Shown here piece after piece: positions 1 to 64,000 of a stretch of DNA of 64,000 nucleotides. Made by a program: the position numbers and the translations under genes. The notes beneath the pieces were generated by a model. It did not search any database and was not told where the DNA came from. It saw only the letters and a program-made list of their open reading frames with translations. Source of the DNA: Candidatus Nanopelagicales bacterium. GTDB lineage: Bacteria > Actinomycetota > Actinomycetes > S36-B12 > JBBQYX01. The stretch covers positions 15,437 to 79,436 of the forward strand of contig JBBQYX010000006.1 of NCBI GenBank assembly GCA_038208295.1, read 5' to 3'. Position 1 is the stretch's first letter. Every line of letters begins with the position of its first letter.

Positions 1-289
1 ACCCCGTGGTCGACAATTCAAGATCCAACTCGACCACCAGCGCCCACTCGCGAAAACCGAGGCGCCAGGACCGCCCATTCGTGGCGATCAAGGCGGCGGC
101 GTACGGGGCTGAGCAACCACCAAAGCCCACTCGCGGTGATCTTGACGTCCGGACCTCCCACTCAGCGCGGAAGCGCGGCCACCAGGACCAGCCCGAACAG
201 AGCGACCAGAACCACGACGGTGATCCATCGGCGGGTTCGCGGGTCCACGGGGTCAGACCCTATGCCGCGACACGGACTACGGTCGCGGC

Positions 290-661
290 GTGCCGCATCA
301 TTCCGGACCGGATGACGAACCGCCCGCAGCCGAAAACGCAGTAGCGCCTGTCCCCGCACGGCCTGGCCTCGACGGGCACCGTCGCGACCGACACGGACCC
401 GACCCCGCTGTCACCGACCCGGAAGCGCTCCTTGAGGAGGTCCGGCCGCTGGACGTGGACGGCGTCGCGGCGGTGTCGGTGGGCACGGTCGGCTGGCTCA
501 TCGCGCTGGCGGTACTGCTCGTGTTCCGCTCGCGCCTGGCCGAGTCCGACGCACAGTGGTGGCTGTGGGTGTGCGGTGCCGGGGCGACGTTGGGGGTGCC
601 CGGCCTGTGGTATGTGCGGCGCCGCCGCCGGCACGCCGGTAGCGGCGCAGACTCGTCCTGA
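290..661 (+). CDS. DUF2530-like small membrane protein
   Basis: ORF 290..661. The C-terminal half has two hydrophobic helices (GTVGWLIALAVLLVF; WWLWVCGAGATLGVPGLWYV) followed by RRRRR. It sits next to DUF3027 and csp, as in many actinobacteria. The true start is probably downstream of 290. Confidence 0.5.
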   Translation: MPHHSGPDDEPPAAENAVAPVPARPGLDGHRRDRHGPDPAVTDPEALLEEVRPLDVDGVAAVSVGTVGWLIALAVLLVFRSRLAESDAQWWLWVCGAGATLGVPGLWYVRRRRRHAGSGADSS

Positions 662-716
662 CCGGCCCGCGCTGCTGACCCGCGTCAGGACTGAGTCAGG
701 AATGACTCGGCCCGTC

Positions 717-1592
717 TCAGGAGTGGCCCAGATCGAGCAGGTCGTAACCGACCTCGTCGACGACGTGGGCGCTGTCCGCGTCGCGCGGTTCGGTAGTTGC
801 CTCGGAGTGGGCGCCGCAGCCGTGGTCGAGGGAGACGACCTGGCCGTCGCCGGGCGACATCTCCTGGGCGCAGACCCCGAACGCCTGGCCCAAGGGCCCG
901 CCCAGAGTCAGCAGGAAGCCGCAACTGCCGCAGCGGGCCGGTGCCGACTTCGCGATCGGTGCGCTAGGGCCATGGTCGGAGGAATACCAGCGCTCGAAGG
1001 CTTCGTCGCGGCCCTCGGCGGACAGCACCCGTACACGGCCCAGCCCGAGCTCCCACTGAGGCGGCCACAACGCACCCTCCTCATCGGCATCCGCGGTGTA
1101 GCCGGGCGCCAGTCGAGGGTCATCCACCGGCGTGAGCAGTACGTCGCCGACCCCAAGATCGCCCGGCTGGACCCGTTCGTGCCACGGCACCCAGGCGGGG
1201 GCGAGCAAGCTGTCCGGGCCGGGGATGAGAACGACCTCATCCACCGTGACCGTCTTCCCCCGGGACGCCCGGGCGACCGTAACCGCCCAGCGCCAACCGA
1301 CATAGCCAGGGGAACGGCACTCGAAGGCATGGGTGACCAGTCGCTCACCGTCGGCGAAGACCTCCAGGTTCGCACCGACCGCGCCGACCGGCGCCTCCGA
1401 CTCGGCGGCAGCGCGGGCCAACTCGACGGCCTGGGCGCAGGCAGCGTCCAAGGTCACCCTGCGGGTGCGAGGGGCGGGGGCACGCGCGGTCAGCGTGGCG
1501 GCAGGCTCAGACACGGTCACCGGGAGATTGTCGCGCACTCCCCAGGTCGGCACGTGCAGACCGGGCCGGTAACCTGCCCACATAGCCTGCAC
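717..1592 (-). CDS. DUF3027 domain protein
   Basis: ORF 717..1592. C-terminal Cys cluster (ARCGSCGFLL...FGVCAQE...DHGCGAHSE) and overall layout are typical of the actinobacterial DUF3027 family found beside cold-shock genes. Confidence 0.8.
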   Translation of the reverse strand: MQAMWAGYRPGLHVPTWGVRDNLPVTVSEPAATLTARAPAPRTRRVTLDAACAQAVELARAAAESEAPVGAVGANLEVFADGERLVTHAFECRSPGYVGWRWAVTVARASRGKTVTVDEVVLIPGPDSLLAPAWVPWHERVQPGDLGVGDVLLTPVDDPRLAPGYTADADEEGALWPPQWELGLGRVRVLSAEGRDEAFERWYSSDHGPSAPIAKSAPARCGSCGFLLTLGGPLGQAFGVCAQEMSPGDGQVVSLDHGCGAHSEATTEPRDADSAHVVDEVGYDLLDLGHS

Positions 1593-1709
1593 TGGTGTCC
1601 GGACAACCCGCGCTGGTGCCCGTCGGAGCCTTCGATGCCGCTGCGGGATGTCGCGACCGTTCGACCACCACTGTTCCTGCCGTTGCTTGCTGGTGAATCA
1701 GGAGTCCCT

Positions 1710-2171
1710 ATGACCCGCGCCCGCCACCTGGCCGCCGCCGCCGCCGTCGCCGTCGTGGCGTTCGGCTTGAGCGGCTGCGAGAAGCCCGGTCCCCTGGTGT
1801 CGGTGTGGTCCGGGACGTCGTCGGTCCACCAGGAGGCCCTGTGCTGGGAGTTCAACGGCGACAACCTGGCACCGGGCGCGTGCGCGGCGGACATCTTGTC
1901 CGGTACGGCGGGCACTGCCCCGACGCTGCGGGTGACGGCAGGCTCGACGGTCGGCATCAGCGTGGACACCACCGTGGCCGATGTTGGCTGGACCCCCGTG
2001 ATCGGTGGCCAGAAACTCACCACCACGCCGATCAACGAGACCTACTACCGGTTCACGTTCCCCCAGGTCGAGGTGCCCGCCGAAGGCTATCGGCTGCAGA
2101 TCGTCGCGGGGCGGGACACCAAGACCCGAGGCATCTGGTCGTTCAAACTGGTGTCTGCCCGCGCGTCCTGA
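1710..2171 (+). CDS. Secreted lipoprotein (DUF2771-like)
   Basis: In-frame ATG at 1710 within the artefactual long ORF 432..2171, with GGAG at 1701-1704. Signal peptide plus lipobox: MTRARHLAAAAAVAVVAFGLSGC. Confidence 0.7.
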   Translation: MTRARHLAAAAAVAVVAFGLSGCEKPGPLVSVWSGTSSVHQEALCWEFNGDNLAPGACAADILSGTAGTAPTLRVTAGSTVGISVDTTVADVGWTPVIGGQKLTTTPINETYYRFTFPQVEVPAEGYRLQIVAGRDTKTRGIWSFKLVSARAS

Positions 2172-2202
2172 CGATCGTCGTGCGTACGCCCGTACGCGAC
2201 CC

Positions 2203-2586
2203 TCAGACGTCCAGGTCGTCGGCGACAGCCCGCAGCAAGGCTGCGACCTTCTTGCCGCTGCGGTCCTCTGGGTAACGCCCGCGGCGCAACTGGTTGGACA
2301 GCCCATCGAGCAACTTGATGACGTCCTCGATGATCACGGCCATGTCGTCGGCCGGTTTGCGCTGCGCCTTCACCACTGAAGGCGCCGGCTCCAACAACGC
2401 CACCGACAGGGCCTGCTTACCGCGTTTGCCGTCGACGATGCCGAACTCAATCCGGGCGCCGGGCTTCAGCGCAGTAATTCCCGCTGGCAGCGTGGAGGCA
2501 TGCACGAAGACGTCCTCGCCGTCATCAGACGCCACGAAGCCGAAACCCTTGTCGACGTCGTACCACTTCACCTTGCCGGTGGGCAC
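2203..2586 (-). CDS. Cold-shock domain protein with C-terminal extension (CspB-like long form)
   Basis: GKVKWYDVDKGFGFV and DVFVH RNP motifs. The likely start is the GTG at 2586 just before PTGKVKWY; the ORF track extends to 2646. Confidence 0.85.
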   Translation of the reverse strand: MPTGKVKWYDVDKGFGFVASDDGEDVFVHASTLPAGITALKPGARIEFGIVDGKRGKQALSVALLEPAPSVVKAQRKPADDMAVIIEDVIKLLDGLSNQLRRGRYPEDRSGKKVAALLRAVADDLDV

Positions 2587-2711
2587 GGCACACCCCTTCA
2601 GCTGACAACACGAACGAGCACGGATTGCGCCATGAGTGGGGCGCAATGCCGACAGGCTACGGCTCGCCTTGCCGAGACCCTAACCGGAGGCGGGGAACTA
2701 CTGTGCTGGCC

Positions 2712-2996
2712 ATGAACGCCAGCAGCAACCGCGTTTCCGGCCCGGCCCCCCACGCCGCGCATGTACCCGGCGACCGGCTGATGCGCGCCGGGCTGGTCAC
2801 GACCACCGTTGGCCTGATGTTCCTGCTGATCGCCATCGTGCCGCTCGTCGTCCCGTCGGTGACCTTGCCAAGCGTCTTCTGGGGCCTGTCGATGATCACC
2901 GGGGTGGGGTTGGCGATGGTCCTGGTCGGCCTGTGGCAGGCGGCCCGGGGACGGGGCCGCCGGGCCGCGGCTGCGGTGGGCCAACGCCCGAGCTGA
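2712..2996 (+). CDS. Small two-TM membrane protein, unknown function
   Basis: In-frame ATG at 2712 of ORF 2625..2996. Two hydrophobic helices (LVTTTVGLMFLLIAIVPLVV; VFWGLSMITGVGLAMVLVGLW). No recognisable family. Confidence 0.45.
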   Translation: MNASSNRVSGPAPHAAHVPGDRLMRAGLVTTTVGLMFLLIAIVPLVVPSVTLPSVFWGLSMITGVGLAMVLVGLWQAARGRGRRAAAAVGQRPS

Positions 2997-3017
2997 GCCC
3001 GTACAGGCACCCCGGAG

Positions 3018-4454
3018 TCAGCCCAGAGCCTCGTTCAAGGACCCGGACCGGAATCCCTGCGGGTCAATCTCGACCCGGGCGAAGCCGGCCGCCCGAACGC
3101 TGTCAGTCGCGGCCGGCAGCGCCGCGACGGCGGCCACTACCGTCGCGTCGACCTCGATGCGGGCGAGGTCGCCGAGGTCGCGGACCCGCAGGTTGACGAC
3201 GGGGATGTCGGCCTGGTGCATGGCGGCCCGCAATGCCGCTTCGGCACGGTCGACACGGGCCAGCACCGCCGGGGTGATGTGCAGCCCGTACGCGATCCGG
3301 CTGGACAGGCAGGCCGCCTGCGGCTTGTCCCAGGTGGGCAGGTCCCAGGCCCGGGACGCGGTCCTGATCTGCGCCTTGGTCAGCCCGGCGTCGGCCAGGG
3401 GCGTCCGGGCGCCCCGTTCGGACGCGGCCTGGATACCGGGTCGGAACTCGGCGAGCAGATCGTCGGCGTTCGTGCCCGTCGCGACGCACGCGACACCCAG
3501 CTCCGCCGCCAGTGGCACCAGCACGTCGAGCAGTTCACTCTTGCAGTGGTAACAGCGGTCCGACCCGTTGGCTCGGTAGCCTTCGCGACCCATTTCGTCG
3601 GTGAACGGCTGCAGATGCCGGACTCCCAGCCCGGCGGCGAAATGCGCGGCCTCGGTCAGTTCACCCTCGGCAAGCGATGCGGACACCGCGGTGGCGGCGA
3701 TGACGCGATCTGGCCCGAGGGCTCGAGCGGCAGCCGCGAGCAGGAAGGCCGAGTCGGCGCCACCACTGAACGCCACCAGCACTGAGCCGTACGCGGTGAG
3801 CCGGTCGGCGAGATCGGCAAGACGCCGGTCGAGCATCCGGTCAGGCATCCGGTCGTGCATCCAGGAGTCCAACCACTCGGGGAAGCCGGCAAGGTCGGGT
3901 AGGACCAGGTCGGCATCGGCGAGTTCGGCGATCGGCGTGGGTCCGGTGGCGACACCGACGGCCACAACGCCCGCTGAGCGCGCCGCCGCGACGTCAGCGT
4001 GGTGATCGCCTATGTAGATCGCCACCCCCTGCTCCCGCAGGGCTGCGGCCTTACCCGCGGCGAACCGTTCCCCGACGACCTCGTCCACCGCCAGACCGAC
4101 CACGTCCAGGACCGCCTGCGCATGTCCGGCCCGCTTGGCAGTGATCACCACCACCCGGGCACCATGCGCGCGGGCCGCCGCTACCGCTTCGGCCGCGTGC
4201 GGCAGCAGCCGGGAGTGGGGAGTGACGTGCTCGGAGTAGTGCGCCCGGTAGGCGGCTAGGGCGTCCGCGTACGGCACCTGCGGCAACCACCGGGGGAAGA
4301 CCTGGTCCAGCGGCAGCCCGACCGTGGCGTGCACGTCGCCCGGGTCCGGCTGGACCCCGTGCGCCGCGCACACGGCTGCGATGGTCGCGACGATCCCGTC
4401 GGCGGAGTCGACCAACGTCATGTCAAGGTCGAAACCGACGACCAAGTCGCTCAT
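3018..4454 (-). CDS. HAD-family phosphatase fused in frame to LarE-type PP-loop ATP-dependent sulfur transferase
   Basis: Last 478 codons of ORF 3018..6104, starting at the ATG at 4454. The N-terminal part has HAD motif I FDLDMTLVDS and GDHHADV. The C-terminal part has the SGGADS PP-loop, CYHC and AACLSSR (LarE-like). There is no stop between the two domains. Internal ATGs at 3860, 3848 and 3836 could also give a stand-alone LarE. Confidence 0.8.
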   Translation of the reverse strand: MSDLVVGFDLDMTLVDSADGIVATIAAVCAAHGVQPDPGDVHATVGLPLDQVFPRWLPQVPYADALAAYRAHYSEHVTPHSRLLPHAAEAVAAARAHGARVVVITAKRAGHAQAVLDVVGLAVDEVVGERFAAGKAAALREQGVAIYIGDHHADVAAARSAGVVAVGVATGPTPIAELADADLVLPDLAGFPEWLDSWMHDRMPDRMLDRRLADLADRLTAYGSVLVAFSGGADSAFLLAAAARALGPDRVIAATAVSASLAEGELTEAAHFAAGLGVRHLQPFTDEMGREGYRANGSDRCYHCKSELLDVLVPLAAELGVACVATGTNADDLLAEFRPGIQAASERGARTPLADAGLTKAQIRTASRAWDLPTWDKPQAACLSSRIAYGLHITPAVLARVDRAEAALRAAMHQADIPVVNLRVRDLGDLARIEVDATVVAAVAALPAATDSVRAAGFARVEIDPQGFRSGSLNEALG

Positions 4455-4521
4455 GCCGGGCAGCGTACGTCGCAGCGCCGCCATCGTGCTGCCTGGCAGC
4501 CGACCGCGTAGCGTTACCCGG

Positions 4522-6915
4522 ATGGCCATGCAGCGACCCCACCGGGGGCAGGGGGCGACCCCCGCGGTACCGGCCATACCGCCGCGCAGCCTGGCCGAAG
4601 ACCTGCGTACCCGCTCTGCCGATGCGCTCCGGGAGTTGCTGCAGGCCCGCCCCGACCTACTGCACCCCATGCCCCCGGACCTGGGCCAGCTGGCGGCTCG
4701 GGCCGCTACCGGGGCTTCTACGGCCCGAGCGATGGACGCGCTGGACTCATTGGCGCTGCAGGTCCTGGAGGTTTTGGCCGCGGCCGCCGGGCCGGTCAGC
4801 ATCGCAGCGGTACTCAGCGCGTTCGGTGCGGACGAGGAGGCCGGCAATGGTGATCCCGTTCCGCCTGCATCCGACCTCCCCGAGGCAATCACTGAGCGAG
4901 TGGACCTGCTGCGCCGATTGGCGTTGGCGTGGGGACCGACCCAGGCGATGCAGGCGGTCCGGCCCGTACGCGAGATGTTTGGGCCGTTCCCCTGCGGCCT
5001 GGCACCCAGCACGCTGACAACCCATCGCGTCGCCCGGTACGTGGACGATCCGGAGCAGTTGGCACAGGTGCTCGCCGACGCGCCGGAGCAGGCGTTGGGA
5101 GCCCTGGACCGCCTCGCCTGGGGGCCACCTGGTGGCCAGGTCAGCGACGCCCGCCGCCTCGTGAGCCGCAGCAGCGCAGCGACTGCGGTGGAGTGGCTGC
5201 TCGCTCGAGACCTGCTGATTCCGACCGACGACACGACAGTGGTCATCCCCCGCGTGGTGGCGCTGGCCCGGCGGGCAGGCCGCTGGATCACCGCTCCCGC
5301 CTGGCCGGGCCCGGCTGCCGGTCGTCCCCCCAGTCTGCCCAGCACCCGGGTCGAGGCCACCGCGGGAGCGGCGGCGGCTGACTTCGTCCGAGCGGTCACG
5401 GACCTGCTGGAGGCCTGGTCGGTGCAGCCGCCCGCCGTCCTGCGCGGTGGCGGGGTGTCGCTGCGTGACCTGTCCGCCGCGGCCCGACTGGTCGATGCCG
5501 ACGAGCCGACCGCGGCGGCCGTGATCGAGACCGCCCACGCCGCTGGTCTGCTGGTCGGGGACGGGGAGGTGGCCGAGACCTGGCTGCCCAGCCTGGCGTA
5601 CGACGCCTGGTTGACCCGGCCCGTGGCGGAGCAGTGGGCCACACTCGCGCTGGCCTGGATGCAGACATCCCGGCTGCCCGGCCTGGCCGGGACCCGGGAC
5701 GAGCGCGGCTCCCGGCGCAACGCCTTGGCGCCCGAATCGGTTGCCGGGACGGCCGCCGCGGTGCGCGCCGAGGTCCTGGCGGTGCTGGCCGACCTACCCC
5801 CGGGGCTGCCGGGCGATCCGGACGGGGTACGCGCCGCGCTGGGCTGGCGACGCCCGAGGCTCGGCGGTCCCGCCCGAGACCAGCAGGGGGCCTGGGTGCT
5901 GGCCGAGGCGGAGATCCTCGGTGTGACCGCTGCCGGTGCCTTGTCCGCGCCGGGCCGGGCTCTGGTCGCAGTTGGCCCCCCGCAGCGTTCCGCCATCGCC
6001 GCTGCCCTCGCGCCGCACCTCCCCACGCCGCTGGACCACGTCCTGCTGCAGGCGGACCTCACCGCGGTGGCCCCCGGTCCGCTGGAACCTGCCCTAGCTC
6101 GCACACTGACGCTGCTGGCCGATGTGGAGTCGACCGGCGGGGCGACGGTGCTGCGGTTCAGCGAGTCTTCGCTGCGCCGAGGGCTGGACGCCGGCCAAAC
6201 CGCCGAGCAGATTCTCGCTCTGCTCGAACGGCATTCCCGTACGCCGGTCCCTCAGCCACTGCGCTACCTGGTCAGCGATGTCGCCCGCCGCCATGGCGGC
6301 ATCCGGGTCGGCCTCGCCGGTTCCTATATTCGCAGCGACGACGAGCCGGCGCTGCGCGAACTGCTCGTCGACCGCCGCCTGCGCGGCCTGGGCCTGATCC
6401 GGCTGGCCCCGACCGTCCTCGCCGCGACCGCGAGCACCGATGAGGTGCTGCGGGCACTGCGGACGGCCGGGCGGGCGCCGGTCGCGGAGGCTCCCGACGG
6501 CACCGTCCTGATCCGCCGCCCGGACTCCCGCCGGGCGGCGACGCGGCCGAGTGCGCCACTGCTGGCTGGCCCGTTCCCGGTGCCGCCGGACCGGGTGCTC
6601 GACGCGGCCGTACGGGCATTGCTGGCCGCCGAGCGGGACCGGTCGCCCGGCGAGGGCACCGACGAACCCGGCCCGGGTGCCGCCCTGCCCCGGGGCACGG
6701 CACGGGAGACGATGGTGGCGCTGCGGGCGGCCATCGCCGCGGGTGCCGCCGTTCGCATCGGGTACGCGGACGAGACCGGCGCGGCCGCGGTCCGGCTGGT
6801 GGAGCCACTGGGACTACAGGGCGGCCACCTGACCGCGTATGACCACCGGGCTCAGCGCGTCACCACCTTCGCCGTCTCCCGGGTGACCGGCATCGCGCCG
6901 GCAGGCGGGTCATGA
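4522..6915 (+). CDS. XPB-associated large protein (helicase-associated / Rv0862c-like) with WYL-like C-terminus
   Basis: In-frame ATG at 4522 of ORF 4324..6915. It lies immediately upstream of XPB, like the mycobacterial Rv0862c-Rv0861c pair as I recall it. The C-terminus VRIGYADETG..RLVEP..LTAYDHRAQRVTTFAVSRV resembles a WYL-type barrel. Confidence 0.75.
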   Translation: MAMQRPHRGQGATPAVPAIPPRSLAEDLRTRSADALRELLQARPDLLHPMPPDLGQLAARAATGASTARAMDALDSLALQVLEVLAAAAGPVSIAAVLSAFGADEEAGNGDPVPPASDLPEAITERVDLLRRLALAWGPTQAMQAVRPVREMFGPFPCGLAPSTLTTHRVARYVDDPEQLAQVLADAPEQALGALDRLAWGPPGGQVSDARRLVSRSSAATAVEWLLARDLLIPTDDTTVVIPRVVALARRAGRWITAPAWPGPAAGRPPSLPSTRVEATAGAAAADFVRAVTDLLEAWSVQPPAVLRGGGVSLRDLSAAARLVDADEPTAAAVIETAHAAGLLVGDGEVAETWLPSLAYDAWLTRPVAEQWATLALAWMQTSRLPGLAGTRDERGSRRNALAPESVAGTAAAVRAEVLAVLADLPPGLPGDPDGVRAALGWRRPRLGGPARDQQGAWVLAEAEILGVTAAGALSAPGRALVAVGPPQRSAIAAALAPHLPTPLDHVLLQADLTAVAPGPLEPALARTLTLLADVESTGGATVLRFSESSLRRGLDAGQTAEQILALLERHSRTPVPQPLRYLVSDVARRHGGIRVGLAGSYIRSDDEPALRELLVDRRLRGLGLIRLAPTVLAATASTDEVLRALRTAGRAPVAEAPDGTVLIRRPDSRRAATRPSAPLLAGPFPVPPDRVLDAAVRALLAAERDRSPGEGTDEPGPGAALPRGTARETMVALRAAIAAGAAVRIGYADETGAAAVRLVEPLGLQGGHLTAYDHRAQRVTTFAVSRVTGIAPAGGS

Positions 6916-7003
6916 CATCGCGCCGGCAGGCGGGTCATGAGCTCAGACCGCAGCTCACCCGCCATGGTTCGTCCCAGCACCCGCACCGAGGGACAATGAG
7001 CGG

Positions 7004-8659
7004 ATGACCGATGGCCCCCTGATCGTCCAGAGCGACAAGACCCTGCTGCTGGAGGTCGATCACGAAGCGGCCGAGGACTGCCGCCGGGCGATCGCGCCGT
7101 TCGCCGAGCTGGAGCGGGCCCCCGAACACATCCATACCTACCGGCTGACGCCGCTGGGCCTGTGGAACGCCCGGGCCGCCGGGCATGATGCCGAACAGGT
7201 CGTCGACATCCTGCTGTCGTACTCGCGCTATCCCGTACCGCATGCGCTGCTGGTCGATGTCGCCGACACGATGGGCCGCTATGGCCGGCTGCAACTGCAG
7301 AACGACCCCGCACACGGCCTGACCCTGCATGCCCACGACCGGGCCGTGCTCGAAGAAGTGTTGCGCAGCAAGAAGATCCAGCCGCTGGTCGGCGCGCGGG
7401 TGGATCCCGACACCGTCGTCGTGCACCCCAGTGAGCGTGGCCACCTCAAGCAGGTGCTGCTGCGGCTCGGCTGGCCGGCTGAAGACCTCGCCGGCTATGT
7501 CGACGGGGAGGCACATCACATCGAGCTGGTCGAGGACGGCTGGTCGCTGCGCGACTATCAGCGGCAAGCGGCCGAGGGCTTCTGGCACGGCGGCAGCGGC
7601 GTGGTAGTGCTGCCCTGCGGTGCGGGAAAGACCCTGGTCGGCGCAGCGGCGATGGCGCTGGCGAAAGCGACCACGCTGATCCTGGTCACCAACACCGTCT
7701 CGGCCCGGCAGTGGAAGTCCGAACTGCTACGGCGGACCAGCCTGACCGAGGACGAGATCGGGGAGTATTCCGGCGCCCGCAAGGAGATCCGGCCAGTCAC
7801 GATCGCGACGTATCAAGTCATGACGACCAAGCGGAAGGGCGTCTACGCCCACCTAGAGCTGTTCGACGCTCGCGACTGGGGACTGATCCTGTACGACGAG
7901 GTGCACCTGCTGCCCGCGCCGATCTTCCGGTTCACCGCCGATATCCAGGCCCGTCGCCGGCTGGGGCTGACCGCGACCCTGGTTCGGGAGGACGGCCACG
8001 AGGCCGAGGTGTTCAGCCTCATCGGTCCCAAGCGGTTCGACGCGCCCTGGCGGGAGATCGAGGCACAAGGCTGGATCGCCCCAGCCGATTGTGTCGAGGT
8101 CCGGGTGGCCCTGACCGAGTCCGAGCGGCTGGCGTACGCCGTGGCCGAGCCGGAGGAGCGTTACCGGCTGGCCGCCTCCTCCGCGGTGAAGAACAAGGTG
8201 GTCGAGCGGCTGGTCGCGCGGCACGCCGACGACCATGTGCTGGTGATCGGGCAGTACCTCGACCAGCTCGACGAGCTCGGTGAGCACCTGCAGGCCCCGG
8301 TGATCACCGGGCAGACGACGGTACGGGAACGGGAACGGCTCTTCGAGTCGTTCCGGTCCGGCGAGACCCGGCTGCTCGTGGTCAGTAAGGTCGCCAACTT
8401 CTCCGTGGACCTGCCCGAGGCGGGCGTCGCGGTCCAGGTGTCGGGCACCTTCGGGTCCCGCCAGGAGGAGGCGCAGCGGCTCGGCCGGGTGCTGCGGCCG
8501 AAGGGCGACAAGCGCACCGCGCACTTCTATACCGTCGTCGCGCGGGACACCGTCGATGCGGAGTTTGCCGCGCACCGGCAACGGTTCCTCACCGAGCAGG
8601 GCTACGCCTACCGAATCGTGGACGCCGATGACGTGCTGGACGAGGCCAACCCCGGCTGA
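7004..8659 (+). CDS. xpb: XPB/Ercc3-type DNA repair helicase (SF2)
   Basis: N-terminal damage-recognition-like domain (PLIVQSDKTLLLEV...HTYRLTPLGLWNA), Walker A PCGAGKT, DEVH box, TATLVRED, and a C-terminal helicase domain. Confidence 0.93.
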   Translation: MTDGPLIVQSDKTLLLEVDHEAAEDCRRAIAPFAELERAPEHIHTYRLTPLGLWNARAAGHDAEQVVDILLSYSRYPVPHALLVDVADTMGRYGRLQLQNDPAHGLTLHAHDRAVLEEVLRSKKIQPLVGARVDPDTVVVHPSERGHLKQVLLRLGWPAEDLAGYVDGEAHHIELVEDGWSLRDYQRQAAEGFWHGGSGVVVLPCGAGKTLVGAAAMALAKATTLILVTNTVSARQWKSELLRRTSLTEDEIGEYSGARKEIRPVTIATYQVMTTKRKGVYAHLELFDARDWGLILYDEVHLLPAPIFRFTADIQARRRLGLTATLVREDGHEAEVFSLIGPKRFDAPWREIEAQGWIAPADCVEVRVALTESERLAYAVAEPEERYRLAASSAVKNKVVERLVARHADDHVLVIGQYLDQLDELGEHLQAPVITGQTTVRERERLFESFRSGETRLLVVSKVANFSVDLPEAGVAVQVSGTFGSRQEEAQRLGRVLRPKGDKRTAHFYTVVARDTVDAEFAAHRQRFLTEQGYAYRIVDADDVLDEANPG

Positions 8660-8685
8660 GCGACCCGCGCGGGCGAGCGGTCGGC

Positions 8686-9468
8686 TCAGCCGAAGCGGCC
8701 GGAGACGTAGTCCTCAGTGGACTTTTCGCTGGGGTTGGAGAAGATCTTGTCGGTCGGGCCCATCTCGACCAACCGGCCCGGCTGACCCACCCCGGCCAGG
8801 TTGAAGAAGCCGGTTGTGTCGCTGACCCGGCCGGCCTGCTGCATGTTGTGCGTCACGATGACGATCGTGTAGTTGTCCTTCAACTGCTCGATCAGGTCCT
8901 CGATGGCTAGCGTGGAGATCGGGTCCAGCGCCGAGCACGGCTCGTCCATCAGGAGCACCTCCGGCTCCACCGCGATCGCCCGGGCGATGCACAGCCGCTG
9001 CTGCTGACCACCGGACAGTCCCGAGCCGGGCCGTGGCAGCCGGTGCTTGACCTCTTCCCACAGGTTCGCCGAGCGCAGCGACTTCTCCACCACGTCATCG
9101 AGGTCGGACTTCTTCAGCTTGCGCGACGACTCCAGCTTCAGGCCGGCGATGACGTTGTCGTAAATGGACATCGTGGGGAACGGGTTGGGCCGCTGGAAGA
9201 CCATGCCGATGGTGCGCCGTACATTCACGGGGTCGACGTCGGAGGCATAGATGTCCTCGCCGTCGAGGAGGACCTTGCCCTTGGCGTAGGCACCGGGGAT
9301 CACCTCGTGCATGCGGTTCAGCGTCCGCAGCACGGTGGACTTGCCGCACCCGGACGGGCCGATGAAGGCCGTCACTGAGCGGGGTTCCACGGAGAGGTTG
9401 ACGCCCTCGACCGCGAGGAACTTGCTGTAGTAGATGTCGAGGTCGACGATGTCGATGCGCTTGGCCAT
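8686..9468 (-). CDS. pstB: Phosphate ABC transporter ATP-binding protein PstB
   Basis: ATG at 9468 ([14 protein letters not shown]). [33 protein letters not shown] and the C-terminal [10 protein letters not shown] typical of PstB. Confidence 0.95.
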
Positions 9469-9500
9469 GGCCTGTCCTGAGGTGTCGGGGGCGAGAGGAG

Positions 9501-10574
9501 TCAGCGAGCGTCGATCTTGAACCGGCGGGCGACGAGCTTGGCCGCAACGTAGAGCACCACCACGAAGAGGATCAGCAGCATGGCGCCGGCCCACGCCCGA
9601 TTGATCGAGGCATCGGTGCCGCTACCGATCTGGTCCCACACAAAGGTGGGTAGGGACGCCTGCGGACCGGTGATCGGGTTCCAGTTGATGCTCTGCGAAA
9701 GGAACGTGGTCAGCAGCAGCGGGGCGGTCTCGCCGGACACGCGGGCGACGGCGAGCATGACGCCGGTGATGATGCCGGCCGAAGCGGTCGGCAGCACGAT
9801 CCGCAGGATCGTCTTCCACTTCGGTACGCCGAGGGCGTAGGACGCCTCGCGCAGATCGTTCGGGACGATCTTGAGCATTTCCTCGGTCGTGCGGATGATC
9901 ACCGGAATCATGAGGATCACCAACGAAATGGCCGCGGCAAAACCTGATCTCCCCAGCCCGAAGGTGAGCACCAACCCGGTGAACACGAACAGGCCAGCCA
10001 CGATGGACGGCACGCCGGTCATCACGTCGACGAAGAAAGACACCCACTTGGCCAGGGGACCGCCGCCGTATTCGACGAGGTAGATCGCGGCCATGATGCC
10101 AATCGGGACGGCAATGATCGTGGCGATCCCGACCTGCTCGATGGTGCCGATCATGGCGTGCAGCGCGCCCCCCCCGGGGGATCGCGGGCTGACGTTACGC
10201 ATCGAGCTCGTCAGGAACTCCCAGTTGAACACGGTGATGCCGCGGGCGACGACGCTGATGAGGACCGACGCCAGTGGCGCCAGGGCCACCAGGAACGTCG
10301 TGTACACCAGGGTCGTCGCCAACCGGTCGATGGCGTGCCGACGCCCCTCGACGGCGAACGACCACCCCGTCTGCAGCACCAAATACAGCAGGGCGGCGAC
10401 GATCAACGTGCCCGCAACGCCGTCCACGGAGGTGAACGCGTTCGCCAGCCAGGCGAGCAGCAAGGCCGCGGCCGCAGCGGCGTACGGCGCCCAGCGCGGC
10501 AGTTTCCCGCCGGTCAGCGTCGAGTGCAGGTCCGGGTCGGTGACGGCCGCCTGCTGCGGAGTGGTGGTGCTCAT
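9501..10574 (-). CDS. pstA: Phosphate ABC transporter permease PstA
   Basis: ATG at 10574 (MSTTTPQQ) within the longer ORF 9501..11135. Multi-TM protein with an EAS-loop-like region ([14 protein letters not shown]). Its start overlaps the pstC stop (ATGA). Confidence 0.93.
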
Positions 10575-11569
10575 CAGTTCGCTCCGGAGAAGTCGCGGCG
10601 GCGGGCGATGATCAGCCTCGCAGCCACGTTGACCAGCAGGGTGATGATGAACAACACCAGACCGGAGGCGATGAGCGCCGACAGCCCCGTCGAGCCCGCC
10701 TCGTTCCACTTCAGGGCGATGTTGGCTGCGAAAGTGTTGCCACCGGGTTCGGTGACGTGCCAGTTGATCTCGAACACCGCGGAGAGGATCAGCGCGACGG
10801 CGATGGTCTCCCCCAGTGCCCGGCCCAGCCCGAGCATCGAGGCTGAAATGACACCGGGCCGACCGAAGGGGAAGACGGCCATGCGCACCATCTCCCAACG
10901 GGTAGCACCCAGCGCCAGCGAGGCCTCGATGTGCGCCGAGGGCACCTGGACGAACACCTCCCGCGACACCGCGGAGATGGTCGGAAGGATCATGATCGCC
11001 AGCACCACCCCGGCAATGAAGATGCTCTTGGTGTAGATCCCCAGGGTGTTGTTGAACAACGGGATCCAGCCCAGGTACTGGTCCAGCCAGGTGCCCAGCC
11101 CGTTCATGTTCGGCATCAGGACCTGCAGTCCCCACAGGCCGAAGATGATCGACGGCACCGCGGCGAGCAAGTCCACGATGAACGCCAGGCTGGAGGCGAG
11201 ACGCCGATGGGCGTAGTGCGCGATGAACAGCGCGATCCCCACCCCGACCGGCACGGCGATGATCATCGCGAGGACCGCCGACATGATCGTGCCGAACGCC
11301 AGGGACGCAATACCGAAGACGACCGGGTCGGAGTCGGGGAACCAGTCCGAGGTGGTGAAGAAGTTCGCGGTGTTCGCCTGAAAGGAGGGAATGGCGCGCC
11401 AGATCAGGAAGATGCCGATCGCGGCCATGATGACCAGGACCAGAATGCCGGCACCCCGGGACAGGCCCAGGAATACCCGGTCACCTCGGCGTACCGCACT
11501 GCCACTGAGTTTCGGCGAGTCCGGTTCGGAGTCGGGCGCCATCGCGCCGGCGAGGGGAGTGCTCATCAC
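10574..11569 (-). CDS. pstC: Phosphate ABC transporter permease PstC
   Basis: ORF 10574..11569. Multi-TM with IEASLALGATRWE. Position is between pstS and pstA. Confidence 0.93.
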   Translation of the reverse strand: MMSTPLAGAMAPDSEPDSPKLSGSAVRRGDRVFLGLSRGAGILVLVIMAAIGIFLIWRAIPSFQANTANFFTTSDWFPDSDPVVFGIASLAFGTIMSAVLAMIIAVPVGVGIALFIAHYAHRRLASSLAFIVDLLAAVPSIIFGLWGLQVLMPNMNGLGTWLDQYLGWIPLFNNTLGIYTKSIFIAGVVLAIMILPTISAVSREVFVQVPSAHIEASLALGATRWEMVRMAVFPFGRPGVISASMLGLGRALGETIAVALILSAVFEINWHVTEPGGNTFAANIALKWNEAGSTGLSALIASGLVLFIITLLVNVAARLIIARRRDFSGAN

Positions 11570-11674
11570 GCCTTCCTGAGGTGCCGATCAGTGGTGGCCC
11601 ACGGCACGCCGTGGCCGGCTGAGGAGCCCGCCTTGCGGGCCGGGCGGGAGGATCGAGGGTGCCCCGTACCGGAT

Positions 11675-11716
11675 CGGCCCCGCAACCCCCAGCGGAGAGC
11701 TGCGGATGCGGGGCCG
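11675..11716 (-). terminator. GC-rich hairpin in the 166-nt pstS-pstC spacer (possible partial terminator or processing site)
   Basis: cggccccgca (11675-11684) pairs perfectly with tgcggggccg (11707-11716). The loop contains a further cagc/gctg mini-stem. Confidence 0.45.
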
Positions 11717-11735
11717 TCCGACGGCACAGGTTCGA

Positions 11736-12863
11736 CTAGGACAGGGCGTCCACCGAAGAGCGCACCTTGGTGATCAGGTCACCGGTGATCGGCACGTAGC
11801 CCAGGTCGGGCAGCATCTCCTGCGCCGCGTCGCTTGCGGTGTAGGTCAGGAAGGACTTGGTGAGCGCCAACTGTTCGGCCGGCAGGCCCTGCTCGCAAGT
11901 GATCTCGTAGGTGAGCAGCACGATCGGGTAGGAGCCGGCGTCCTTGGTGGCGTAGTCCAACTTCAGGGCCAGGTCGTTCCCGGTGCCGACGACCTCGCCG
12001 GAGGCGATCGTCTTGGCCGCGGTGTCACTGCTGGCCTCGACCGCACCGCCGCCGTTGTCCACCATGGCCATGCCCAGCTTGGCATCCTGCGCGAACGACA
12101 ACTCGGTGTAGCCGATGGAGTTCGGCGTCGACTTGACCGAGGAGGTCACGCCGTCGGATCCCTTGGAGCCCTGGCCGCCCGGGGCCTTCCACTCCTTGCC
12201 GGCGCCGAACGTCCACACCTTCGGGGCGCTGGCCTCGAGGTACTTGGTGAAGTTGTCGGTGGTGCCGGAGGAGTCGCTGCGGTGGAACTGCGCGATCGTC
12301 GCATCCGGCAGCGTGACGCCAGGATTCGCAGCGGCGATCGCTGGATCGTTCCACTTGGTGATCTTGCCAGCGAAGATGCCGGCGATGTCATCGGCAGTCA
12401 GGGTGAGCTTGTCCACCCCGGGCAGGTTGTAGGCCATCGCGATGGCGCCACCGACCATGGGCATGTTGATTGCCTTGCCAGGCGCGCAGCGAGCGTTCGC
12501 CTTGGTCAGGTCATCCTCCTTGATGGCCGAGTCCGAGCCGGCGAAACTGGTCTGCTTGTTGATGAAGTCCTGGATACCGGCGCCGGAGCCGTTGCCCTGG
12601 TAGTTGATCGTGGCGCCTGGGCACTTGGTCTGGTAGGCGTTGATCCACTCGGCCATGGCGTTCTTCTGCGCCGACGACCCGGACGCCTTGATCGACCCCT
12701 GGACGCAGTCGCCGGCGGCGGCGCTGCCGGTGTCGCTGGCGCTGGCCGTGTCGCTGGCGGCCGAGGTCGTCGTGCCGCTGCCGCTGTCCGAGCCGCAGCC
12801 GGCCAGGGCCAAGACGCCGACGGCCACGACGGCCGACAACGAGACGAGGCGGTTCTTCTTCAC
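11736..12863 (-). CDS. pstS: Phosphate-binding lipoprotein PstS
   Basis: Lipobox LALAGC. Phosphate-binding motifs ASGSSAQ, GNGSGAG and RSDSSGTT, plus LTADDIAGIFAGKITKWNDP. Confidence 0.93.
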   Translation of the reverse strand: MKKNRLVSLSAVVAVGVLALAGCGSDSGSGTTTSAASDTASASDTGSAAAGDCVQGSIKASGSSAQKNAMAEWINAYQTKCPGATINYQGNGSGAGIQDFINKQTSFAGSDSAIKEDDLTKANARCAPGKAINMPMVGGAIAMAYNLPGVDKLTLTADDIAGIFAGKITKWNDPAIAAANPGVTLPDATIAQFHRSDSSGTTDNFTKYLEASAPKVWTFGAGKEWKAPGGQGSKGSDGVTSSVKSTPNSIGYTELSFAQDAKLGMAMVDNGGGAVEASSDTAAKTIASGEVVGTGNDLALKLDYATKDAGSYPIVLLTYEITCEQGLPAEQLALTKSFLTYTASDAAQEMLPDLGYVPITGDLITKVRSSVDALS

Positions 12864-12944
12864 CGGAAGTTCCTCCGAGGTGTCGCACGGGTAGGTGGGC
12901 GATCGCCGCAGACGCTAAGGAGGGCGGGTGTCCGCGCGGCCGGT

Positions 12945-12966
12945 GGCCGGTGAACAGACCGTGAAC
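12945..12966 (-). promoter_or_regulatory. PHO-box-like operator: two 11-nt direct repeats GTTCACGGTCT GTTCACCGGCC
   Basis: Read on the pstS strand, 82-103 nt upstream of the pstS start. It has the exact 11-nt periodicity and GTTCAC core described for actinobacterial PhoP/RegX3-type operators. Confidence 0.5.
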
Positions 12967-13078
12967 GCCGCATGTCATGCCGACCAACGCCGCAGCGGGA
13001 CAACGGATCAGGCCCGTATACGACGCTCACATGGGACCTAAGGCGCCCAGTTCGCTCACGCTCGATCACCCAGTTCGC

Positions 13079-14080
13079 TCACGCTCCGTGCCGCTCCACG
13101 GACACGATGCACGGGTCCTGTGGGACGTCGCCTCCTTCGCCGCCTGGGCCCGTCGAGGACGGGTCGGTGGCAGGCAGTCGCCGGTGCAGCACCACCGCTG
13201 ACCCGGGACGCATCTTCGGACTGAAGCCGCGGGCGGGCACACCGTCGGCCGCCACCGCTGCGGCAGCGCCCAGCACGGTGGGCAGCACCGGCCGGTGGCT
13301 GCACACCACCAGCGGCCGCGCGGCCCCCAGCAGCTCTTCGGCCCGTCGACGGGCCTGATCGGGGGCTCGGGTATGCCCCTCCTCGGACAGCACGGGTTCG
13401 TCCTCGATCGTCGCCCGAATCAGGTCCGCATAAGGCCGGACGGTGTCGTGACACCGGGTCGCATCCGAGGAGTACACGGCCGCAACGCCGTACGCACCAA
13501 GCACAGCGGTCAGGTGCTGCGCCTGGCTGCGGCCCTTGCCCGACAGCGGGCGGTGGGCGTCCGCCCCGTGCCACTGCGCCCGCTTTACGGCCTGGGCATG
13601 CCGGAGCACGACCAGCGGCTCGGTCGCGCCCACGGCCACCGCCGCGGTCACCAGGTCCACGTCCCGGGGGTAGGTCAGCACCGCGGCGCAGGAGGAGGCC
13701 GGCACCCAGCGCCGCTCGTCCACCTCGTCATCGGGCAGATGCCCCAGGTCCGCCGCAGCGCGGGCCACCCAATAACGCACCACCTTGGGCCGACCCAGCG
13801 CCTCGTACCGCTGGTTCGCCAGCCGCGGGCCGAGCACCGGAGTGATGCCGGTCTCCTCAGCGCACTCGCGGACGGCCGCCGCGACCCACGACTCACCCGG
13901 ATCCAGCTTCCCCTTGGGCAGTGACCAGTCCCGGCGTTTCGGCCGGTGCACCACCAGCACCTGCGGGCCGGCCGGCGACTGGCGCAGCAGCACGACGCCG
14001 GCAGCGCGGACCACGCCGTCGGGTGCGATCACCATCACCGCGGCCGCCCCCCGGGGACCGGCCGTGGTAGGTATCCGCAA
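13079..14080 (-). CDS. mutT1: MutT1-type bifunctional protein: N-terminal NUDIX hydrolase plus C-terminal histidine phosphatase domain
   Basis: NUDIX box GKLDPGESWVAAAVRECAEETGI. The C-terminal part has the VVLRHAQA (RHG-type) motif and CSHRPVL. Adjacent to the ppk1 region as in mycobacteria. Confidence 0.85.
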   Translation of the reverse strand: MRIPTTAGPRGAAAVMVIAPDGVVRAAGVVLLRQSPAGPQVLVVHRPKRRDWSLPKGKLDPGESWVAAAVRECAEETGITPVLGPRLANQRYEALGRPKVVRYWVARAAADLGHLPDDEVDERRWVPASSCAAVLTYPRDVDLVTAAVAVGATEPLVVLRHAQAVKRAQWHGADAHRPLSGKGRSQAQHLTAVLGAYGVAAVYSSDATRCHDTVRPYADLIRATIEDEPVLSEEGHTRAPDQARRRAEELLGAARPLVVCSHRPVLPTVLGAAAAVAADGVPARGFSPKMRPGSAVVLHRRLPATDPSSTGPGGEGGDVPQDPCIVSVERHGA

Positions 14081-14094
14081 CTCATCGCCGGTGG

Positions 14095-15627
14095 TCAGCC
14101 CAGCCGGGTGCGCTGGTGCACCTTGCGTACGCGCGGCCAGGCCTTGACGAACTGCAGCCGAGCGCGGTGCTCGGCTTCCACCTCCACGCCGTGCAACAGG
14201 CCCAGCGCGAAGCCGGTGCGCCCGTCGATGCCGTCATGGCCGGCGATCTCCCGAACGGTGTCCTGGGCGATGGCCGCGTCCTGGTGCTCGCCCAACACCT
14301 CGGTCACCATTGACAGCTGCTCGGCCAGCGCCTTGGCCGGCGCCCCGAAGACCGGGACCACCGCCTCCACCGCGTACCGCGCCTTCTTGGCCGCGATCCG
14401 GGTCTCGTGCCAGTCGGTGCTGGGGCCGTCCAGCCGCAGCCCGCGTACGTCCCGGCGCAACCGCCGCCAGGCCTTGTCGACTAACGCGGGCAGCACATCG
14501 CGGGCCGGGGCCTGCGCGGCGTCGGTCAGCAACGGCGCGTGCGCCGCCTGCACCAGCGCGACCAGCAGGTCACGGTGCCGCTGGCTGCGCAGGGCCTCCA
14601 AGGCCTCCTCGCGGGCGTGCGTCAACCGCTCGCGCAGCACTCGGTCCACGGCCTCGCAGGCCAGCGCCGCGTCGTCCGGTGCCAGTCGAGCCGCGTGCGC
14701 ATCGAGGCGACCCAGCAGCACTTCGGTGTCCCGAATCGCGCCCAGTTCGCTGGCCGCCCAGCCCAGTTCAGTCCGCAGTGCCGCGGCCCATTCCGGGTCC
14801 ACCAGCGGCCCGAACGCGTGCAGGCCACTGCGCAGCCGCCGGGCGGCGACCCGCATCTGGTGGACCGCGTCGGGCAGGTCCCGACGGACCCGGACGTCCT
14901 GCAGCAGGAACCGGCGGACGTGGGTGGCCAGGTGGGCCCGTACCGCGTCGGCGGCGGGGTCCTTCGGCGACACCGGTCCGGGCGGTACGAGGTCGGGGGG
15001 CGCGGATGCGCGCGGGCCCAGGGCGTGCGCGGCCTTGGACGACGTCCCGGGGACGGCGCCGAGGTCGACGAGCAGGTCCACCACCTCACTGAGCACGGCC
15101 GCCGAGGCCTCCAGGTCGTCCCCGACAACCTCCACCTCGATCTCGCGGAAGCGGGCCGCGACGTGCTCGCCGTCCAGCACCGAGACGGTGTCATCCACCA
15201 GTTCGGCCAGGATTCGCCCGTCGTGGTCACGCAGCAGGTGCGGCACCCGGACGTTGCGCAGCGTCGCGACCGCGGTAAGCGGGTGCTCTCGGGTCAGGGC
15301 CGTCACCAGGTCGGCGAGTTCCCACGGAACCGCACCGTCCACACCGTGGTCCAGGGGCACCCGGACCTCGTCCCGCACCCCCAACCCGAAACCCTCGACG
15401 GGGAGTTTCAGATGCCAGCCGGCGTCGTGGCCACCCTCCCGCCGCCGCAGGGTGATGCCCCAGCGGAACAGCCGGAGATCCTCAGTGTCGTGATAGACCG
15501 CGGTCAACGTCAGGGGCTCCTGCCGCTCGACCGAGGCCACCAGGGACAGCGCGTCGTTCAGGTCGGGCAGCCGGAACAGCGCATGGACACGGAGTTTGCG
15601 CTCGACCTCGCGATAGGTGTCGCTCAT
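14095..15627 (-). CDS. CYTH plus CHAD domain protein (triphosphate-tunnel enzyme fused to polyphosphate-binding CHAD)
   Basis: N-terminal EVERKL (ExExK) CYTH signature. Long helical His/Arg-rich C-terminal CHAD-like half. The ATG at 15627 overlaps the ppk1 stop (TGATG). Confidence 0.88.
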   Translation of the reverse strand: MSDTYREVERKLRVHALFRLPDLNDALSLVASVERQEPLTLTAVYHDTEDLRLFRWGITLRRREGGHDAGWHLKLPVEGFGLGVRDEVRVPLDHGVDGAVPWELADLVTALTREHPLTAVATLRNVRVPHLLRDHDGRILAELVDDTVSVLDGEHVAARFREIEVEVVGDDLEASAAVLSEVVDLLVDLGAVPGTSSKAAHALGPRASAPPDLVPPGPVSPKDPAADAVRAHLATHVRRFLLQDVRVRRDLPDAVHQMRVAARRLRSGLHAFGPLVDPEWAAALRTELGWAASELGAIRDTEVLLGRLDAHAARLAPDDAALACEAVDRVLRERLTHAREEALEALRSQRHRDLLVALVQAAHAPLLTDAAQAPARDVLPALVDKAWRRLRRDVRGLRLDGPSTDWHETRIAAKKARYAVEAVVPVFGAPAKALAEQLSMVTEVLGEHQDAAIAQDTVREIAGHDGIDGRTGFALGLLHGVEVEAEHRARLQFVKAWPRVRKVHQRTRLG

Positions 15628-17804
15628 CAATGGGCCCGGCGCAGTTGCTTAGTGACGATGAGGGTCTCCTGGTAGTCGGTGAGGGGCGTGCCGTCCTCGG
15701 CGTGGGTCATCCGTGTCCAGTTGCCGTCCGGACCCAGTCGCCACGAACTGGTGCCCGGGTCCAGGGCGAAGTCGAACAGAGTCGCGATCTCGCGGACCTG
15801 ATCCGCACTACCCAGCCGGACCAGGGTTTCCACCCGCCGGTCCAGATTGCGGTGCATCAGATCCGCCGAGCCGATCCACACCTCGGGCTGACCGGCAGTC
15901 TCGAACTCGTACGCCCGGGAATGCTCCAGGAAACGACCGAGCACGCTGACGACCCGGACGTTGTCCGACAGGCCCGGGACACCCGGTCGGATCGCGCAGA
16001 TCCCCCGGACCCAGACATCGACCGGCACGCCGGCCTGCGACGCGCGGTATAGCGCGTCGATGATCCGTTCGTCCACGATCGAGTTGCACTTGAAACGAAC
16101 CCGGGCGGGCTGGCCGGCCCGGTGGTTCTCGACCTCCCGCTCGATGCGCGTGATCAACCCGGTACGGATGGAATGCGGCGCGACCAACAGTCGGTCGTAA
16201 TCGGTGTTGCGGGAATACCCGGAGAGTACGTTGAACAGCCGGGCGACGTCCTCACCAACCACCTTATCCGTGGTCAGCAGGCCGTAGTCCTCGTACAACC
16301 GGGCCGTCTTGGGGTGATAGTTACCGGTGCCCAGATGGCAGTAGCGGCGCAGCTGATCGCCGTCGTCGCGCACCACCATGGACAGCTTGCAGTGCGTCTT
16401 CAGCCCGACGAGGCCGTAGACGACGTGGACCCCGGCCTCCTCCAGTTTGCGACCCCAGTCGATGTTGGCCTTCTCGTCGAACCGGGCCTTGATTTCCACC
16501 AGGGCCAGCACCTGTTTGCCCGCCTCGGCGGCGTCGATGAGGGCGTCGATGATCGGAGAATCCCCGGACGTGCGATAGAGGGTCTGCTTGATGGCCAGCA
16601 CGTTCGGGTCCGCAGCCGCCTGCTCCAGGAACCGCTGCACGCTGGTGGAGAAGGAGTCGTACGGATGGTGAATCAGGACATCGCGCTGGCGCATCGCATC
16701 CAGGACGTCCGGAGCCATCGCGGTCTCGACGTCGGTCAGTGCACGGCTGGTCTTCGGCACGAAGGCGGGGAGTTTCAGGTCGTCCCGGTTGACGCCGACC
16801 AGGGCCCACAGCCCGGTCAGATCCAGTGGCCCCCGGAGCTGGACGACCTCCTGCTCGCTGATGCCGAGTTCGCCTACCAGCAGTTCGCGTACGTACGGAT
16901 CGATCGACTCCTCTACCTCCAGGCGGACCGGCGGACCGAACCGGCGTCGGGTGAGTTCACGCTCCAGCGCGGCGAGAAGGTTCTCGGCGTCGTCCTCCTC
17001 CACCTCCATGTCCTCGTTGCGGGTGACCCGGAAGGTGTGGTGCTGCAACACCTCCATCCCCGGGAACAACTCCCCGAGGTTGACCGCGATCACGTCCTCC
17101 AGGGGTACGAACCGCTCACCACCGAGGGCGACGAACCGCGGCAGTAGCGGTGGCACCTTGACCCGAGCGAACAACTCGGTGCCGGTCTGCGGGTTGCGGA
17201 CCACGACCGCCAAGTTCAACGACAGTCCCGAGATGTACGGGAACGGGTGCGACGGATCGACCGCGAGCGGGGTGAGCACCGGGAAAACCCGATCGACGAA
17301 CATGTCGTTCATTCGTACGCGCTCGGACTCGGTCAACTGCTCCCAGCGCAGGATCTCGATGCCCTCGCCCTGCATCGCGGGCAGCACCTCACGGTGGAAC
17401 ACCTCGGCCTGGCGCATCATCAGATCCCGGCTGCGCAGCCAGATCGCCTCGAGCACCTCCCGCGGCAACCGGCGACTGGCGGCCCGCACCGCGATACCCG
17501 TCACGATCCGCCGCTTCAGACCCGCGACCCGGACCATGAAGAACTCGTCCAGGTTGCTGGCGAAGATGGCCAGGAACTTCGCTCGCTCCAGCAGCGGCAG
17601 GTTCGCGTCCTCGGCCAGCTCCAGCACCCGCTCGTTGAACGCCAGCCAGGAAAGCTCCCGGTCCAGGAAGCGGTTTTCGGGCAGCGGCTCGTCGGTGGCC
17701 GACGGCGGCAGCGGCGTCTCCAGCGCTGGCTGGGGTGCCGAAGCCGGCTCGGAAGCCGGTGCGGCGGACTCGGCTGCGGCCTCGACGTCCTGACTCATGG
17801 TCAT
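15627..17804 (-). CDS. ppk1: Polyphosphate kinase 1
   Basis: 725 aa. [20 protein letters not shown]-terminus, the KTHCK autophosphorylation-site region ([12 protein letters not shown]), and two PLD-like C-terminal domains. Confidence 0.96.
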
Positions 17805-17874
17805 GATGCTGTCACATACGCAGACGTAGGACCGGCGAGCGGACGACCCGGTCCGCGGTCACTGACGGAACCGG

Positions 17875-18879
17875 TCAGCGCCGATACAGGACGTCGGTGT
17901 CCCAGCGAGTGAAACCCAGCGATTCGTAGACCCGGATGGCCGCGGTGTTGACGGCGTCCACATACAGCATCGCGTCGGGCAGACCGCGGGCGCGCAGATG
18001 CTGCAGTCCCGCAATCGTCAGCGAGCGGCCCAGCCCCTGCCCGCGCCGCTGGGGCGAGACCCCGACCACGTAGACCTCGCCGATCGGCGCATGCCCGTGG
18101 TCGTCATGCCGGTGGGCCGGTCCCCCGTCGTGGCTGTGGATCGCCTCACCCCCGTGCATCTTGGTCCAGTGGAATCCCACCAGCGGGCCGAAGCCGGTCG
18201 GGTCGCCCGCCCCGGGCCCGGGCGCCGACGTGCTCTGCGCCACCAGGAACCCCTCAGGGTCGAACCACGGCTCAGCCATCCGACGGTGCAGGTCTGCGAC
18301 CGTCCAGCCGGCCTGATCGGGCAGTTCGACGAAGGCGGCCGCATTCAGGGCGACCCAGTGCTCGTCGTCCTCCCCCGGGTGGAAGGCGCGGATCGTGACG
18401 TCGGCGGGCAGCCGATAGCTGGGCAGCGGCGCGTACAGGGACCGGCGCATCTGCCACAGCACGCGGGCGCGGGTGAATCCCAGCTCCCGGGCCAGCCGGC
18501 CGGCCGCCGGGTGCTCCCCGTGGGCCCACAGCCGCAGCCGACCGTCCGGGCTCTCGGCGAGCAGGCGTCGGGCCAGCAGTCGGCCCAGGCCCTGGCTGCG
18601 GAAGTGCGGATCGACGGCCATCTCGGCGCTGGAACCCTCCACCACGTCGGTGACGTCGAGATGGGCGTAGCCGGCCAGCCGGGGACCGGTGGCCGCTTCT
18701 GCCCAGACCAGGACGTGGCGCACGTCGTAGTCGCCGCCGTAGCGCAGGTGCAACGTGACGTGCTCGGACAGCGGCCGTACCCCGTCCGCCTCGGTGACCC
18801 GCTCGACCAGCATTGCCACCGCGTCCACCTCGACCGGTTCCAGGTGCGGCACCACCTCGACGCTTCCGACCCCGGCCAT
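17875..18879 (-). CDS. mshD: Mycothiol synthase MshD (tandem GNAT)
   Basis: Two GNAT repeats (RSQGLGRLL and RRGQGLGRSL acetyl-CoA loops). Length and N-terminal region are typical of MshD. Confidence 0.88.
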   Translation of the reverse strand: MAGVGSVEVVPHLEPVEVDAVAMLVERVTEADGVRPLSEHVTLHLRYGGDYDVRHVLVWAEAATGPRLAGYAHLDVTDVVEGSSAEMAVDPHFRSQGLGRLLARRLLAESPDGRLRLWAHGEHPAAGRLARELGFTRARVLWQMRRSLYAPLPSYRLPADVTIRAFHPGEDDEHWVALNAAAFVELPDQAGWTVADLHRRMAEPWFDPEGFLVAQSTSAPGPGAGDPTGFGPLVGFHWTKMHGGEAIHSHDGGPAHRHDDHGHAPIGEVYVVGVSPQRRGQGLGRSLTIAGLQHLRARGLPDAMLYVDAVNTAAIRVYESLGFTRWDTDVLYRR

Positions 18880-18916
18880 GCGCGGACTGTACGCAGGCCC
18901 GGTGCCGAACCGATCG

Positions 18917-20671
18917 TCAGCCGGAGTGCGGCACGTGCAGCCGCCGACGCACTGAGGTAAGTCGGCGCGAGGACAGCCGCCCCCAGCCCCGCCCGCCCAG
19001 CAGCGCCGCGACCGCCAGCGTCGCCAGCACGGCCACCAGGATCACCGCGGCGGCCGCAGCTCCCCCGCCGCTGCCGGAATCCAGTTGGAGCACGGTCGGC
19101 TGCAGCGCGGCGTAGACCCCGGCGTCGACGCCGCCGCCCGCTGCAGCACCGGCCCCGGCGGCCCCACCGCCCACCGGGGCGGCCCCCACGCCGCCGACGG
19201 CCGCCACCGTTCCGGACCTGCCGGTCACCGTGCCACGGGCCGTCCCCGGCCCGGCGACCGTGCCACCACCCGGTGCCACGGTGCCGGCGCCGGGCAGGGC
19301 ACCGGTCGAACCGCCCGCCGTCGAGCCGGACCCGGCCGGAGTCCCCCCGCCGGTCGAGCCGCCGCCGGTCGGGCCACCGCCAGTCGGGCCACCGGCACCA
19401 CCCGCCGCAGGTGCACTGCCCCCGTCGAAAGTGCCGCTCCCGGGGACCGCACCCGCCCCCGGTGTCCAGGCCGCACTGCCGGGCAGGATGTCGGTGGCTC
19501 CCTGGCCCAGCGACCCGGTCAGCGCCGGGTTGGCACAGTTCGCCGCCGTGGGCGCCGGAAAGTTCGCGTGGCCCGGCACCTGCCCGATGGCGTCGAAGAC
19601 GACCTTGACCAGGTTGGCCGGCAACGGCGAGTAACCCAGGATCGTGGCCTTCTGCTGGCCGGCGCAGGCGAAGTACGCCATGAACTTCGAGATCACGTCA
19701 CCCTTGGCCGGATCCAGCCCAGTGGTAGGCACGATCATGTAGGAGTAGCTGGACATCGGGTAGACGTTCGGGTCGGGGTTGACATACACCGCGTCCAGGT
19801 TCTGCGTCTGGTCGGAGTTGAGCCGGGCCAGGGTTAGCGCCGTGGCGACGTTGCGCGACGTCGGCAGGACATAGCGTCCCGACCTGTTCTTCAGCGCCGC
19901 CACGGGGAAGCGTCGCTGGACCGCGTACCCGGTCTCGACGTACCCGATCGATCCGACGCCGGTGCCCGGGTTCGCCACGAAGTTCGCGACCCCGTCGGAA
20001 CCCTTCTGGGCGACGGAGTTGCTGAACGCAGGCCAGTTGGACGTTGATTCGGCGGGGATCCCCTGCTCCCGGGCGAACTTCCCCCAGATGCCGGAGGTCT
20101 GCCTGGCCAGATAGGCGGAGAACTGCGCCGATGTGCCCGACCCGTCGGACCGGATCACCGGCGTGATCGGCCGCTTCGGCAGTGCCTTGCCGTAGTCGGC
20201 CGTGATCACCGGGTCCGACCAGTCGGTGATCTGCCCCGTGAAGATCTTCCCCACGGTGTCCGGCGACAGCCGCAGGTCGCGGACCGCACGGCCGGCCGGG
20301 TCGGTCAGGTTGTACATGAACGAGGTGCCGCCGGCGACAATCGGCAGGTACGCCCAGGTTCGTCCGCGACCCTTCAGCTGACCGACCTCATCGGGCAGGA
20401 AAGGGATCTCCGAGACGGCGAAGTCCACCTGGTTGATGACGAAGAACTGCCGGCCGGCGCTGGACCCCACGCCGGAATAGTTGACGTTCAGCGCCTGTGC
20501 GCTGGCCACGTCGGCCCGCCACTGATCGACCGCGATCTGGCTCCAGGTGGATCCGGCCCCCGTGACAGTCGGGCCGTCGGCGAGGGCCGGCGGAGCGACC
20601 AGCACCACCGGAACGGCGGCGCTCACCAGGGCGAGCACCGCGGCGACAAGCCGCCGGGACGAGACCACCAT
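18917..20671 (-). CDS. PstS-family periplasmic-binding-fold protein with Gly-rich low-complexity tail, C-terminal TM helix and basic tail
   Basis: ATG at 20671 (MVVSSRRL) within ORF 18917..21094. Signal peptide ending ALADG. PstS-like motifs GAGSTWS, GVGSSAG, RSDGSGTS and LSPDTVGKIFTGQITDWSDP. The tail is about 130 aa of G/A/T/P-rich sequence, then AAAAAVILVAVLATLAVAALLGG and RLSSRRLTSVRRR. Confidence 0.8.
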   Translation of the reverse strand: MVVSSRRLVAAVLALVSAAVPVVLVAPPALADGPTVTGAGSTWSQIAVDQWRADVASAQALNVNYSGVGSSAGRQFFVINQVDFAVSEIPFLPDEVGQLKGRGRTWAYLPIVAGGTSFMYNLTDPAGRAVRDLRLSPDTVGKIFTGQITDWSDPVITADYGKALPKRPITPVIRSDGSGTSAQFSAYLARQTSGIWGKFAREQGIPAESTSNWPAFSNSVAQKGSDGVANFVANPGTGVGSIGYVETGYAVQRRFPVAALKNRSGRYVLPTSRNVATALTLARLNSDQTQNLDAVYVNPDPNVYPMSSYSYMIVPTTGLDPAKGDVISKFMAYFACAGQQKATILGYSPLPANLVKVVFDAIGQVPGHANFPAPTAANCANPALTGSLGQGATDILPGSAAWTPGAGAVPGSGTFDGGSAPAAGGAGGPTGGGPTGGGSTGGGTPAGSGSTAGGSTGALPGAGTVAPGGGTVAGPGTARGTVTGRSGTVAAVGGVGAAPVGGGAAGAGAAAGGGVDAGVYAALQPTVLQLDSGSGGGAAAAAVILVAVLATLAVAALLGGRGWGRLSSRRLTSVRRRLHVPHSG

Positions 20672-21483
20672 CAGCCGAACCTTCCGTTCACATAGTCCGC
20701 GGTACGCGAGTCCTGCGGGTCGCTGAACAACTGGTGGGTATCGCCGTGCTCGACGATGTAGCCCGGCCGGTTCTCGGCGGCGAGGAAGAACGCGCATTGC
20801 TGCGAGACCCGCTGGGCCTGCTGCATGTTGTGCGTCACGATCACGATGGTCACCCGCTGGGAGATCTCCGCCATCGTCTCCTCGATCACCCGGGTGGAGG
20901 TGGGGTCCAGCGCCGAGCACGGCTCGTCCATCAGGAGCACCTCGGGGTCCACCGCCAGGGACCGCGCGATGCACAGTCGCTGCTGCTGCCCGCCGGACAG
21001 CGCCCCGCCGGGTTGGTCCAGTCGGTCGGCCACCTCCCGCCACAATCCGGCCCGACGAAGTGACATCTCGGTGAGCTCGTCCTTGTCCGCGCACCTGATC
21101 CCGGCGAGCTTCAGACCCGACAGCACGTTGTCGCGGATCGACATCGCCGGGAACGGGTTCGGTTTCTGGAACACCATCCCGATCCGTTTGCGGGTCTCGG
21201 TCGCACGCATCTCGACGCCGTAGACGTCCTGGTGGTCCAGCAGTACCCGGCCGGCCAGCCGGGCGCCGGGGATCAGCTCGTGCATCCGGTTGAGGATCCG
21301 GAGAAACGTCGACTTGCCGCAGCCGGACGGGCCGATCAGGGCGGTCACCGTGCGCGGCGGCATCGCCAGGTCCACTCGGTCGAGCACCTTGCGCTCGCCG
21401 AACCAGGCACTGACCGCCTCGGCGACAATGCCGCCGCGTTCGGGGACGGAAACCGGTTCGAGAGCGTCCAGGGTCGCGGTCAC
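20671..21483 (-). CDS. PstB-type ABC ATPase, second copy
   Basis: GTG at 21483 overlaps the upstream stop (GTGA). [33 protein letters not shown] and the C-terminal [10 protein letters not shown] (PstB hallmark). Confidence 0.9.
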
Positions 21484-22607
21484 GATCTCCTCCTCGCGAA
21501 ACGGCGGACCCGGGAACTCCCCGTTCGGGTCCGGCCGAGGTAACGGGCGATGCTGAACAGCAGCAGGACTATGAACACCAGCACGAATGCGCCGCCGTAG
21601 GCCCGTTCCTGCTGCGCGGCGAACGGGTTCGTGAGCAACTGGTACACCGACAGGGGCAGGCTGGCCTGAGCCCCGGCGAACGGGTTCGCATTCATCGCGG
21701 TCGAGCCGAACGATGTCATGATCAGCGGCGCGGTCTCTCCGACCACCCGGGCCACGCCCAGCACCACGGCCGTGATCAGCCCGGATCGCGCAGTGGGCAG
21801 CACGACGCTCCACACGGTACGGAACTCCGTGGAGCCCAACGCCAACGAGGCCTCGCGGAGCCCGTCGGGCACCAACCGGAGGACCTCCTCCGAGGTCCGC
21901 GCGATGGTGGGCAGCATCAGGACCGACAACGCCATCGCTGCCGCGAAACCGCTGAAGGAGAAACCGAACTGCACGATCCACACCGCGTAGATGAACAGGC
22001 CCGCAACGATGGATGGCACGCCACTCATGGCGTCGATGAACATGCGCACCGGCCGGCGCAGCGGGCCGCCGACCTCGTTCAGGAACACCGCGGTCAACAC
22101 ACCCAGCGGCACCGAGATGACCACGGCCAGCGAAACCTGTTGCAGGGTGCCGACCAGGGCATGCGCCAGGCCGCCGCCGGCGTCCAGGGTACCGGTGAGC
22201 GAGAGATCCCGGGTGAAGAAGTCGGGTTTCAGCGCCGCCACGCCGCGGCCGAACACGAACAGCAGGATCAGCATCAATGGGACCAACAGCATCGCCGTCC
22301 CCAGCGTCACCACGGTCGTTGCCACCCGGTCCCGGGCCGGCAGCCGACCCAGCGTGGCCCGACAGACCACCCAGTAGAGAGCCCAGAAGGCCAATAGCCA
22401 CAGGACCAGGAAGCCCGCAATACCGGTGGTGGGGAGCAACTGGGTCCACAGCAGCCAGACCACGGACAGGGACGAAACCGCCGCACCGAACAGCAGCATC
22501 CGGTCCTCGGTGGTCGAGCCGTGGATGTGCCGTTCGACCTCCGGAGATTCCAGCGGCCGCTCGCCCGTCACCGTGGTGCGTTCGGTGAGGCTCACAGTCC
22601 TATCCAT
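21480..22607 (-). CDS. PstA-type permease, second copy
   Basis: ATG at 22607 (MDRTVSL) in ORF 21480..22676. Multi-TM with [14 protein letters not shown]. Collinear with the canonical PstA at 9501..10574. Confidence 0.85.
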
Positions 22608-22623
22608 TCGCTCGGTCCGGTGC

Positions 22624-23637
22624 TCACAGCTCCACCCCCGCACCGCTTCTCGACCGCGCCACGATCGCCGAGGCAACGAAGTTGACGGTCAGCGCCAGCG
22701 CGAACAGGGCCAGCCCGGCGGCCATCAGGGCTGACAACTGCAACGGGTCGGCCTCGCCGAAGCGCAGGGCGATCAGGGCGGCGACCGAGTTCGCTCCGGT
22801 CTGCAGCAGGTTGGGCCGGATCTCGAAGATCGGCGAGATGATCAGCGCCACCGCGATGGTCTCGCCCAGCGCCCGGCCCAGGCCCAGCATCGCGCCGCCG
22901 ATGATGCCGCCACGGCCGAACGGCAGGACGACCGCGCGCACCATGCCCCAGCGGGTGCTGCCCAGCGCCAGCGCCGCCTCCTTCTCTCCCGGCGGCGTCT
23001 GGCTGAAAACCTCCCGCACGACCGACGTGGTGATCGGCAGCACCATCAGCGACACGACCACCCCCGCGATGAACGCCGAGGACGAGTACGACTCCGCCGT
23101 GACCGCGAAGAACGGGATGAACGACAAGTGCGTCGACAGCGCCTGTGCCAGGGGCACCAGGTACTGCTGCAGGAAGATCAGTCCCCACATGCCGTAGATG
23201 AGGCTGGGAATGGCGGCCAGCAGATCGACCAGAGAGCGAAGCGGTCCGCGCAGCCGGCGCGGGGCATAGTCCGTCAGGTATAGCGCAGCCAGAATGCTCA
23301 GCGGCACCGCGATCACCAGGGCGATGAGCGCGATGACGACCGTCCAGTACAGGACCGCAGCGATCCCGAACGTGGGCGGCGTCCGGTCCGGATTCCACCT
23401 TTGCTCGGTGAAGAACGACCACCCCTGACTGGCCAGGGCTGGTTCGGCCCGGATGAGCAGAAACGCGCCGATCAGCACCAGAATCAGCAACGTGGCGATC
23501 CCGGCAGCCAGCGCGAAACCTCGGTAGACCCGGTCGACCCTGGTCCGGGCCGAGGTCAACTCGCGCGGTTGGTCCGCTTCGTTCTCCTCGATCGCGAGAT
23601 CCGAGTCGCCGAAGAACGGTTCCAGCGGCGACGACAT
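22624..23637 (-). CDS. PstC-type permease, second copy
   Basis: ATG at 23637 (MSSPLEPFF) in ORF 22624..24003. Multi-TM with KEAALALGSTRWGM. Collinear with PstC at 10574..11569. Confidence 0.85.
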   Translation of the reverse strand: MSSPLEPFFGDSDLAIEENEADQPRELTSARTRVDRVYRGFALAAGIATLLILVLIGAFLLIRAEPALASQGWSFFTEQRWNPDRTPPTFGIAAVLYWTVVIALIALVIAVPLSILAALYLTDYAPRRLRGPLRSLVDLLAAIPSLIYGMWGLIFLQQYLVPLAQALSTHLSFIPFFAVTAESYSSSAFIAGVVVSLMVLPITTSVVREVFSQTPPGEKEAALALGSTRWGMVRAVVLPFGRGGIIGGAMLGLGRALGETIAVALIISPIFEIRPNLLQTGANSVAALIALRFGEADPLQLSALMAAGLALFALALTVNFVASAIVARSRSGAGVEL

Positions 23638-23781
23638 GGGGCTCCTCGGTCGTGGATCGGCGCCGGTGTCGGTGGTTCGCTGTACGCAGTCCACCGGCGG
23701 GCGCATTGACGGCGGCCGCGCATAGGTGCGCCCCGGCTGCGCCGCAGAGCATCCGCGGCCTCGCGCAACGGCAGGGCGATA

Positions 23782-23814
23782 CCGGCGGGAACAAGCCGTG
23801 ACGAGCAGATGAAC
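23782..23814 (-). promoter_or_regulatory. Three consecutive 11-nt GTTCA-type units (GTTCATCTGCT CGTCACGGCTT GTTCCCGCCGG), PHO-operator-like
   Basis: Read on the minus strand, 145-177 nt upstream of the second pstC start, in the 254-nt divergent intergenic region. The periodicity is exact but the core conservation is only partial. Confidence 0.4.
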
Positions 23815-23891
23815 AGTCAGCGATCTGCGTTTGCACCGGCTTGACGCCATGCGGCGATGCCGCGCACCGTGCTCCCCGGTCCTGCCGAGCC

Positions 23892-25865
23892 ATGGCGGGG
23901 CCGTCGGCGAGACTGTGGGGAGTTGAGCGCGTGCGCGCCGGGACTCGTGCCGTGCTGGCCGCCGCCACGGCGGTGGTGACGGTGTTCTGCGGGATCCAAA
24001 CAATCCCGGCGTCCGCCGCCGCGAACTCGGGGCCGCGCACCGTCTCGGTCGTTCCGGCCGGCGGGCTGACCGACGACCAGACGCTCACCGTGTCCTGGTC
24101 GGGTTTCGCGCCGATCGCGGGCGTGGTGATCCGCCAGTGCGGCCCCGACCCCACCGAGGCGTCCGCCTGCAGCACGGCGCTGGTCGCCGGGGAGTCCTCC
24201 GACGAGTCCGGCCGAGGCACGGCCTCGATCCCGGTCGTCATCACCGACCCGGTGAACAACCGGCTCCTGGAGGGGGCACCGGAGGCGCGCTGCGACGCAA
24301 CGCATCCGTGCTCCATCGCCGTAGTGCCGCAGACCGCCCCCGATGACCTCAGCCAGGCAGCCATCGCGGCGATCACCTTCGCCAAGAGCCGCGCCGCCTG
24401 CCCTGAGCCGGGTGCCCTGACCCTGCGCGGGGAAGGCAGCGACAGCCTGGAACGGGCCATGCTCGCGTGGATCCCGCAGGTCTGCGACCCACCGCTGTCG
24501 GTGTCAGCCGACTACGTACCCAAGAACGACCCCAGTGGTGTGGAGGATGTGGCCTGCGGGCTGCGCGACATCGCGGGTGTCCAGGCGGCTCCCCCCGATG
24601 ACTCCTGCCCGTTCACCGGCAAGAGCCGGCCGGCGTCAGCGGTTGCGCCGGTGGCTGTTTCCGGGCTGGCCTTCGCGTTCAACATGCGCGACACCGACAC
24701 CGGGCGGCGCATCGATGCACTGAAACTCACCCCGGACGTCCTGGCCGAGATCTTCACCGGCCAGATCCTGTCCGGGCGCGATCCACGCATCACGAAACTC
24801 AACCCCGGCGTGAAACTGCCCACAAAACTGCGTCCCATCGCCCGCGCCGACCGCAGCCAGCTCACCGTGCAGATGTCCACGTTCTTCTGGCAGACCGCGC
24901 ACACGGCGTACACCTCCGGCGGTCCCGCGTTCAGCGCCGGGCCGATCGATGTCTTCCCCACGCTGGGCGGGGTGGACGCCCGCACCGGTGGCGACCCAGT
25001 GGCTCTCGCCGTCGCCCGACCGCCGGACAACAACCCAAAGTCGGACCCGACGTACGGCTACATCGGCGTGCTCGACACCAGCATGGCCGCTGCCTACGGG
25101 CTGCCCAGCGCCTCGATCCTGGGCACCGACGACAAGACGTGGGTACCGCCGACCGCCGACTCACTGGCCCGTGGGCTGGCCGCGATGAAGCCCGGTCCCA
25201 CCGGGACCCTCGTCGCGAACCCGGCACCCAAGGATCCGCGGGCGTACCGGCTGCCGGTCGTCTCCTACTTCCTGCTGCCTCCGGCCGATTCGCCGGCCAC
25301 GGTAACCGCGGCCGGGGTCCTGTTCACCGGCTGGGTGACCACCACCGGGCAAAGCAAGGACATCCTGCCGCTGGGCTACCTGGCATTGCCGCCGACGCTG
25401 GTCAGCCAGGCAGCCAACGCGTACGGACTGCGCGGGGACAGCAAGCGTGCGCCCGCCGCGGCCGACCCCAGCCCAGCACCTTCGGCCAGCGCCTCCGGCT
25501 CGGCGCCCTCGGCCGGTCCAGCCACGGCCGCCCCTGCCCCCGCGCCCGTCCAGCCCGGCGTCCCGGTCCCCGCATCGGTGGGGCCGGCAACTGCTCCGGT
25601 CGTCCCGATTGCCCCGACCGCCCTGGCTGCAGGCCAGCCGACCAACGCGCCCACGCGCCGGCCCAGCGCCTCGGCAGGCGTCACCGACCCGGTCATGGCC
25701 GCTCCCGACGCGGCAGTGCCGGCGGTCGTGACGACGTCGGTGTTCGCTCCGGCTGCCCCAGAGGGGCTGCCGGCATCATCCTGGTTGTTCCTCGCCCTCG
25801 TCTTCGGTGCCGTGACCGCGCTGCTGGCAGCGCCGCGCAGCCGCCGCCGCGGGAGCCAGTCGTGA
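23892..25865 (+). CDS. Exported multi-domain protein: neocarzinostatin-like N-domain, divergent PstS-like binding fold, Pro/Ala linker, sorting-signal-like C-terminus
   Basis: ATG at 23892 in ORF 23841..25865. Signal peptide ending PASAAA. TVSVVPAGGLTDDQTLTVSWSGF...VIRQCG...PCSIAV resembles the NCS/Ig-like domain. LTPDVLAEIFTGQILSGRDP matches the PstS-family motif. The tail is LPASS, then WLFLALVFGAVTALLAA, then PRSRRRGSQS. Confidence 0.75.
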   Translation: MAGPSARLWGVERVRAGTRAVLAAATAVVTVFCGIQTIPASAAANSGPRTVSVVPAGGLTDDQTLTVSWSGFAPIAGVVIRQCGPDPTEASACSTALVAGESSDESGRGTASIPVVITDPVNNRLLEGAPEARCDATHPCSIAVVPQTAPDDLSQAAIAAITFAKSRAACPEPGALTLRGEGSDSLERAMLAWIPQVCDPPLSVSADYVPKNDPSGVEDVACGLRDIAGVQAAPPDDSCPFTGKSRPASAVAPVAVSGLAFAFNMRDTDTGRRIDALKLTPDVLAEIFTGQILSGRDPRITKLNPGVKLPTKLRPIARADRSQLTVQMSTFFWQTAHTAYTSGGPAFSAGPIDVFPTLGGVDARTGGDPVALAVARPPDNNPKSDPTYGYIGVLDTSMAAAYGLPSASILGTDDKTWVPPTADSLARGLAAMKPGPTGTLVANPAPKDPRAYRLPVVSYFLLPPADSPATVTAAGVLFTGWVTTTGQSKDILPLGYLALPPTLVSQAANAYGLRGDSKRAPAAADPSPAPSASASGSAPSAGPATAAPAPAPVQPGVPVPASVGPATAPVVPIAPTALAAGQPTNAPTRRPSASAGVTDPVMAAPDAAVPAVVTTSVFAPAAPEGLPASSWLFLALVFGAVTALLAAPRSRRRGSQS

Positions 25866-26851
25866 GCGCACCCACGGACCACGTCCGGGAAATGATTCCG
25901 CCACCGACCGCGCCAGTGCCGACGGCGGAACTGCTGGCGGCGGACGTGGAAAATCTTCCGGACGACCCTTTCGAGACGCCCGAGCCGCCGCCCGTGGCCG
26001 CCGTCGCCCGCTACTCCGACTCCCGGTGGCCCCGTCCGACGCGGGCGCAGCTGCTGCTGGGCGTCGGCGTGTTGATTGTTTCCATGCTCGCCGTGCAGTT
26101 CCTGCTCGGCGCGCCCCTGCAGGCGCGCAGCCAGACCGTGCTGCACCAGCAGTTCGCCGACAAGCTCGCCACCGCTGCATCGACCGCCGGCCAGGTCGGC
26201 CTGTCCCCCCTACCGCCGTACCCCCCGGCCACCGGCGAGCCGGTGGCCCTGCTGCGGATCCCGGCGCTCGGGCTCAGCCAGGTGGTCACCGAAGGGGCGG
26301 ACGGGGCCACCCTGCAGAACGGCCCGGGTCACGTCCCCGGGACCGCCGGGCCGGGCGAGCCGGGCAACTCAGTCATCAGCGCGCACCGAACCGCATGGGG
26401 CGCCGCATTCCGCGGGCTGACCGGGCTGCGCGTCGGCGATCCGATCGCTGTCACCACCGTCGCCGGTACAGCCCGCTACATCGTCACCGGCACCGGGACG
26501 CCGGACCCGTTGGCGCTGACCGCCGACAACCGGCTCACCCTGGTCACCTCCGACCCGCCGCTGCTCGCATCGACCGACTACGCGGTGAGCGCTGCGTTGC
26601 AGGGGGCGCCGTTCCCGCCCACCGCTCAGAACGGCCTCGTCGACCGGCCGTTGCACTCCGGGTCACCGGCCGCGTGGGCGCAACTGGTGTTCTGGCTGTC
26701 CCTGGGGTTGGGCCTGCTCGCCGCCGTCGTCGTGGCGCTGCGCATCGGGCTGGCGCGACCCGTCATCTGGCTGCTGGCGACCCCGCTGGCCCTGGCCCTA
26801 CTGGTCGTGCTCACCCGGACCCTGGACACGTTCCTGCCCCCGACGCTGTGA
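25862..26851 (+). CDS. Sortase-fold membrane protein lacking the catalytic Cys (class E-like, TLVTS variant)
   Basis: GTG at 25862 overlaps the upstream stop (GTGA). N-terminal TM helix. GHVPGTAGPGEPGNSVISAHR matches the sortase His region. RLTLVTSDP replaces TLxTC(H)P. The translated 329 aa contain no Cys. Two extra C-terminal TM helices. Confidence 0.7.
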   Translation: MSAPTDHVREMIPPPTAPVPTAELLAADVENLPDDPFETPEPPPVAAVARYSDSRWPRPTRAQLLLGVGVLIVSMLAVQFLLGAPLQARSQTVLHQQFADKLATAASTAGQVGLSPLPPYPPATGEPVALLRIPALGLSQVVTEGADGATLQNGPGHVPGTAGPGEPGNSVISAHRTAWGAAFRGLTGLRVGDPIAVTTVAGTARYIVTGTGTPDPLALTADNRLTLVTSDPPLLASTDYAVSAALQGAPFPPTAQNGLVDRPLHSGSPAAWAQLVFWLSLGLGLLAAVVVALRIGLARPVIWLLATPLALALLVVLTRTLDTFLPPTL

Positions 26852-26941
26852 CCTGACGGCCACCGCATTGCGGTGCAGATTGGCGGCGGCAACCCGAGTT
26901 TCTGACCGGTCCGGAACCAGGTCAAACTCCTTGCCGGGTGA

Positions 26942-26963
26942 GTTCATCATTCGTTCATCATCG
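26942..26963 (+). promoter_or_regulatory. PHO-box-like operator: GTTCATCATTC GTTCATCATCG (two exact-period 11-nt direct repeats)
   Basis: Lies in an AT-richer intergenic patch 140-160 nt upstream of the GTG at 27103, in the same orientation as the downstream PstS-like gene. Confidence 0.5.
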
Positions 26964-27102
26964 CGATACGTGTGATACCGCGAACTGATCCCGGTCGATT
27001 CCCTGGAGCCGTCATAGTTCGCCCGGCCCGGGCTCGACCGGGCCCGGGCCCCCAACCCGGTGGCTCGTCTTCGTCCACGCCCTGCGTGAAGGGAACACCC
27101 AC

Positions 27103-28464
27103 GTGCGAGTCACCACCAAGGTCGGCGCTGCGATCGCCATCTGCGCCGCCGTCGGCGTCGTCGCGACGACGCTGCCCGCCTCCGCGGCCGCCGGTTGGAC
27201 CACCGGCAAACCCGTCATGATCGTCGGACAGGGCTCCGACACCAACTACGACGTCATGACGAAGCTGGACGCGTTGTACAACAACGCGCCCGGGTGCGGC
27301 GTCATCGCAAACCCCGGTGTGTCGATCGGCACGGCCGACCTGGGTTCCTGCATCGACCCGGCCACCGGCAAGGTTGCCACCCCCGACGCCAACGACGCCA
27401 TGTACCTCAATCCCCAGCACGACCAGGTGAACGAGGCGTTCCCGGTCGGTTCTGGCAGCGGCATCAAACTATTGGTCAACCAGGGCGGCGCCGGCGTACC
27501 GCAGGTCGACTTCGCCCGCTCCTCCCGGGGCCCCGGGACCGACGCGAAGACCACGAAGTTCGTGGCGTTCGCCCGTGACGGCGTCACCTGGTTCCACTTC
27601 ACCAAGGCCGCGGGGAAGTTCACCCCCTCCGCGCAGATCACGAACCTGACCCAGCAGCAACTCCTAGACGTCTTCACCGGCAAGACCACGAACTGGAAGG
27701 ACATCTCCTCGCTGGAGACGGTCCGGGTCACGAAGTACGTCGTGAAGCCGGTTTACCGCAAGGACCCCAAGACCGGACGTTTCGTCAAGGTGTTCAAGAA
27801 GGACGCGAAGACCGGCAAGGTGGTGCCCGTCACCTCCGTAGTCAAGACGTACGTGAATCAGCAGAAGACCATCACCGGCGGCGACGCCCCGATCAAGCTC
27901 TACATCGCACAGCCGGGCTCCGGCACGCTGTCGACATGGAACTCGTTCCTGGGTATCGGGACCGGCAGCAACGCGTACCCCACGGGTGACGCAGCGCCGA
28001 AGTCGATCTTCGAGAACAATGCCAACCCGATTGTGGACAATGGGGACGCGGCCAACGCCATCTTCTTCTTCTCAACCGGCCGGTACGCCCAGTCGGTCGG
28101 CAAGGCCGGCCAACTGGTGGGCAACTCCACCGGGCGGCCGAACTACACCGATGCGATCGGCAAGATCGCCGGTATCGCCCCGACCCCCGACACCATCGGC
28201 GGCAAGGACTTCCCCGGCTTCCGCAACCTCTACTTCGTGACCAACGACCCGGTCAAGGCGAACGTCGCCAACTACCTCGACCCGATCAACGGCTTCCTGT
28301 GCGGGACCAAGTCCGAGACCGTGAAGAACGCCCAGGGCGCCACGTTCCGCAGCGTCATCGAGAAGACCATCGCGAGCGAGGGCTTCGTTCCGATCGTCAA
28401 GAAGACCATCACCGACGGCGCCGCCACTGGCAGCTCCTACTGCGAGGTCTCCCGGGTTTCCTGA
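27103..28464 (+). CDS. Exported PstS-family binding-fold protein with Lys-rich insertion
   Basis: GTG at 27103 preceded by GAAGGGA. Signal peptide ending PASAAA. VGSGSGIKLL, FARSSRGPG, QPGSGTLSTW and LTQQQLLDVFTGKTTNWKDI parallel the PstS motifs. An insertion follows (KYVVKPVYRKDPKTGRFVKVFKKDAKTGKVVPV). Confidence 0.8.
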   Translation: MRVTTKVGAAIAICAAVGVVATTLPASAAAGWTTGKPVMIVGQGSDTNYDVMTKLDALYNNAPGCGVIANPGVSIGTADLGSCIDPATGKVATPDANDAMYLNPQHDQVNEAFPVGSGSGIKLLVNQGGAGVPQVDFARSSRGPGTDAKTTKFVAFARDGVTWFHFTKAAGKFTPSAQITNLTQQQLLDVFTGKTTNWKDISSLETVRVTKYVVKPVYRKDPKTGRFVKVFKKDAKTGKVVPVTSVVKTYVNQQKTITGGDAPIKLYIAQPGSGTLSTWNSFLGIGTGSNAYPTGDAAPKSIFENNANPIVDNGDAANAIFFFSTGRYAQSVGKAGQLVGNSTGRPNYTDAIGKIAGIAPTPDTIGGKDFPGFRNLYFVTNDPVKANVANYLDPINGFLCGTKSETVKNAQGATFRSVIEKTIASEGFVPIVKKTITDGAATGSSYCEVSRVS

Positions 28465-28503
28465 GCACTCCTGATCACCCGGCGGCCCAGTCCCGCCAAT
28501 AGT

Positions 28504-28546
28504 GACAAGGGCCGGTCCCCCCGCCAACGGGAGACCGGCCCTTGTC
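28504..28546. terminator. Bidirectional hairpin between convergent genes
   Basis: gacaagggccggtc (28504-28517) pairs perfectly with gaccggcccttgtc (28533-28546). It sits between the stop at 28464 (+) and the stop at 28564 (-). Confidence 0.55.
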
Positions 28547-28563
28547 GTACAGATGGGCCGCGA

Positions 28564-29298
28564 CTAGCGGGCTACCTGGAGGTCCTCGGCCAGGGTGGCC
28601 AGCGTGGTCTCGTCGGCCCGCGGCGGGACGAACCGGTAGCCGACGTTTCGGACGGTCCCGATCAGTTGGTCGTGCTCGATCCCGAGCTTGGCGCGCAGCC
28701 GCCGAACGTGGACATCCACGGTTCGCGTCCCGCCGAAGTAGTCGTAACCCCAGACCTCCTGCAGCAACTGCGCCCGGGTGAAGACACGACCCGGGTGCTG
28801 GGCCAGGAACTTGATGAGCTCGAACTCCTTGAACGTCAGGTCGAGGGTCCGCGACCGGATCCGGGCGGTGTAGGTGGCCTCGTCGATCACCAGCTCGCCG
28901 GACCGGATCTCGTCCGGCGGCTCGTCCGGCACCTGGTCGCGGGTCGCGGCCAGCCGACCGGCGGCGAACCGCAACCGGGCCTCGACCTCGGCGGGACCAG
29001 CCGAGTCCAGCAGCACCTCGTCGACCCCCCAGTCGGCGTGCACCCCGACAATGCCCCCCTCGGTGACCACCAGCAGCACCGGGACGTCGACGCCGGTCTG
29101 TCGGATCAGCCGGGTCAGGGACCGTACGTGCGGCAGGTCGCGCCGCCCGTCGACCAGGATCGCGTCCACGTGCGGGGCGTCCAGCAGCGCGCTGCCCTCT
29201 GCCGGCATGGCGCGCACCTGATGGGTCAGCAGGCCCAGCGCCGGCAGCACCTCGGTGGAGGGCACCATCGCGTTGGTCAGCAGCAGCAGTCGGCTCAT
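28564..29298 (-). CDS. glnR: GlnR, orphan OmpR-family global nitrogen regulator
   Basis: [24 protein letters not shown]... and the C-terminal [51 protein letters not shown] closely match the Streptomyces GlnR sequence as I recall it. No cognate kinase is adjacent. Confidence 0.85.
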
Positions 29299-29402
29299 GC
29301 CACGCCCTTCTCGACGACGGCCCCACGAGGCCCTGGCACTCGGGGATACGGCAAGGGACCCGCGGCGCCATCGCCTGGATCCCGGGGTGAGAATAGCCCA
29401 CC

Positions 29403-30296
29403 ATGTCTGCCCAGGCTCTGCGCGCAGTCGATCACCAGCGCTCCGATGACCCGCAGCAGCGCACGCTGCTGACCGGCGACGGCGTACGGATCAGTGCCGT
29501 GCACTGGCCCGGCATTTCACCGCTGGGGCAGGCCGCCGGGCCCAGCACCGCCGTCGTCGTGGCGCACGGTTTCGGCGGCTCGCTCGGACGGCCCATCCTC
29601 GGTACGGTGCTGGACCGGTTCGCGGGCCACGGCCTGGGCGTGCTGGGTTTCGACTTCCGGGGCCACGGGCGGTCCGCCGGGCGCTGCACGCTGGGCGACC
29701 GGGAGGTCCAGGACCTGACGGCAGTGATCGCATGGGCTCGGGTCCTGGGTTATCGCCGGGTAGCGGTGGTCGGGTTCTCCATGGGCGCCTCGGTGGCCGT
29801 CCGCACCGCCGGCCTCGTGGGCGGCGTCGACGCGGTCGTCAGCGTCAGTGGCCCGGCGTTCTGGTATTACCGCGGCACGATCATCATGAGGCGGCTGCAC
29901 TGGGCCGTCGATCATCGCGCGGGCCGCGCGTACATCCGCTCAATCCTGCGTACCCGGCTGGACGACGAGCAGTGGCCCACGCCGCCACCGATGCCACCCG
30001 TCGAGGCCGCTGCTCTGATCGCACCCACACCGCTGCTGATCGTGCATGGCACGGCGGATGCCTTCTTCCCGCTGGAGCATCCGCGGGCGCTGTACGCCGC
30101 AGCTCAGTGCGGGACGAGCCGCTCCGGTGGCCCGCAACCGCAACTGTGGATGGAGCCGTTCGGACACGCCGAGGCAGCGGCGCCGGGCCCGCTGTTGGAC
30201 CGCATCGCCAGCTGGATCGAGAAGGTGATCGACATGGACATCGACGATGACACGACGCATGGCGCATCCCGCGGGCAGCAGCGGTTTGCCTCATGA
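29403..30296 (+). CDS. Alpha/beta-fold hydrolase
   Basis: VVAHGFGGS oxyanion region, nucleophile elbow GFSMGA, and a late HG..D..F/H pattern. Confidence 0.8.
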
Positions 30297-30589
30297 GCGA
30301 GCCCACCGGCCCGGCACCGGCTGAGTGCCGGGCTGACTGCACCGTGCGGTACTGGGCCGCCGCCCGGGCAGCCGCCGGCTGTGCCGAGGAGCAATACCCC
30401 TGCCCGCCCTATCTGGGTGACCTGCTGGCTGCGATCCGCGCTCGGCATGACTCACCCCAGTTGGCCGCCGTCCTCGCCGTGTGCTCTTACCTGATCGACG
30501 GCGCCCCCGTCGGCAGCCGCGACCCGGCCTGGCTCGCACTGCCGCCCGGCGCGGTCGTGGAGGCGCTGCCCCCCTTCGCCGGGGGCTGA
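30293..30589 (+). CDS. MoaD/ThiS-family small sulfur-carrier-like protein (C-terminal Gly-Gly)
   Basis: 98 aa ending PPFAGG. The start overlaps the hydrolase stop (ATGA). Confidence 0.7.
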   Translation: MSEPTGPAPAECRADCTVRYWAAARAAAGCAEEQYPCPPYLGDLLAAIRARHDSPQLAAVLAVCSYLIDGAPVGSRDPAWLALPPGAVVEALPPFAGG

Positions 30590-30644
30590 CTTTCACGACG
30601 TTCTCACCACGGCTTCCGGAGGCTGCGGCTCGTAGTCTGCGGGC

Positions 30645-31007
30645 ATGCCCCGTTCCCTCGTGGTCAAGGTCACTGCCGGGTCCGATGCGCCGGAACGCTG
30701 TAGCCAGGGATTCACCGTCGCGGCGACGGCTGCCCTGGCGGATGTCGACATCTCTTTGTGGCTGGTGGGCGAGGCCGCGTGGCTGGCCATCCCAGGCCGG
30801 GCGGAGCGGTTCGTCCTGCCCTTCGCCACCCCGATGGCCGAACTGCTCGGCACCGTCCTGGAGTCGGGCACGGTGACCGTATGCACCCAGTGCGCGCAGC
30901 GGCGGGGTATCGAGCCGGCGCACCTCATCGGCGGGATCCGGATCGGTGGGACGGCCGGCTACCTTGAGGAGATCCTGCGACCCGGGGCCCAGGCCGTCGT
31001 CTATTGA
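30645..31007 (+). CDS. DsrE/DsrF-like sulfur-relay family protein
   Basis: 120 aa. The N-terminal SLVVKVTAGSDAPERCSQGF pattern and the size are typical of the DsrE family. Confidence 0.7.
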   Translation: MPRSLVVKVTAGSDAPERCSQGFTVAATAALADVDISLWLVGEAAWLAIPGRAERFVLPFATPMAELLGTVLESGTVTVCTQCAQRRGIEPAHLIGGIRIGGTAGYLEEILRPGAQAVVY

Positions 31008-31026
31008 ACCGGACCTCCCGGCTAGA

Positions 31027-31137
31027 GTGTCCGGCGTGGTCGAAGCCTTCTATACGACGATTCTGGTCCTGGTGAGCCTGCTCATCGTGTGGTTCGCGGG
31101 CTACGTCGTCTTCAAGCTGTACAAGGGCCAGGCCTGA
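31027..31137 (+). CDS. Possible tiny single-TM protein
   Basis: GTG at 31027 or 31036. Encodes VVEAFYTTILVLVSLLIVWFAGYVVFKLYKGQA and ends one nt before the next gene. Support is ORF and hydrophobicity only. Confidence 0.3.
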   Translation: MSGVVEAFYTTILVLVSLLIVWFAGYVVFKLYKGQA

Positions 31138-31680
31138 GTGAGCCAGGTCGACGCGCCGGAGCCTGCCGCAGCGGCGGTGCCCCCGGCTCTGCTGCCGTGG
31201 TCATGGCTGATCGGCCGCTGGCTCGGCGTCGGTTTGGGGCAATACCCCACCATCGAGGATTTCCGCTTCGGCCAGGAGGTCCAGTTCGCCACCGACGGTC
31301 GGCCCCTGCTTACGTACTGGTCGCGGACCTGGCTGCTTGATGAGCACGGTGATCGGGTCCGTCCGCTGGCCAGTGAGACCGGATTCTGGCGCCCCCAACC
31401 GGACAATCAGATCGAGGTCGTGCTGGCCCATGGCAGCGGTTTCGCCGAGGTCTGGTACGGGAGTCTCACCGTCACCGGAATGGACAATGCCGTCATCACC
31501 GGGGCCCGGGCTGAACTGCACACCGATGTCGTGGCCCGCACCGGGTCCGCCAAGGAGGTCACGGCCGGTCACCGGCTGTACGGCCTGGTCGAGGGCGATC
31601 TGCTCTGGACCTACGACATGGCGGCGGTGGGCCAACCGCTGCAGAACCACCTGTCCACCCGACTGCAGTTGGCTGATTGA
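31138..31680 (+). CDS. Nitrobindin / FABP-family (DUF1794) heme-binding beta-barrel protein
   Basis: LLPWSWLIGRWLGVGLGQYPTIEDFRFGQEVQFATDGRPLLTYWSRTW matches the actinobacterial nitrobindin (Rv2717c-like) N-terminal signature. Confidence 0.8.
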   Translation: MSQVDAPEPAAAAVPPALLPWSWLIGRWLGVGLGQYPTIEDFRFGQEVQFATDGRPLLTYWSRTWLLDEHGDRVRPLASETGFWRPQPDNQIEVVLAHGSGFAEVWYGSLTVTGMDNAVITGARAELHTDVVARTGSAKEVTAGHRLYGLVEGDLLWTYDMAAVGQPLQNHLSTRLQLAD

Positions 31681-31689
31681 TCTGCAGCC

Positions 31690-32220
31690 ATGACCGGCTC
31701 CCGGGAGACCGATGCAGCGGCAGTCCCTGCCCGAAGTGGTGCGGTCGAGGACTGGCGTCGACGGCTGCGTGCTCATGGATACCGCATCACTCCACAGCGG
31801 CAGCTGGTGCTCGCGGCGGTCAATCGGCTGAAGCACGCGAGCCCGGAGCAGATCCTCAGCGAGGTTCAGCTCACCGCACCCAATGTGAATCTGTCCACCG
31901 TCTACCGCACTCTGGACGTCCTGGAATCCGTACGCCTGGTGACCCATGCGCACATCGAGCACCGGGCCCCGACCTATCACTCCGTCGACGACCGGCCGCA
32001 CATCCACCTCGTCTGTGATCACTGCCACGAGGTCCAGGGTGTGCCGGGTGCGATCGCCGAGCCGCTGTCCGCGGCCCTTCAGCAGGACTGGGGTTTCGGC
32101 CTGGAAGTCGGGCACATCGCACTGCACGGCAGGTGCGCCGACTGTGCCGGGTCAGCGGAATCCCTTGCGGCGGCGGTAGAACCGGGTAGGCCCGGTGCGG
32201 GCGCAGTGGAATCCGGGTAG
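31690..32220 (+). CDS. Fur-family metalloregulator
   Basis: RITPQRQLVL..., LSTVYRTLDVL (wHTH), and HLVCDHCHEV ... HGRCADC (two CxxC). Confidence 0.85.
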   Translation: MTGSRETDAAAVPARSGAVEDWRRRLRAHGYRITPQRQLVLAAVNRLKHASPEQILSEVQLTAPNVNLSTVYRTLDVLESVRLVTHAHIEHRAPTYHSVDDRPHIHLVCDHCHEVQGVPGAIAEPLSAALQQDWGFGLEVGHIALHGRCADCAGSAESLAAAVEPGRPGAGAVESG

Positions 32221-32334
32221 TCCCGCTTGGTCCGGGCTGCTGCCGTGGCCTCGGTAAGTCCGGTGCCGCACCGACGGCATACAACCAGCCACCTGACCTG
32301 ACCTGACCAGCCACATGACCTGCGAGGTGCCACG

Positions 32335-33393
32335 ATGACCAGCAACCCGGGACAAGCCGGCCCGAGCCTGGACCTGCCTGGCGCATGCCCGGCCACGGAC
32401 ACCAGTGCGGACCTGGGCGTGGCGTGGCACTACGGCGATCCGCATGCCGAGCAACGGACCCTGCTCGCAGGTGCCGGCATCGTTGACCTGTCCCACCACG
32501 GCGTGGTCCGCGTGACCGGTCCGGACCGGCTGACCTGGCTGCACGATCTGACCACCGGATGGCTGCGGGACCTACCGGCCGGCGCCAGCGCCCTGGCCCT
32601 GATCCTCGACCCGCATGGCCACGTCGAGCATGAATTGCACGTCGTCGACGACGGGACGAGCAGCTGGTTGATGGTCGAACCGGGCACCGCGGCGGACCTG
32701 ATCGCCTACCTGGACTCGATGCGTTTCCTGCTCCGCGTGGAGGTCTCCGACGCCGCCTCCCAGTGGGCGGTCCTCGGGCTGCCGGAGATCGCCCAGCCGC
32801 CCGAGCAGGCATTGTCCTGGTTGATGCCGGCGGAGTGGCGGGGCACCGGTCACACCGACGCCGGGTCGGATGCGGGCGGGGACGCCTCGCGCTATGTCCC
32901 GCAGCGCCCCGATGTCATGCCCGTACGGGAGATCCTGGTCCCCCGAACCGCCGCGGCCGACCTGCTGACCGGTGACCTGCGCCCGGTCGGTACCTGGGCG
33001 TGGGAGGCACTGCGGGTGGCGGCTGCGATCCCCCGGCTGAATCACGAGACCGATCACCGCACCCTGCCGCACGAGGTCGGCTGGGTAGGTCCGGCCGTCC
33101 ACCTGGCGAAGGGGTGTTACCGCGGCCAGGAGGCCGTGGCCCGAGTGCACAACCTGGGCCGCCCGCCGCGCCGACTGGTGCTGCTGCACCTGGACGGAAG
33201 CCTGGAGCAGGTGCCCGCGCACGCCGATCCCGTCCGACACGGCGGCCGGGACATCGGCTGGGTTGCCAGCGTGGCCCGCCACCACGAGCTCGGCCCGATC
33301 GCCACGGCGGTGATTCGGCGTTCGACGCCCATTGCTGACCCGTTGGCCGTCGGGCCGGTCTCCGCCACCCAGGAGGTCGTCGTTGCTGGGTGA
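32335..33393 (+). CDS. ygfZ: YgfZ/GcvT-like folate-binding protein
   Basis: DLSHHGVVRVTGPDRLTWLH and the C-terminal KGCYRGQE motif are characteristic of YgfZ. Confidence 0.85.
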   Translation: MTSNPGQAGPSLDLPGACPATDTSADLGVAWHYGDPHAEQRTLLAGAGIVDLSHHGVVRVTGPDRLTWLHDLTTGWLRDLPAGASALALILDPHGHVEHELHVVDDGTSSWLMVEPGTAADLIAYLDSMRFLLRVEVSDAASQWAVLGLPEIAQPPEQALSWLMPAEWRGTGHTDAGSDAGGDASRYVPQRPDVMPVREILVPRTAAADLLTGDLRPVGTWAWEALRVAAAIPRLNHETDHRTLPHEVGWVGPAVHLAKGCYRGQEAVARVHNLGRPPRRLVLLHLDGSLEQVPAHADPVRHGGRDIGWVASVARHHELGPIATAVIRRSTPIADPLAVGPVSATQEVVVAG

Positions 33394-33421
33394 TTCCGTG
33401 GTGTGGCAAGCGCCCGTCGGG

Positions 33422-35875
33422 TCAGCGGAAGAAGCCCCGCCGCTGCTTGCGGGTCTCGCGCTGCGGGGTCGCCGACCGGACGGTGGTCGGGCGACCGGGG
33501 GCCGCTGCACGCGGCTCCTCGGCACCGAAGCCACCGAGACTGGACAGTTCCCGGAGCAGCGCGGCGGTGTCGGTCTGGTCGTCACGGGCCCCGCTGCCGT
33601 CCTGCATCCCGGACAGGCCGGCGCGCTCCTGGGGCTCGGCAACTGCCGCGGTAGGGGACACCTCGGGGGCCGGCTGCTCGGGCGCCGCCGGGGCGTCCAA
33701 CGACAGTTCGTGCAACAGCGCGGCAACCTGGGCGGCTGATACGGGACTCGGCACCACCGCGTGCTGGAATCCGTCACCGGGGGAGGACGGCTGGGGCGGC
33801 GCGCCATGCGCTGCGTCGATGAGGACGGGACGTCCGGGTCCGGTCGGCACCGCCGCGGGAGCGACCGCAGGGGCAGCCGATCCACTGGGAACGTTGGCTG
33901 CTGAGTCGTTCACGGCACGGTCCGCTGCCGGCTGGATCCCGACCTGGAACTCTTCGCTCGCAGCCATGTCCGTCAACTGCTCAGCAGCTGTCTCGACAGT
34001 GCCGTCGACTGCAGTGCCGTCGACTGCAGTGCCGTCGGCAGGGGCGTCAGCTGCTGCCGCGGTCGGCCCGCGCTCGTGGGCGCCGTGCCGGACATCGGCG
34101 GGGTCGCAGAAGAGCTGATCGGCGGGTGCCGGGACATCCGCCGTGCTTGGCGTCTGGTCCAGCTGGGTCGCCACGAGCGCTGTCGCGCCCAGGTCAGCCT
34201 CGTCCAGCGCCGTGTTGTCCAGTCCTGTCTCGCCCGGTGCTGTCGCGTCCAGCTCAGCCTCGTCCAGCGCCGTGTTGTCCAGTGCTGTCTCGCCCGGTGC
34301 TGTCGCGTCCACCTCGGTCTCGACGCACGCCGTACCGACCGGTGCTGTCGCGTCCAGCTCGGTCTCGACGCTCGCCGTCTCGTCCAGCGTCTCGATTGGC
34401 CCGGTGTCGGCGCGCCCCGTCTCGTCGTTCCCGGCCGCTTCGACAAACGGTGTCTGGTCGAGGTGCTCGGCGACGTGCTGATCGTCCTCGTTCTCATCGG
34501 TCGAGACCTGCTGGGGAGCACTCTCCTCGACCGGAATCTGTTGTGCCGCAGCTTCTTCGACCGAGGACTGCAGTGCCGCACTCCCATCGGCCGGGAACGC
34601 CGGCGCCACGCTCTCGTCGGCCAGGGCCTGCTGCGCCACGCTCTCGTCGACCGAGAGTGGCTGGGCCGCAGTCTCGTCGGCGGCGTTCTCGTCGACCGGA
34701 ATCTCGGCGACCGGAACTTCGTCGGCGGCGTTCTCGTCGGACGCCAGCTCCGCCGACTCGGCGTCCCCCGAAGCCGTGCCATCGGAGGCCGCAATGTCGG
34801 AGGCCGCAGTGTCGCAGGCCGCATCGCGGGCGGTGAAGTCGAACGCATCCGCGTGCGCGGCCGGGTCACCGTTGGTTGCCCGCTCGCGATCGGACGCGTC
34901 CGTACCGATTGCGTTCACACTGCCCACGGCCGGCGCGGCCGACTCGCCGAACAGGCCGCCGAGGGCGGCTAGCGCCCAGGCGGCGTCGTCCACGACGTCT
35001 CGGTCGGGCCACGCCGGCTCCGTCATCGGCGCCGCGTCGCCATCCTCCGGCCGCAGGCACAGGACGTCCGCCAGCGCGGAATCGGAGAAGTCGGTGTCCC
35101 CGTCGTTCCAGTAGTCCCCGTCGACGTCGTCGTCCAACTCCACCAAGCCGGCATCGAGCAGCCCGCGGACCACCTCGGCGGCCTCGAAAATGGTGAAGCC
35201 ACAGTCGTAGGCCAGGTCCGTGACGGTGCGGCCACCGTCGACCTTGCATAGCAGCGACCAGTCCCCAGGCCCGAGCACCACGTCGGCCCCCGGCACCGAA
35301 CTGGTCGACAGCACCGGGACGCTGGAGGCGCCACCCAACTCGGCGAGCAGCAACTCCCAGCTGTCCCGCCGCTCCCGCGCCGCGGTGATCAACTGTCGGG
35401 CGTCTAGATGGATCTCTCGCGCGATGGTGCTGTCGAGGATCTCACCCGGCTCGCCCCCTTCGTCGAACCAGGCATCGGCAGCGGTCTGCCGGACCAGTTC
35501 GGCGACCTGGTCCACGATCTCCTCGGTCAGGTATTCCAGGACGACCGCGCGGTCCACATACCCCTCGGTGCTGAGCAGGTCCACCAAAGCTGGGCTCGGG
35601 CGTCGGGCGGCCCGCTCATCCAGTGCCGACTCCAGCGCCTGCGGGCTCAGGACCCCCGCGGAGACCATGCGCAGGCCGAGGTCGGGGCGTCGACCGGGGA
35701 CATCAGCGGCGACCACCGCGCCGATCCGCAACCAGACCCGCGCCTGTCCAGCGGGGGTGGCCGGCACCACGATGGCGCCGGTGGCCTCGTCATGAGACAG
35801 CCGGTGCAGCAGTGCCTCGAAGGCAGGTTCGACCGAGGCCTTCAGGCCGGTGCGTACATAACCATCCACGGTCAT
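33422..35875 (-). CDS. DUF4388-like N-terminal domains followed by a ~450-aa acidic tandem-repeat region and a basic C-terminus
   Basis: ATG at 35875 (MTVDGYV) in ORF 33422..36022. The N-terminal 270 aa are globular. The rest is D/E/A/T-rich with 20-aa and 5-aa repeats. The tail is LLRELSSLGG...RKQRRGFFR. Confidence 0.7.
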   Translation of the reverse strand: MTVDGYVRTGLKASVEPAFEALLHRLSHDEATGAIVVPATPAGQARVWLRIGAVVAADVPGRRPDLGLRMVSAGVLSPQALESALDERAARRPSPALVDLLSTEGYVDRAVVLEYLTEEIVDQVAELVRQTAADAWFDEGGEPGEILDSTIAREIHLDARQLITAARERRDSWELLLAELGGASSVPVLSTSSVPGADVVLGPGDWSLLCKVDGGRTVTDLAYDCGFTIFEAAEVVRGLLDAGLVELDDDVDGDYWNDGDTDFSDSALADVLCLRPEDGDAAPMTEPAWPDRDVVDDAAWALAALGGLFGESAAPAVGSVNAIGTDASDRERATNGDPAAHADAFDFTARDAACDTAASDIAASDGTASGDAESAELASDENAADEVPVAEIPVDENAADETAAQPLSVDESVAQQALADESVAPAFPADGSAALQSSVEEAAAQQIPVEESAPQQVSTDENEDDQHVAEHLDQTPFVEAAGNDETGRADTGPIETLDETASVETELDATAPVGTACVETEVDATAPGETALDNTALDEAELDATAPGETGLDNTALDEADLGATALVATQLDQTPSTADVPAPADQLFCDPADVRHGAHERGPTAAAADAPADGTAVDGTAVDGTVETAAEQLTDMAASEEFQVGIQPAADRAVNDSAANVPSGSAAPAVAPAAVPTGPGRPVLIDAAHGAPPQPSSPGDGFQHAVVPSPVSAAQVAALLHELSLDAPAAPEQPAPEVSPTAAVAEPQERAGLSGMQDGSGARDDQTDTAALLRELSSLGGFGAEEPRAAAPGRPTTVRSATPQRETRKQRRGFFR
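33998..34042. repeat. 15-nt tandem repeat x3 (agtgccgtcgactgc) inside the acidic protein gene
   Basis: Direct reading of the sequence. Encodes (DGTAV)n on the minus strand. Confidence 0.9.
34181..34385. repeat. 60-nt tandem repeat (~3.4 copies) inside the acidic protein gene
   Basis: 34181-34240 and 34241-34300 are near identical, followed by 45-nt and partial copies. Encodes ATAPGETxLDNTALDEAxL-type 20-aa repeats. Confidence 0.9.
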
Positions 35876-36042
35876 GAGCACCTCCTTCGTGCTGCGGGCG
35901 AGCAGTGGTCCGGCCGGCCTGCGCCGGGCGTCGTCGACTGCCACGGTGTGCAGGCACCGTGGCAACAGCTGGGTCGTCGTGCCCGTGCATCGACGCCACC
36001 GGCGCGCTGTGTTGAACTTCACTACGCCGAAAGGGTGAGAGC

Positions 36043-36966
36043 ATGACGAGCATGCCGGGTGCTGCCGTGATGATCACTGTCGCTCCCACCGGAGCCGAGA
36101 CCCGCGCAGCCGACGCCCCCGGCCTGCCGGTGACCCTCGATGACCTGGTCCGCACTGCCGTGACCTGCGAGCAAGCCGGTGCCGCGCTGATCCACGTCCA
36201 TGTACGCGATGGTCACGATGCGCCGTCGCTGGACATCGCGCGCCTGACCGAAACGGTCGACGCGCTGCGTGCGCACACCGATCTCGTGGTCCAGTTGTCA
36301 ACCGGCGGCGCAGTGACAGATTCCCTGGATGCCCGGCTGGCGGTGCTCGAGGCCCAACCGGACTCGTGCTCGCTGACCTGCGGGACGGTCAACTTCGGCA
36401 CCGACGTGTTCTTGAACCCGTGGCCGTTCATCGTGGAGCTCTACCGGACGACCCAGGCCCGCGGGATTGTCCCGGAGTTCGAGTTGTTCGACCTGGGCCA
36501 CATCGCCACGCTGCACCGCCTGTTGGACGCTGAGGGTCCGCCCTGTGGCGGGCGGGTGCACTGCGACTTGGTCCTGGGCGTGCCGGGCGGCCTGCCGGGC
36601 ACCCTGCCGGCGATGGCCGCCGCGGTGGCGGCGCTGCCCAGTGACGCCAGCTGGTCGGCTACCGGAGTGGGTCGTAACACCCTTCCGGTCCTGCTGACGG
36701 CGATCGCTCACGGTGGTCACGCGCGGGTTGGCATGGAGGACACGTTGACCTATGCCCCGGGGCGTCCGGTACGCGAGAATGCCGAACTGGTCGCCCGAGC
36801 GGCTTGGTTGGCCGCCGCTGCACTGCGTCCGGTGGCCACCCCGGCGCAGGCCCGCGAACTGCTCGGACTGGTCCAGCCTGCCGAGGTCCCCGCTGATTCC
36901 AGCGAGGATTCGGGCGCGACGGCTTCCGCAACTGCGACGCCGCACCCTCTGGAGGAGCGCCGATGA
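36043..36966 (+). CDS. BKACE-family (3-keto-5-aminohexanoate cleavage enzyme-like, DUF849) protein
   Basis: VMITVAPTGAE, LIHVHVRD (Zn-binding His pair), and GGHARVGMEDT near the C-terminus. Confidence 0.85.
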   Translation: MTSMPGAAVMITVAPTGAETRAADAPGLPVTLDDLVRTAVTCEQAGAALIHVHVRDGHDAPSLDIARLTETVDALRAHTDLVVQLSTGGAVTDSLDARLAVLEAQPDSCSLTCGTVNFGTDVFLNPWPFIVELYRTTQARGIVPEFELFDLGHIATLHRLLDAEGPPCGGRVHCDLVLGVPGGLPGTLPAMAAAVAALPSDASWSATGVGRNTLPVLLTAIAHGGHARVGMEDTLTYAPGRPVRENAELVARAAWLAAAALRPVATPAQARELLGLVQPAEVPADSSEDSGATASATATPHPLEERR

Positions 36967-37697
36967 ACGTCGAGGGGCCGACCCCGAGCAACGAACCTCC
37001 GGGCGCCGACGCGAGTACGCCGACCCGGCGCCGACGCGACCGGGTCCTCGCCACCCCTGCCGATGCGGACCTGGCAGTGCTGACGATCGAGCAGGTGCGC
37101 ACCCGCCGGCAGGAGGCGGAGCAGGAGGAGGCCGATCTGTCCTACCAGCGACGCATGCTGCAGGGGCGCATCGACCTCGTCGCCGCCGAGTTGCGCGCCC
37201 GCGAGCTGCGTAGCTCCACCGATCAGTCCGGCGGCTCGGCCCTGGCCGCGGCCGTCGTGGAGCCAGCCGGGACTACGGGCTCCGACCCGGTGGCCGGTAG
37301 CGCAGCGCACGCTGCCGCACCCGACGGCGAGCGGGCAGGGGCCAGGCCGGCCGGTGGCACGGACGCGGCACTGGTGGAGAAACTGGTGGCCGTGCTTTCC
37401 GACGGCAGCACGCGTTCGACGCGAGGACTGGGTCGCCATCTGTCGGTCGAGCCCAGCTCCGCCGAGAGCGGCCGCCGCGCCCTGGACCGGGTCGGCCTGG
37501 GCGCGACCGCCACCGACATCGCCACGGATACCGACGATGATCTGCGCGAGTTGCTCGACCGACTGCGCGCGTACGAGGCCGATGTGTCGCAACTGCGGCA
37601 CACGGTGCAGCGGGTGGCCGACGACCTGTCCGCCGAACTGGTCCGCCGCCACCGGGCCGGACTCACCAACATCGACGACCTGATCCCGCGTACGTAG
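36963..37697 (+). CDS. rsiG: RsiG-like c-di-GMP-binding anti-sigma factor (anti-sigma-WhiG type)
   Basis: Two exact E-x3-S-x2-R-x3-Q-x3-D motifs: EADLSYQRRMLQGRID (nt 37128-37175) and EADVSQLRHTVQRVAD (nt 37575-37622). They lie on two predicted helices separated by a disordered linker. The start overlaps the upstream stop (ATGA). Confidence 0.75.
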   Translation: MNVEGPTPSNEPPGADASTPTRRRRDRVLATPADADLAVLTIEQVRTRRQEAEQEEADLSYQRRMLQGRIDLVAAELRARELRSSTDQSGGSALAAAVVEPAGTTGSDPVAGSAAHAAAPDGERAGARPAGGTDAALVEKLVAVLSDGSTRSTRGLGRHLSVEPSSAESGRRALDRVGLGATATDIATDTDDDLRELLDRLRAYEADVSQLRHTVQRVADDLSAELVRRHRAGLTNIDDLIPRT

Positions 37698-37870
37698 ACC
37701 GCGCCTTCTTGATCACCGCGAGCGGGGGCTGGTGATGGGCTTGTGGGGACGCCAATGACTCCGGTCCCTTGGCCCCAGCCGGGGGGATCTGCCACCAGCG
37801 TGAGGCAGGTCACGGGCAGACTGCTAGCCAGCCGCTTGCAATTGCAAGCACCTCCGCGCAGACTGGAGCC

Positions 37871-38335
37871 ATGGCTCGGATCGACGTAGGAGCGGTAGGT
37901 GCATACATCCGCGAACAGCGGGATGTGGCGCAGATGTCGCTGCGGCAACTGGCCCGCACCGCCGAAGTCTCCAACCCGTATCTGAGCCAGGTAGAACGCG
38001 GACTGCGCCACCCAAGCGCAGAGATCCTTGCCAGGATCGCCACCGCGCTGCGGATCTCGGCCGAAACACTCTATGTCCGGGCCGGAATCCTGGAGGAACG
38101 CCTCGGTGACGCCGACGTCACCAACGCGATAGCGGCGGACGCCACGCTTAGCGAGCGGCAGCGCAAGGTAGTCCTGGAGATCTACGCCGCGTTCCAGGCG
38201 GAGAACGCCGCAACCGCGCCGTCGGGGGACAGACCTCGACCAGCGCCGACGGCGACCGCCGCGGCCGAGCAACCAGCCGGTGACTCGGCAACCTCGACCA
38301 ACCCAGACCCAGCACCCCGAAAGGTCGCATCATGA
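37871..38335 (+). CDS. XRE-family helix-turn-helix transcriptional regulator
   Basis: ATG at 37871. MSLRQLARTAEVSNPYLSQVERGLRHPS is a classic Cro/C1 HTH. Confidence 0.85.
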   Translation: MARIDVGAVGAYIREQRDVAQMSLRQLARTAEVSNPYLSQVERGLRHPSAEILARIATALRISAETLYVRAGILEERLGDADVTNAIAADATLSERQRKVVLEIYAAFQAENAATAPSGDRPRPAPTATAAAEQPAGDSATSTNPDPAPRKVAS

Positions 38336-39021
38336 CAACCCCCACTCCTGAGCCCACGGTGACTCCGGCCACGGCAGCGCCGAAGGCCCGCAAACCGCGT
38401 ACGAATAGCGCCAAGGCCGCCCCGAAGGCGACCGCGTCCACAACCACATCCGCGCCCAAGGCAGCACCGAAGAGCGAGCCGAAGTCCGCTCCCCAGGCGA
38501 AGACCTTGCGCGACCGACTGCCCAAGAGCCTCGGCGACCTGTCCGCGCTCGACCCTCGTACGTTCGAGCTGCCCAAGGTCACCCTGCCCAAGCTGGAGAT
38601 GCCGAACTTCGACCTGCCCAAGGTCGACATGCCGAAGGTGGATCTGCCCACCGTGGACCTGTCCACGCTGGAGCTGCCGAGCCTGGAGGAGATGCGGGCG
38701 TCCCTGGTGAAGATGCTCGACGAGATCCAAGAGGCGGTCATGGACGCCCCCACCCGGGTCGAGGACCTGCGTAAGTGGATGTCCACCGAAACGGACGACC
38801 TGCGGCACTGGATGACCACCGAGGTCGAGGCGTTCCGCGACGACCCGACCGAGGTCGCCAAGGACCTGCGCACGTGGGTCAGCACCGAAGCCGACGACCT
38901 GCGGCACTGGATGACCACCGAGGTCGAGGCGTTCCGCGAGGACCCGACCGAGGCCGCCAAGGACTTGCAGGCTCAGGTCACCAAGGCCGTGACCCGCGTC
39001 CGCGAGGCCGTCAGCCGCTGA
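38332..39021 (+). CDS. Repeat-containing protein with Lys/Pro/Ala-rich N-terminus and helical repeats (HbhA-neighbourhood-like)
   Basis: The start overlaps the XRE stop (ATGA). AAPKARKPRTNSAKAAPKA... N-terminus, (D/E)LPK short repeats, and two 33-aa repeats DDLRHWMTTEVEAFR(D/E)DPTE.AKDL. Confidence 0.6.
   Translation: MTTPTPEPTVTPATAAPKARKPRTNSAKAAPKATASTTTSAPKAAPKSEPKSAPQAKTLRDRLPKSLGDLSALDPRTFELPKVTLPKLEMPNFDLPKVDMPKVDLPTVDLSTLELPSLEEMRASLVKMLDEIQEAVMDAPTRVEDLRKWMSTETDDLRHWMTTEVEAFRDDPTEVAKDLRTWVSTEADDLRHWMTTEVEAFREDPTEAAKDLQAQVTKAVTRVREAVSR
38794..38970. repeat. 99-nt tandem duplication within the HbhA-like gene
   Basis: gacgacctgcggcactggatgaccaccgaggtcgaggcgttccgcga occurs at 38794 and again at 38893. 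Confidence 0.9.
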
Positions 39022-39294
39022 CGTCACCGACCACGGTCGGCATCCGTGACGACCACCCCGAGTGCCGACCGTGCAGCAGGGCCCGTTCCGCTTCGGCGGG
39101 CGGGCCCTGCGTACGTTCTGGGCTGCTGCCTGCGGCCCCCGGTGACCGCAGCAGCACACCGCCGCGGCGCCCGAATTCTGAGTCCTTCAGGCGCCGAGCG
39201 GGTTCGGTCCGCGAGCAGGTGCGCCGCAACGTGGCCACCCGATCGTGATGACCGGCTGCGAGCCGAGTCGCGTTGCGCCGGATACCGTGACTCC

Positions 39295-39588
39295 ATGCTG
39301 TTCTACGAGACGCAGAACCTGGTCCAGCTCGTCCTGTGGGTGGTGTTCGGCATCCTGAAGATCTGGGCGTTCGTCGACTGCCTGCGTCAGCGTGAGGACG
39401 CGTTCCCTGCCGTGGGTCGCCAGTCCAAGAACCTGTGGCTCATCCTGACCGGGATCACCGCGTTGACTGCCCTGCTGCCCGGCCTGACCCTCGGCCTGAT
39501 CGGGTTCGCTGGACTGGTGGTGGCGATGATTTACCTGTTCGACATTCGACCCCGGATCGCCGAGCTCAGCGGCGGCCCGCGCTGGTAG
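39295..39588 (+). CDS. DUF2516 membrane protein
   Basis: ATG at 39295. MLFYETQNLVQLVLWVVFGILKIWAFVDCL... has three TM helices typical of DUF2516 (Rv0476-like position after XRE and HbhA-like genes). Confidence 0.8.
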   Translation: MLFYETQNLVQLVLWVVFGILKIWAFVDCLRQREDAFPAVGRQSKNLWLILTGITALTALLPGLTLGLIGFAGLVVAMIYLFDIRPRIAELSGGPRW

Positions 39589-40622
39589 CGCGGCGGGCTG
39601 CGATCGGTGTCGTCACCCGCGGGACGACGCACCCGCAGCGACTGCGCCGAGCCGATCGTTGGCTGATCGCCGCAGCAGGTCCCGCCCTGCGCCGGGCAGC
39701 CGATCCGCTGGTCGTGGATCTGGGCTACGGCGGGGTTCCCACGACCACCGTGGAGCTGCTTCGTCGACTGCGTCGCAGCGTGCGGGCGGACATCGAGGTC
39801 GTCGGTGTTGAGATCGACCCGGAGCGGGTGGCCGCGGCCCAGCCCTTTGCGCAGCCTGGGCTCTCGTTCGTACGCGGTGGATTCGAGGTGCCGCTGCCCG
39901 GTCGCCGACCCGTGGTGATCCGTGCCTTCAACGTGCTGCGCCAGTACGACGAGTCGGAGGTCGCCGCGATCTGGACGATGCTGCGCGACCGATTGACACC
40001 CGACGGTCTGCTCGTCGAGGGCACCTGTGACGAGCTCGGGCGGCTGGCCACCTGGGTCACGCTGGCCGGGCATCCCGAATCGGGTGGGTTCGGCATGTCG
40101 GCCGATGGTTCGATCGCTGCTTCGACCGCAGTGTCGAATGCTGTGTCGGCGCCAGTGTCGGCTGCTGTGTCGGCTGCAGTGTCGGCTGCTGTGTCGGCAG
40201 AGCCGGTGTCCTTGACGCTGGCGGCCGACCTGGCGCGATTGGAGCGACCCGGCCGGTTCGCCGAGCGGCTGCCGAAGGCTTTGATCCATCGCAATGTCCC
40301 CGGCGAAGCCGTCCACGAGGTGCTCGCCCAACTGGACCGGGCCTGGTCGGTGACAGCGGGGCAGGCAGTGTTCGGCCCGCGGCAGCACTGGCGAGCGGCG
40401 CTGTTCGAGGCCCGAGCGGCCGGTCTGGCAGTGCTGGACGACCCGCGCCGCTGGCGGTTCGGCGAGGCCACGCTGGCGTGGACCGCCGTCACGCCAGGCG
40501 GCAGTGGGCCCCTACTCCATTCGACTGGTGGCGAGTGGCTGCCGTCCACGATCCACAACGACCGCAGACCACCGCTCGCGACTAGCGGACGAACACAACC
40601 GCATACACGCGGCGACAGCTAG
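39435..40622 (+). CDS. Class I SAM-dependent methyltransferase-like protein; start unresolved
   Basis: VVDLGYGG (motif I-like), VVGVEIDP, IRAFNVLRQY. The only in-frame ATG/GTG upstream of motif I is the GTG at 39435, which overlaps DUF2516 by 154 nt. Otherwise only CTG codons are available. Confidence 0.55.
   Translation: MAHPDRDHRVDCPAARPDPRPDRVRWTGGGDDLPVRHSTPDRRAQRRPALVARRAAIGVVTRGTTHPQRLRRADRWLIAAAGPALRRAADPLVVDLGYGGVPTTTVELLRRLRRSVRADIEVVGVEIDPERVAAAQPFAQPGLSFVRGGFEVPLPGRRPVVIRAFNVLRQYDESEVAAIWTMLRDRLTPDGLLVEGTCDELGRLATWVTLAGHPESGGFGMSADGSIAASTAVSNAVSAPVSAAVSAAVSAAVSAEPVSLTLAADLARLERPGRFAERLPKALIHRNVPGEAVHEVLAQLDRAWSVTAGQAVFGPRQHWRAALFEARAAGLAVLDDPRRWRFGEATLAWTAVTPGGSGPLLHSTGGEWLPSTIHNDRRPPLATSGRTQPHTRGDS
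40131..40202. repeat. 12-nt tandem repeat x6 (gtgtcggctgct family) in the methyltransferase-like gene
   Basis: Direct reading. Encodes an AVSNAVSAPVSAAVSAAVSAAVSAE tract, in frame. Confidence 0.9.
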
Positions 40623-41149
40623 CCCTTCATCAGGGCGGCCAGCGCCGCGGCGAAGGCCTCGTAGGCGGCACCACCCCACAGCACGAAGCGCACCTCGCGC
40701 ACAGCGCTGTGCGACCCGGCGACCGCGGCCAGGGCGATCTGCGCGGCGGAGGCCAGCGGCCAGCCGTACACCCCCGTGGAGATCGCCGGAAACGCCACAG
40801 TCTCGGCGCCGATCTCGTCGGCCACCCGCAAGGCCTCGACATAGCAGGACGCCAGCAGCGCGGGGCCGTCGCCGCTGGCAGCGCCATAGACGGGCCCCAC
40901 AGTGTGGATCACCCAGCGGGCCGGGAGGGCGCCGGCCGTCGTGGCCACCGCGGAGCCGGTGGGTAGCCCGTCGGGAAACCGGGTTCGGCGCAGCTCCCGG
41001 GACTCCTCCAGGATCGTGGATCCCCCGGCCCGGTGGATCGCCCCGTCCACGCCGCCGCCACCCAGCAGCGAACGGTTGGCGGCGTTGACGATCGCGTCGA
41101 CGTCCTGGGTGGTGATGTCGCCTTCGACCAGGGTGAGGTGAGGGGCCAT
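40619..41149 (-). CDS. Macro-domain protein (O-acetyl-ADP-ribose deacetylase / ADP-ribose-binding)
   Basis: GDITTQDVDAIVNAAN..LLGGGGVDGAIH and FPAISTGVYG are canonical macro-domain motifs. Confidence 0.88.
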   Translation of the reverse strand: MAPHLTLVEGDITTQDVDAIVNAANRSLLGGGGVDGAIHRAGGSTILEESRELRRTRFPDGLPTGSAVATTAGALPARWVIHTVGPVYGAASGDGPALLASCYVEALRVADEIGAETVAFPAISTGVYGWPLASAAQIALAAVAGSHSAVREVRFVLWGGAAYEAFAAALAALMKG

Positions 41150-41221
41150 CCGGCTAGCCTGCCGTGTCGGCGGGCGCCCGCGCAGGCATCCCGGCGATCA
41201 CGGGACCAACGGGGCGGGCGT

Positions 41222-41980
41222 TCAGGACTTGCCCTGGTTGGCGACTGCTGCGGCTGCCGCTGCGGCCGCCTGCGGGTCCAGGTATTCCCCGCCGGCGACC
41301 ACCGGGCGCAGGTCCCTGTTGAGGCGGTAGACCAGCGGGATCCCGGTGGGGATGTTCAGCCCGGCGATGTCCGCGTCGCTGATGCCATCCAGGTGCTTAA
41401 CCAGCGCGCGCAGCGAGTTGCCGTGCGCGGCGACCAGCACCGTCCTGCTGGCGCGCAGGTCCGGGACGACGACGTCCTCCCAATAGGGGATCAGTCGTCG
41501 CACGACGTCGGCTAAGCACTCCGTGGCCGGATTGGACTCTGGTGGCAGCCAGGCGTAGCGGGGGTCGTAGGTCTGGGCGAACTCGTCGTCGGGGTCGATG
41601 GGCGGGGGCGGGGTGTCGTAGGAGCGGCGCCAGAGCATGAACTGCTCCTCGCCGTACTCCTGCAGGGTCTGCTTCTTGTTCTTCCCCTGCAGCGCGCCGT
41701 AATGGCGCTCGTTCAACCGCCAGTTGCGGATCACCGGAATCCAGTGCCGGTCGCACACGTCCAACCCGATCTGTGCCGTACGGATAGCCCGGCGCAGCAG
41801 CGAGGTATGCACAACATCCGGCAGTAAGCCGCTGTCCCGCAACAACTCCCCACCACGCAGCGCCTCCGCGACGCCCTTGTCGGACAGGTCGACGTCGACC
41901 CAGCCGGTGAACTGGTTCAGCGCGTTCCAGGTGCTCTCCCCGTGGCGCAGCAGGATCAGGGTGTACGGCGCATCGCTCAT
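41222..41980 (-). CDS. gpmA: 2,3-bisphosphoglycerate-dependent phosphoglycerate mutase
   Basis: [38 protein letters not shown] at 41980 (an alternative is at 41989). Confidence 0.93.
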
Positions 41981-42030
41981 GCGGCACATCCTGCCGTAGC
42001 GGCCTGACCGGAACGACGCCGACCGGCCCG

Positions 42031-42546
42031 TCAGGCTGGCTCAGCTGGCAGGCCGAACAGGTGCCGGAAGGCTGCCAGGTTGGTGGTCGGCTCGTCGTGG
42101 GCCACCCGCCAGGCCCACTCCCGCCGGATCGCGCCGGAGAAACCCAACTCCAGCAGCGTGTTGAATGAGGTATCGGCGTATTCCAGAACGGCACCGAATA
42201 CACGGTCGAGTTCGGCCTCGGACATTGCGCTCAGCGGCAGCCGACCGCTGAGGTAGACGTCGCCGAGATGGTCCAGGCAGAAAGCCACGGCATACAGCCG
42301 ACGGTTGCGCTCCAGCAACCAGCGGTAGACGGCTTCCTGGTTCTCATCGGCATGCCGCACCACGAACGCGTTGACGCTCCAAGCGTGGGTCCCGACCACC
42401 AGGGACACGGTCGTGCGCAACTTCGCCTCGCCCGGCAGCACGATGGCAAACGATCCGGGCGTCGGTTCCTCGTGCTCCAAGTCGCCGGCCGCCAGGTAGT
42501 CGCGGACGACCTGAACCGCCTCCGGCGCCGCGACGGGGCCGGTCAC
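42031..42546 (-). CDS. YbjN-domain protein (Rv0487-like, mshA-linked)
   Basis: Size, position immediately downstream of mshA with a 4-nt overlap, and the motif pattern [17 protein letters not shown]. Confidence 0.8.
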
Positions 42547-43868
42547 CCGCCCACCGCCTCTCGGCGGTCTCGGTCGACGCGGCGACCGAGCAGGGCGCGG
42601 GTGTACGTCTTCAGCGTTCCCGCGGCGGTCGCCGACCAGCTGAACGACTGAGCATGCCCACGGGCGCCGGCGGCCAGGTGGGCACGCCAGCGAGGTTCGT
42701 CGATCAGCCGCTCCAGCACGTCGGCATAGTCGCGGGGATCGTGCCCCTCGATCAGGACACCACTGACTCCGTCGGCGACCGCGGTGCGCAGCCCGCCCAC
42801 GGCTGCGGCGACGACCGGTGTCCCGCAGGCCTGCGCCTCGACCGCCACCAGCCCGAACGATTCCGAATGGGACGGGACGACGGCAACGTCGGCGGCGACG
42901 TACCAGTCGGCCAGCGTCTCGCGGTCCGCGGGCGGTTCACAGCGGACCACGTCGCTGACGTCCAGTTCTGCCGCCAGATCCAGCAGTGCATCGGGACGCG
43001 CGAGTCCGTTGCCGGAGGGGCCACCGCAGATCACCACGGCCAGCCGCTCCCGCAGCTCGGGCCGTCCGCGCAGCAGTTCGGCGGTCGCCCGGACCAGGAC
43101 ATCCGGGGCCTTCAGCGGCTGTACCCGGCCCACGAACAGCAGCACGATGGCATCCGGTCGCAGCCCGAGCCGCCGGCGCGCCTCCCCCATATCACCGGGG
43201 CGGAACACGTCAAGGTCCACGCCCGGGTGCACCACGGCCACCCGGTCCGGGTCGGCGTCGTACAGGTCGATGAGCTGGTCTGCCTCGTCCGCGGTGTTGG
43301 CGATCAGCGCATCGCTGGCATCGACCACCTGCTGCTCACCGATCAGGCGTACGGCCGGCTCGGGGGTATCCCCCGCGGCCAGTTGCAAGTTTTTGACCTT
43401 CGCCAGGGTGTGCATCGAGTGGACCAGCGGCACGCCCCAGCGTTCGGCGGCCAGCCAGCCGACCTGACCGGACAGCCAATAGTGGGAGTGCAGCAGGTCG
43501 TACCAGCCTTCCGGGCGGCGGGCCTCCATGCGCAGCACCCCGGCACTGACCGCGCACAGCTGCCCGGGCAGGTCTTCCTTGCGCAGCCCTTCGTACGGAC
43601 CAGCGGTGACATGCCGCACAGTCACCCCGGGAGCCAGCGGGACCGCGGCCGGCAGCCGCGAGGAGGTGGACCGGGTGAAGATGTCGACCTCGACACCGGC
43701 AGCCGCGATCCGCCGGGCGGTCTCGACGACGTAGACGTTCATGCCACCGGCATCACCGGTGCCCGGCTGCTCCAGCGGCGATGTGTGGATCGACAGCATG
43801 GCGACCCGGCGGGGCAGCCAGCGCCCGGTGCCCAGCACTGTCACAACTACAGTCCTTCCGGTACGCAA
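42543..43868 (-). CDS. mshA: D-inositol-3-phosphate glycosyltransferase MshA
   Basis: [28 protein letters not shown] is the MshA N-terminal signature. GT4 C-terminal E..FGLV..EAQACG. The start could be the ATG near 43799 instead. Confidence 0.92.
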
Positions 43869-44076
43869 CTCAACAAAGCGTGATCCCGCGAGCTCAAGAT
43901 TTCGAGGGTCGAGGTCGATCCCTACGCCAGGTCACTGTGACCCGCCAGGCGAGCATCGAAACCGCGTCGGCGCAGCCAAAGACCCAGGTGGGTCGACCCT
44001 CGCGGGCCAACCGCGGTGGAGTCTGGCCTATTCCCCGTAAGCCCGCGACCGGGACCGAATGCGCGTGGGTCGGCGG

Positions 44077-44742
44077 TCAGAGCCGGTCGGCGGTCAGGTC
44101 CGCGTACGGCTCACCGGTGACGATGTGCACGACCCGGCGAGCCACCGTGACCGCATGATCGGCGAACCGCTCGTAATAGCGCGACAGCAGCGTCGTGTCG
44201 ACGGCCTCCTCGGTGCCGTAGGCCCACGACGGCGACAGCACGATCTCGAACAATTCCCGGTGCAGGTCGTCCATGGCGTCGTCGTGGCGCTCGATGTCGG
44301 CCGCGAGATGGACGTCCTTGGTGGCGATGACCGAACCGGTCTTGGAGGTGATGGCCTCGGCCAACGCGCCCATCTGCGCGAAGGTGGCCCGCAGTTCCTG
44401 CGGTACGGCCGGCTTGGGGTAGCGCAGTCGGGCCTGCTTGGCGACGTGGGCAGCGAGGTCGCCCATCCGTTCCATCGACGAGGCCATCCGCATGCCGCTC
44501 ATCACGATGCGCAGGTCCGTGGCGACCGGCTGCTGCCGCGCTGCGACGTTGAAGCACTTCTCGTCGATCTCCGCGGCGAGGGTGTCGACGGAGTCGTCAC
44601 CGGCGATGACGCTCTCGGCGAGCTGCAGATCGGCGTCGAGCAAAGCCTGGGTGGCGCGGTTCATTGCCGAGCCGACCAGGCGAGTCATCTGCACGAGTTC
44701 GTCACTGATGACATCGAGTTGCTCGTGATAGAGGTCGCGCAT
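44077..44742 (-). CDS. phoU: Phosphate signalling complex protein PhoU
   Basis: Two PhoU repeats with ERMGDLAAHV / ERFADHAVTV-type motifs. 221 aa. Confidence 0.93.
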   Translation of the reverse strand: MRDLYHEQLDVISDELVQMTRLVGSAMNRATQALLDADLQLAESVIAGDDSVDTLAAEIDEKCFNVAARQQPVATDLRIVMSGMRMASSMERMGDLAAHVAKQARLRYPKPAVPQELRATFAQMGALAEAITSKTGSVIATKDVHLAADIERHDDAMDDLHRELFEIVLSPSWAYGTEEAVDTTLLSRYYERFADHAVTVARRVVHIVTGEPYADLTADRL

Positions 44743-44929
44743 GACGTGCCCTTCGTTTCAAGCCCCTGCAGGCCTGCAGGTAGGTGAGCGGGTGAGCGGG
44801 ACGACCGGCGAGCTGGCGGCGGCCGTCCCACCCTCGGTTCGCCGGGTGCAGCGGTCGTCAGCCTAGAGGCGCTGCCGTCCGGGGAGCAGTCTGCGGGTTA
44901 ACGTCGGACGGCCGGCAGGCGAACGCTAG

Positions 44930-46330
44930 GTGGAGCGGATGAACGCTGCGCAAACACCGGGGTTCGCCCGGTCGAGCCAGCCAGCGCGAGCCGGCCACCG
45001 GCCTATTGTCCTGCTCGTGGACGCAGCAGTGGCCGCGGGCCTGACCGGCACCGTGGGCGTGATGGTGGGGGGCATGGTTGCCGTCCGCGGTCGGTTCACC
45101 CGCACGCCGGTCCCCTCGACCGCCCATCTGCCGGGCGCCCGACGGATGCCGGTCGATCTGGGTCGGGCTGAGGCGAGGATCTTCTCCCCTCGAACTTCCA
45201 CCCCCGTTGCGGTCGAGACGCCGCCGGGACCCGACTCTGCCCTGGATCCGGACACGGTCGCCCTGCTCGGGGTGCTGCCCGGCGCTGCCGTCGTCGTGGC
45301 TGCCGACGACCGGGTGATTTTTGCCTCGCCACGGGCTCGGGCGCTGGGTCTGCTGCGTCGCGAACGGCTGGCCTTCGACGAGCTGACCGCCTGCGCCAGC
45401 GCGGCGCGCTCGGCCGGGGTCGCGCGTGAATGCGAGCTGGCCGTGCGTCGACTCCCGATGCGCAAGGGTCGGCTGGAACTGCGGGTGCGTTCGGCCCCAC
45501 TGGCAGCGGGCAACGTGGCGCTGATGATCGACGATCTGACCGAGGAGCGCCGGGTCGATGCCGTACGCCGGGACTTCATCGCCAACGTCAGCCACGAACT
45601 CAAGACCCCGGTCGGGGCACTGTCCCTGCTGGCGGAGGCCGTCCGCAGTGCTACCGACGACCCGGCTGCTATCCAGCGCTTCGCCGCTCGGATGCAGACG
45701 GAAGCCGTCCGGTTGTCGAACCTGGTCACCGACCTAATCGACCTGTCCCGGCTGCAAGGCGACGATCCGCTGTCGCACGCGCATCGGGTGGAGGTCGACC
45801 GAGTCGTCGCCGAGGCGGTCGACTCCACCCGCCAGGTGGCCGCCGCCAAGGAGATCGAACTGGTCGTCGGCGGCACCCCGGACCTGGAGGTCTATGGCGA
45901 GGAATCCCAGTTGGTCACCGCGCTGCGCAACCTGCTGACCAATGCCATTGCCTACTCGCCACCTCGCACCCGGGTTGCGGTGGCCACGTTGTCGACGAAG
46001 GGCGTCGTCGAGATGGCCGTCAAGGACCAGGGCATCGGGATCCCCGAGCGGGAGTTGACCCGGATCTTCGAACGCTTCTACCGGGTGGACCCGGCCCGGT
46101 CCCGGGTCACCGGTGGCACCGGACTTGGCCTGGCGATCGTCAACCATGTCTGCAGCAACCACGGCGGGGACGTCACGGTGTGGTCGGTGGCGGGCGAGGG
46201 TTCGACGTTCACCCTGAGACTGCCCGCATACGGCCCCGCCACGGTCGAACTCACCGAGCGCGAACTCGCAGAGGAAGAGACGCCGGAGCCGGTCGGCCAC
46301 GACAACACGGACGGGAGTGCTATCCGGTGA
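44930..46330 (+). CDS. senX3: Sensor histidine kinase SenX3/PhoR type
   Basis: H-box FIANVSHELKTPV, N-box LLTNAIAYSP, G-boxes DQGIGIP / GTGLGLAIV. N-terminal TM. Start is the GTG at 44930 or the ATG at 44939. Confidence 0.9.
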   Translation: MERMNAAQTPGFARSSQPARAGHRPIVLLVDAAVAAGLTGTVGVMVGGMVAVRGRFTRTPVPSTAHLPGARRMPVDLGRAEARIFSPRTSTPVAVETPPGPDSALDPDTVALLGVLPGAAVVVAADDRVIFASPRARALGLLRRERLAFDELTACASAARSAGVARECELAVRRLPMRKGRLELRVRSAPLAAGNVALMIDDLTEERRVDAVRRDFIANVSHELKTPVGALSLLAEAVRSATDDPAAIQRFAARMQTEAVRLSNLVTDLIDLSRLQGDDPLSHAHRVEVDRVVAEAVDSTRQVAAAKEIELVVGGTPDLEVYGEESQLVTALRNLLTNAIAYSPPRTRVAVATLSTKGVVEMAVKDQGIGIPERELTRIFERFYRVDPARSRVTGGTGLGLAIVNHVCSNHGGDVTVWSVAGEGSTFTLRLPAYGPATVELTERELAEEETPEPVGHDNTDGSAIR

Positions 46331-47007
46331 CGCGAGTGCTGGTGGTGGAGGACGAAGAGTCGTTCAGCGACGCCCTGTCTTTCATGTTGCGCAAGGAGGG
46401 CTTCGAGGTCGGCATTGCCGCGACCGGCCCGGACGCTCTGGCGGAATTCGACCGGCACGGCGCCGATCTGGTGCTGCTGGATCTGATGCTGCCGGGCATC
46501 CCCGGTACGGAGGTCTGCCGGACCCTGCGCGCCAAGTCCAACGTCCCGATCATCATGGTGACCGCCAAGGACGGCGAGATCGACAAGGTGGTGGGCCTGG
46601 AACTGGGCGCTGACGATTACGTAACCAAGCCGTTCTCCTCCCGCGAGCTCATCGCCCGCGTCCGGGCCGTGCTGCGCCGCAAGGGTGACGGGGACGACCT
46701 GTTGCCGCCGACGCTGGAGGTCGGGCCGATCCGGATGGACGTCGAACGGCACGTGGTCACCATCGCAGGGGTGCCAACCACATTGCCGTTGAAGGAGTTC
46801 GAACTATTAGAGATCCTTCTGCGCAACGCTGGCCGGGTCCTGACCCGAGGACAGTTGATCGACCGGGTCTGGGGATCGGACTACGTCGGGGACACCAAGA
46901 CCCTCGACGTGCACGTCAAACGACTCCGGTCCAAGATCGAACCCGACCCCTCACAGCCGCGCTTCCTGGTGACCGTCCGGGGTCTGGGCTACAAGTTGGA
47001 GACGTGA
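46327..47007 (+). CDS. regX3: OmpR-family response regulator RegX3/PhoP type
   Basis: GTG at 46327 overlaps the kinase stop (GTGA). VLVVEDEESFSDALSFMLRKEGFEV...LLDLMLPG...KVVGLELGADDYVTKPFS is near-identical in pattern to RegX3. Confidence 0.93.
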   Translation: MTRVLVVEDEESFSDALSFMLRKEGFEVGIAATGPDALAEFDRHGADLVLLDLMLPGIPGTEVCRTLRAKSNVPIIMVTAKDGEIDKVVGLELGADDYVTKPFSSRELIARVRAVLRRKGDGDDLLPPTLEVGPIRMDVERHVVTIAGVPTTLPLKEFELLEILLRNAGRVLTRGQLIDRVWGSDYVGDTKTLDVHVKRLRSKIEPDPSQPRFLVTVRGLGYKLET

Positions 47008-47017
47008 CTTCGGGCCA

Positions 47018-47527
47018 CTATGAGGTGGGCGGGGCCACGGGCCTGGGGGCGATCCCCTCGTATATCCCGGTGGGCGGCACGGTCAACGCCTGGAAGGTCA
47101 TCCGACCGGCCCGCTCAAAGGTCAGGGTGACGGCGACGAACTGACTGGGTACGAGGTCCTTGCCGTAGGTGTTGACGAAGTGCTCGCTGTCCCAGCCCAA
47201 CCCCACCGAGACCGAGGGCAACAGTTCGATCTTGCCGCCGGTGATGTAGGTGGTAACGCTGGCAGGATCGGTGCTGATGCCCACCAATGCATCCGGTTCG
47301 GTGCCGGTGTTGAGCAGCGTGCCGATCAGCGTGGCGCTGCCGCCCTGCGGCCCGGTCACCAGGGTCGCGCCGTTGATCTGCACATCCCCTGAGGTGGCCT
47401 GGGCCCCGTTGCCGGCGGCCTCCAGGCTCAGCGTCGCGGCGTTCTGGCCCTGCCAGCAGCCAGCCAGCGAAGGAACCAGGGCCACCGTCATCAGGGCGGC
47501 GGCGGCAGTACGACGGATGCGGGTCAC
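47018..47527 (-). CDS. Putative secreted lipoprotein
   Basis: Signal peptide plus lipobox SLAGC. No recognised catalytic motif. Confidence 0.65.
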   Translation of the reverse strand: MTRIRRTAAAALMTVALVPSLAGCWQGQNAATLSLEAAGNGAQATSGDVQINGATLVTGPQGGSATLIGTLLNTGTEPDALVGISTDPASVTTYITGGKIELLPSVSVGLGWDSEHFVNTYGKDLVPSQFVAVTLTFERAGRMTFQALTVPPTGIYEGIAPRPVAPPTS

Positions 47528-47656
47528 GGGGGGGCTCGCTCCCTGCTCGGTAACGGGGGTGGCAACGCTGCCCGGTTGGTTCCGCCGACACCGCAGGGGC
47601 GGTGCGTCGGGGGCAGCCGATCGGCTCCGACTGGGCGGCCGAGGCTGGTCGGCACC

Positions 47657-48478
47657 TTAGCGGGCCGCTGCCCCCGGCGAGGCGAGGGTCCGCAGGAGCG
47701 CGTCCAGCGGCTGCCCGGCCCGGTGGTCGCGGATGACCTCGGCGACGATGCCGTCGGCGTGGACCGCAACCAACGTCAGACCGGTCGGTCGGTAGACGCT
47801 CAGCGCCTGCTGGGCATCCGTCAAGGCGACGGAGCCCGGTGCTGCCTGCGCAATGGCCGTACGGATCGCCGCCCGGTCGCTACCGGCGACGATCAACCGC
47901 AGCCCCTGGCTGCGGGCGGCGCGGGAGGCGTCGGCCAAGGCCGCGGCGCAATCCGCACAGCCGCCCTGCGGCCACAGCGCCAGCACACTGGGGCGCAGGT
48001 CCCGCAGGGAGCGCACGCCCCCGTTGACCTGGACCTGGGCCGCCGGTAGCAGAGCCCCAGCGGAACCGATCGGTGCGTCGGTTGTAGCCGACAGTGCCAA
48101 CGTGTCCGGCCGGGCACTCAGGCGCGGCGCCACAGTCATCACGATTGCCGCGGCGACGACCATGAAAGCCACAACGGTGATCACCAGCGCCCCGACGCCC
48201 CAACGCTCCACCGCCGATTGTTCGGCTGGCAACGTAGGCGAGCGGCGATCATCGCCCTCGGCCAGGTCGCCACGCTCGGGACGCGCCCGCGGCCCGAACC
48301 GGGGCGGCTCACGGCGGCCGCTGCGTCGTAGGACGAACCGGCGGCGACCACGCGGCACGTCGGCGATCTCGCGCAGGTAGGCCTGCCGGTCCGCCTCCAA
48401 CGCACGGGCGTCGTCCGGGGCGCACAAATGACGCAGCGCCGGCGGCAGGTCATCGGGTTCGAGGGCGCTCACGCGCAT
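47657..48478 (-). CDS. Single-pass membrane protein with thioredoxin-like-looking ectodomain, unknown function
   Basis: ATG at 48478 (MRVSALEPDD) in ORF 47657..48655. Central TM GVGALVITVVAFMVVAAAIVMTV. A CADC pair in the C-terminal domain. Confidence 0.5.
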   Translation of the reverse strand: MRVSALEPDDLPPALRHLCAPDDARALEADRQAYLREIADVPRGRRRFVLRRSGRREPPRFGPRARPERGDLAEGDDRRSPTLPAEQSAVERWGVGALVITVVAFMVVAAAIVMTVAPRLSARPDTLALSATTDAPIGSAGALLPAAQVQVNGGVRSLRDLRPSVLALWPQGGCADCAAALADASRAARSQGLRLIVAGSDRAAIRTAIAQAAPGSVALTDAQQALSVYRPTGLTLVAVHADGIVAEVIRDHRAGQPLDALLRTLASPGAAAR

Positions 48479-48613
48479 GAGTATGGGCCGAACAGGACGA
48501 TTGGGCGAGGGGGTCGTTACCCAGGACCCTTGACAATTTCCGACCAGGGGAGCATCAACAGGATGATCATGGTTACGTGGTAGCCTAGGGAGCCTGGAAA
48601 GGGGTACCACTAC

Positions 48614-49096
48614 ATGGCGTTCAAGGTCGGCGATACGGTCGTCTACCCCCATCACGGGGCCGCTCTCATCGAATCCATCGAGATTCGTCAGATCAAGGGA
48701 GTCGATCGCGAATATCTCGTTCTCCGAGTCGCCCAGGGTGATTTAACGGTACGCGTACCCGCCGACAACGTCGACCTCGTGGGCGTGCGTGACGTCGTCA
48801 ATGCCGAAGGCCTCGACCGGGTCTTCGAGGTGCTGCGCCAGCCGTACACCGAGGAGCCGACGAACTGGTCCCGCCGGTATAAGGCAAACCTGGAGAAGCT
48901 TGCTTCCGGCGACGTCATCAAGGTCGCCGAGGTGGTTCGTGATCTGTGGCGCCGGGAACGTGAGCGAGGCCTATCGGCCGGCGAAAAGCGGATGCTGGCC
49001 AAAGCCCGTCAGATTCTCGTGAGTGAGTTGGCGCTGGCGGAGAAGACCAACGAGGACAAGGCCGAGGCCATCCTCGACGAGGTCCTCGCCAGCTGA
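48614..49096 (+). CDS. carD: RNA polymerase-binding transcription factor CarD
   Basis: [23 protein letters not shown]... and NWSRRYKAN are CarD hallmarks. Confidence 0.95.
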
Positions 49097-49144
49097 TCCA
49101 GACCTCCAGCCGGGCGCCTGCCTGCTGATTCCGCACCGTGTGGC

Positions 49145-49182
49145 CATCGAGCCCGGTCGTCCCCCGACGGCCGGGCTCGATG
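49145..49182 (+). terminator. Hairpin downstream of carD
   Basis: catcgagcccggtcgtc / gacggccgggctcgatg form a 17-bp stem (one G-U pair) with loop cccc. No U-tract, as is common in high-GC actinobacteria. Confidence 0.45.
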
Positions 49183-49276
49183 CATGTCGCGGCGTGGAAC
49201 ACGATCGGCTCCCCGCGGCGCGGCGGCGATGCCCTACCGTCAACGCCGTCCTACCGTCGAAGAAGGTGCGTTCGTC

Positions 49277-50530
49277 GTGACCGTGCGCCTGTCCCGCGTC
49301 CCCAGCATCGCCGTGGAGGCGTTGCGGCTGCTCGTCGTGGCCTTCGGCGCGGGTTTGGGATTCGAAGTGGCGCAGCGGCTCGGAGCCACCCGTAGTGATC
49401 CCGTGCTGGGTTCCTTCGACGGCGTCTGGGTCGGCGTGATCATCGGCGCAGGGCTGGGCTACTCGCTGGGTGGGGTCGTCGCTCGCACGCTGGTCCGCGC
49501 CATCGACTCCGGGGAACGGGCCCTGGATCGGCTCAGCCCGGAACAGGTCGTAGCCGGCAGCTTTGGTGCGCTGCTCGGCGCATTGCTCATCACCGTCGTT
49601 GGCTGGCCGCTGTTCCTGCTCGGTAGGCCGATCCTGGTCCTGCCGGTGTTCCTGCTCCTCGTACTCACCGGGGCCATGTTTGGCTTCCGGGTCGGCCGCG
49701 CCCGCCGCAGCGCGGTGCTGACGATGGCCGGACCTCGTACGGGCATCGCCGCGCCGCCGAGAGCCACCGCCTCGCTGCCTCGACTGCTGGACACCTCCGT
49801 GGCGATCGACGGTCGACTGCTGGACGTCGTCCGAGCCGGCTTCGTCCACGGCAGGCTGCTGATCTGCACCCCGGTGCTCGGCGAACTGCAGGCCTTGGCC
49901 GATTCCGCCGATGATCTGCGCCGGGCGCGCGGGCGCCGCGGCCTGGACGTCCTACAAGCCCTGGAGCGCGAACAGGGCGTGGAGCTGGAGCCCATCGGCG
50001 ACGAGGCCCCCGGCGTCTCCGACGTCGACGCCAAACTCATCCGCATCGCCTTGGACCGGCAGGCCGGCCTGCTGACCTTCGACACGAACCTGGCCAAGGT
50101 CGCCGCCCTGGCAGGGGCCCGGGTGTTGAACATGCACGCGCTGGCGCTAGCCCTGCGCCCCCCGGTCGTGGTCGGCGACGAGGTCGATGTCGTCCTGGCC
50201 AAGCCCGGCAAGGAGCCAGGACAGGCGGTCGGCTACCTCGACGACGGCACGATGGTCGTTGTAGAGGCGGCCCGGCCCCGGGTCGGCCAGGATGCCCGAG
50301 TGATCGTCACCAGTGTGCTCACCACGGCGAACGGCCGGATGGTGTTCGCCCGACTGGCGGGCCGGGGCGATGTGACCGGCGGCCTCGTCGGCAAGGACCC
50401 CGGCAAGGACCCTGGCAAGGACCCTGGCAAGGACCCTGGCGATGCCACCACCGCCGGGTCCGACCCGGCTCGGCCGACCGCACACCCGCTGCACGATCCG
50501 GTCGAATCCGCCCGGGCGCGGCAGCGATGA
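49277..50530 (+). CDS. PIN/TRAM-domain membrane protein (YacL-like)
   Basis: GTG at 49277. Four N-terminal TM helices. PIN region LLDTSVAIDGRL...ELQALADS. TRAM region GQAVGYLDDGTMVVVE. C-terminal (GKDP)4 repeat. Confidence 0.8.
   Translation: MTVRLSRVPSIAVEALRLLVVAFGAGLGFEVAQRLGATRSDPVLGSFDGVWVGVIIGAGLGYSLGGVVARTLVRAIDSGERALDRLSPEQVVAGSFGALLGALLITVVGWPLFLLGRPILVLPVFLLLVLTGAMFGFRVGRARRSAVLTMAGPRTGIAAPPRATASLPRLLDTSVAIDGRLLDVVRAGFVHGRLLICTPVLGELQALADSADDLRRARGRRGLDVLQALEREQGVELEPIGDEAPGVSDVDAKLIRIALDRQAGLLTFDTNLAKVAALAGARVLNMHALALALRPPVVVGDEVDVVLAKPGKEPGQAVGYLDDGTMVVVEAARPRVGQDARVIVTSVLTTANGRMVFARLAGRGDVTGGLVGKDPGKDPGKDPGKDPGDATTAGSDPARPTAHPLHDPVESARARQR
50390..50437. repeat. 12-nt tandem repeat x4 (ggcaaggaccc[ct]) encoding (GKDP)4
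   Basis: Direct reading of the sequence. Confidence 0.9.
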
Positions 50531-51249
50531 GCGGCGCCGAGACGACCGGCCGGACCGCTGCCGTCGTCCCCGCGGCCGGTCGCGGGGAACGGCTGGGTCC
50601 TGGCGCCCCCAAGGCGCTGCGTGAGCTCGGCGGGCTGCCGATGCTGGTGCACGCCGTACGCGCGCTGGCCGCCGCGCGCAGCGTCGCCTTGGTCGTGGTT
50701 GCTGCCCCGGCCGAGGAGGTCGATGCCGTCCGTGACCTGCTGGCCGACCATGTCCTGGACGCCGAGTTGCGCGTCGTGCCCGGCGGACCTACCCGAGCAC
50801 GGTCCGTGGCCGCTGCCCTGGCCGCGCTGCCGCCCGACGTCGACGTCGTCCTGGTGCACGACGCCGCCCGGCCGCTGGCGCCGGTCGGCCTGATCGACGA
50901 CGTGACGGCCGCGGTACGGCGCGGCGCGGATGCGGTCGTCCCGGTGCTGCCGGTCGTTGACACCATCAAGCAGGTCGACGACGCGGGCACCGTCGTACGG
51001 ACCGTGGACCGTACGACGCTGCGCGCCGTGCAGACCCCGCAGGGGTTCCGACGGGCAACACTGGTCGCCGCGCAGCAGGCAGCGCCCGACGACGAGATCA
51101 CCGACGATGCCGGACTCGTGGAGCGGGCGGGCCATCGCGTGGTCACCGTGGCCGGTCACGAGGAAGCGTTCAAGGTGACCCGGCCATTGGATCTCGTGCT
51201 GGCCGAAGCGGTCCTCGCGCGACGACGGGCCGCCGGTGTCCTGGGCTGA
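50527..51249 (+). CDS. ispD: 2-C-methyl-D-erythritol 4-phosphate cytidylyltransferase
   Basis: [29 protein letters not shown]. Confidence 0.92.
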
Positions 51250-51733
51250 CGGCGTCGCGGTCCCCCGGGTCGGGATCGGGGTGGACGTCCACCCGTACGA
51301 CGCGGACCGACCGCTATGGCTCGCCGGCCTACTCTGGCCCGGTGAGGTCGGCCTGGCCGGGCACTCCGACGCCGACGTCGCGGCCCATGCGGTCTGCGAC
51401 GCGCTGCTGTCCGCCGCCGGTCTTGGGGACCTGGGGGTCGTCTTCGGCACGTCCGACCCACGGTGGGCCGGCGCCAGTGGGGCCGCACTGCTCGCCGAGA
51501 CGGCCCGCCTGGTCCGAGCAGCCGGCTACGAGATCGGCAACGCCAGCGTTCAGGTGATCGGCAACCGGCCGCGGCTGGGCGCCCGCCGCACCGAGGCCGC
51601 GGCCACCCTGTCCGCCGCCTGCGGCGCGGACGTTCACGTCAGCGCCACCACGACGGACGGGCTGGGGCTCACCGGCCGGGGCGAGGGCGTAGCCGCCATC
51701 GCGACGGCTCTGGTCATGGGCCCGCGGCAGTGA
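51236..51733 (+). CDS. ispF: 2-C-methyl-D-erythritol 2,4-cyclodiphosphate synthase
   Basis: [24 protein letters not shown], and the TTTDGLG-type C-terminus. The GTG at 51236 overlaps ispD. Confidence 0.92.
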
Positions 51734-51880
51734 TCATCGGCCTACGGCAGCGACCCCGGGCCTACGGAGGTGATCATGGGCCTGCGGCAGCGACCCCGGG
51801 CCTACGGCAGCGACCCCGGGCCTACGGAGGTGATCATGGGCCTGCGGCGGTGACCTTGTAACCTGCGGCGGTGAGCCTGC
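51721..51880. repeat. 20-nt tandem repeat, ~8 units (two 60-nt super-units), spanning the ispF stop to the cysS start
   Basis: Units cct[ag]cggcagcgaccccggg and cctacggaggtgatcatggg alternate at exact 20-nt phase from 51721 to 51880. Confidence 0.9.
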
Positions 51881-53313
51881 GCCTGTACGACACCGCCACG
51901 CGGACCGTCCGCGACTTCGTCCCCCTGCAACCGGGCCGGGTGTCGATCTACCTGTGTGGCGCAACCGTGCAGGCGCCCCCGCATATCGGGCACATCCGGT
52001 CGGGGCTCAACTTCGATGTCGCTCAGCGGTGGCTGGCGTACCGCGGCTACGAGGTGACGTTCATCCGCAACGTCACCGATATCGACGACAAGATCATCGC
52101 CAGGGCGGCGGACGAGGGTGTCCCGTACTGGCTGATCGCGATGCGCAACGAGCGGGCCTTCACTGCCGCCTACGACGTGCTGGGGTGCCTGCCGCCGGCC
52201 TATGAGCCACGCGCCACCGGGCACGTGCCCGAGATGATCTCGCTGATGCACCGGCTGATCGACGACGGCCACGCCTACGCCGCGGGGGGGGACGTCTACT
52301 TCGACGTGCGTGCCTGGCCATCGTACGGCGCGCTGTCCGGGCAGCGGATCGACGAGATGCTCCCCGCCGCTGATTCCGACCTGCCCGGCAAGCGGGACCC
52401 CCGCGATTTCGCGCTGTGGAAGGCGTCCCGCCCCGGCGAGCCTTCCTGGGACACCCCTTGGGGGCCCGGGCGTCCGGGTTGGCACCTGGAGTGCTCAGCG
52501 ATGGCGCACAAGTACAACGGGCCCGCCTTCGACATTCACGGCGGCGGCCTGGACCTGGTCTTCCCACACCATGAGAACGAGATCGCGCAGTCCCAGGCGG
52601 CTGGCGACGGGTTCGCCCGCTGGTGGCTGCACAACGCCTGGGTGACCACTAGCGGGGAGAAGATGAGCAAGTCGCTGGGGAACTCGTTGCTGGTCAGCGA
52701 GGTCGTCCAGCGGGTACGCCCGGTCCAGTTGCGCTACTACCTCGTCGCGGCCCACTACCGCTCGATGATCGAGTTCTCCGAGGAGGCGCTGGCCGAGGCC
52801 GGGGTGGCGTACGCGCGGATCGAGGGTTTCGTCCGGCATGCGATCGAGCGGGTTGGGGCGCCTCGTACGACGGTGCCCACAGCCAGCCCGCAGGGCTTCG
52901 CGGCGGCAACTCCCACAGCCATCCCGCCCGCCTTCGCCGCCGGGATGGATGACGACCTCGGTGTTCCGCAGGCCCTCGCGGTGCTGCACGACACCATCCG
53001 GGCGGGCAACTCCGCGCTGGCGGCCGGCGATGACACCGCCACCGCGACGGCCCTGGGCGAGGTGCTGGCCATGACCGGCATCCTCGGCCTGGACCCCACC
53101 GATTCGCACTGGTCGCAGGCGTCCGCCGGCGACCAGGCGCTGCGCGGCGCCGTCGACGGCCTGGTGGCCGTGGCCCTGGACCAGCGCACGCAGGCCCGTG
53201 ACCGACGCGACTATGCCGCTGCGGATGCCGTCCGCGACGGCCTGCGCGATGCCGGTATCGCCGTCGAGGACACCCCCGCCGGACCCCGCTGGACCCTCGC
53301 AGGAAGGCCCTGA
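51871..53313 (+). CDS. cysS: Cysteine--tRNA ligase
   Basis: HIGH-type [13 protein letters not shown] (KMSKSLGN), and Zn ligand pattern CGAT...C..H. Confidence 0.95.
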
Positions 53314-53316
53314 ACC

Positions 53317-54609
53317 ATGGCCGGCAACTCCTCCCGACGCGGCGCTACCCGCAATCCCCGAAGCAAGAAGGGCCCAGTCGTCGGTTCCGGCGGGCAACGC
53401 CGCCGTGGCCTGGAGCCCAAGGGCCCGACCCCCAAGGCGGTCGACCGCGACAAGCACTCGGCCGCCAAGCGCGCCCGCACTGCCAGCTCAGGCACCAACT
53501 CCGGCTCCGGCACCAACTCCGGCTCCGGCTCCGGCTGGGGCTCCGGCTCCGGCTGGGGCACCAGCTCCAGCTCCGGGCCTGGCGTCCGCTCCGGACCTGG
53601 CACTCGCTCCGGACCTGGCGCTCGCTCCGGACCTGGCACCGGCTCTGGTCCTGGCGCTCGCTCCGGACTTGGCACCGGCTCTGGACCGCGCACCGGCTCT
53701 GGACCGCGGACCGGCTCCGGCTCGGGTGCGGACGCTCCCAGGCGGAGCGGCGGGCCGTCGGGTAGCGGGCAGTCCGGCGGCGGCCAGCAACGTGGCGCCA
53801 AACGCACCGGCGGTAGTCGCACGGGTGGCAATCGACCTGGCAACAATCGGCCTGGTGGCAACCGCACATCGCGGGAGACGACCGAACTGGTCTTCGGCCG
53901 CAACAGCGTCGTCGAGGCGCTGCGCGCCCACGTACCTGCCACCGCGGTGTTCGTCCAGCAGTATCTCGACAGCGACGACCGCGTCCGCGAGGTACTGCAG
54001 ATCGCCGCCGACCGGCGCATTCCGCTGCTTGAGGCCCCGCGGCCCGAACTGGACCGGATGACCGCCCACGGCGTGCACCAGGGCTTGGCCCTGAAGGTCC
54101 CGGTCTATGACTATGCGGACGCCGCCGAGTTGCTCGACCGGCCCGGGACACCGCTGATCGCGGTGCTCGATGGCATCACCGACCCGCGCAATCTCGGGGC
54201 CGTTGTCAGGTCCGCGGCCGCCTTCGGCTGCCAGGGCGTGGTCGTGCCCGAGCGCCGCGCCGCCGGGATGACCGCCGCAGCCTGGAAGACCTCCGCCGGG
54301 GCGGCGGCGCGGGTGCCGGTCGCCCGTACGGTCAACATCACCCGACTGCTGCGCACCTACCAGCAGGCCGGTGCCACGGTGATCGGCCTGGCCGCCGACG
54401 GCGCCGTGCCGCTGACCGACCTCGACCCCGAGGTGCTCACCGGCCCGGTCATCCTGGTTGTGGGCAGCGAGGGCGCCGGTCTGCATGCGCTGGTCGCCAA
54501 GACCTGTGATCACCTGGTGTCGATCCCGATGACCTCGGACACCGAGTCACTGAACGCCGGAGTCGCGGCCGGCATCGCGCTGTACGCCGTGGCCGCTGCG
54601 CGCCGCTGA
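53317..54609 (+). CDS. rlmB: 23S rRNA (guanosine-2'-O)-methyltransferase RlmB (SpoU/TrmH) with long Gly/Ser/Arg-rich N-terminal extension
   Basis: The C-terminal 240 aa are a SpoU-type core (VFGRNSVVEAL, LDGITDPRNLGAVVRSA, VVGSEGAGL, IPMTSDTESLNAGVAAGIALY). Residues ~57-184 are low-complexity. Confidence 0.88.
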   Translation: MAGNSSRRGATRNPRSKKGPVVGSGGQRRRGLEPKGPTPKAVDRDKHSAAKRARTASSGTNSGSGTNSGSGSGWGSGSGWGTSSSSGPGVRSGPGTRSGPGARSGPGTGSGPGARSGLGTGSGPRTGSGPRTGSGSGADAPRRSGGPSGSGQSGGGQQRGAKRTGGSRTGGNRPGNNRPGGNRTSRETTELVFGRNSVVEALRAHVPATAVFVQQYLDSDDRVREVLQIAADRRIPLLEAPRPELDRMTAHGVHQGLALKVPVYDYADAAELLDRPGTPLIAVLDGITDPRNLGAVVRSAAAFGCQGVVVPERRAAGMTAAAWKTSAGAAARVPVARTVNITRLLRTYQQAGATVIGLAADGAVPLTDLDPEVLTGPVILVVGSEGAGLHALVAKTCDHLVSIPMTSDTESLNAGVAAGIALYAVAAARR

Positions 54610-54624
54610 GACGAAACCGCGCAC

Positions 54625-55890
54625 TCACTGCGCGGGCAGCACGATCCGCAGTTCGGCCGTGTCGTCGCTGGGGGTCCCCAGGCGGGCCCCCAGCACCGCC
54701 TGCTCGTCCGGTTTGTGTGCCAGCACGTCGCGTACGTAACTGGCCGTCGCCGCCTGCAACCCGACGTCGGAACCCTGCCGCTCGGACAGGAACCAGCGGT
54801 GTTCCAACACCTCGTGGAATACCTCGGCGGGTTCGAGTTTGCCGCGGTATTCGCTCGGGATCGCGAGCACGACCGGCTCGAACACCTCGCTGACCCATCG
54901 ATGGGCGACGATGTCCTCGTCCCGGGCGGCAATGCCGAGCCCGGACCGATAAGCATCCAGATCGTTGAGCAGCCGCCGGGCCTGATTCTCCTGGACGTCG
55001 AGACCAGTCAGGCGAATCAGTCGGCGGGAATGGTGACCGGCGTCCACGACCTTCGGCGTCACCGTGATGGTGCTGCCCTCGCCGTCCGAGCGAGCCGACA
55101 ACTCGGCGATGTCGAAACCCAGGGAATTGAGTTTGCGAATTCGCGCGTCCAGCAGATATCGCTCGTTCGGCCTGATTTGCAACGGTTCGGTGAGTGCCTT
55201 CCACAGCGCGTCATAGCGGGTACGCACCGCCACCCCGGTGACGATCGGGTCCAGCGAGTCGTGCAACCGGCCGCCGGCATCCAGGTCCATGAGTTCCCCG
55301 GCGACGTTGGTACCGGCGAGTTCCAGATCGTAAGAGCGCTGCCCGTCGGACAGCCGCTCACGCAGTTCACCGGTCTCCGCGTCCACCAGATAGGCCGCGA
55401 AGGCGCCCGCATCACGGCGGAACAGGGTGTTGGACAGCGAGCAGTCACCCCAGGCGAAACCCACGACATGCAACCGGACCAGCAGGACCGCCAGCGCATC
55501 CAGCAACCGGCTCGACGTGTCCGGGCGCAGCACGGAGGAGAACAGCGCACGGTAAGGCAGGGAGAACTGCAGGTGCCGGGTGATCAACGCTGCGGGCAAG
55601 GCCTCGCCGGTGGAATCCGTACGACCGGAGACGATGCCGACCGGTTCCACACACGGGACGTCCCGACGGCCGAGTTCGAACAACAACGAGTATTCGCGCT
55701 CCGCCAGCGGCTGCTCGACCTCCTTCACGGCGTACACCCGCGGGCCCAGGCGTACGAACCGCACCACATGCCGGGAGATACCGCGCGGCAGCGCCACGAT
55801 CGCGTCCGCCGGCCACTCCTCCAATGGGGTGGACCAGGGCAGGAACAACATGTCGGGGTCCTCCGGGGACCCGGTCAGTCGCAGACTCAT
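54625..55890 (-). CDS. DUF4032 protein with Kdo/WaaP-like kinase-fold N-domain
   Basis: GDCSLSNTLFRRDAGAFAAYLVDAETGE (lipopolysaccharide-kinase-like catalytic loop) followed by the conserved DUF4032 C-terminal region EVLEHRWFLSE. Confidence 0.8.
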   Translation of the reverse strand: MSLRLTGSPEDPDMLFLPWSTPLEEWPADAIVALPRGISRHVVRFVRLGPRVYAVKEVEQPLAEREYSLLFELGRRDVPCVEPVGIVSGRTDSTGEALPAALITRHLQFSLPYRALFSSVLRPDTSSRLLDALAVLLVRLHVVGFAWGDCSLSNTLFRRDAGAFAAYLVDAETGELRERLSDGQRSYDLELAGTNVAGELMDLDAGGRLHDSLDPIVTGVAVRTRYDALWKALTEPLQIRPNERYLLDARIRKLNSLGFDIAELSARSDGEGSTITVTPKVVDAGHHSRRLIRLTGLDVQENQARRLLNDLDAYRSGLGIAARDEDIVAHRWVSEVFEPVVLAIPSEYRGKLEPAEVFHEVLEHRWFLSERQGSDVGLQAATASYVRDVLAHKPDEQAVLGARLGTPSDDTAELRIVLPAQ

Positions 55891-55950
55891 CGATGCACTC
55901 CGCTCACGAGCGAACCCCGCGGCCTCGGTAGCACTGCCTGTGCACGCGAT

Positions 55951-55976
55951 CGGGGCCCCCCCATGCGGGGGCCCCG
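55951..55976 (-). terminator. GC hairpin downstream of the sugar ABC ATPase gene
   Basis: cggggccccc / gggggccccg form a perfect 10-bp stem with a 6-nt loop, about 70 nt after the stop at 56044. Confidence 0.4.
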
Positions 55977-56043
55977 ACAGGTGTCACAGCTTTCAGGTGT
56001 CACAGCCTGGGTGGATCGGTCAGAACGCGACCGTGGGAATCGG

Positions 56044-57138
56044 TCAGTCGCCGAGTCGCGCGCCGTCGGTCGTGGAGAACACGTGTGCGTGATCGGGCTT
56101 GATGGCCAGGTGCACCCGCTCGTCCCGCTTGGGTGGCCGGCGCCCGTCGGTGCGCACGATGATGTCCTTGGTGGAGCCGTCCAGCAGGGTCAGATGCCCG
56201 TAGACGTAGGCATCGGCGCCCAGGCTCTCGACCACGTCGACGTCGATCGGCCAGCCGGTGCCGTCGCCGGAGACCAGCAGGTCCTCGGGCCGGAATCCCA
56301 GCGTGACCGTCTTCGCGCCGTGAGCGGTCGCGTCGGCGACGACGTCGCGTTCCAGCGGCACGACGATCTGCCCGATGCGGGCACCCTCAGAGTTGACGGG
56401 CACCTCCACCAGGTTCATCGCTGGCGACCCGATGAAGCCCGCGACGAACACGTTGTTGGGCCGGTCGTAGAGGTTTCCGGGGCTGTCGACCTGCTGTAGC
56501 AGTCCGTCCTTGAGGACCGCGACGCGGTCGCCCATCGTCATGGCCTCGATCTGGTCGTGGGTGACGTAGACGGTGGTGATCCCCAGGCGGTGCACCAGTG
56601 AGGAGATCTGCGTACGGGTCTGGACGCGCAACTTGGCGTCGAGGTTGGACAGCGGCTCGTCCATCAGGAAGACCTGCGGCTCCCGGACGATTGCCCGGCC
56701 CATGGCGACCCGTTGGCGCTGGCCGCCGGACAGTGCCTTCGGCTTGCGGTCGACGTAGGGCTCGAGGTCCAGCAGTTTGGCGGCCTCGGCCACCCGCCGC
56801 TTGATCTCGTCCTTGCTGACGCCCGCGATTTTCAGGGCGAAGCCCATGTTCTCCCCGACGGTCATGTGCGGGTAGAGGGCGTAGTTCTGGAAAACCATCG
56901 CGATGTCGCGGTCCTTGGGCGGCAGGTACGTGACGTCGCGCTCGCCGATCCGGATGGACCCGGAGTCGACGTCCTCGAGGCCGGCGAGCATCCGTAGGCT
57001 GGTGGACTTGCCACAGCCGGAGGGCCCGACGAGGACCAGGAACTCTCCGTCGGCGATGTCCAAGTCGAGCGCATCGACGGCCGGCGTGGTGGACCCGGGA
57101 TAGATGCGGGTCGCCTTGTCGAATACGACAGTGGTCAT
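56044..57138 (-). CDS. Sugar ABC transporter ATP-binding protein (MsiK/UgpC/MalK type), no adjacent permease
   Basis: [34 protein letters not shown], and a C-terminal regulatory TOBE-like domain. Confidence 0.9.
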   Translation of the reverse strand: MTTVVFDKATRIYPGSTTPAVDALDLDIADGEFLVLVGPSGCGKSTSLRMLAGLEDVDSGSIRIGERDVTYLPPKDRDIAMVFQNYALYPHMTVGENMGFALKIAGVSKDEIKRRVAEAAKLLDLEPYVDRKPKALSGGQRQRVAMGRAIVREPQVFLMDEPLSNLDAKLRVQTRTQISSLVHRLGITTVYVTHDQIEAMTMGDRVAVLKDGLLQQVDSPGNLYDRPNNVFVAGFIGSPAMNLVEVPVNSEGARIGQIVVPLERDVVADATAHGAKTVTLGFRPEDLLVSGDGTGWPIDVDVVESLGADAYVYGHLTLLDGSTKDIIVRTDGRRPPKRDERVHLAIKPDHAHVFSTTDGARLGD

Positions 57139-57384
57139 GTGGGGGTCATCCCTTCACCGGCAGGAACGTGCCGGACGATCCGTAGTGGAAGGAATCGGCA
57201 CGCTGGTGCCGACCGTGTGCAGTTGTGATCGGGACTTTACGCGCGCGTGCCCGTGCTGACCATGCTTTGTCGACAGTAGATTCCGACGAGGGTTCAGCCA
57301 GGCGACGCCGCTCGATCAGCACGACCGGCGCCGCGCCCGTGGCCACGGCTCCCCTAGACTCGGCGGTCGCCGTACGCCGTACCC

Positions 57385-57456
57385 GCCCCTGTAGCTCAGT
57401 GGTAGAGCATTCGCCTTGTAAGCGAAGGGTCTTCGGTTCAATCCCGAACAGGGGCT
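57385..57456 (+). tRNA. tRNA-Thr (anticodon UGU)
   Basis: Manual cloverleaf: acceptor gcccctg/caggggc, D stem gctc/gagc, anticodon stem ttcgc/gcgaa with loop cTTGTAa, T stem ttcgg/ccgaa with loop ttcaatc. CCA is not cleanly encoded. Confidence 0.9.
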
Positions 57457-57532
57457 CACCAAGCCGCACTCACCAAGCCGCATAGGTGTGCCTTCGCGAC
57501 ACAGCGACCGCCGTGGCCACCGGCCTTGCGGC

Positions 57533-58090
57533 TCAATCGCGGACAGGCAACACGATCTCGTTGCGCCGCAGGAACCACGGCGTCCAGGGTGGGTCGAACC
57601 GGGCCCACCGTGCCGGGCCGGAGGCCGTCAGGCCGGCGGCCACGACCGATGCTCGCAGCCGGAGTTCGGCGTCGGCATACCCTGACTCCGACCAGCGACC
57701 GGAATACCGCAGCGCCGCAGCGGTCTCCGCCAAAACCGCCCGCACCGTCACGGCCTCATCGGTGGGCGTCGGCAGCGTTTCCAGGGTCTCCCCAGCCGGC
57801 AGCACGAACGCGACCGTGAACCCAGTGTCCGCGGGCTGCTGGACAACCGGGGCAGTCATCGCCAGCTTGCGGCCAGTCGCCGGCGCACCGACCACGGGAG
57901 CCGTCATCGCCATGGACCGACCGGCGTCGTTCTTCCCGCCGATGTAACCCACCAGCGACCGGAATGCCCGGTTGCCAGCACTGTCCCGGGGGCCGGGGAC
58001 AGTCACCTCCGCAACGACGTGCGCGTCGTAACGCCGTAGCTCGAAGTCCCCGTACGACCGGATTACGGCGTACGGCTGCTGCTCGGTCAT
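57533..58090 (-). CDS. SOUL heme-binding family protein
   Basis: YAVIRSYGDFELRRY, AFRSLVGYIGGKN, MTAPV repeated, and the RFDPPWTPWFLRRNEI C-terminus are typical of the SOUL/HEBP family. Confidence 0.8.
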   Translation of the reverse strand: MTEQQPYAVIRSYGDFELRRYDAHVVAEVTVPGPRDSAGNRAFRSLVGYIGGKNDAGRSMAMTAPVVGAPATGRKLAMTAPVVQQPADTGFTVAFVLPAGETLETLPTPTDEAVTVRAVLAETAAALRYSGRWSESGYADAELRLRASVVAAGLTASGPARWARFDPPWTPWFLRRNEIVLPVRD

Positions 58091-58126
58091 CCCGGCAGGC
58101 TACGTCGCCATGGACGCCCTCGCCGG

Positions 58127-58615
58127 TCAGGCGGGGAGGAGGTCATCGATCTGAGCCACCGCGGTGGTGAACCCCTCGACCATGCCCATGTCCAGCAGCT
58201 TCTGCATCGCCTCGAGGGAGCCGGACTTCGACACCAGCGTCATGCGACTGCTCCCGTTGCCAGCGTCCACGATCTCAACGTGCGTGGTGGTGACCGGCAT
58301 GTTCGGGTCGGGTGTTCCGCCGTCGTCGGCGAACCCGTCCTGGAAGTCCAGTGACCGTGGCGCATCGACCGCGGTCACCTCCCACCAGCCGGGGTATTTC
58401 TCGCCTTCGGGGCCGGTCATGTAATAACTGACCCGGCCGCCCGGGCGCAGATCATGCTCGACCACAGTCGCCGGGTATGACGGCGGCCCCCACCAGCGTT
58501 CCAGCAGCCGCGGGTCCGCCCAGATCTGCCAGACCCGTTCGACCGCAGCAGTGAACTCCGCTGTCACGGTGAGTGTCAGCGCCTCAGCGTCCTGGACGAC
58601 ATCGGTCACGGTCAT
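58127..58615 (-). CDS. SRPBCC (AHSA1/START-like) domain protein
   Basis: ATG at 58615 (MTVTDVV). VERVWQIWADPRLLERWWGPP and the size are typical of the Aha1-like SRPBCC family. Confidence 0.8.
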   Translation of the reverse strand: MTVTDVVQDAEALTLTVTAEFTAAVERVWQIWADPRLLERWWGPPSYPATVVEHDLRPGGRVSYYMTGPEGEKYPGWWEVTAVDAPRSLDFQDGFADDGGTPDPNMPVTTTHVEIVDAGNGSSRMTLVSKSGSLEAMQKLLDMGMVEGFTTAVAQIDDLLPA

Positions 58616-58664
58616 GAGTTCTCCTCCTGGTAACACCGGCATAGGGCTCCGTACGCTGGCATAC

Positions 58665-58898
58665 ATGGAGCACCCGATGGCCAGAATCCCCGAGGATCTG
58701 GAGGCTCGAACCCGGCACGGCGCCGCGGCCGGGAACGCCGCCAACTCGGACATCAGCCGTGCAGCAATCGAAGCGCAACTGGGCTCTCACGGCTACCGAA
58801 CCCTGCTGGCAGCCGGCGCGGGCCGTAGCGGCCGCAGCGATATCTCGGAGCACATCGAGGAGATCCTCGCCGTTGAGGGCACGACAACTCCGCGCTGA
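58665..58898 (+). CDS. Hypothetical small protein (weak call)
   Basis: ATG at 58665 or 58677 in ORF 58551..58898. Moderate GC3, no recognisable motif. Confidence 0.25.
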   Translation: MEHPMARIPEDLEARTRHGAAAGNAANSDISRAAIEAQLGSHGYRTLLAAGAGRSGRSDISEHIEEILAVEGTTTPR

Positions 58899-58984
58899 CC
58901 GGCGATTCCAGCCGTCTTGAACAGTTCAGGCGATACCCATTGCGCCTCCTCGTTCAGGCGATGCCCATTGCGCCGTGACTTCAA

Positions 58985-59443
58985 TTAGGAGACAAAACGG
59001 CGCTTCGACAGCGACCGGTGCATCCGGTGGACCAGCCCGACCGGCTCCAGGAACATCATCGGGCAGGCCCCGTCGACGACGTCGACGCGGTTGTCGTGAC
59101 ACACCTGCACGGCCTCGTCGGTGACCGAGCCGGTGCCGGTGCCCCGGTGCAGCCACACCCGCGGGATGCCCCGCGCGACGGCAGCTCGTACGACGTCGGC
59201 AGCCGCGGCCGGCGGCACCATCACCACCACGCCCTCAACCGGATCGGGAACGTCGGCCAGGCTGGCGTAACACGGCTGACCGGAGATCTCCTTGGCGTTG
59301 GGGTTGACCGGGTAGACGGTGTGGCCGTGCATTTGCAGCGCGGCGAAGACAGTGGCCGACATGTCCTTGGGATCCCGCGAGACGCCGACGAATGCCAGGT
59401 GCGGCTGGACCAGGAAATCCTCGATCAGCGCGCGGCTGGGCAT
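58985..59443 (-). CDS. CoA-binding domain protein
   Basis: ATG at 59443. LAFVGVSRDP...YPVNPNA...GQPCYASLADVP...VVVMVPP is the CoA_binding_2 pattern. Confidence 0.8.
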   Translation of the reverse strand: MPSRALIEDFLVQPHLAFVGVSRDPKDMSATVFAALQMHGHTVYPVNPNAKEISGQPCYASLADVPDPVEGVVVMVPPAAAADVVRAAVARGIPRVWLHRGTGTGSVTDEAVQVCHDNRVDVVDGACPMMFLEPVGLVHRMHRSLSKRRFVS

Positions 59444-59711
59444 GGCGCTCCTCCTCATTCTGGGCAACATTCTCGGCAACATTTCGCGACGAACGCCACC
59501 GTGACGCATCGCTCGCCCCAGCGTGTGGCTGCCTATGCATGACCGGGCAGAGCCCAACGGCCCGCGGCCCGTGTCGGCTGCGACACGTCACCAGTCCTAG
59601 CGGTGAATGACATGGCTGGGATTCCACCCCGTACGATGCTGCGGCGACCAGGGCACCTGCCGGTCCGCGACCGCCGGTGACCCGACCGACCGTTACGAGG
59701 GAGACGCCTGC

Positions 59712-60002
59712 ATGGACGCCGCACTGTCGTTCGCGAACCAGGACCCGAGCAGCGAGTTGTCCGAGCGGGACCGGGGGATCCTGGAGTTCGAGCGGCAGTG
59801 GTGGAAGTACGCGGGGGCCAAGGAGCAGGCGGTCCGCTCGCTGTTCGACATGAGCGCGACCCGCTACTACCAGATCCTCAACGGCCTGATCGATACGCCG
59901 CAGGCGCTGGCGTTCGACCCGATGCTGGTCAAGCGGCTACGGCGGCTGCGTACCGCGCGGCAGCGGGCCCGGTCCGCCCGGCGGCTGGGCATCGAGCCGT
60001 AA
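59712..60002 (+). CDS. DUF3263 protein
   Basis: LSERDRGILEFERQWWKYAGAKEQAVRSLFDMSATRYYQILNGLID. Located beside gpgS as in mycobacteria (Rv1209/Rv1208 arrangement as I recall). Confidence 0.8.
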   Translation: MDAALSFANQDPSSELSERDRGILEFERQWWKYAGAKEQAVRSLFDMSATRYYQILNGLIDTPQALAFDPMLVKRLRRLRTARQRARSARRLGIEP

Positions 60003-60021
60003 CCCTCGCTGGTACGAATGC

Positions 60022-61026
60022 TCAGGTACGCGCATACCGGCAGGCGTACTCCGGCACCGTGATCAGCGGCGGCCGCTCCAACCCGGACACCTCGTGGGTC
60101 GTCACGGTGAATCCGTCGTCGCCACGATCGAACTGGGCCAACGTCGTCCCGATCCCCCGCTCGATGGCGACGCCCGGCTCACCAGCACCAGCCCGCAGCC
60201 GCCCGTCCGGATCCAGCCGGTCCAGCGCCGTCTGCCAGATCTCGGCGGCCATCCGACCCAGCTTGCGCTCGTCGTGGTGGCGGTGCAGGCGTACGCCCAG
60301 ATCGACTTGGGCGATGGCGTCCAGCCCGACCAGACCGAGGGTGTCCACCAGAATCGCGAACTCCACGCCGTAGCCACATGGGAACGGCAGTCGCTCCAAC
60401 AGGCTGCGGCGGGCGGCATATTCGCCGGCCAGCGGCTGGATCACTCCCGCCAGGTCCGGCCAGTGCATATTCAGCAGCGGGCGGGCCACCAGCTCGGTCA
60501 CCCGACCGCCACCGGCCGCCACGACCCGCTCCCCTTGGACCAGCGGCCGCTCGTACACCGCCTTGACCAGCTGTACGCCGGGATCGCACAGCAGCGGACC
60601 GAGCAGACCGCTGACATAGGCCGGGGTGAACGAGCGCAGGTCGGCGTCGATGAACACCACGACCTCGGCATCGGTTGCAGCCAGCGCCCGCCACATCGCC
60701 TCGCCCTTGCCAGCGACGGTGGGCAGCCGGGGAAGAACGTGGTCGCGGGCGACTACCCGGGCACCGGCGTCGGTCGCAACGCGGGCCGTGGCATCAGTGC
60801 TGCCGGAGTCGAGGACGACCAGATCGTCCACGATCTGTTGGTTGGAATGGCTCATGAGGGCACGCCGCAGCACCCGCACGATGTCCCCGACGGTCTGTTC
60901 CTCGTTCAACGCGGGCAGGATCACCGCAACGCTGGTCGCGCCCTTGGCCGTGAGAAGTACGTCCAGCGGCCAGTCCTGGGCCGTCGAGGTACGCCGGACG
61001 AACCAGTCGCCTACGTGCGGCAGCAT
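60022..61026 (-). CDS. gpgS: Glucosyl-3-phosphoglycerate synthase
   Basis: ATG at 61026. VAVILPALNEE, VLDSGSTD, FIDADL (DxD), PLAGEYAARR, GYGVEFAILVD. Confidence 0.88.
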   Translation of the reverse strand: MLPHVGDWFVRRTSTAQDWPLDVLLTAKGATSVAVILPALNEEQTVGDIVRVLRRALMSHSNQQIVDDLVVLDSGSTDATARVATDAGARVVARDHVLPRLPTVAGKGEAMWRALAATDAEVVVFIDADLRSFTPAYVSGLLGPLLCDPGVQLVKAVYERPLVQGERVVAAGGGRVTELVARPLLNMHWPDLAGVIQPLAGEYAARRSLLERLPFPCGYGVEFAILVDTLGLVGLDAIAQVDLGVRLHRHHDERKLGRMAAEIWQTALDRLDPDGRLRAGAGEPGVAIERGIGTTLAQFDRGDDGFTVTTHEVSGLERPPLITVPEYACRYART

Positions 61027-61133
61027 CGCCAATCCCCTAGCCCGACTCCTCGCCAAGTCCCCCGGGGCCCCGGCGCACCCGAGAGAGTGCCGGGACCCCG
61101 AATCATCCCGTACGGGCTGCAGTGCCGTTCGGC

Positions 61134-61478
61134 TCAGCTGGGGTCGTACAGGCTCAGGCGCTCGCGGGCGGCCGGCGTCATATCGGGGTCGCTGTCGAGG
61201 TCGTCGGCGTCGACGTAGTGCAGGGCCGCCTCCTCGGGTGACAGACCGACCACGTCGCGACTGTCATGGGCCACGGCCTCGGCGGTGACATCTGGATGCG
61301 CGCCCTCGTCGTCGGCGATCAGGCGACCCACCAGGGACTCGTCGGGATGGCCGAACGTCTCCGCTGGGCCATCCGTGCCCAACTCCTCGGACAGCTCTGC
61401 GAACAGCGCCTCGACCACGTCGCGCGCAGGGTCGTCCTGCCAGCCGCGACCGGACCCCGGTCCACCGTTGCGGGTCAT
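61134..61478 (-). CDS. Acidic small protein (DUF5709-like)
   Basis: ATG at 61478 in ORF 61134..61805. D/E-rich with GLSPEEAALH. The upstream part of the ORF looks non-coding. Confidence 0.55.
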   Translation of the reverse strand: MTRNGGPGSGRGWQDDPARDVVEALFAELSEELGTDGPAETFGHPDESLVGRLIADDEGAHPDVTAEAVAHDSRDVVGLSPEEAALHYVDADDLDSDPDMTPAARERLSLYDPS

Positions 61479-61812
61479 GGCCCGCCTCCTCCCACATCGT
61501 CCCGGCCGGGCATTTCTGGTCGGCGCGCCCACTGTTCCCGGTGGGCGGGACGCGGACCTCGTGCGGTCGGCGTCGGGCGAGACCCGACGGATACAGCATG
61601 GACCCGAGTAGCGGGCTGTGTCGCGGTCTGGTGGCCCTTGCGTGTCGGATCCACCCCAATTCCACAACTGAGCACTCGTGGTCGAGTTTGATCTTGGAAA
61701 AGCGACCACGCCGTCCCAGTCGGATGGATCAAGTCCCCACTCGCGGTGATCAAGGTCAAGTCGGGCCTCGCCTCGCTGGTTGCGTGCGTCGAGTCGCAGT
61801 TGCATACGCGGC

Positions 61813-61838
61813 TTGCACTCAAGGGCCCCGAGTGCTCA
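61813..61838 (+). promoter_or_regulatory. CIRCE-like HrcA operator 1 (TTGCACTC-N9-GAGTGCTCA)
   Basis: Inverted repeat with 9-nt spacer, close to the consensus TTAGCACTC-N9-GAGTGCTAA. About 170 nt upstream of groEL. Confidence 0.7.
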
Positions 61839-61847
61839 TCATTAGCG

Positions 61848-63632
<1,785 letters not shown>

Positions 63633-63763
63633 GGAGAGACTGAGGAGCGGTAGGGATCGGCATGTCTTTCGCCGGTCCCTGCCGATCCGAAGGATCGACG
63701 CTAGAAGTCCAATAAGCACTGGCTTCTAAGGAACAGGGACGCCAGTCGCAGCACCTCATCTCA

Positions 63764-63799
63764 AGCAGCGGCGCCGCCCGACAGGGCGGCGCCGCTGCT
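63764..63799 (+). terminator. Perfect 16-bp GC hairpin downstream of groEL
   Basis: agcagcggcgccgccc gaca gggcggcgccgctgct, 130 nt after the groEL stop. A weaker hairpin, ggatcggca...tgccgatcc, lies at ~63653-63690. Confidence 0.5.
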
Positions 63800-64000
63800 G
63801 CCTTCCTGCGACCGCACACCGGCGGCGCGCAGCGCGCCGCTAACGATTCGCCAGCCAACCGCACCACCAAACACCCCCGGGAATCCCACCACCCCCCCGA
63901 TCGTCACATCACCGGTAGGCGAATCAGGGAGGCGAGCCACCCGCCTTCGACGTACCCGCCTGTGTTCCACTGGATCCAGCTGCCCCCGATCGAGGAGTTC

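Follow-up and report, generated by a model that had tools for sequence, protein, structure and literature searches.

The 137-nt spacer between ispF and cysS in this actinobacterial genome is occupied by a phased tandem repeat array that is probably a near-neutral minisatellite, born locally at the gene junction and situated beside a leaderless promoter for cysS. The array lies on the forward strand and comprises seven 20-nt units (51714-51853) followed by a terminal unit of 21 nt (51854-51874). Positions refer to the 64-kb window, by which we mean the whole stretch of DNA that was analysed. The array begins where conserved IspF sequence ends and extends exactly to where conserved CysS sequence starts. 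A first-pass annotation of this DNA had listed translational coupling or re-initiation, copy-number-variable expression control, and a neutral minisatellite as possible roles for the repeat, and the last of these is the best-supported reading.

Two periodicities are evident. At a period of 20 nt, TRF reports 7.0 copies over 51714-51853 with 75% matches, and at a period of 60 nt it reports 2.4 copies over 51714-51855 with 90% matches and a score of 235. A 15-nt core, GGCCTRCGGNRGYGA, occurs seven times at a spacing of exactly 20 nt. By chance, 0.72 matches to this core are expected per 64-kb window, and the observed count was reached in none of 100 shuffles. Head-to-tail copies with a period between 10 and 100 nt, present far above chance as judged by the TRF score and the shuffle controls, are as expected of a minisatellite, or VNTR. 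The units contain the short palindromes CCCGGG and TGATCA. The terminal unit is unusual in that only its last 13 nt (CCTGCGGCGGTGA, 51862-51874) resemble the repeat, matching the end of U7 (51841-51853) exactly. These 13 nt include the cysS GTG start codon, and the same unit also carries the cysS −10 box.

The order of the units also records a later event (Table 1). A 50-nt segment recurs without a single change at an offset of 60 nt, and U3 and U6 are identical, which indicates that the last event duplicated three units together and did so recently. The first-pass annotation had described eight consecutive 20-nt units starting at 51721 and organised as two 60-nt super-units. The phased array and the higher-order duplication both stand, but the array starts at 51714, its last unit is 21 nt long with 13 repeat-like nucleotides, and the duplication is best placed at the 50-nt pair given in Table 1, since super-units beginning at 51741 and 51801 are just 54/60 identical.

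Table 1. Features of the repeat array and of the genes that flank it, in window coordinates.
Feature	Position	Strand	Sequence or basis
PIN-TRAM protein	49184-50530	+	Pfam
IspD	50527-51249	+	Pfam
ispF, 2-C-methyl-D-erythritol 2,4-cyclodiphosphate synthase, 165 aa	51236-51733	+	Pfam YgbB, E=4e-54, residues 11-160
Repeat unit U1	start 51714	+	TCATGGGCCCGCGGCAGTGA
43-codon ORF, cysS frame	51730-51861	+	Frame translation
Repeat unit U2	start 51734	+	TCATCGGCCTACGGCAGCGA
Higher-order duplication, copy 1	51739-51788	+	50 nt exact, offset 60 nt
Repeat unit U3	start 51754	+	CCCCGGGCCTACGGAGGTGA
SD-ATG module 1	51766-51853	+	GGAGG 51766-51770, 5-nt gap, ATG 51776, ispF frame, TGA 51851-51853
Repeat unit U4	start 51774	+	TCATGGGCCTGCGGCAGCGA
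Repeat unit U5	start 51794	+	CCCCGGGCCTACGGCAGCGA
Higher-order duplication, copy 2	51799-51848	+	50 nt exact to 51739-51788
Repeat unit U6	start 51814	+	Same sequence as U3
SD-ATG module 2	51826-51853	+	GGAGG 51826-51830, ATG 51836, 5-codon ORF (MGLRR)
Repeat unit U7	start 51834	+	TCATGGGCCTGCGGCGGTGA
Repeat unit U8	start 51854	+	CCTTGTAACCTGCGGCGGTGA, 21 nt
Predicted −10 hexamer TAACCT	51859-51864	+	6 nt (gcggcg) before cysS GTG 51871
cysS, cysteine--tRNA ligase, 480 aa, GTG start	51871-53313	+	Pfam tRNA-synt_1e, E=2e-118, plus DALR_2
SpoU/RlmB-type methylase (rlmB)	53317-54609	+	Pfam

The array is anchored in both of its neighbours. The genes for the PIN-TRAM protein, IspD, IspF, CysS, and the RlmB-type methylase form a tightly packed cluster that is entirely on the forward strand, with junctions of −4, −14, and +3 nt; the exception is the ispF-cysS spacer. 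At the upstream end, the Pfam domain of IspF finishes at residue 160 (..ALV), and the array begins directly after this last conserved residue, with U1 encoding the tail MGPRQ and the TGA stop codon (51731-51733). The same 165-aa IspF product is recorded in NCBI. At the downstream end, the N-terminus of CysS aligns with the start of 96 of 120 homologues, and a start upstream of 51871 is impossible because an in-frame TAA is present at 51859-51861.

Sequence upstream of cysS points to a promoter of its own. The predicted −10 hexamer TAACCT is the sole TANNNT sequence on either strand between 51700 and 51900. We retrieved 42 actinobacterial cysS loci via the CysS protein and aligned their upstream regions, and 37 of the 42 have TANNNT at 6-8 nt before the cysS start, compared with a background of about 1% per NTG in the same loci. 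Two of them (L007 and L016) have the identical hexamer TAACCT at the identical spacing. Some relatives have ispF-cysS spacers of only 11-32 nt, in which the −10 box is located at or directly after the ispF stop codon. Two small-genome relatives (L021 and L023) have no −10 box, and in these the ispF stop and cysS start codons overlap as ATGA (locus positions 3001-3004), which is a different way of arranging this gene pair, by translational coupling.

Experimental precedent for this arrangement exists in mycobacteria. The M. smegmatis cysS gene (MSMEG_6074) has been mapped experimentally as a leaderless, GTG-initiated gene (Shell et al. 2015; PMC4633059 supplement). In M. tuberculosis, a TANNNT −10 motif is located 7-12 bp upstream of 73% of primary transcription start sites (TSSs), promoters have no −35 consensus, and of 14 tRNA-synthetase genes for which a primary TSS is available, seven are leaderless (PMC3898074). 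A TANNNT box with no −35 consensus is the rule for mycobacterial promoters. The locus described here resembles the leaderless actinobacterial cysS genes in its GTG start, in having TANNNT 6-8 nt upstream and no SD, and in the gene order, as ispF is often immediately upstream. It differs in that the region upstream of the promoter consists of repeat units, whereas relatives have a unique spacer or a terminator-like hairpin. Given a TANNNT at this distance, no SD, and the conservation of this signature at orthologous starts, we infer that cysS is transcribed from its own promoter as a leaderless mRNA, with a predicted start at or next to the GTG at 51871. The first-pass annotation correctly noted that cysS has no obvious SD. 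A leaderless mRNA that begins at the GTG would account for this, and the conservation of the signature makes the missing SD an ordinary property of the gene for which the array is not required.

The array shows no sign of acting as a structured or sensory RNA. The first-pass annotation had pointed to the palindromic cccggg cores as a reason to fold the RNA; the predicted fold of 51700-51900 is no more stable than that of shuffled sequences (−95.3 versus −95.1 kcal/mol, z = −0.05). An Rfam search (E<=1) returned nothing relevant in the array and a single spurious miRNA match inside ispF. A structured RNA or riboswitch is rejected on these two results, and the features of known cis-regulatory RNAs (T-box, riboswitch, leader or attenuator) were not found. 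A leader that senses cysteine through attenuation is likewise excluded because neither of the mini-ORFs that begin with a start codon (51730 and 51776) contains a Cys codon. No terminator-like site and no sigma-70 consensus promoter were found at the array, the latter being expected since actinobacterial promoters are without the E. coli −35 box. A coding extension of IspF was also considered, as the frame is open for 40 codons past the TGA, yet the Pfam domain ends before the array begins. Furthermore, 20 nt is not divisible by three, so every unit comes up in all three frames and protein constraint cannot have shaped the repeat.

Most likely, the array arose when slipped-strand mispairing or unequal exchange repeatedly copied a segment of about 20 nt that holds the ispF stop codon. 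The first-pass annotation had noted that the array looks like serial duplication of the ispF terminus, and the anatomy bears this out: U1 is made up of the five final codons of ispF together with its stop codon, with two mismatches in 20 positions to U4 and likewise to U7. The cysS −10-to-start segment has 13 nt in common with this segment, and copying may have run from the ispF tail towards cysS or from the cysS start segment towards ispF. A single more recent event would then have copied three units (60 nt) together. With a stop codon in each copy and a period that is not a multiple of three, IspF always terminates in the first unit. The downstream copies are consequently non-coding, and such duplications should cost nothing and can persist. 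Presumably, cysS is served by its own promoter independently of the array, and the SD-ATG modules and mini-ORFs came about incidentally when the junction sequence was duplicated. The near-neutrality of the array is suggested by the negative outcome of the searches for RNA structure and known motifs.

Other repeats fit a slippage-prone genome and a permissive site. A perfect tandem duplication of 25 nt x2 (CATCGCGCCGGCAGGCGGGTCATGA, 6891-6940) contains the TGA (6913-6915) of an 863-aa ORF (4324-6915), and it is a second case in the window of a gene-end duplication that carries a stop codon. Arrays with TRF scores of at least 100 occur at 1.09 per 10 kb in the window versus 0.37 in 299 kb of relatives' loci, a density about three times higher, and three of these arrays are found within 3.5 kb of the ispF-cysS locus. 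In addition, unrelated small tandem repeats are present in the ispF-cysS spacers of three other actinobacteria, namely 30 nt x2 in L025 (2576-2634), a CCGGG-type repeat of 10 nt x7 in L019 (2794-2872), and 21 nt x2 in L036 (2883-2924). This spacer seems to tolerate repeat formation.

The strongest competing explanation is that the array keeps cysS translationally linked to ispF on read-through ispD-ispF mRNA, although we judge this to be unlikely. Ribosomes that end translation of ispF at 51731-51733 would restart at the GTG at 51730, or ribosomes would load at the SD-ATG modules. After translating across the array they would stop 9 nt (TAA 51859) or 17 nt (TGA 51853) short of the SD-less GTG of cysS, where they would initiate again. 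Several observations are compatible with such a path. The GTG at 51730-51732 overlaps the ispF TGA as GTGA, which is the −4 geometry, and from this codon the cysS frame remains open for 43 codons until a TAA that is formed by the first 3 nt of the −10 box. The ispF frame is open from 51776 to 51853, and no terminator was found between the two genes. The 25-codon mini-ORF at ATG 51776, which encodes MGLRQRPRAYGSDPGPTEVIMGLRR, and the 5-codon ORF at 51836 are both present as the first-pass annotation reported, each with a GGAGG located 5 nt upstream of its ATG in what is a good geometry for a ribosome-binding site. Precedents are provided by the two relatives that couple ispF and cysS directly via ATGA and by MIRUs, whose repeat-borne ORFs deliver ribosomes.

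Distance is the first difficulty for this explanation. Separations of −8 to +10 nt are treated as compatible with termination-reinitiation coupling, and in E. coli and Haloferax reinitiation is down by 40-80% at +14 nt and almost gone by about +22 to +38 nt (PMC10666635). Linkage would therefore be possible via the 9-nt route and weak via the 17-nt route, whose gap (51854-51870) is about the distance at which the tested systems have already lost 40-80%. This tells against the coupling from the mini-ORF onto cysS that the first-pass annotation had proposed. The arrangement resembles ribosome delivery by uORFs through termination-reinitiation (Huber et al. 2019; PMC10666635) in that a start codon lacking an SD is closely preceded by the end of a short ORF whose own SD is good. 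The two differ in that the gaps at this locus are at or beyond the efficient range and that cysS has an independent leaderless route.

Other points also weigh against linkage. From base composition we estimate a chance of roughly 40%, close to a coin-flip, that a 43-codon frame is open at 70% GC. Neither the 25-aa nor the 43-aa peptide matches a Pfam family. The two SD-ATG modules count as a single event, because the 60-nt duplication copied one from the other, and modules of the form GGAGG-N4-9-[AG]TG are common, with 30 examples in the window of which about half open only short non-gene ORFs. With a −10 box 6 nt upstream of its GTG and with this signature conserved in relatives, cysS does not need ribosomes to be fed to it from SD-ATG modules. 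A stronger version of the explanation, in which the array is a maintained ribosome conveyor whose 60-nt (3 x 20) super-unit keeps the frame and whose ribosomes are released 9-17 nt from the cysS GTG, appears improbable. If it were true, cysS would be expressed in two ways, leaderless from its own promoter and coupled on the ispDF read-through mRNA, with copy number setting the balance, and the array would be a functional counterpart, of local origin, to coupling by MIRUs.

It is still less probable that the array regulates the cysS promoter and varies in copy number, acting either through operator- or iteron-like sites two helical turns apart or as an upstream element whose length tunes transcription. 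Counted from the predicted TSS, the array does extend from −13 to about −157 and so covers the −35 position, its 20-bp phasing should make the units face roughly the same side of the helix, and the units contain short palindromes. However, neither a regulator nor a matching motif was found, the unit is confined to one locus in the 64-kb window, and in relatives nothing but terminator-like hairpins is conserved upstream of the −10 box. A −35 consensus is generally missing from actinobacterial promoters, and cysS is a housekeeping gene with no known need for such control. By covering the upstream region of the promoter, the array may nonetheless affect its strength.

An assembly error in a draft or metagenome-derived contig, affecting the repeat itself or the number of its copies, is very improbable: the sequence comes from a single NCBI contig (80,399 nt) with no second record, and short-read assemblers could plausibly mis-resolve 50-nt exact repeats, but the differences between units follow an ordered pattern, both ends of the array are anchored in intact and correctly framed genes, and a chimeric or collapsed join would be unlikely to leave the ispF stop and the promoter and start of cysS intact.

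Searches for further copies give the same picture of a repeat particular to this locus. Neither the full unit nor the degenerate core recovered another copy of the unit in the 64-kb window when mismatches were allowed, and a dispersed repeat family is rejected on this basis; a degenerate pattern of two units gave no matches in a metagenome contig collection. The CysS protein of the window forms a singleton cluster in a search of 5.8 billion proteins, with its next relative 73% identical, and the IspF protein is likewise a singleton cluster. A scan of genome contigs with CysS gave a best match of 71%, and exact-protein look-ups of CysS revealed no other contig. The closest relatives (L081 and L082, 71-73% identical) are uninformative about the array because the gene upstream of their cysS encodes a PNPOx-family protein rather than IspF.

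Among known repeat systems of Actinobacteria, the MIRUs offer the nearest comparison. In two reports (PMC12548453, PMC3184786; for MIRU-VNTR, Supply et al. 1997), these elements are described as units of 40-100 bp at about 40-50 intergenic sites in mycobacterial operons, with an internal ORF that couples to the flanking gene at −4 nt. The array is similar in being arranged head-to-tail within a spacer of co-oriented clustered genes in an actinobacterium, in bearing small ORFs in the direction of the flanking genes, and in having an ORF start that overlaps the upstream stop by 4 nt (GTGA, 51730-51733). The length of its super-unit (60 nt, 2.4 copies) is also divisible by three and is a size found among MIRUs. 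In contrast, the basic unit is 20 nt rather than 40-100 bp, and the array is not interspersed, being restricted to one locus in the 64 kb through which this genome is seen and having no metagenome matches. In addition, its units are copies of local gene ends with no inserted mobile element, there is no −4 coupling on the downstream side, where gaps of 9 and 17 nt separate the ORF ends from the cysS GTG, and the downstream gene is predicted to be leaderless and not coupled. Because the array fails on unit size, dispersal, and downstream coupling, and is built from local gene-end sequence, it is not a MIRU. Rather, it may resemble the raw material from which MIRU-like elements arise.

The array also resembles generic bacterial minisatellites made by slipped-strand mispairing. 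It shares with them the phased tandem copies and a recent higher-order duplication, and it sits where changes in length alter neither protein. Polymorphism is the defining property of VNTRs, and the array is known here from a single genome. As it stands, the array is one more bacterial intergenic minisatellite in a genome rich in them, and it matters little. Its broader relevance is in illustrating that a duplication containing a stop codon is free to expand at the end of a gene, and that SD-start modules and small ORFs can be generated from nothing in the process, thereby providing raw material for new uORFs or MIRU-like coupling elements. If strains of this organism are sampled, the ispF-cysS array would be a ready typing marker.

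The leaderless-promoter signature of cysS is of practical use for start-codon annotation across Actinobacteria. In several database entries for CysS, the annotated protein appears to have been wrongly extended upstream through the −10 box. Eight such proteins carry an N-terminal extension that ends in ..HYPVGV or ..LYPDGV, which is a translated TACCCT −10 box followed by the true GTG, the starts of these leaderless genes having probably been mis-called. We also considered whether over-long CysS annotations might hide similar repeats; this was rejected because the extensions are translated −10 boxes. Leaderless genes appear to be common in the organism, as eight of 49 window ORFs supported by GC3 have TANNNT 5-8 nt upstream of a candidate start.

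Additional features were noted near cysS in other genomes. Six loci from Streptomyces and Kitasatospora have a GC-rich hairpin (gtgccccgcga...tcgcggggcac) that adjoins the −10 box of cysS on its upstream side, about 15-45 nt ahead of the gene (locus positions ~2955-2985), and is probably the terminator of the upstream gene adjoining the leaderless promoter. At the same place, locus L018 has a long inverted repeat.

Repeats are also present within coding regions of the window. Shortly before ispD, the C-terminal tail of the PIN-TRAM protein contains (GKDP)4, encoded by a 12-nt x4.2 repeat (50390-50440, 97% matches). Nested repeats of 6, 18, 36, and 54 nt (53486-53720) encode a Gly/Ser/Pro-rich N-terminal extension of the SpoU/RlmB-type methylase, a protein of 430 aa in the window versus 317 aa in the relative L082. 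More distant from the cluster, 15-nt x2.7 perfect and 60-nt x2.8 arrays (33997-34389) lie inside a minus-strand ORF (33422-36022), and 45-nt and 99-nt repeats (38564-38968) lie inside the ORF at 38332-39021.
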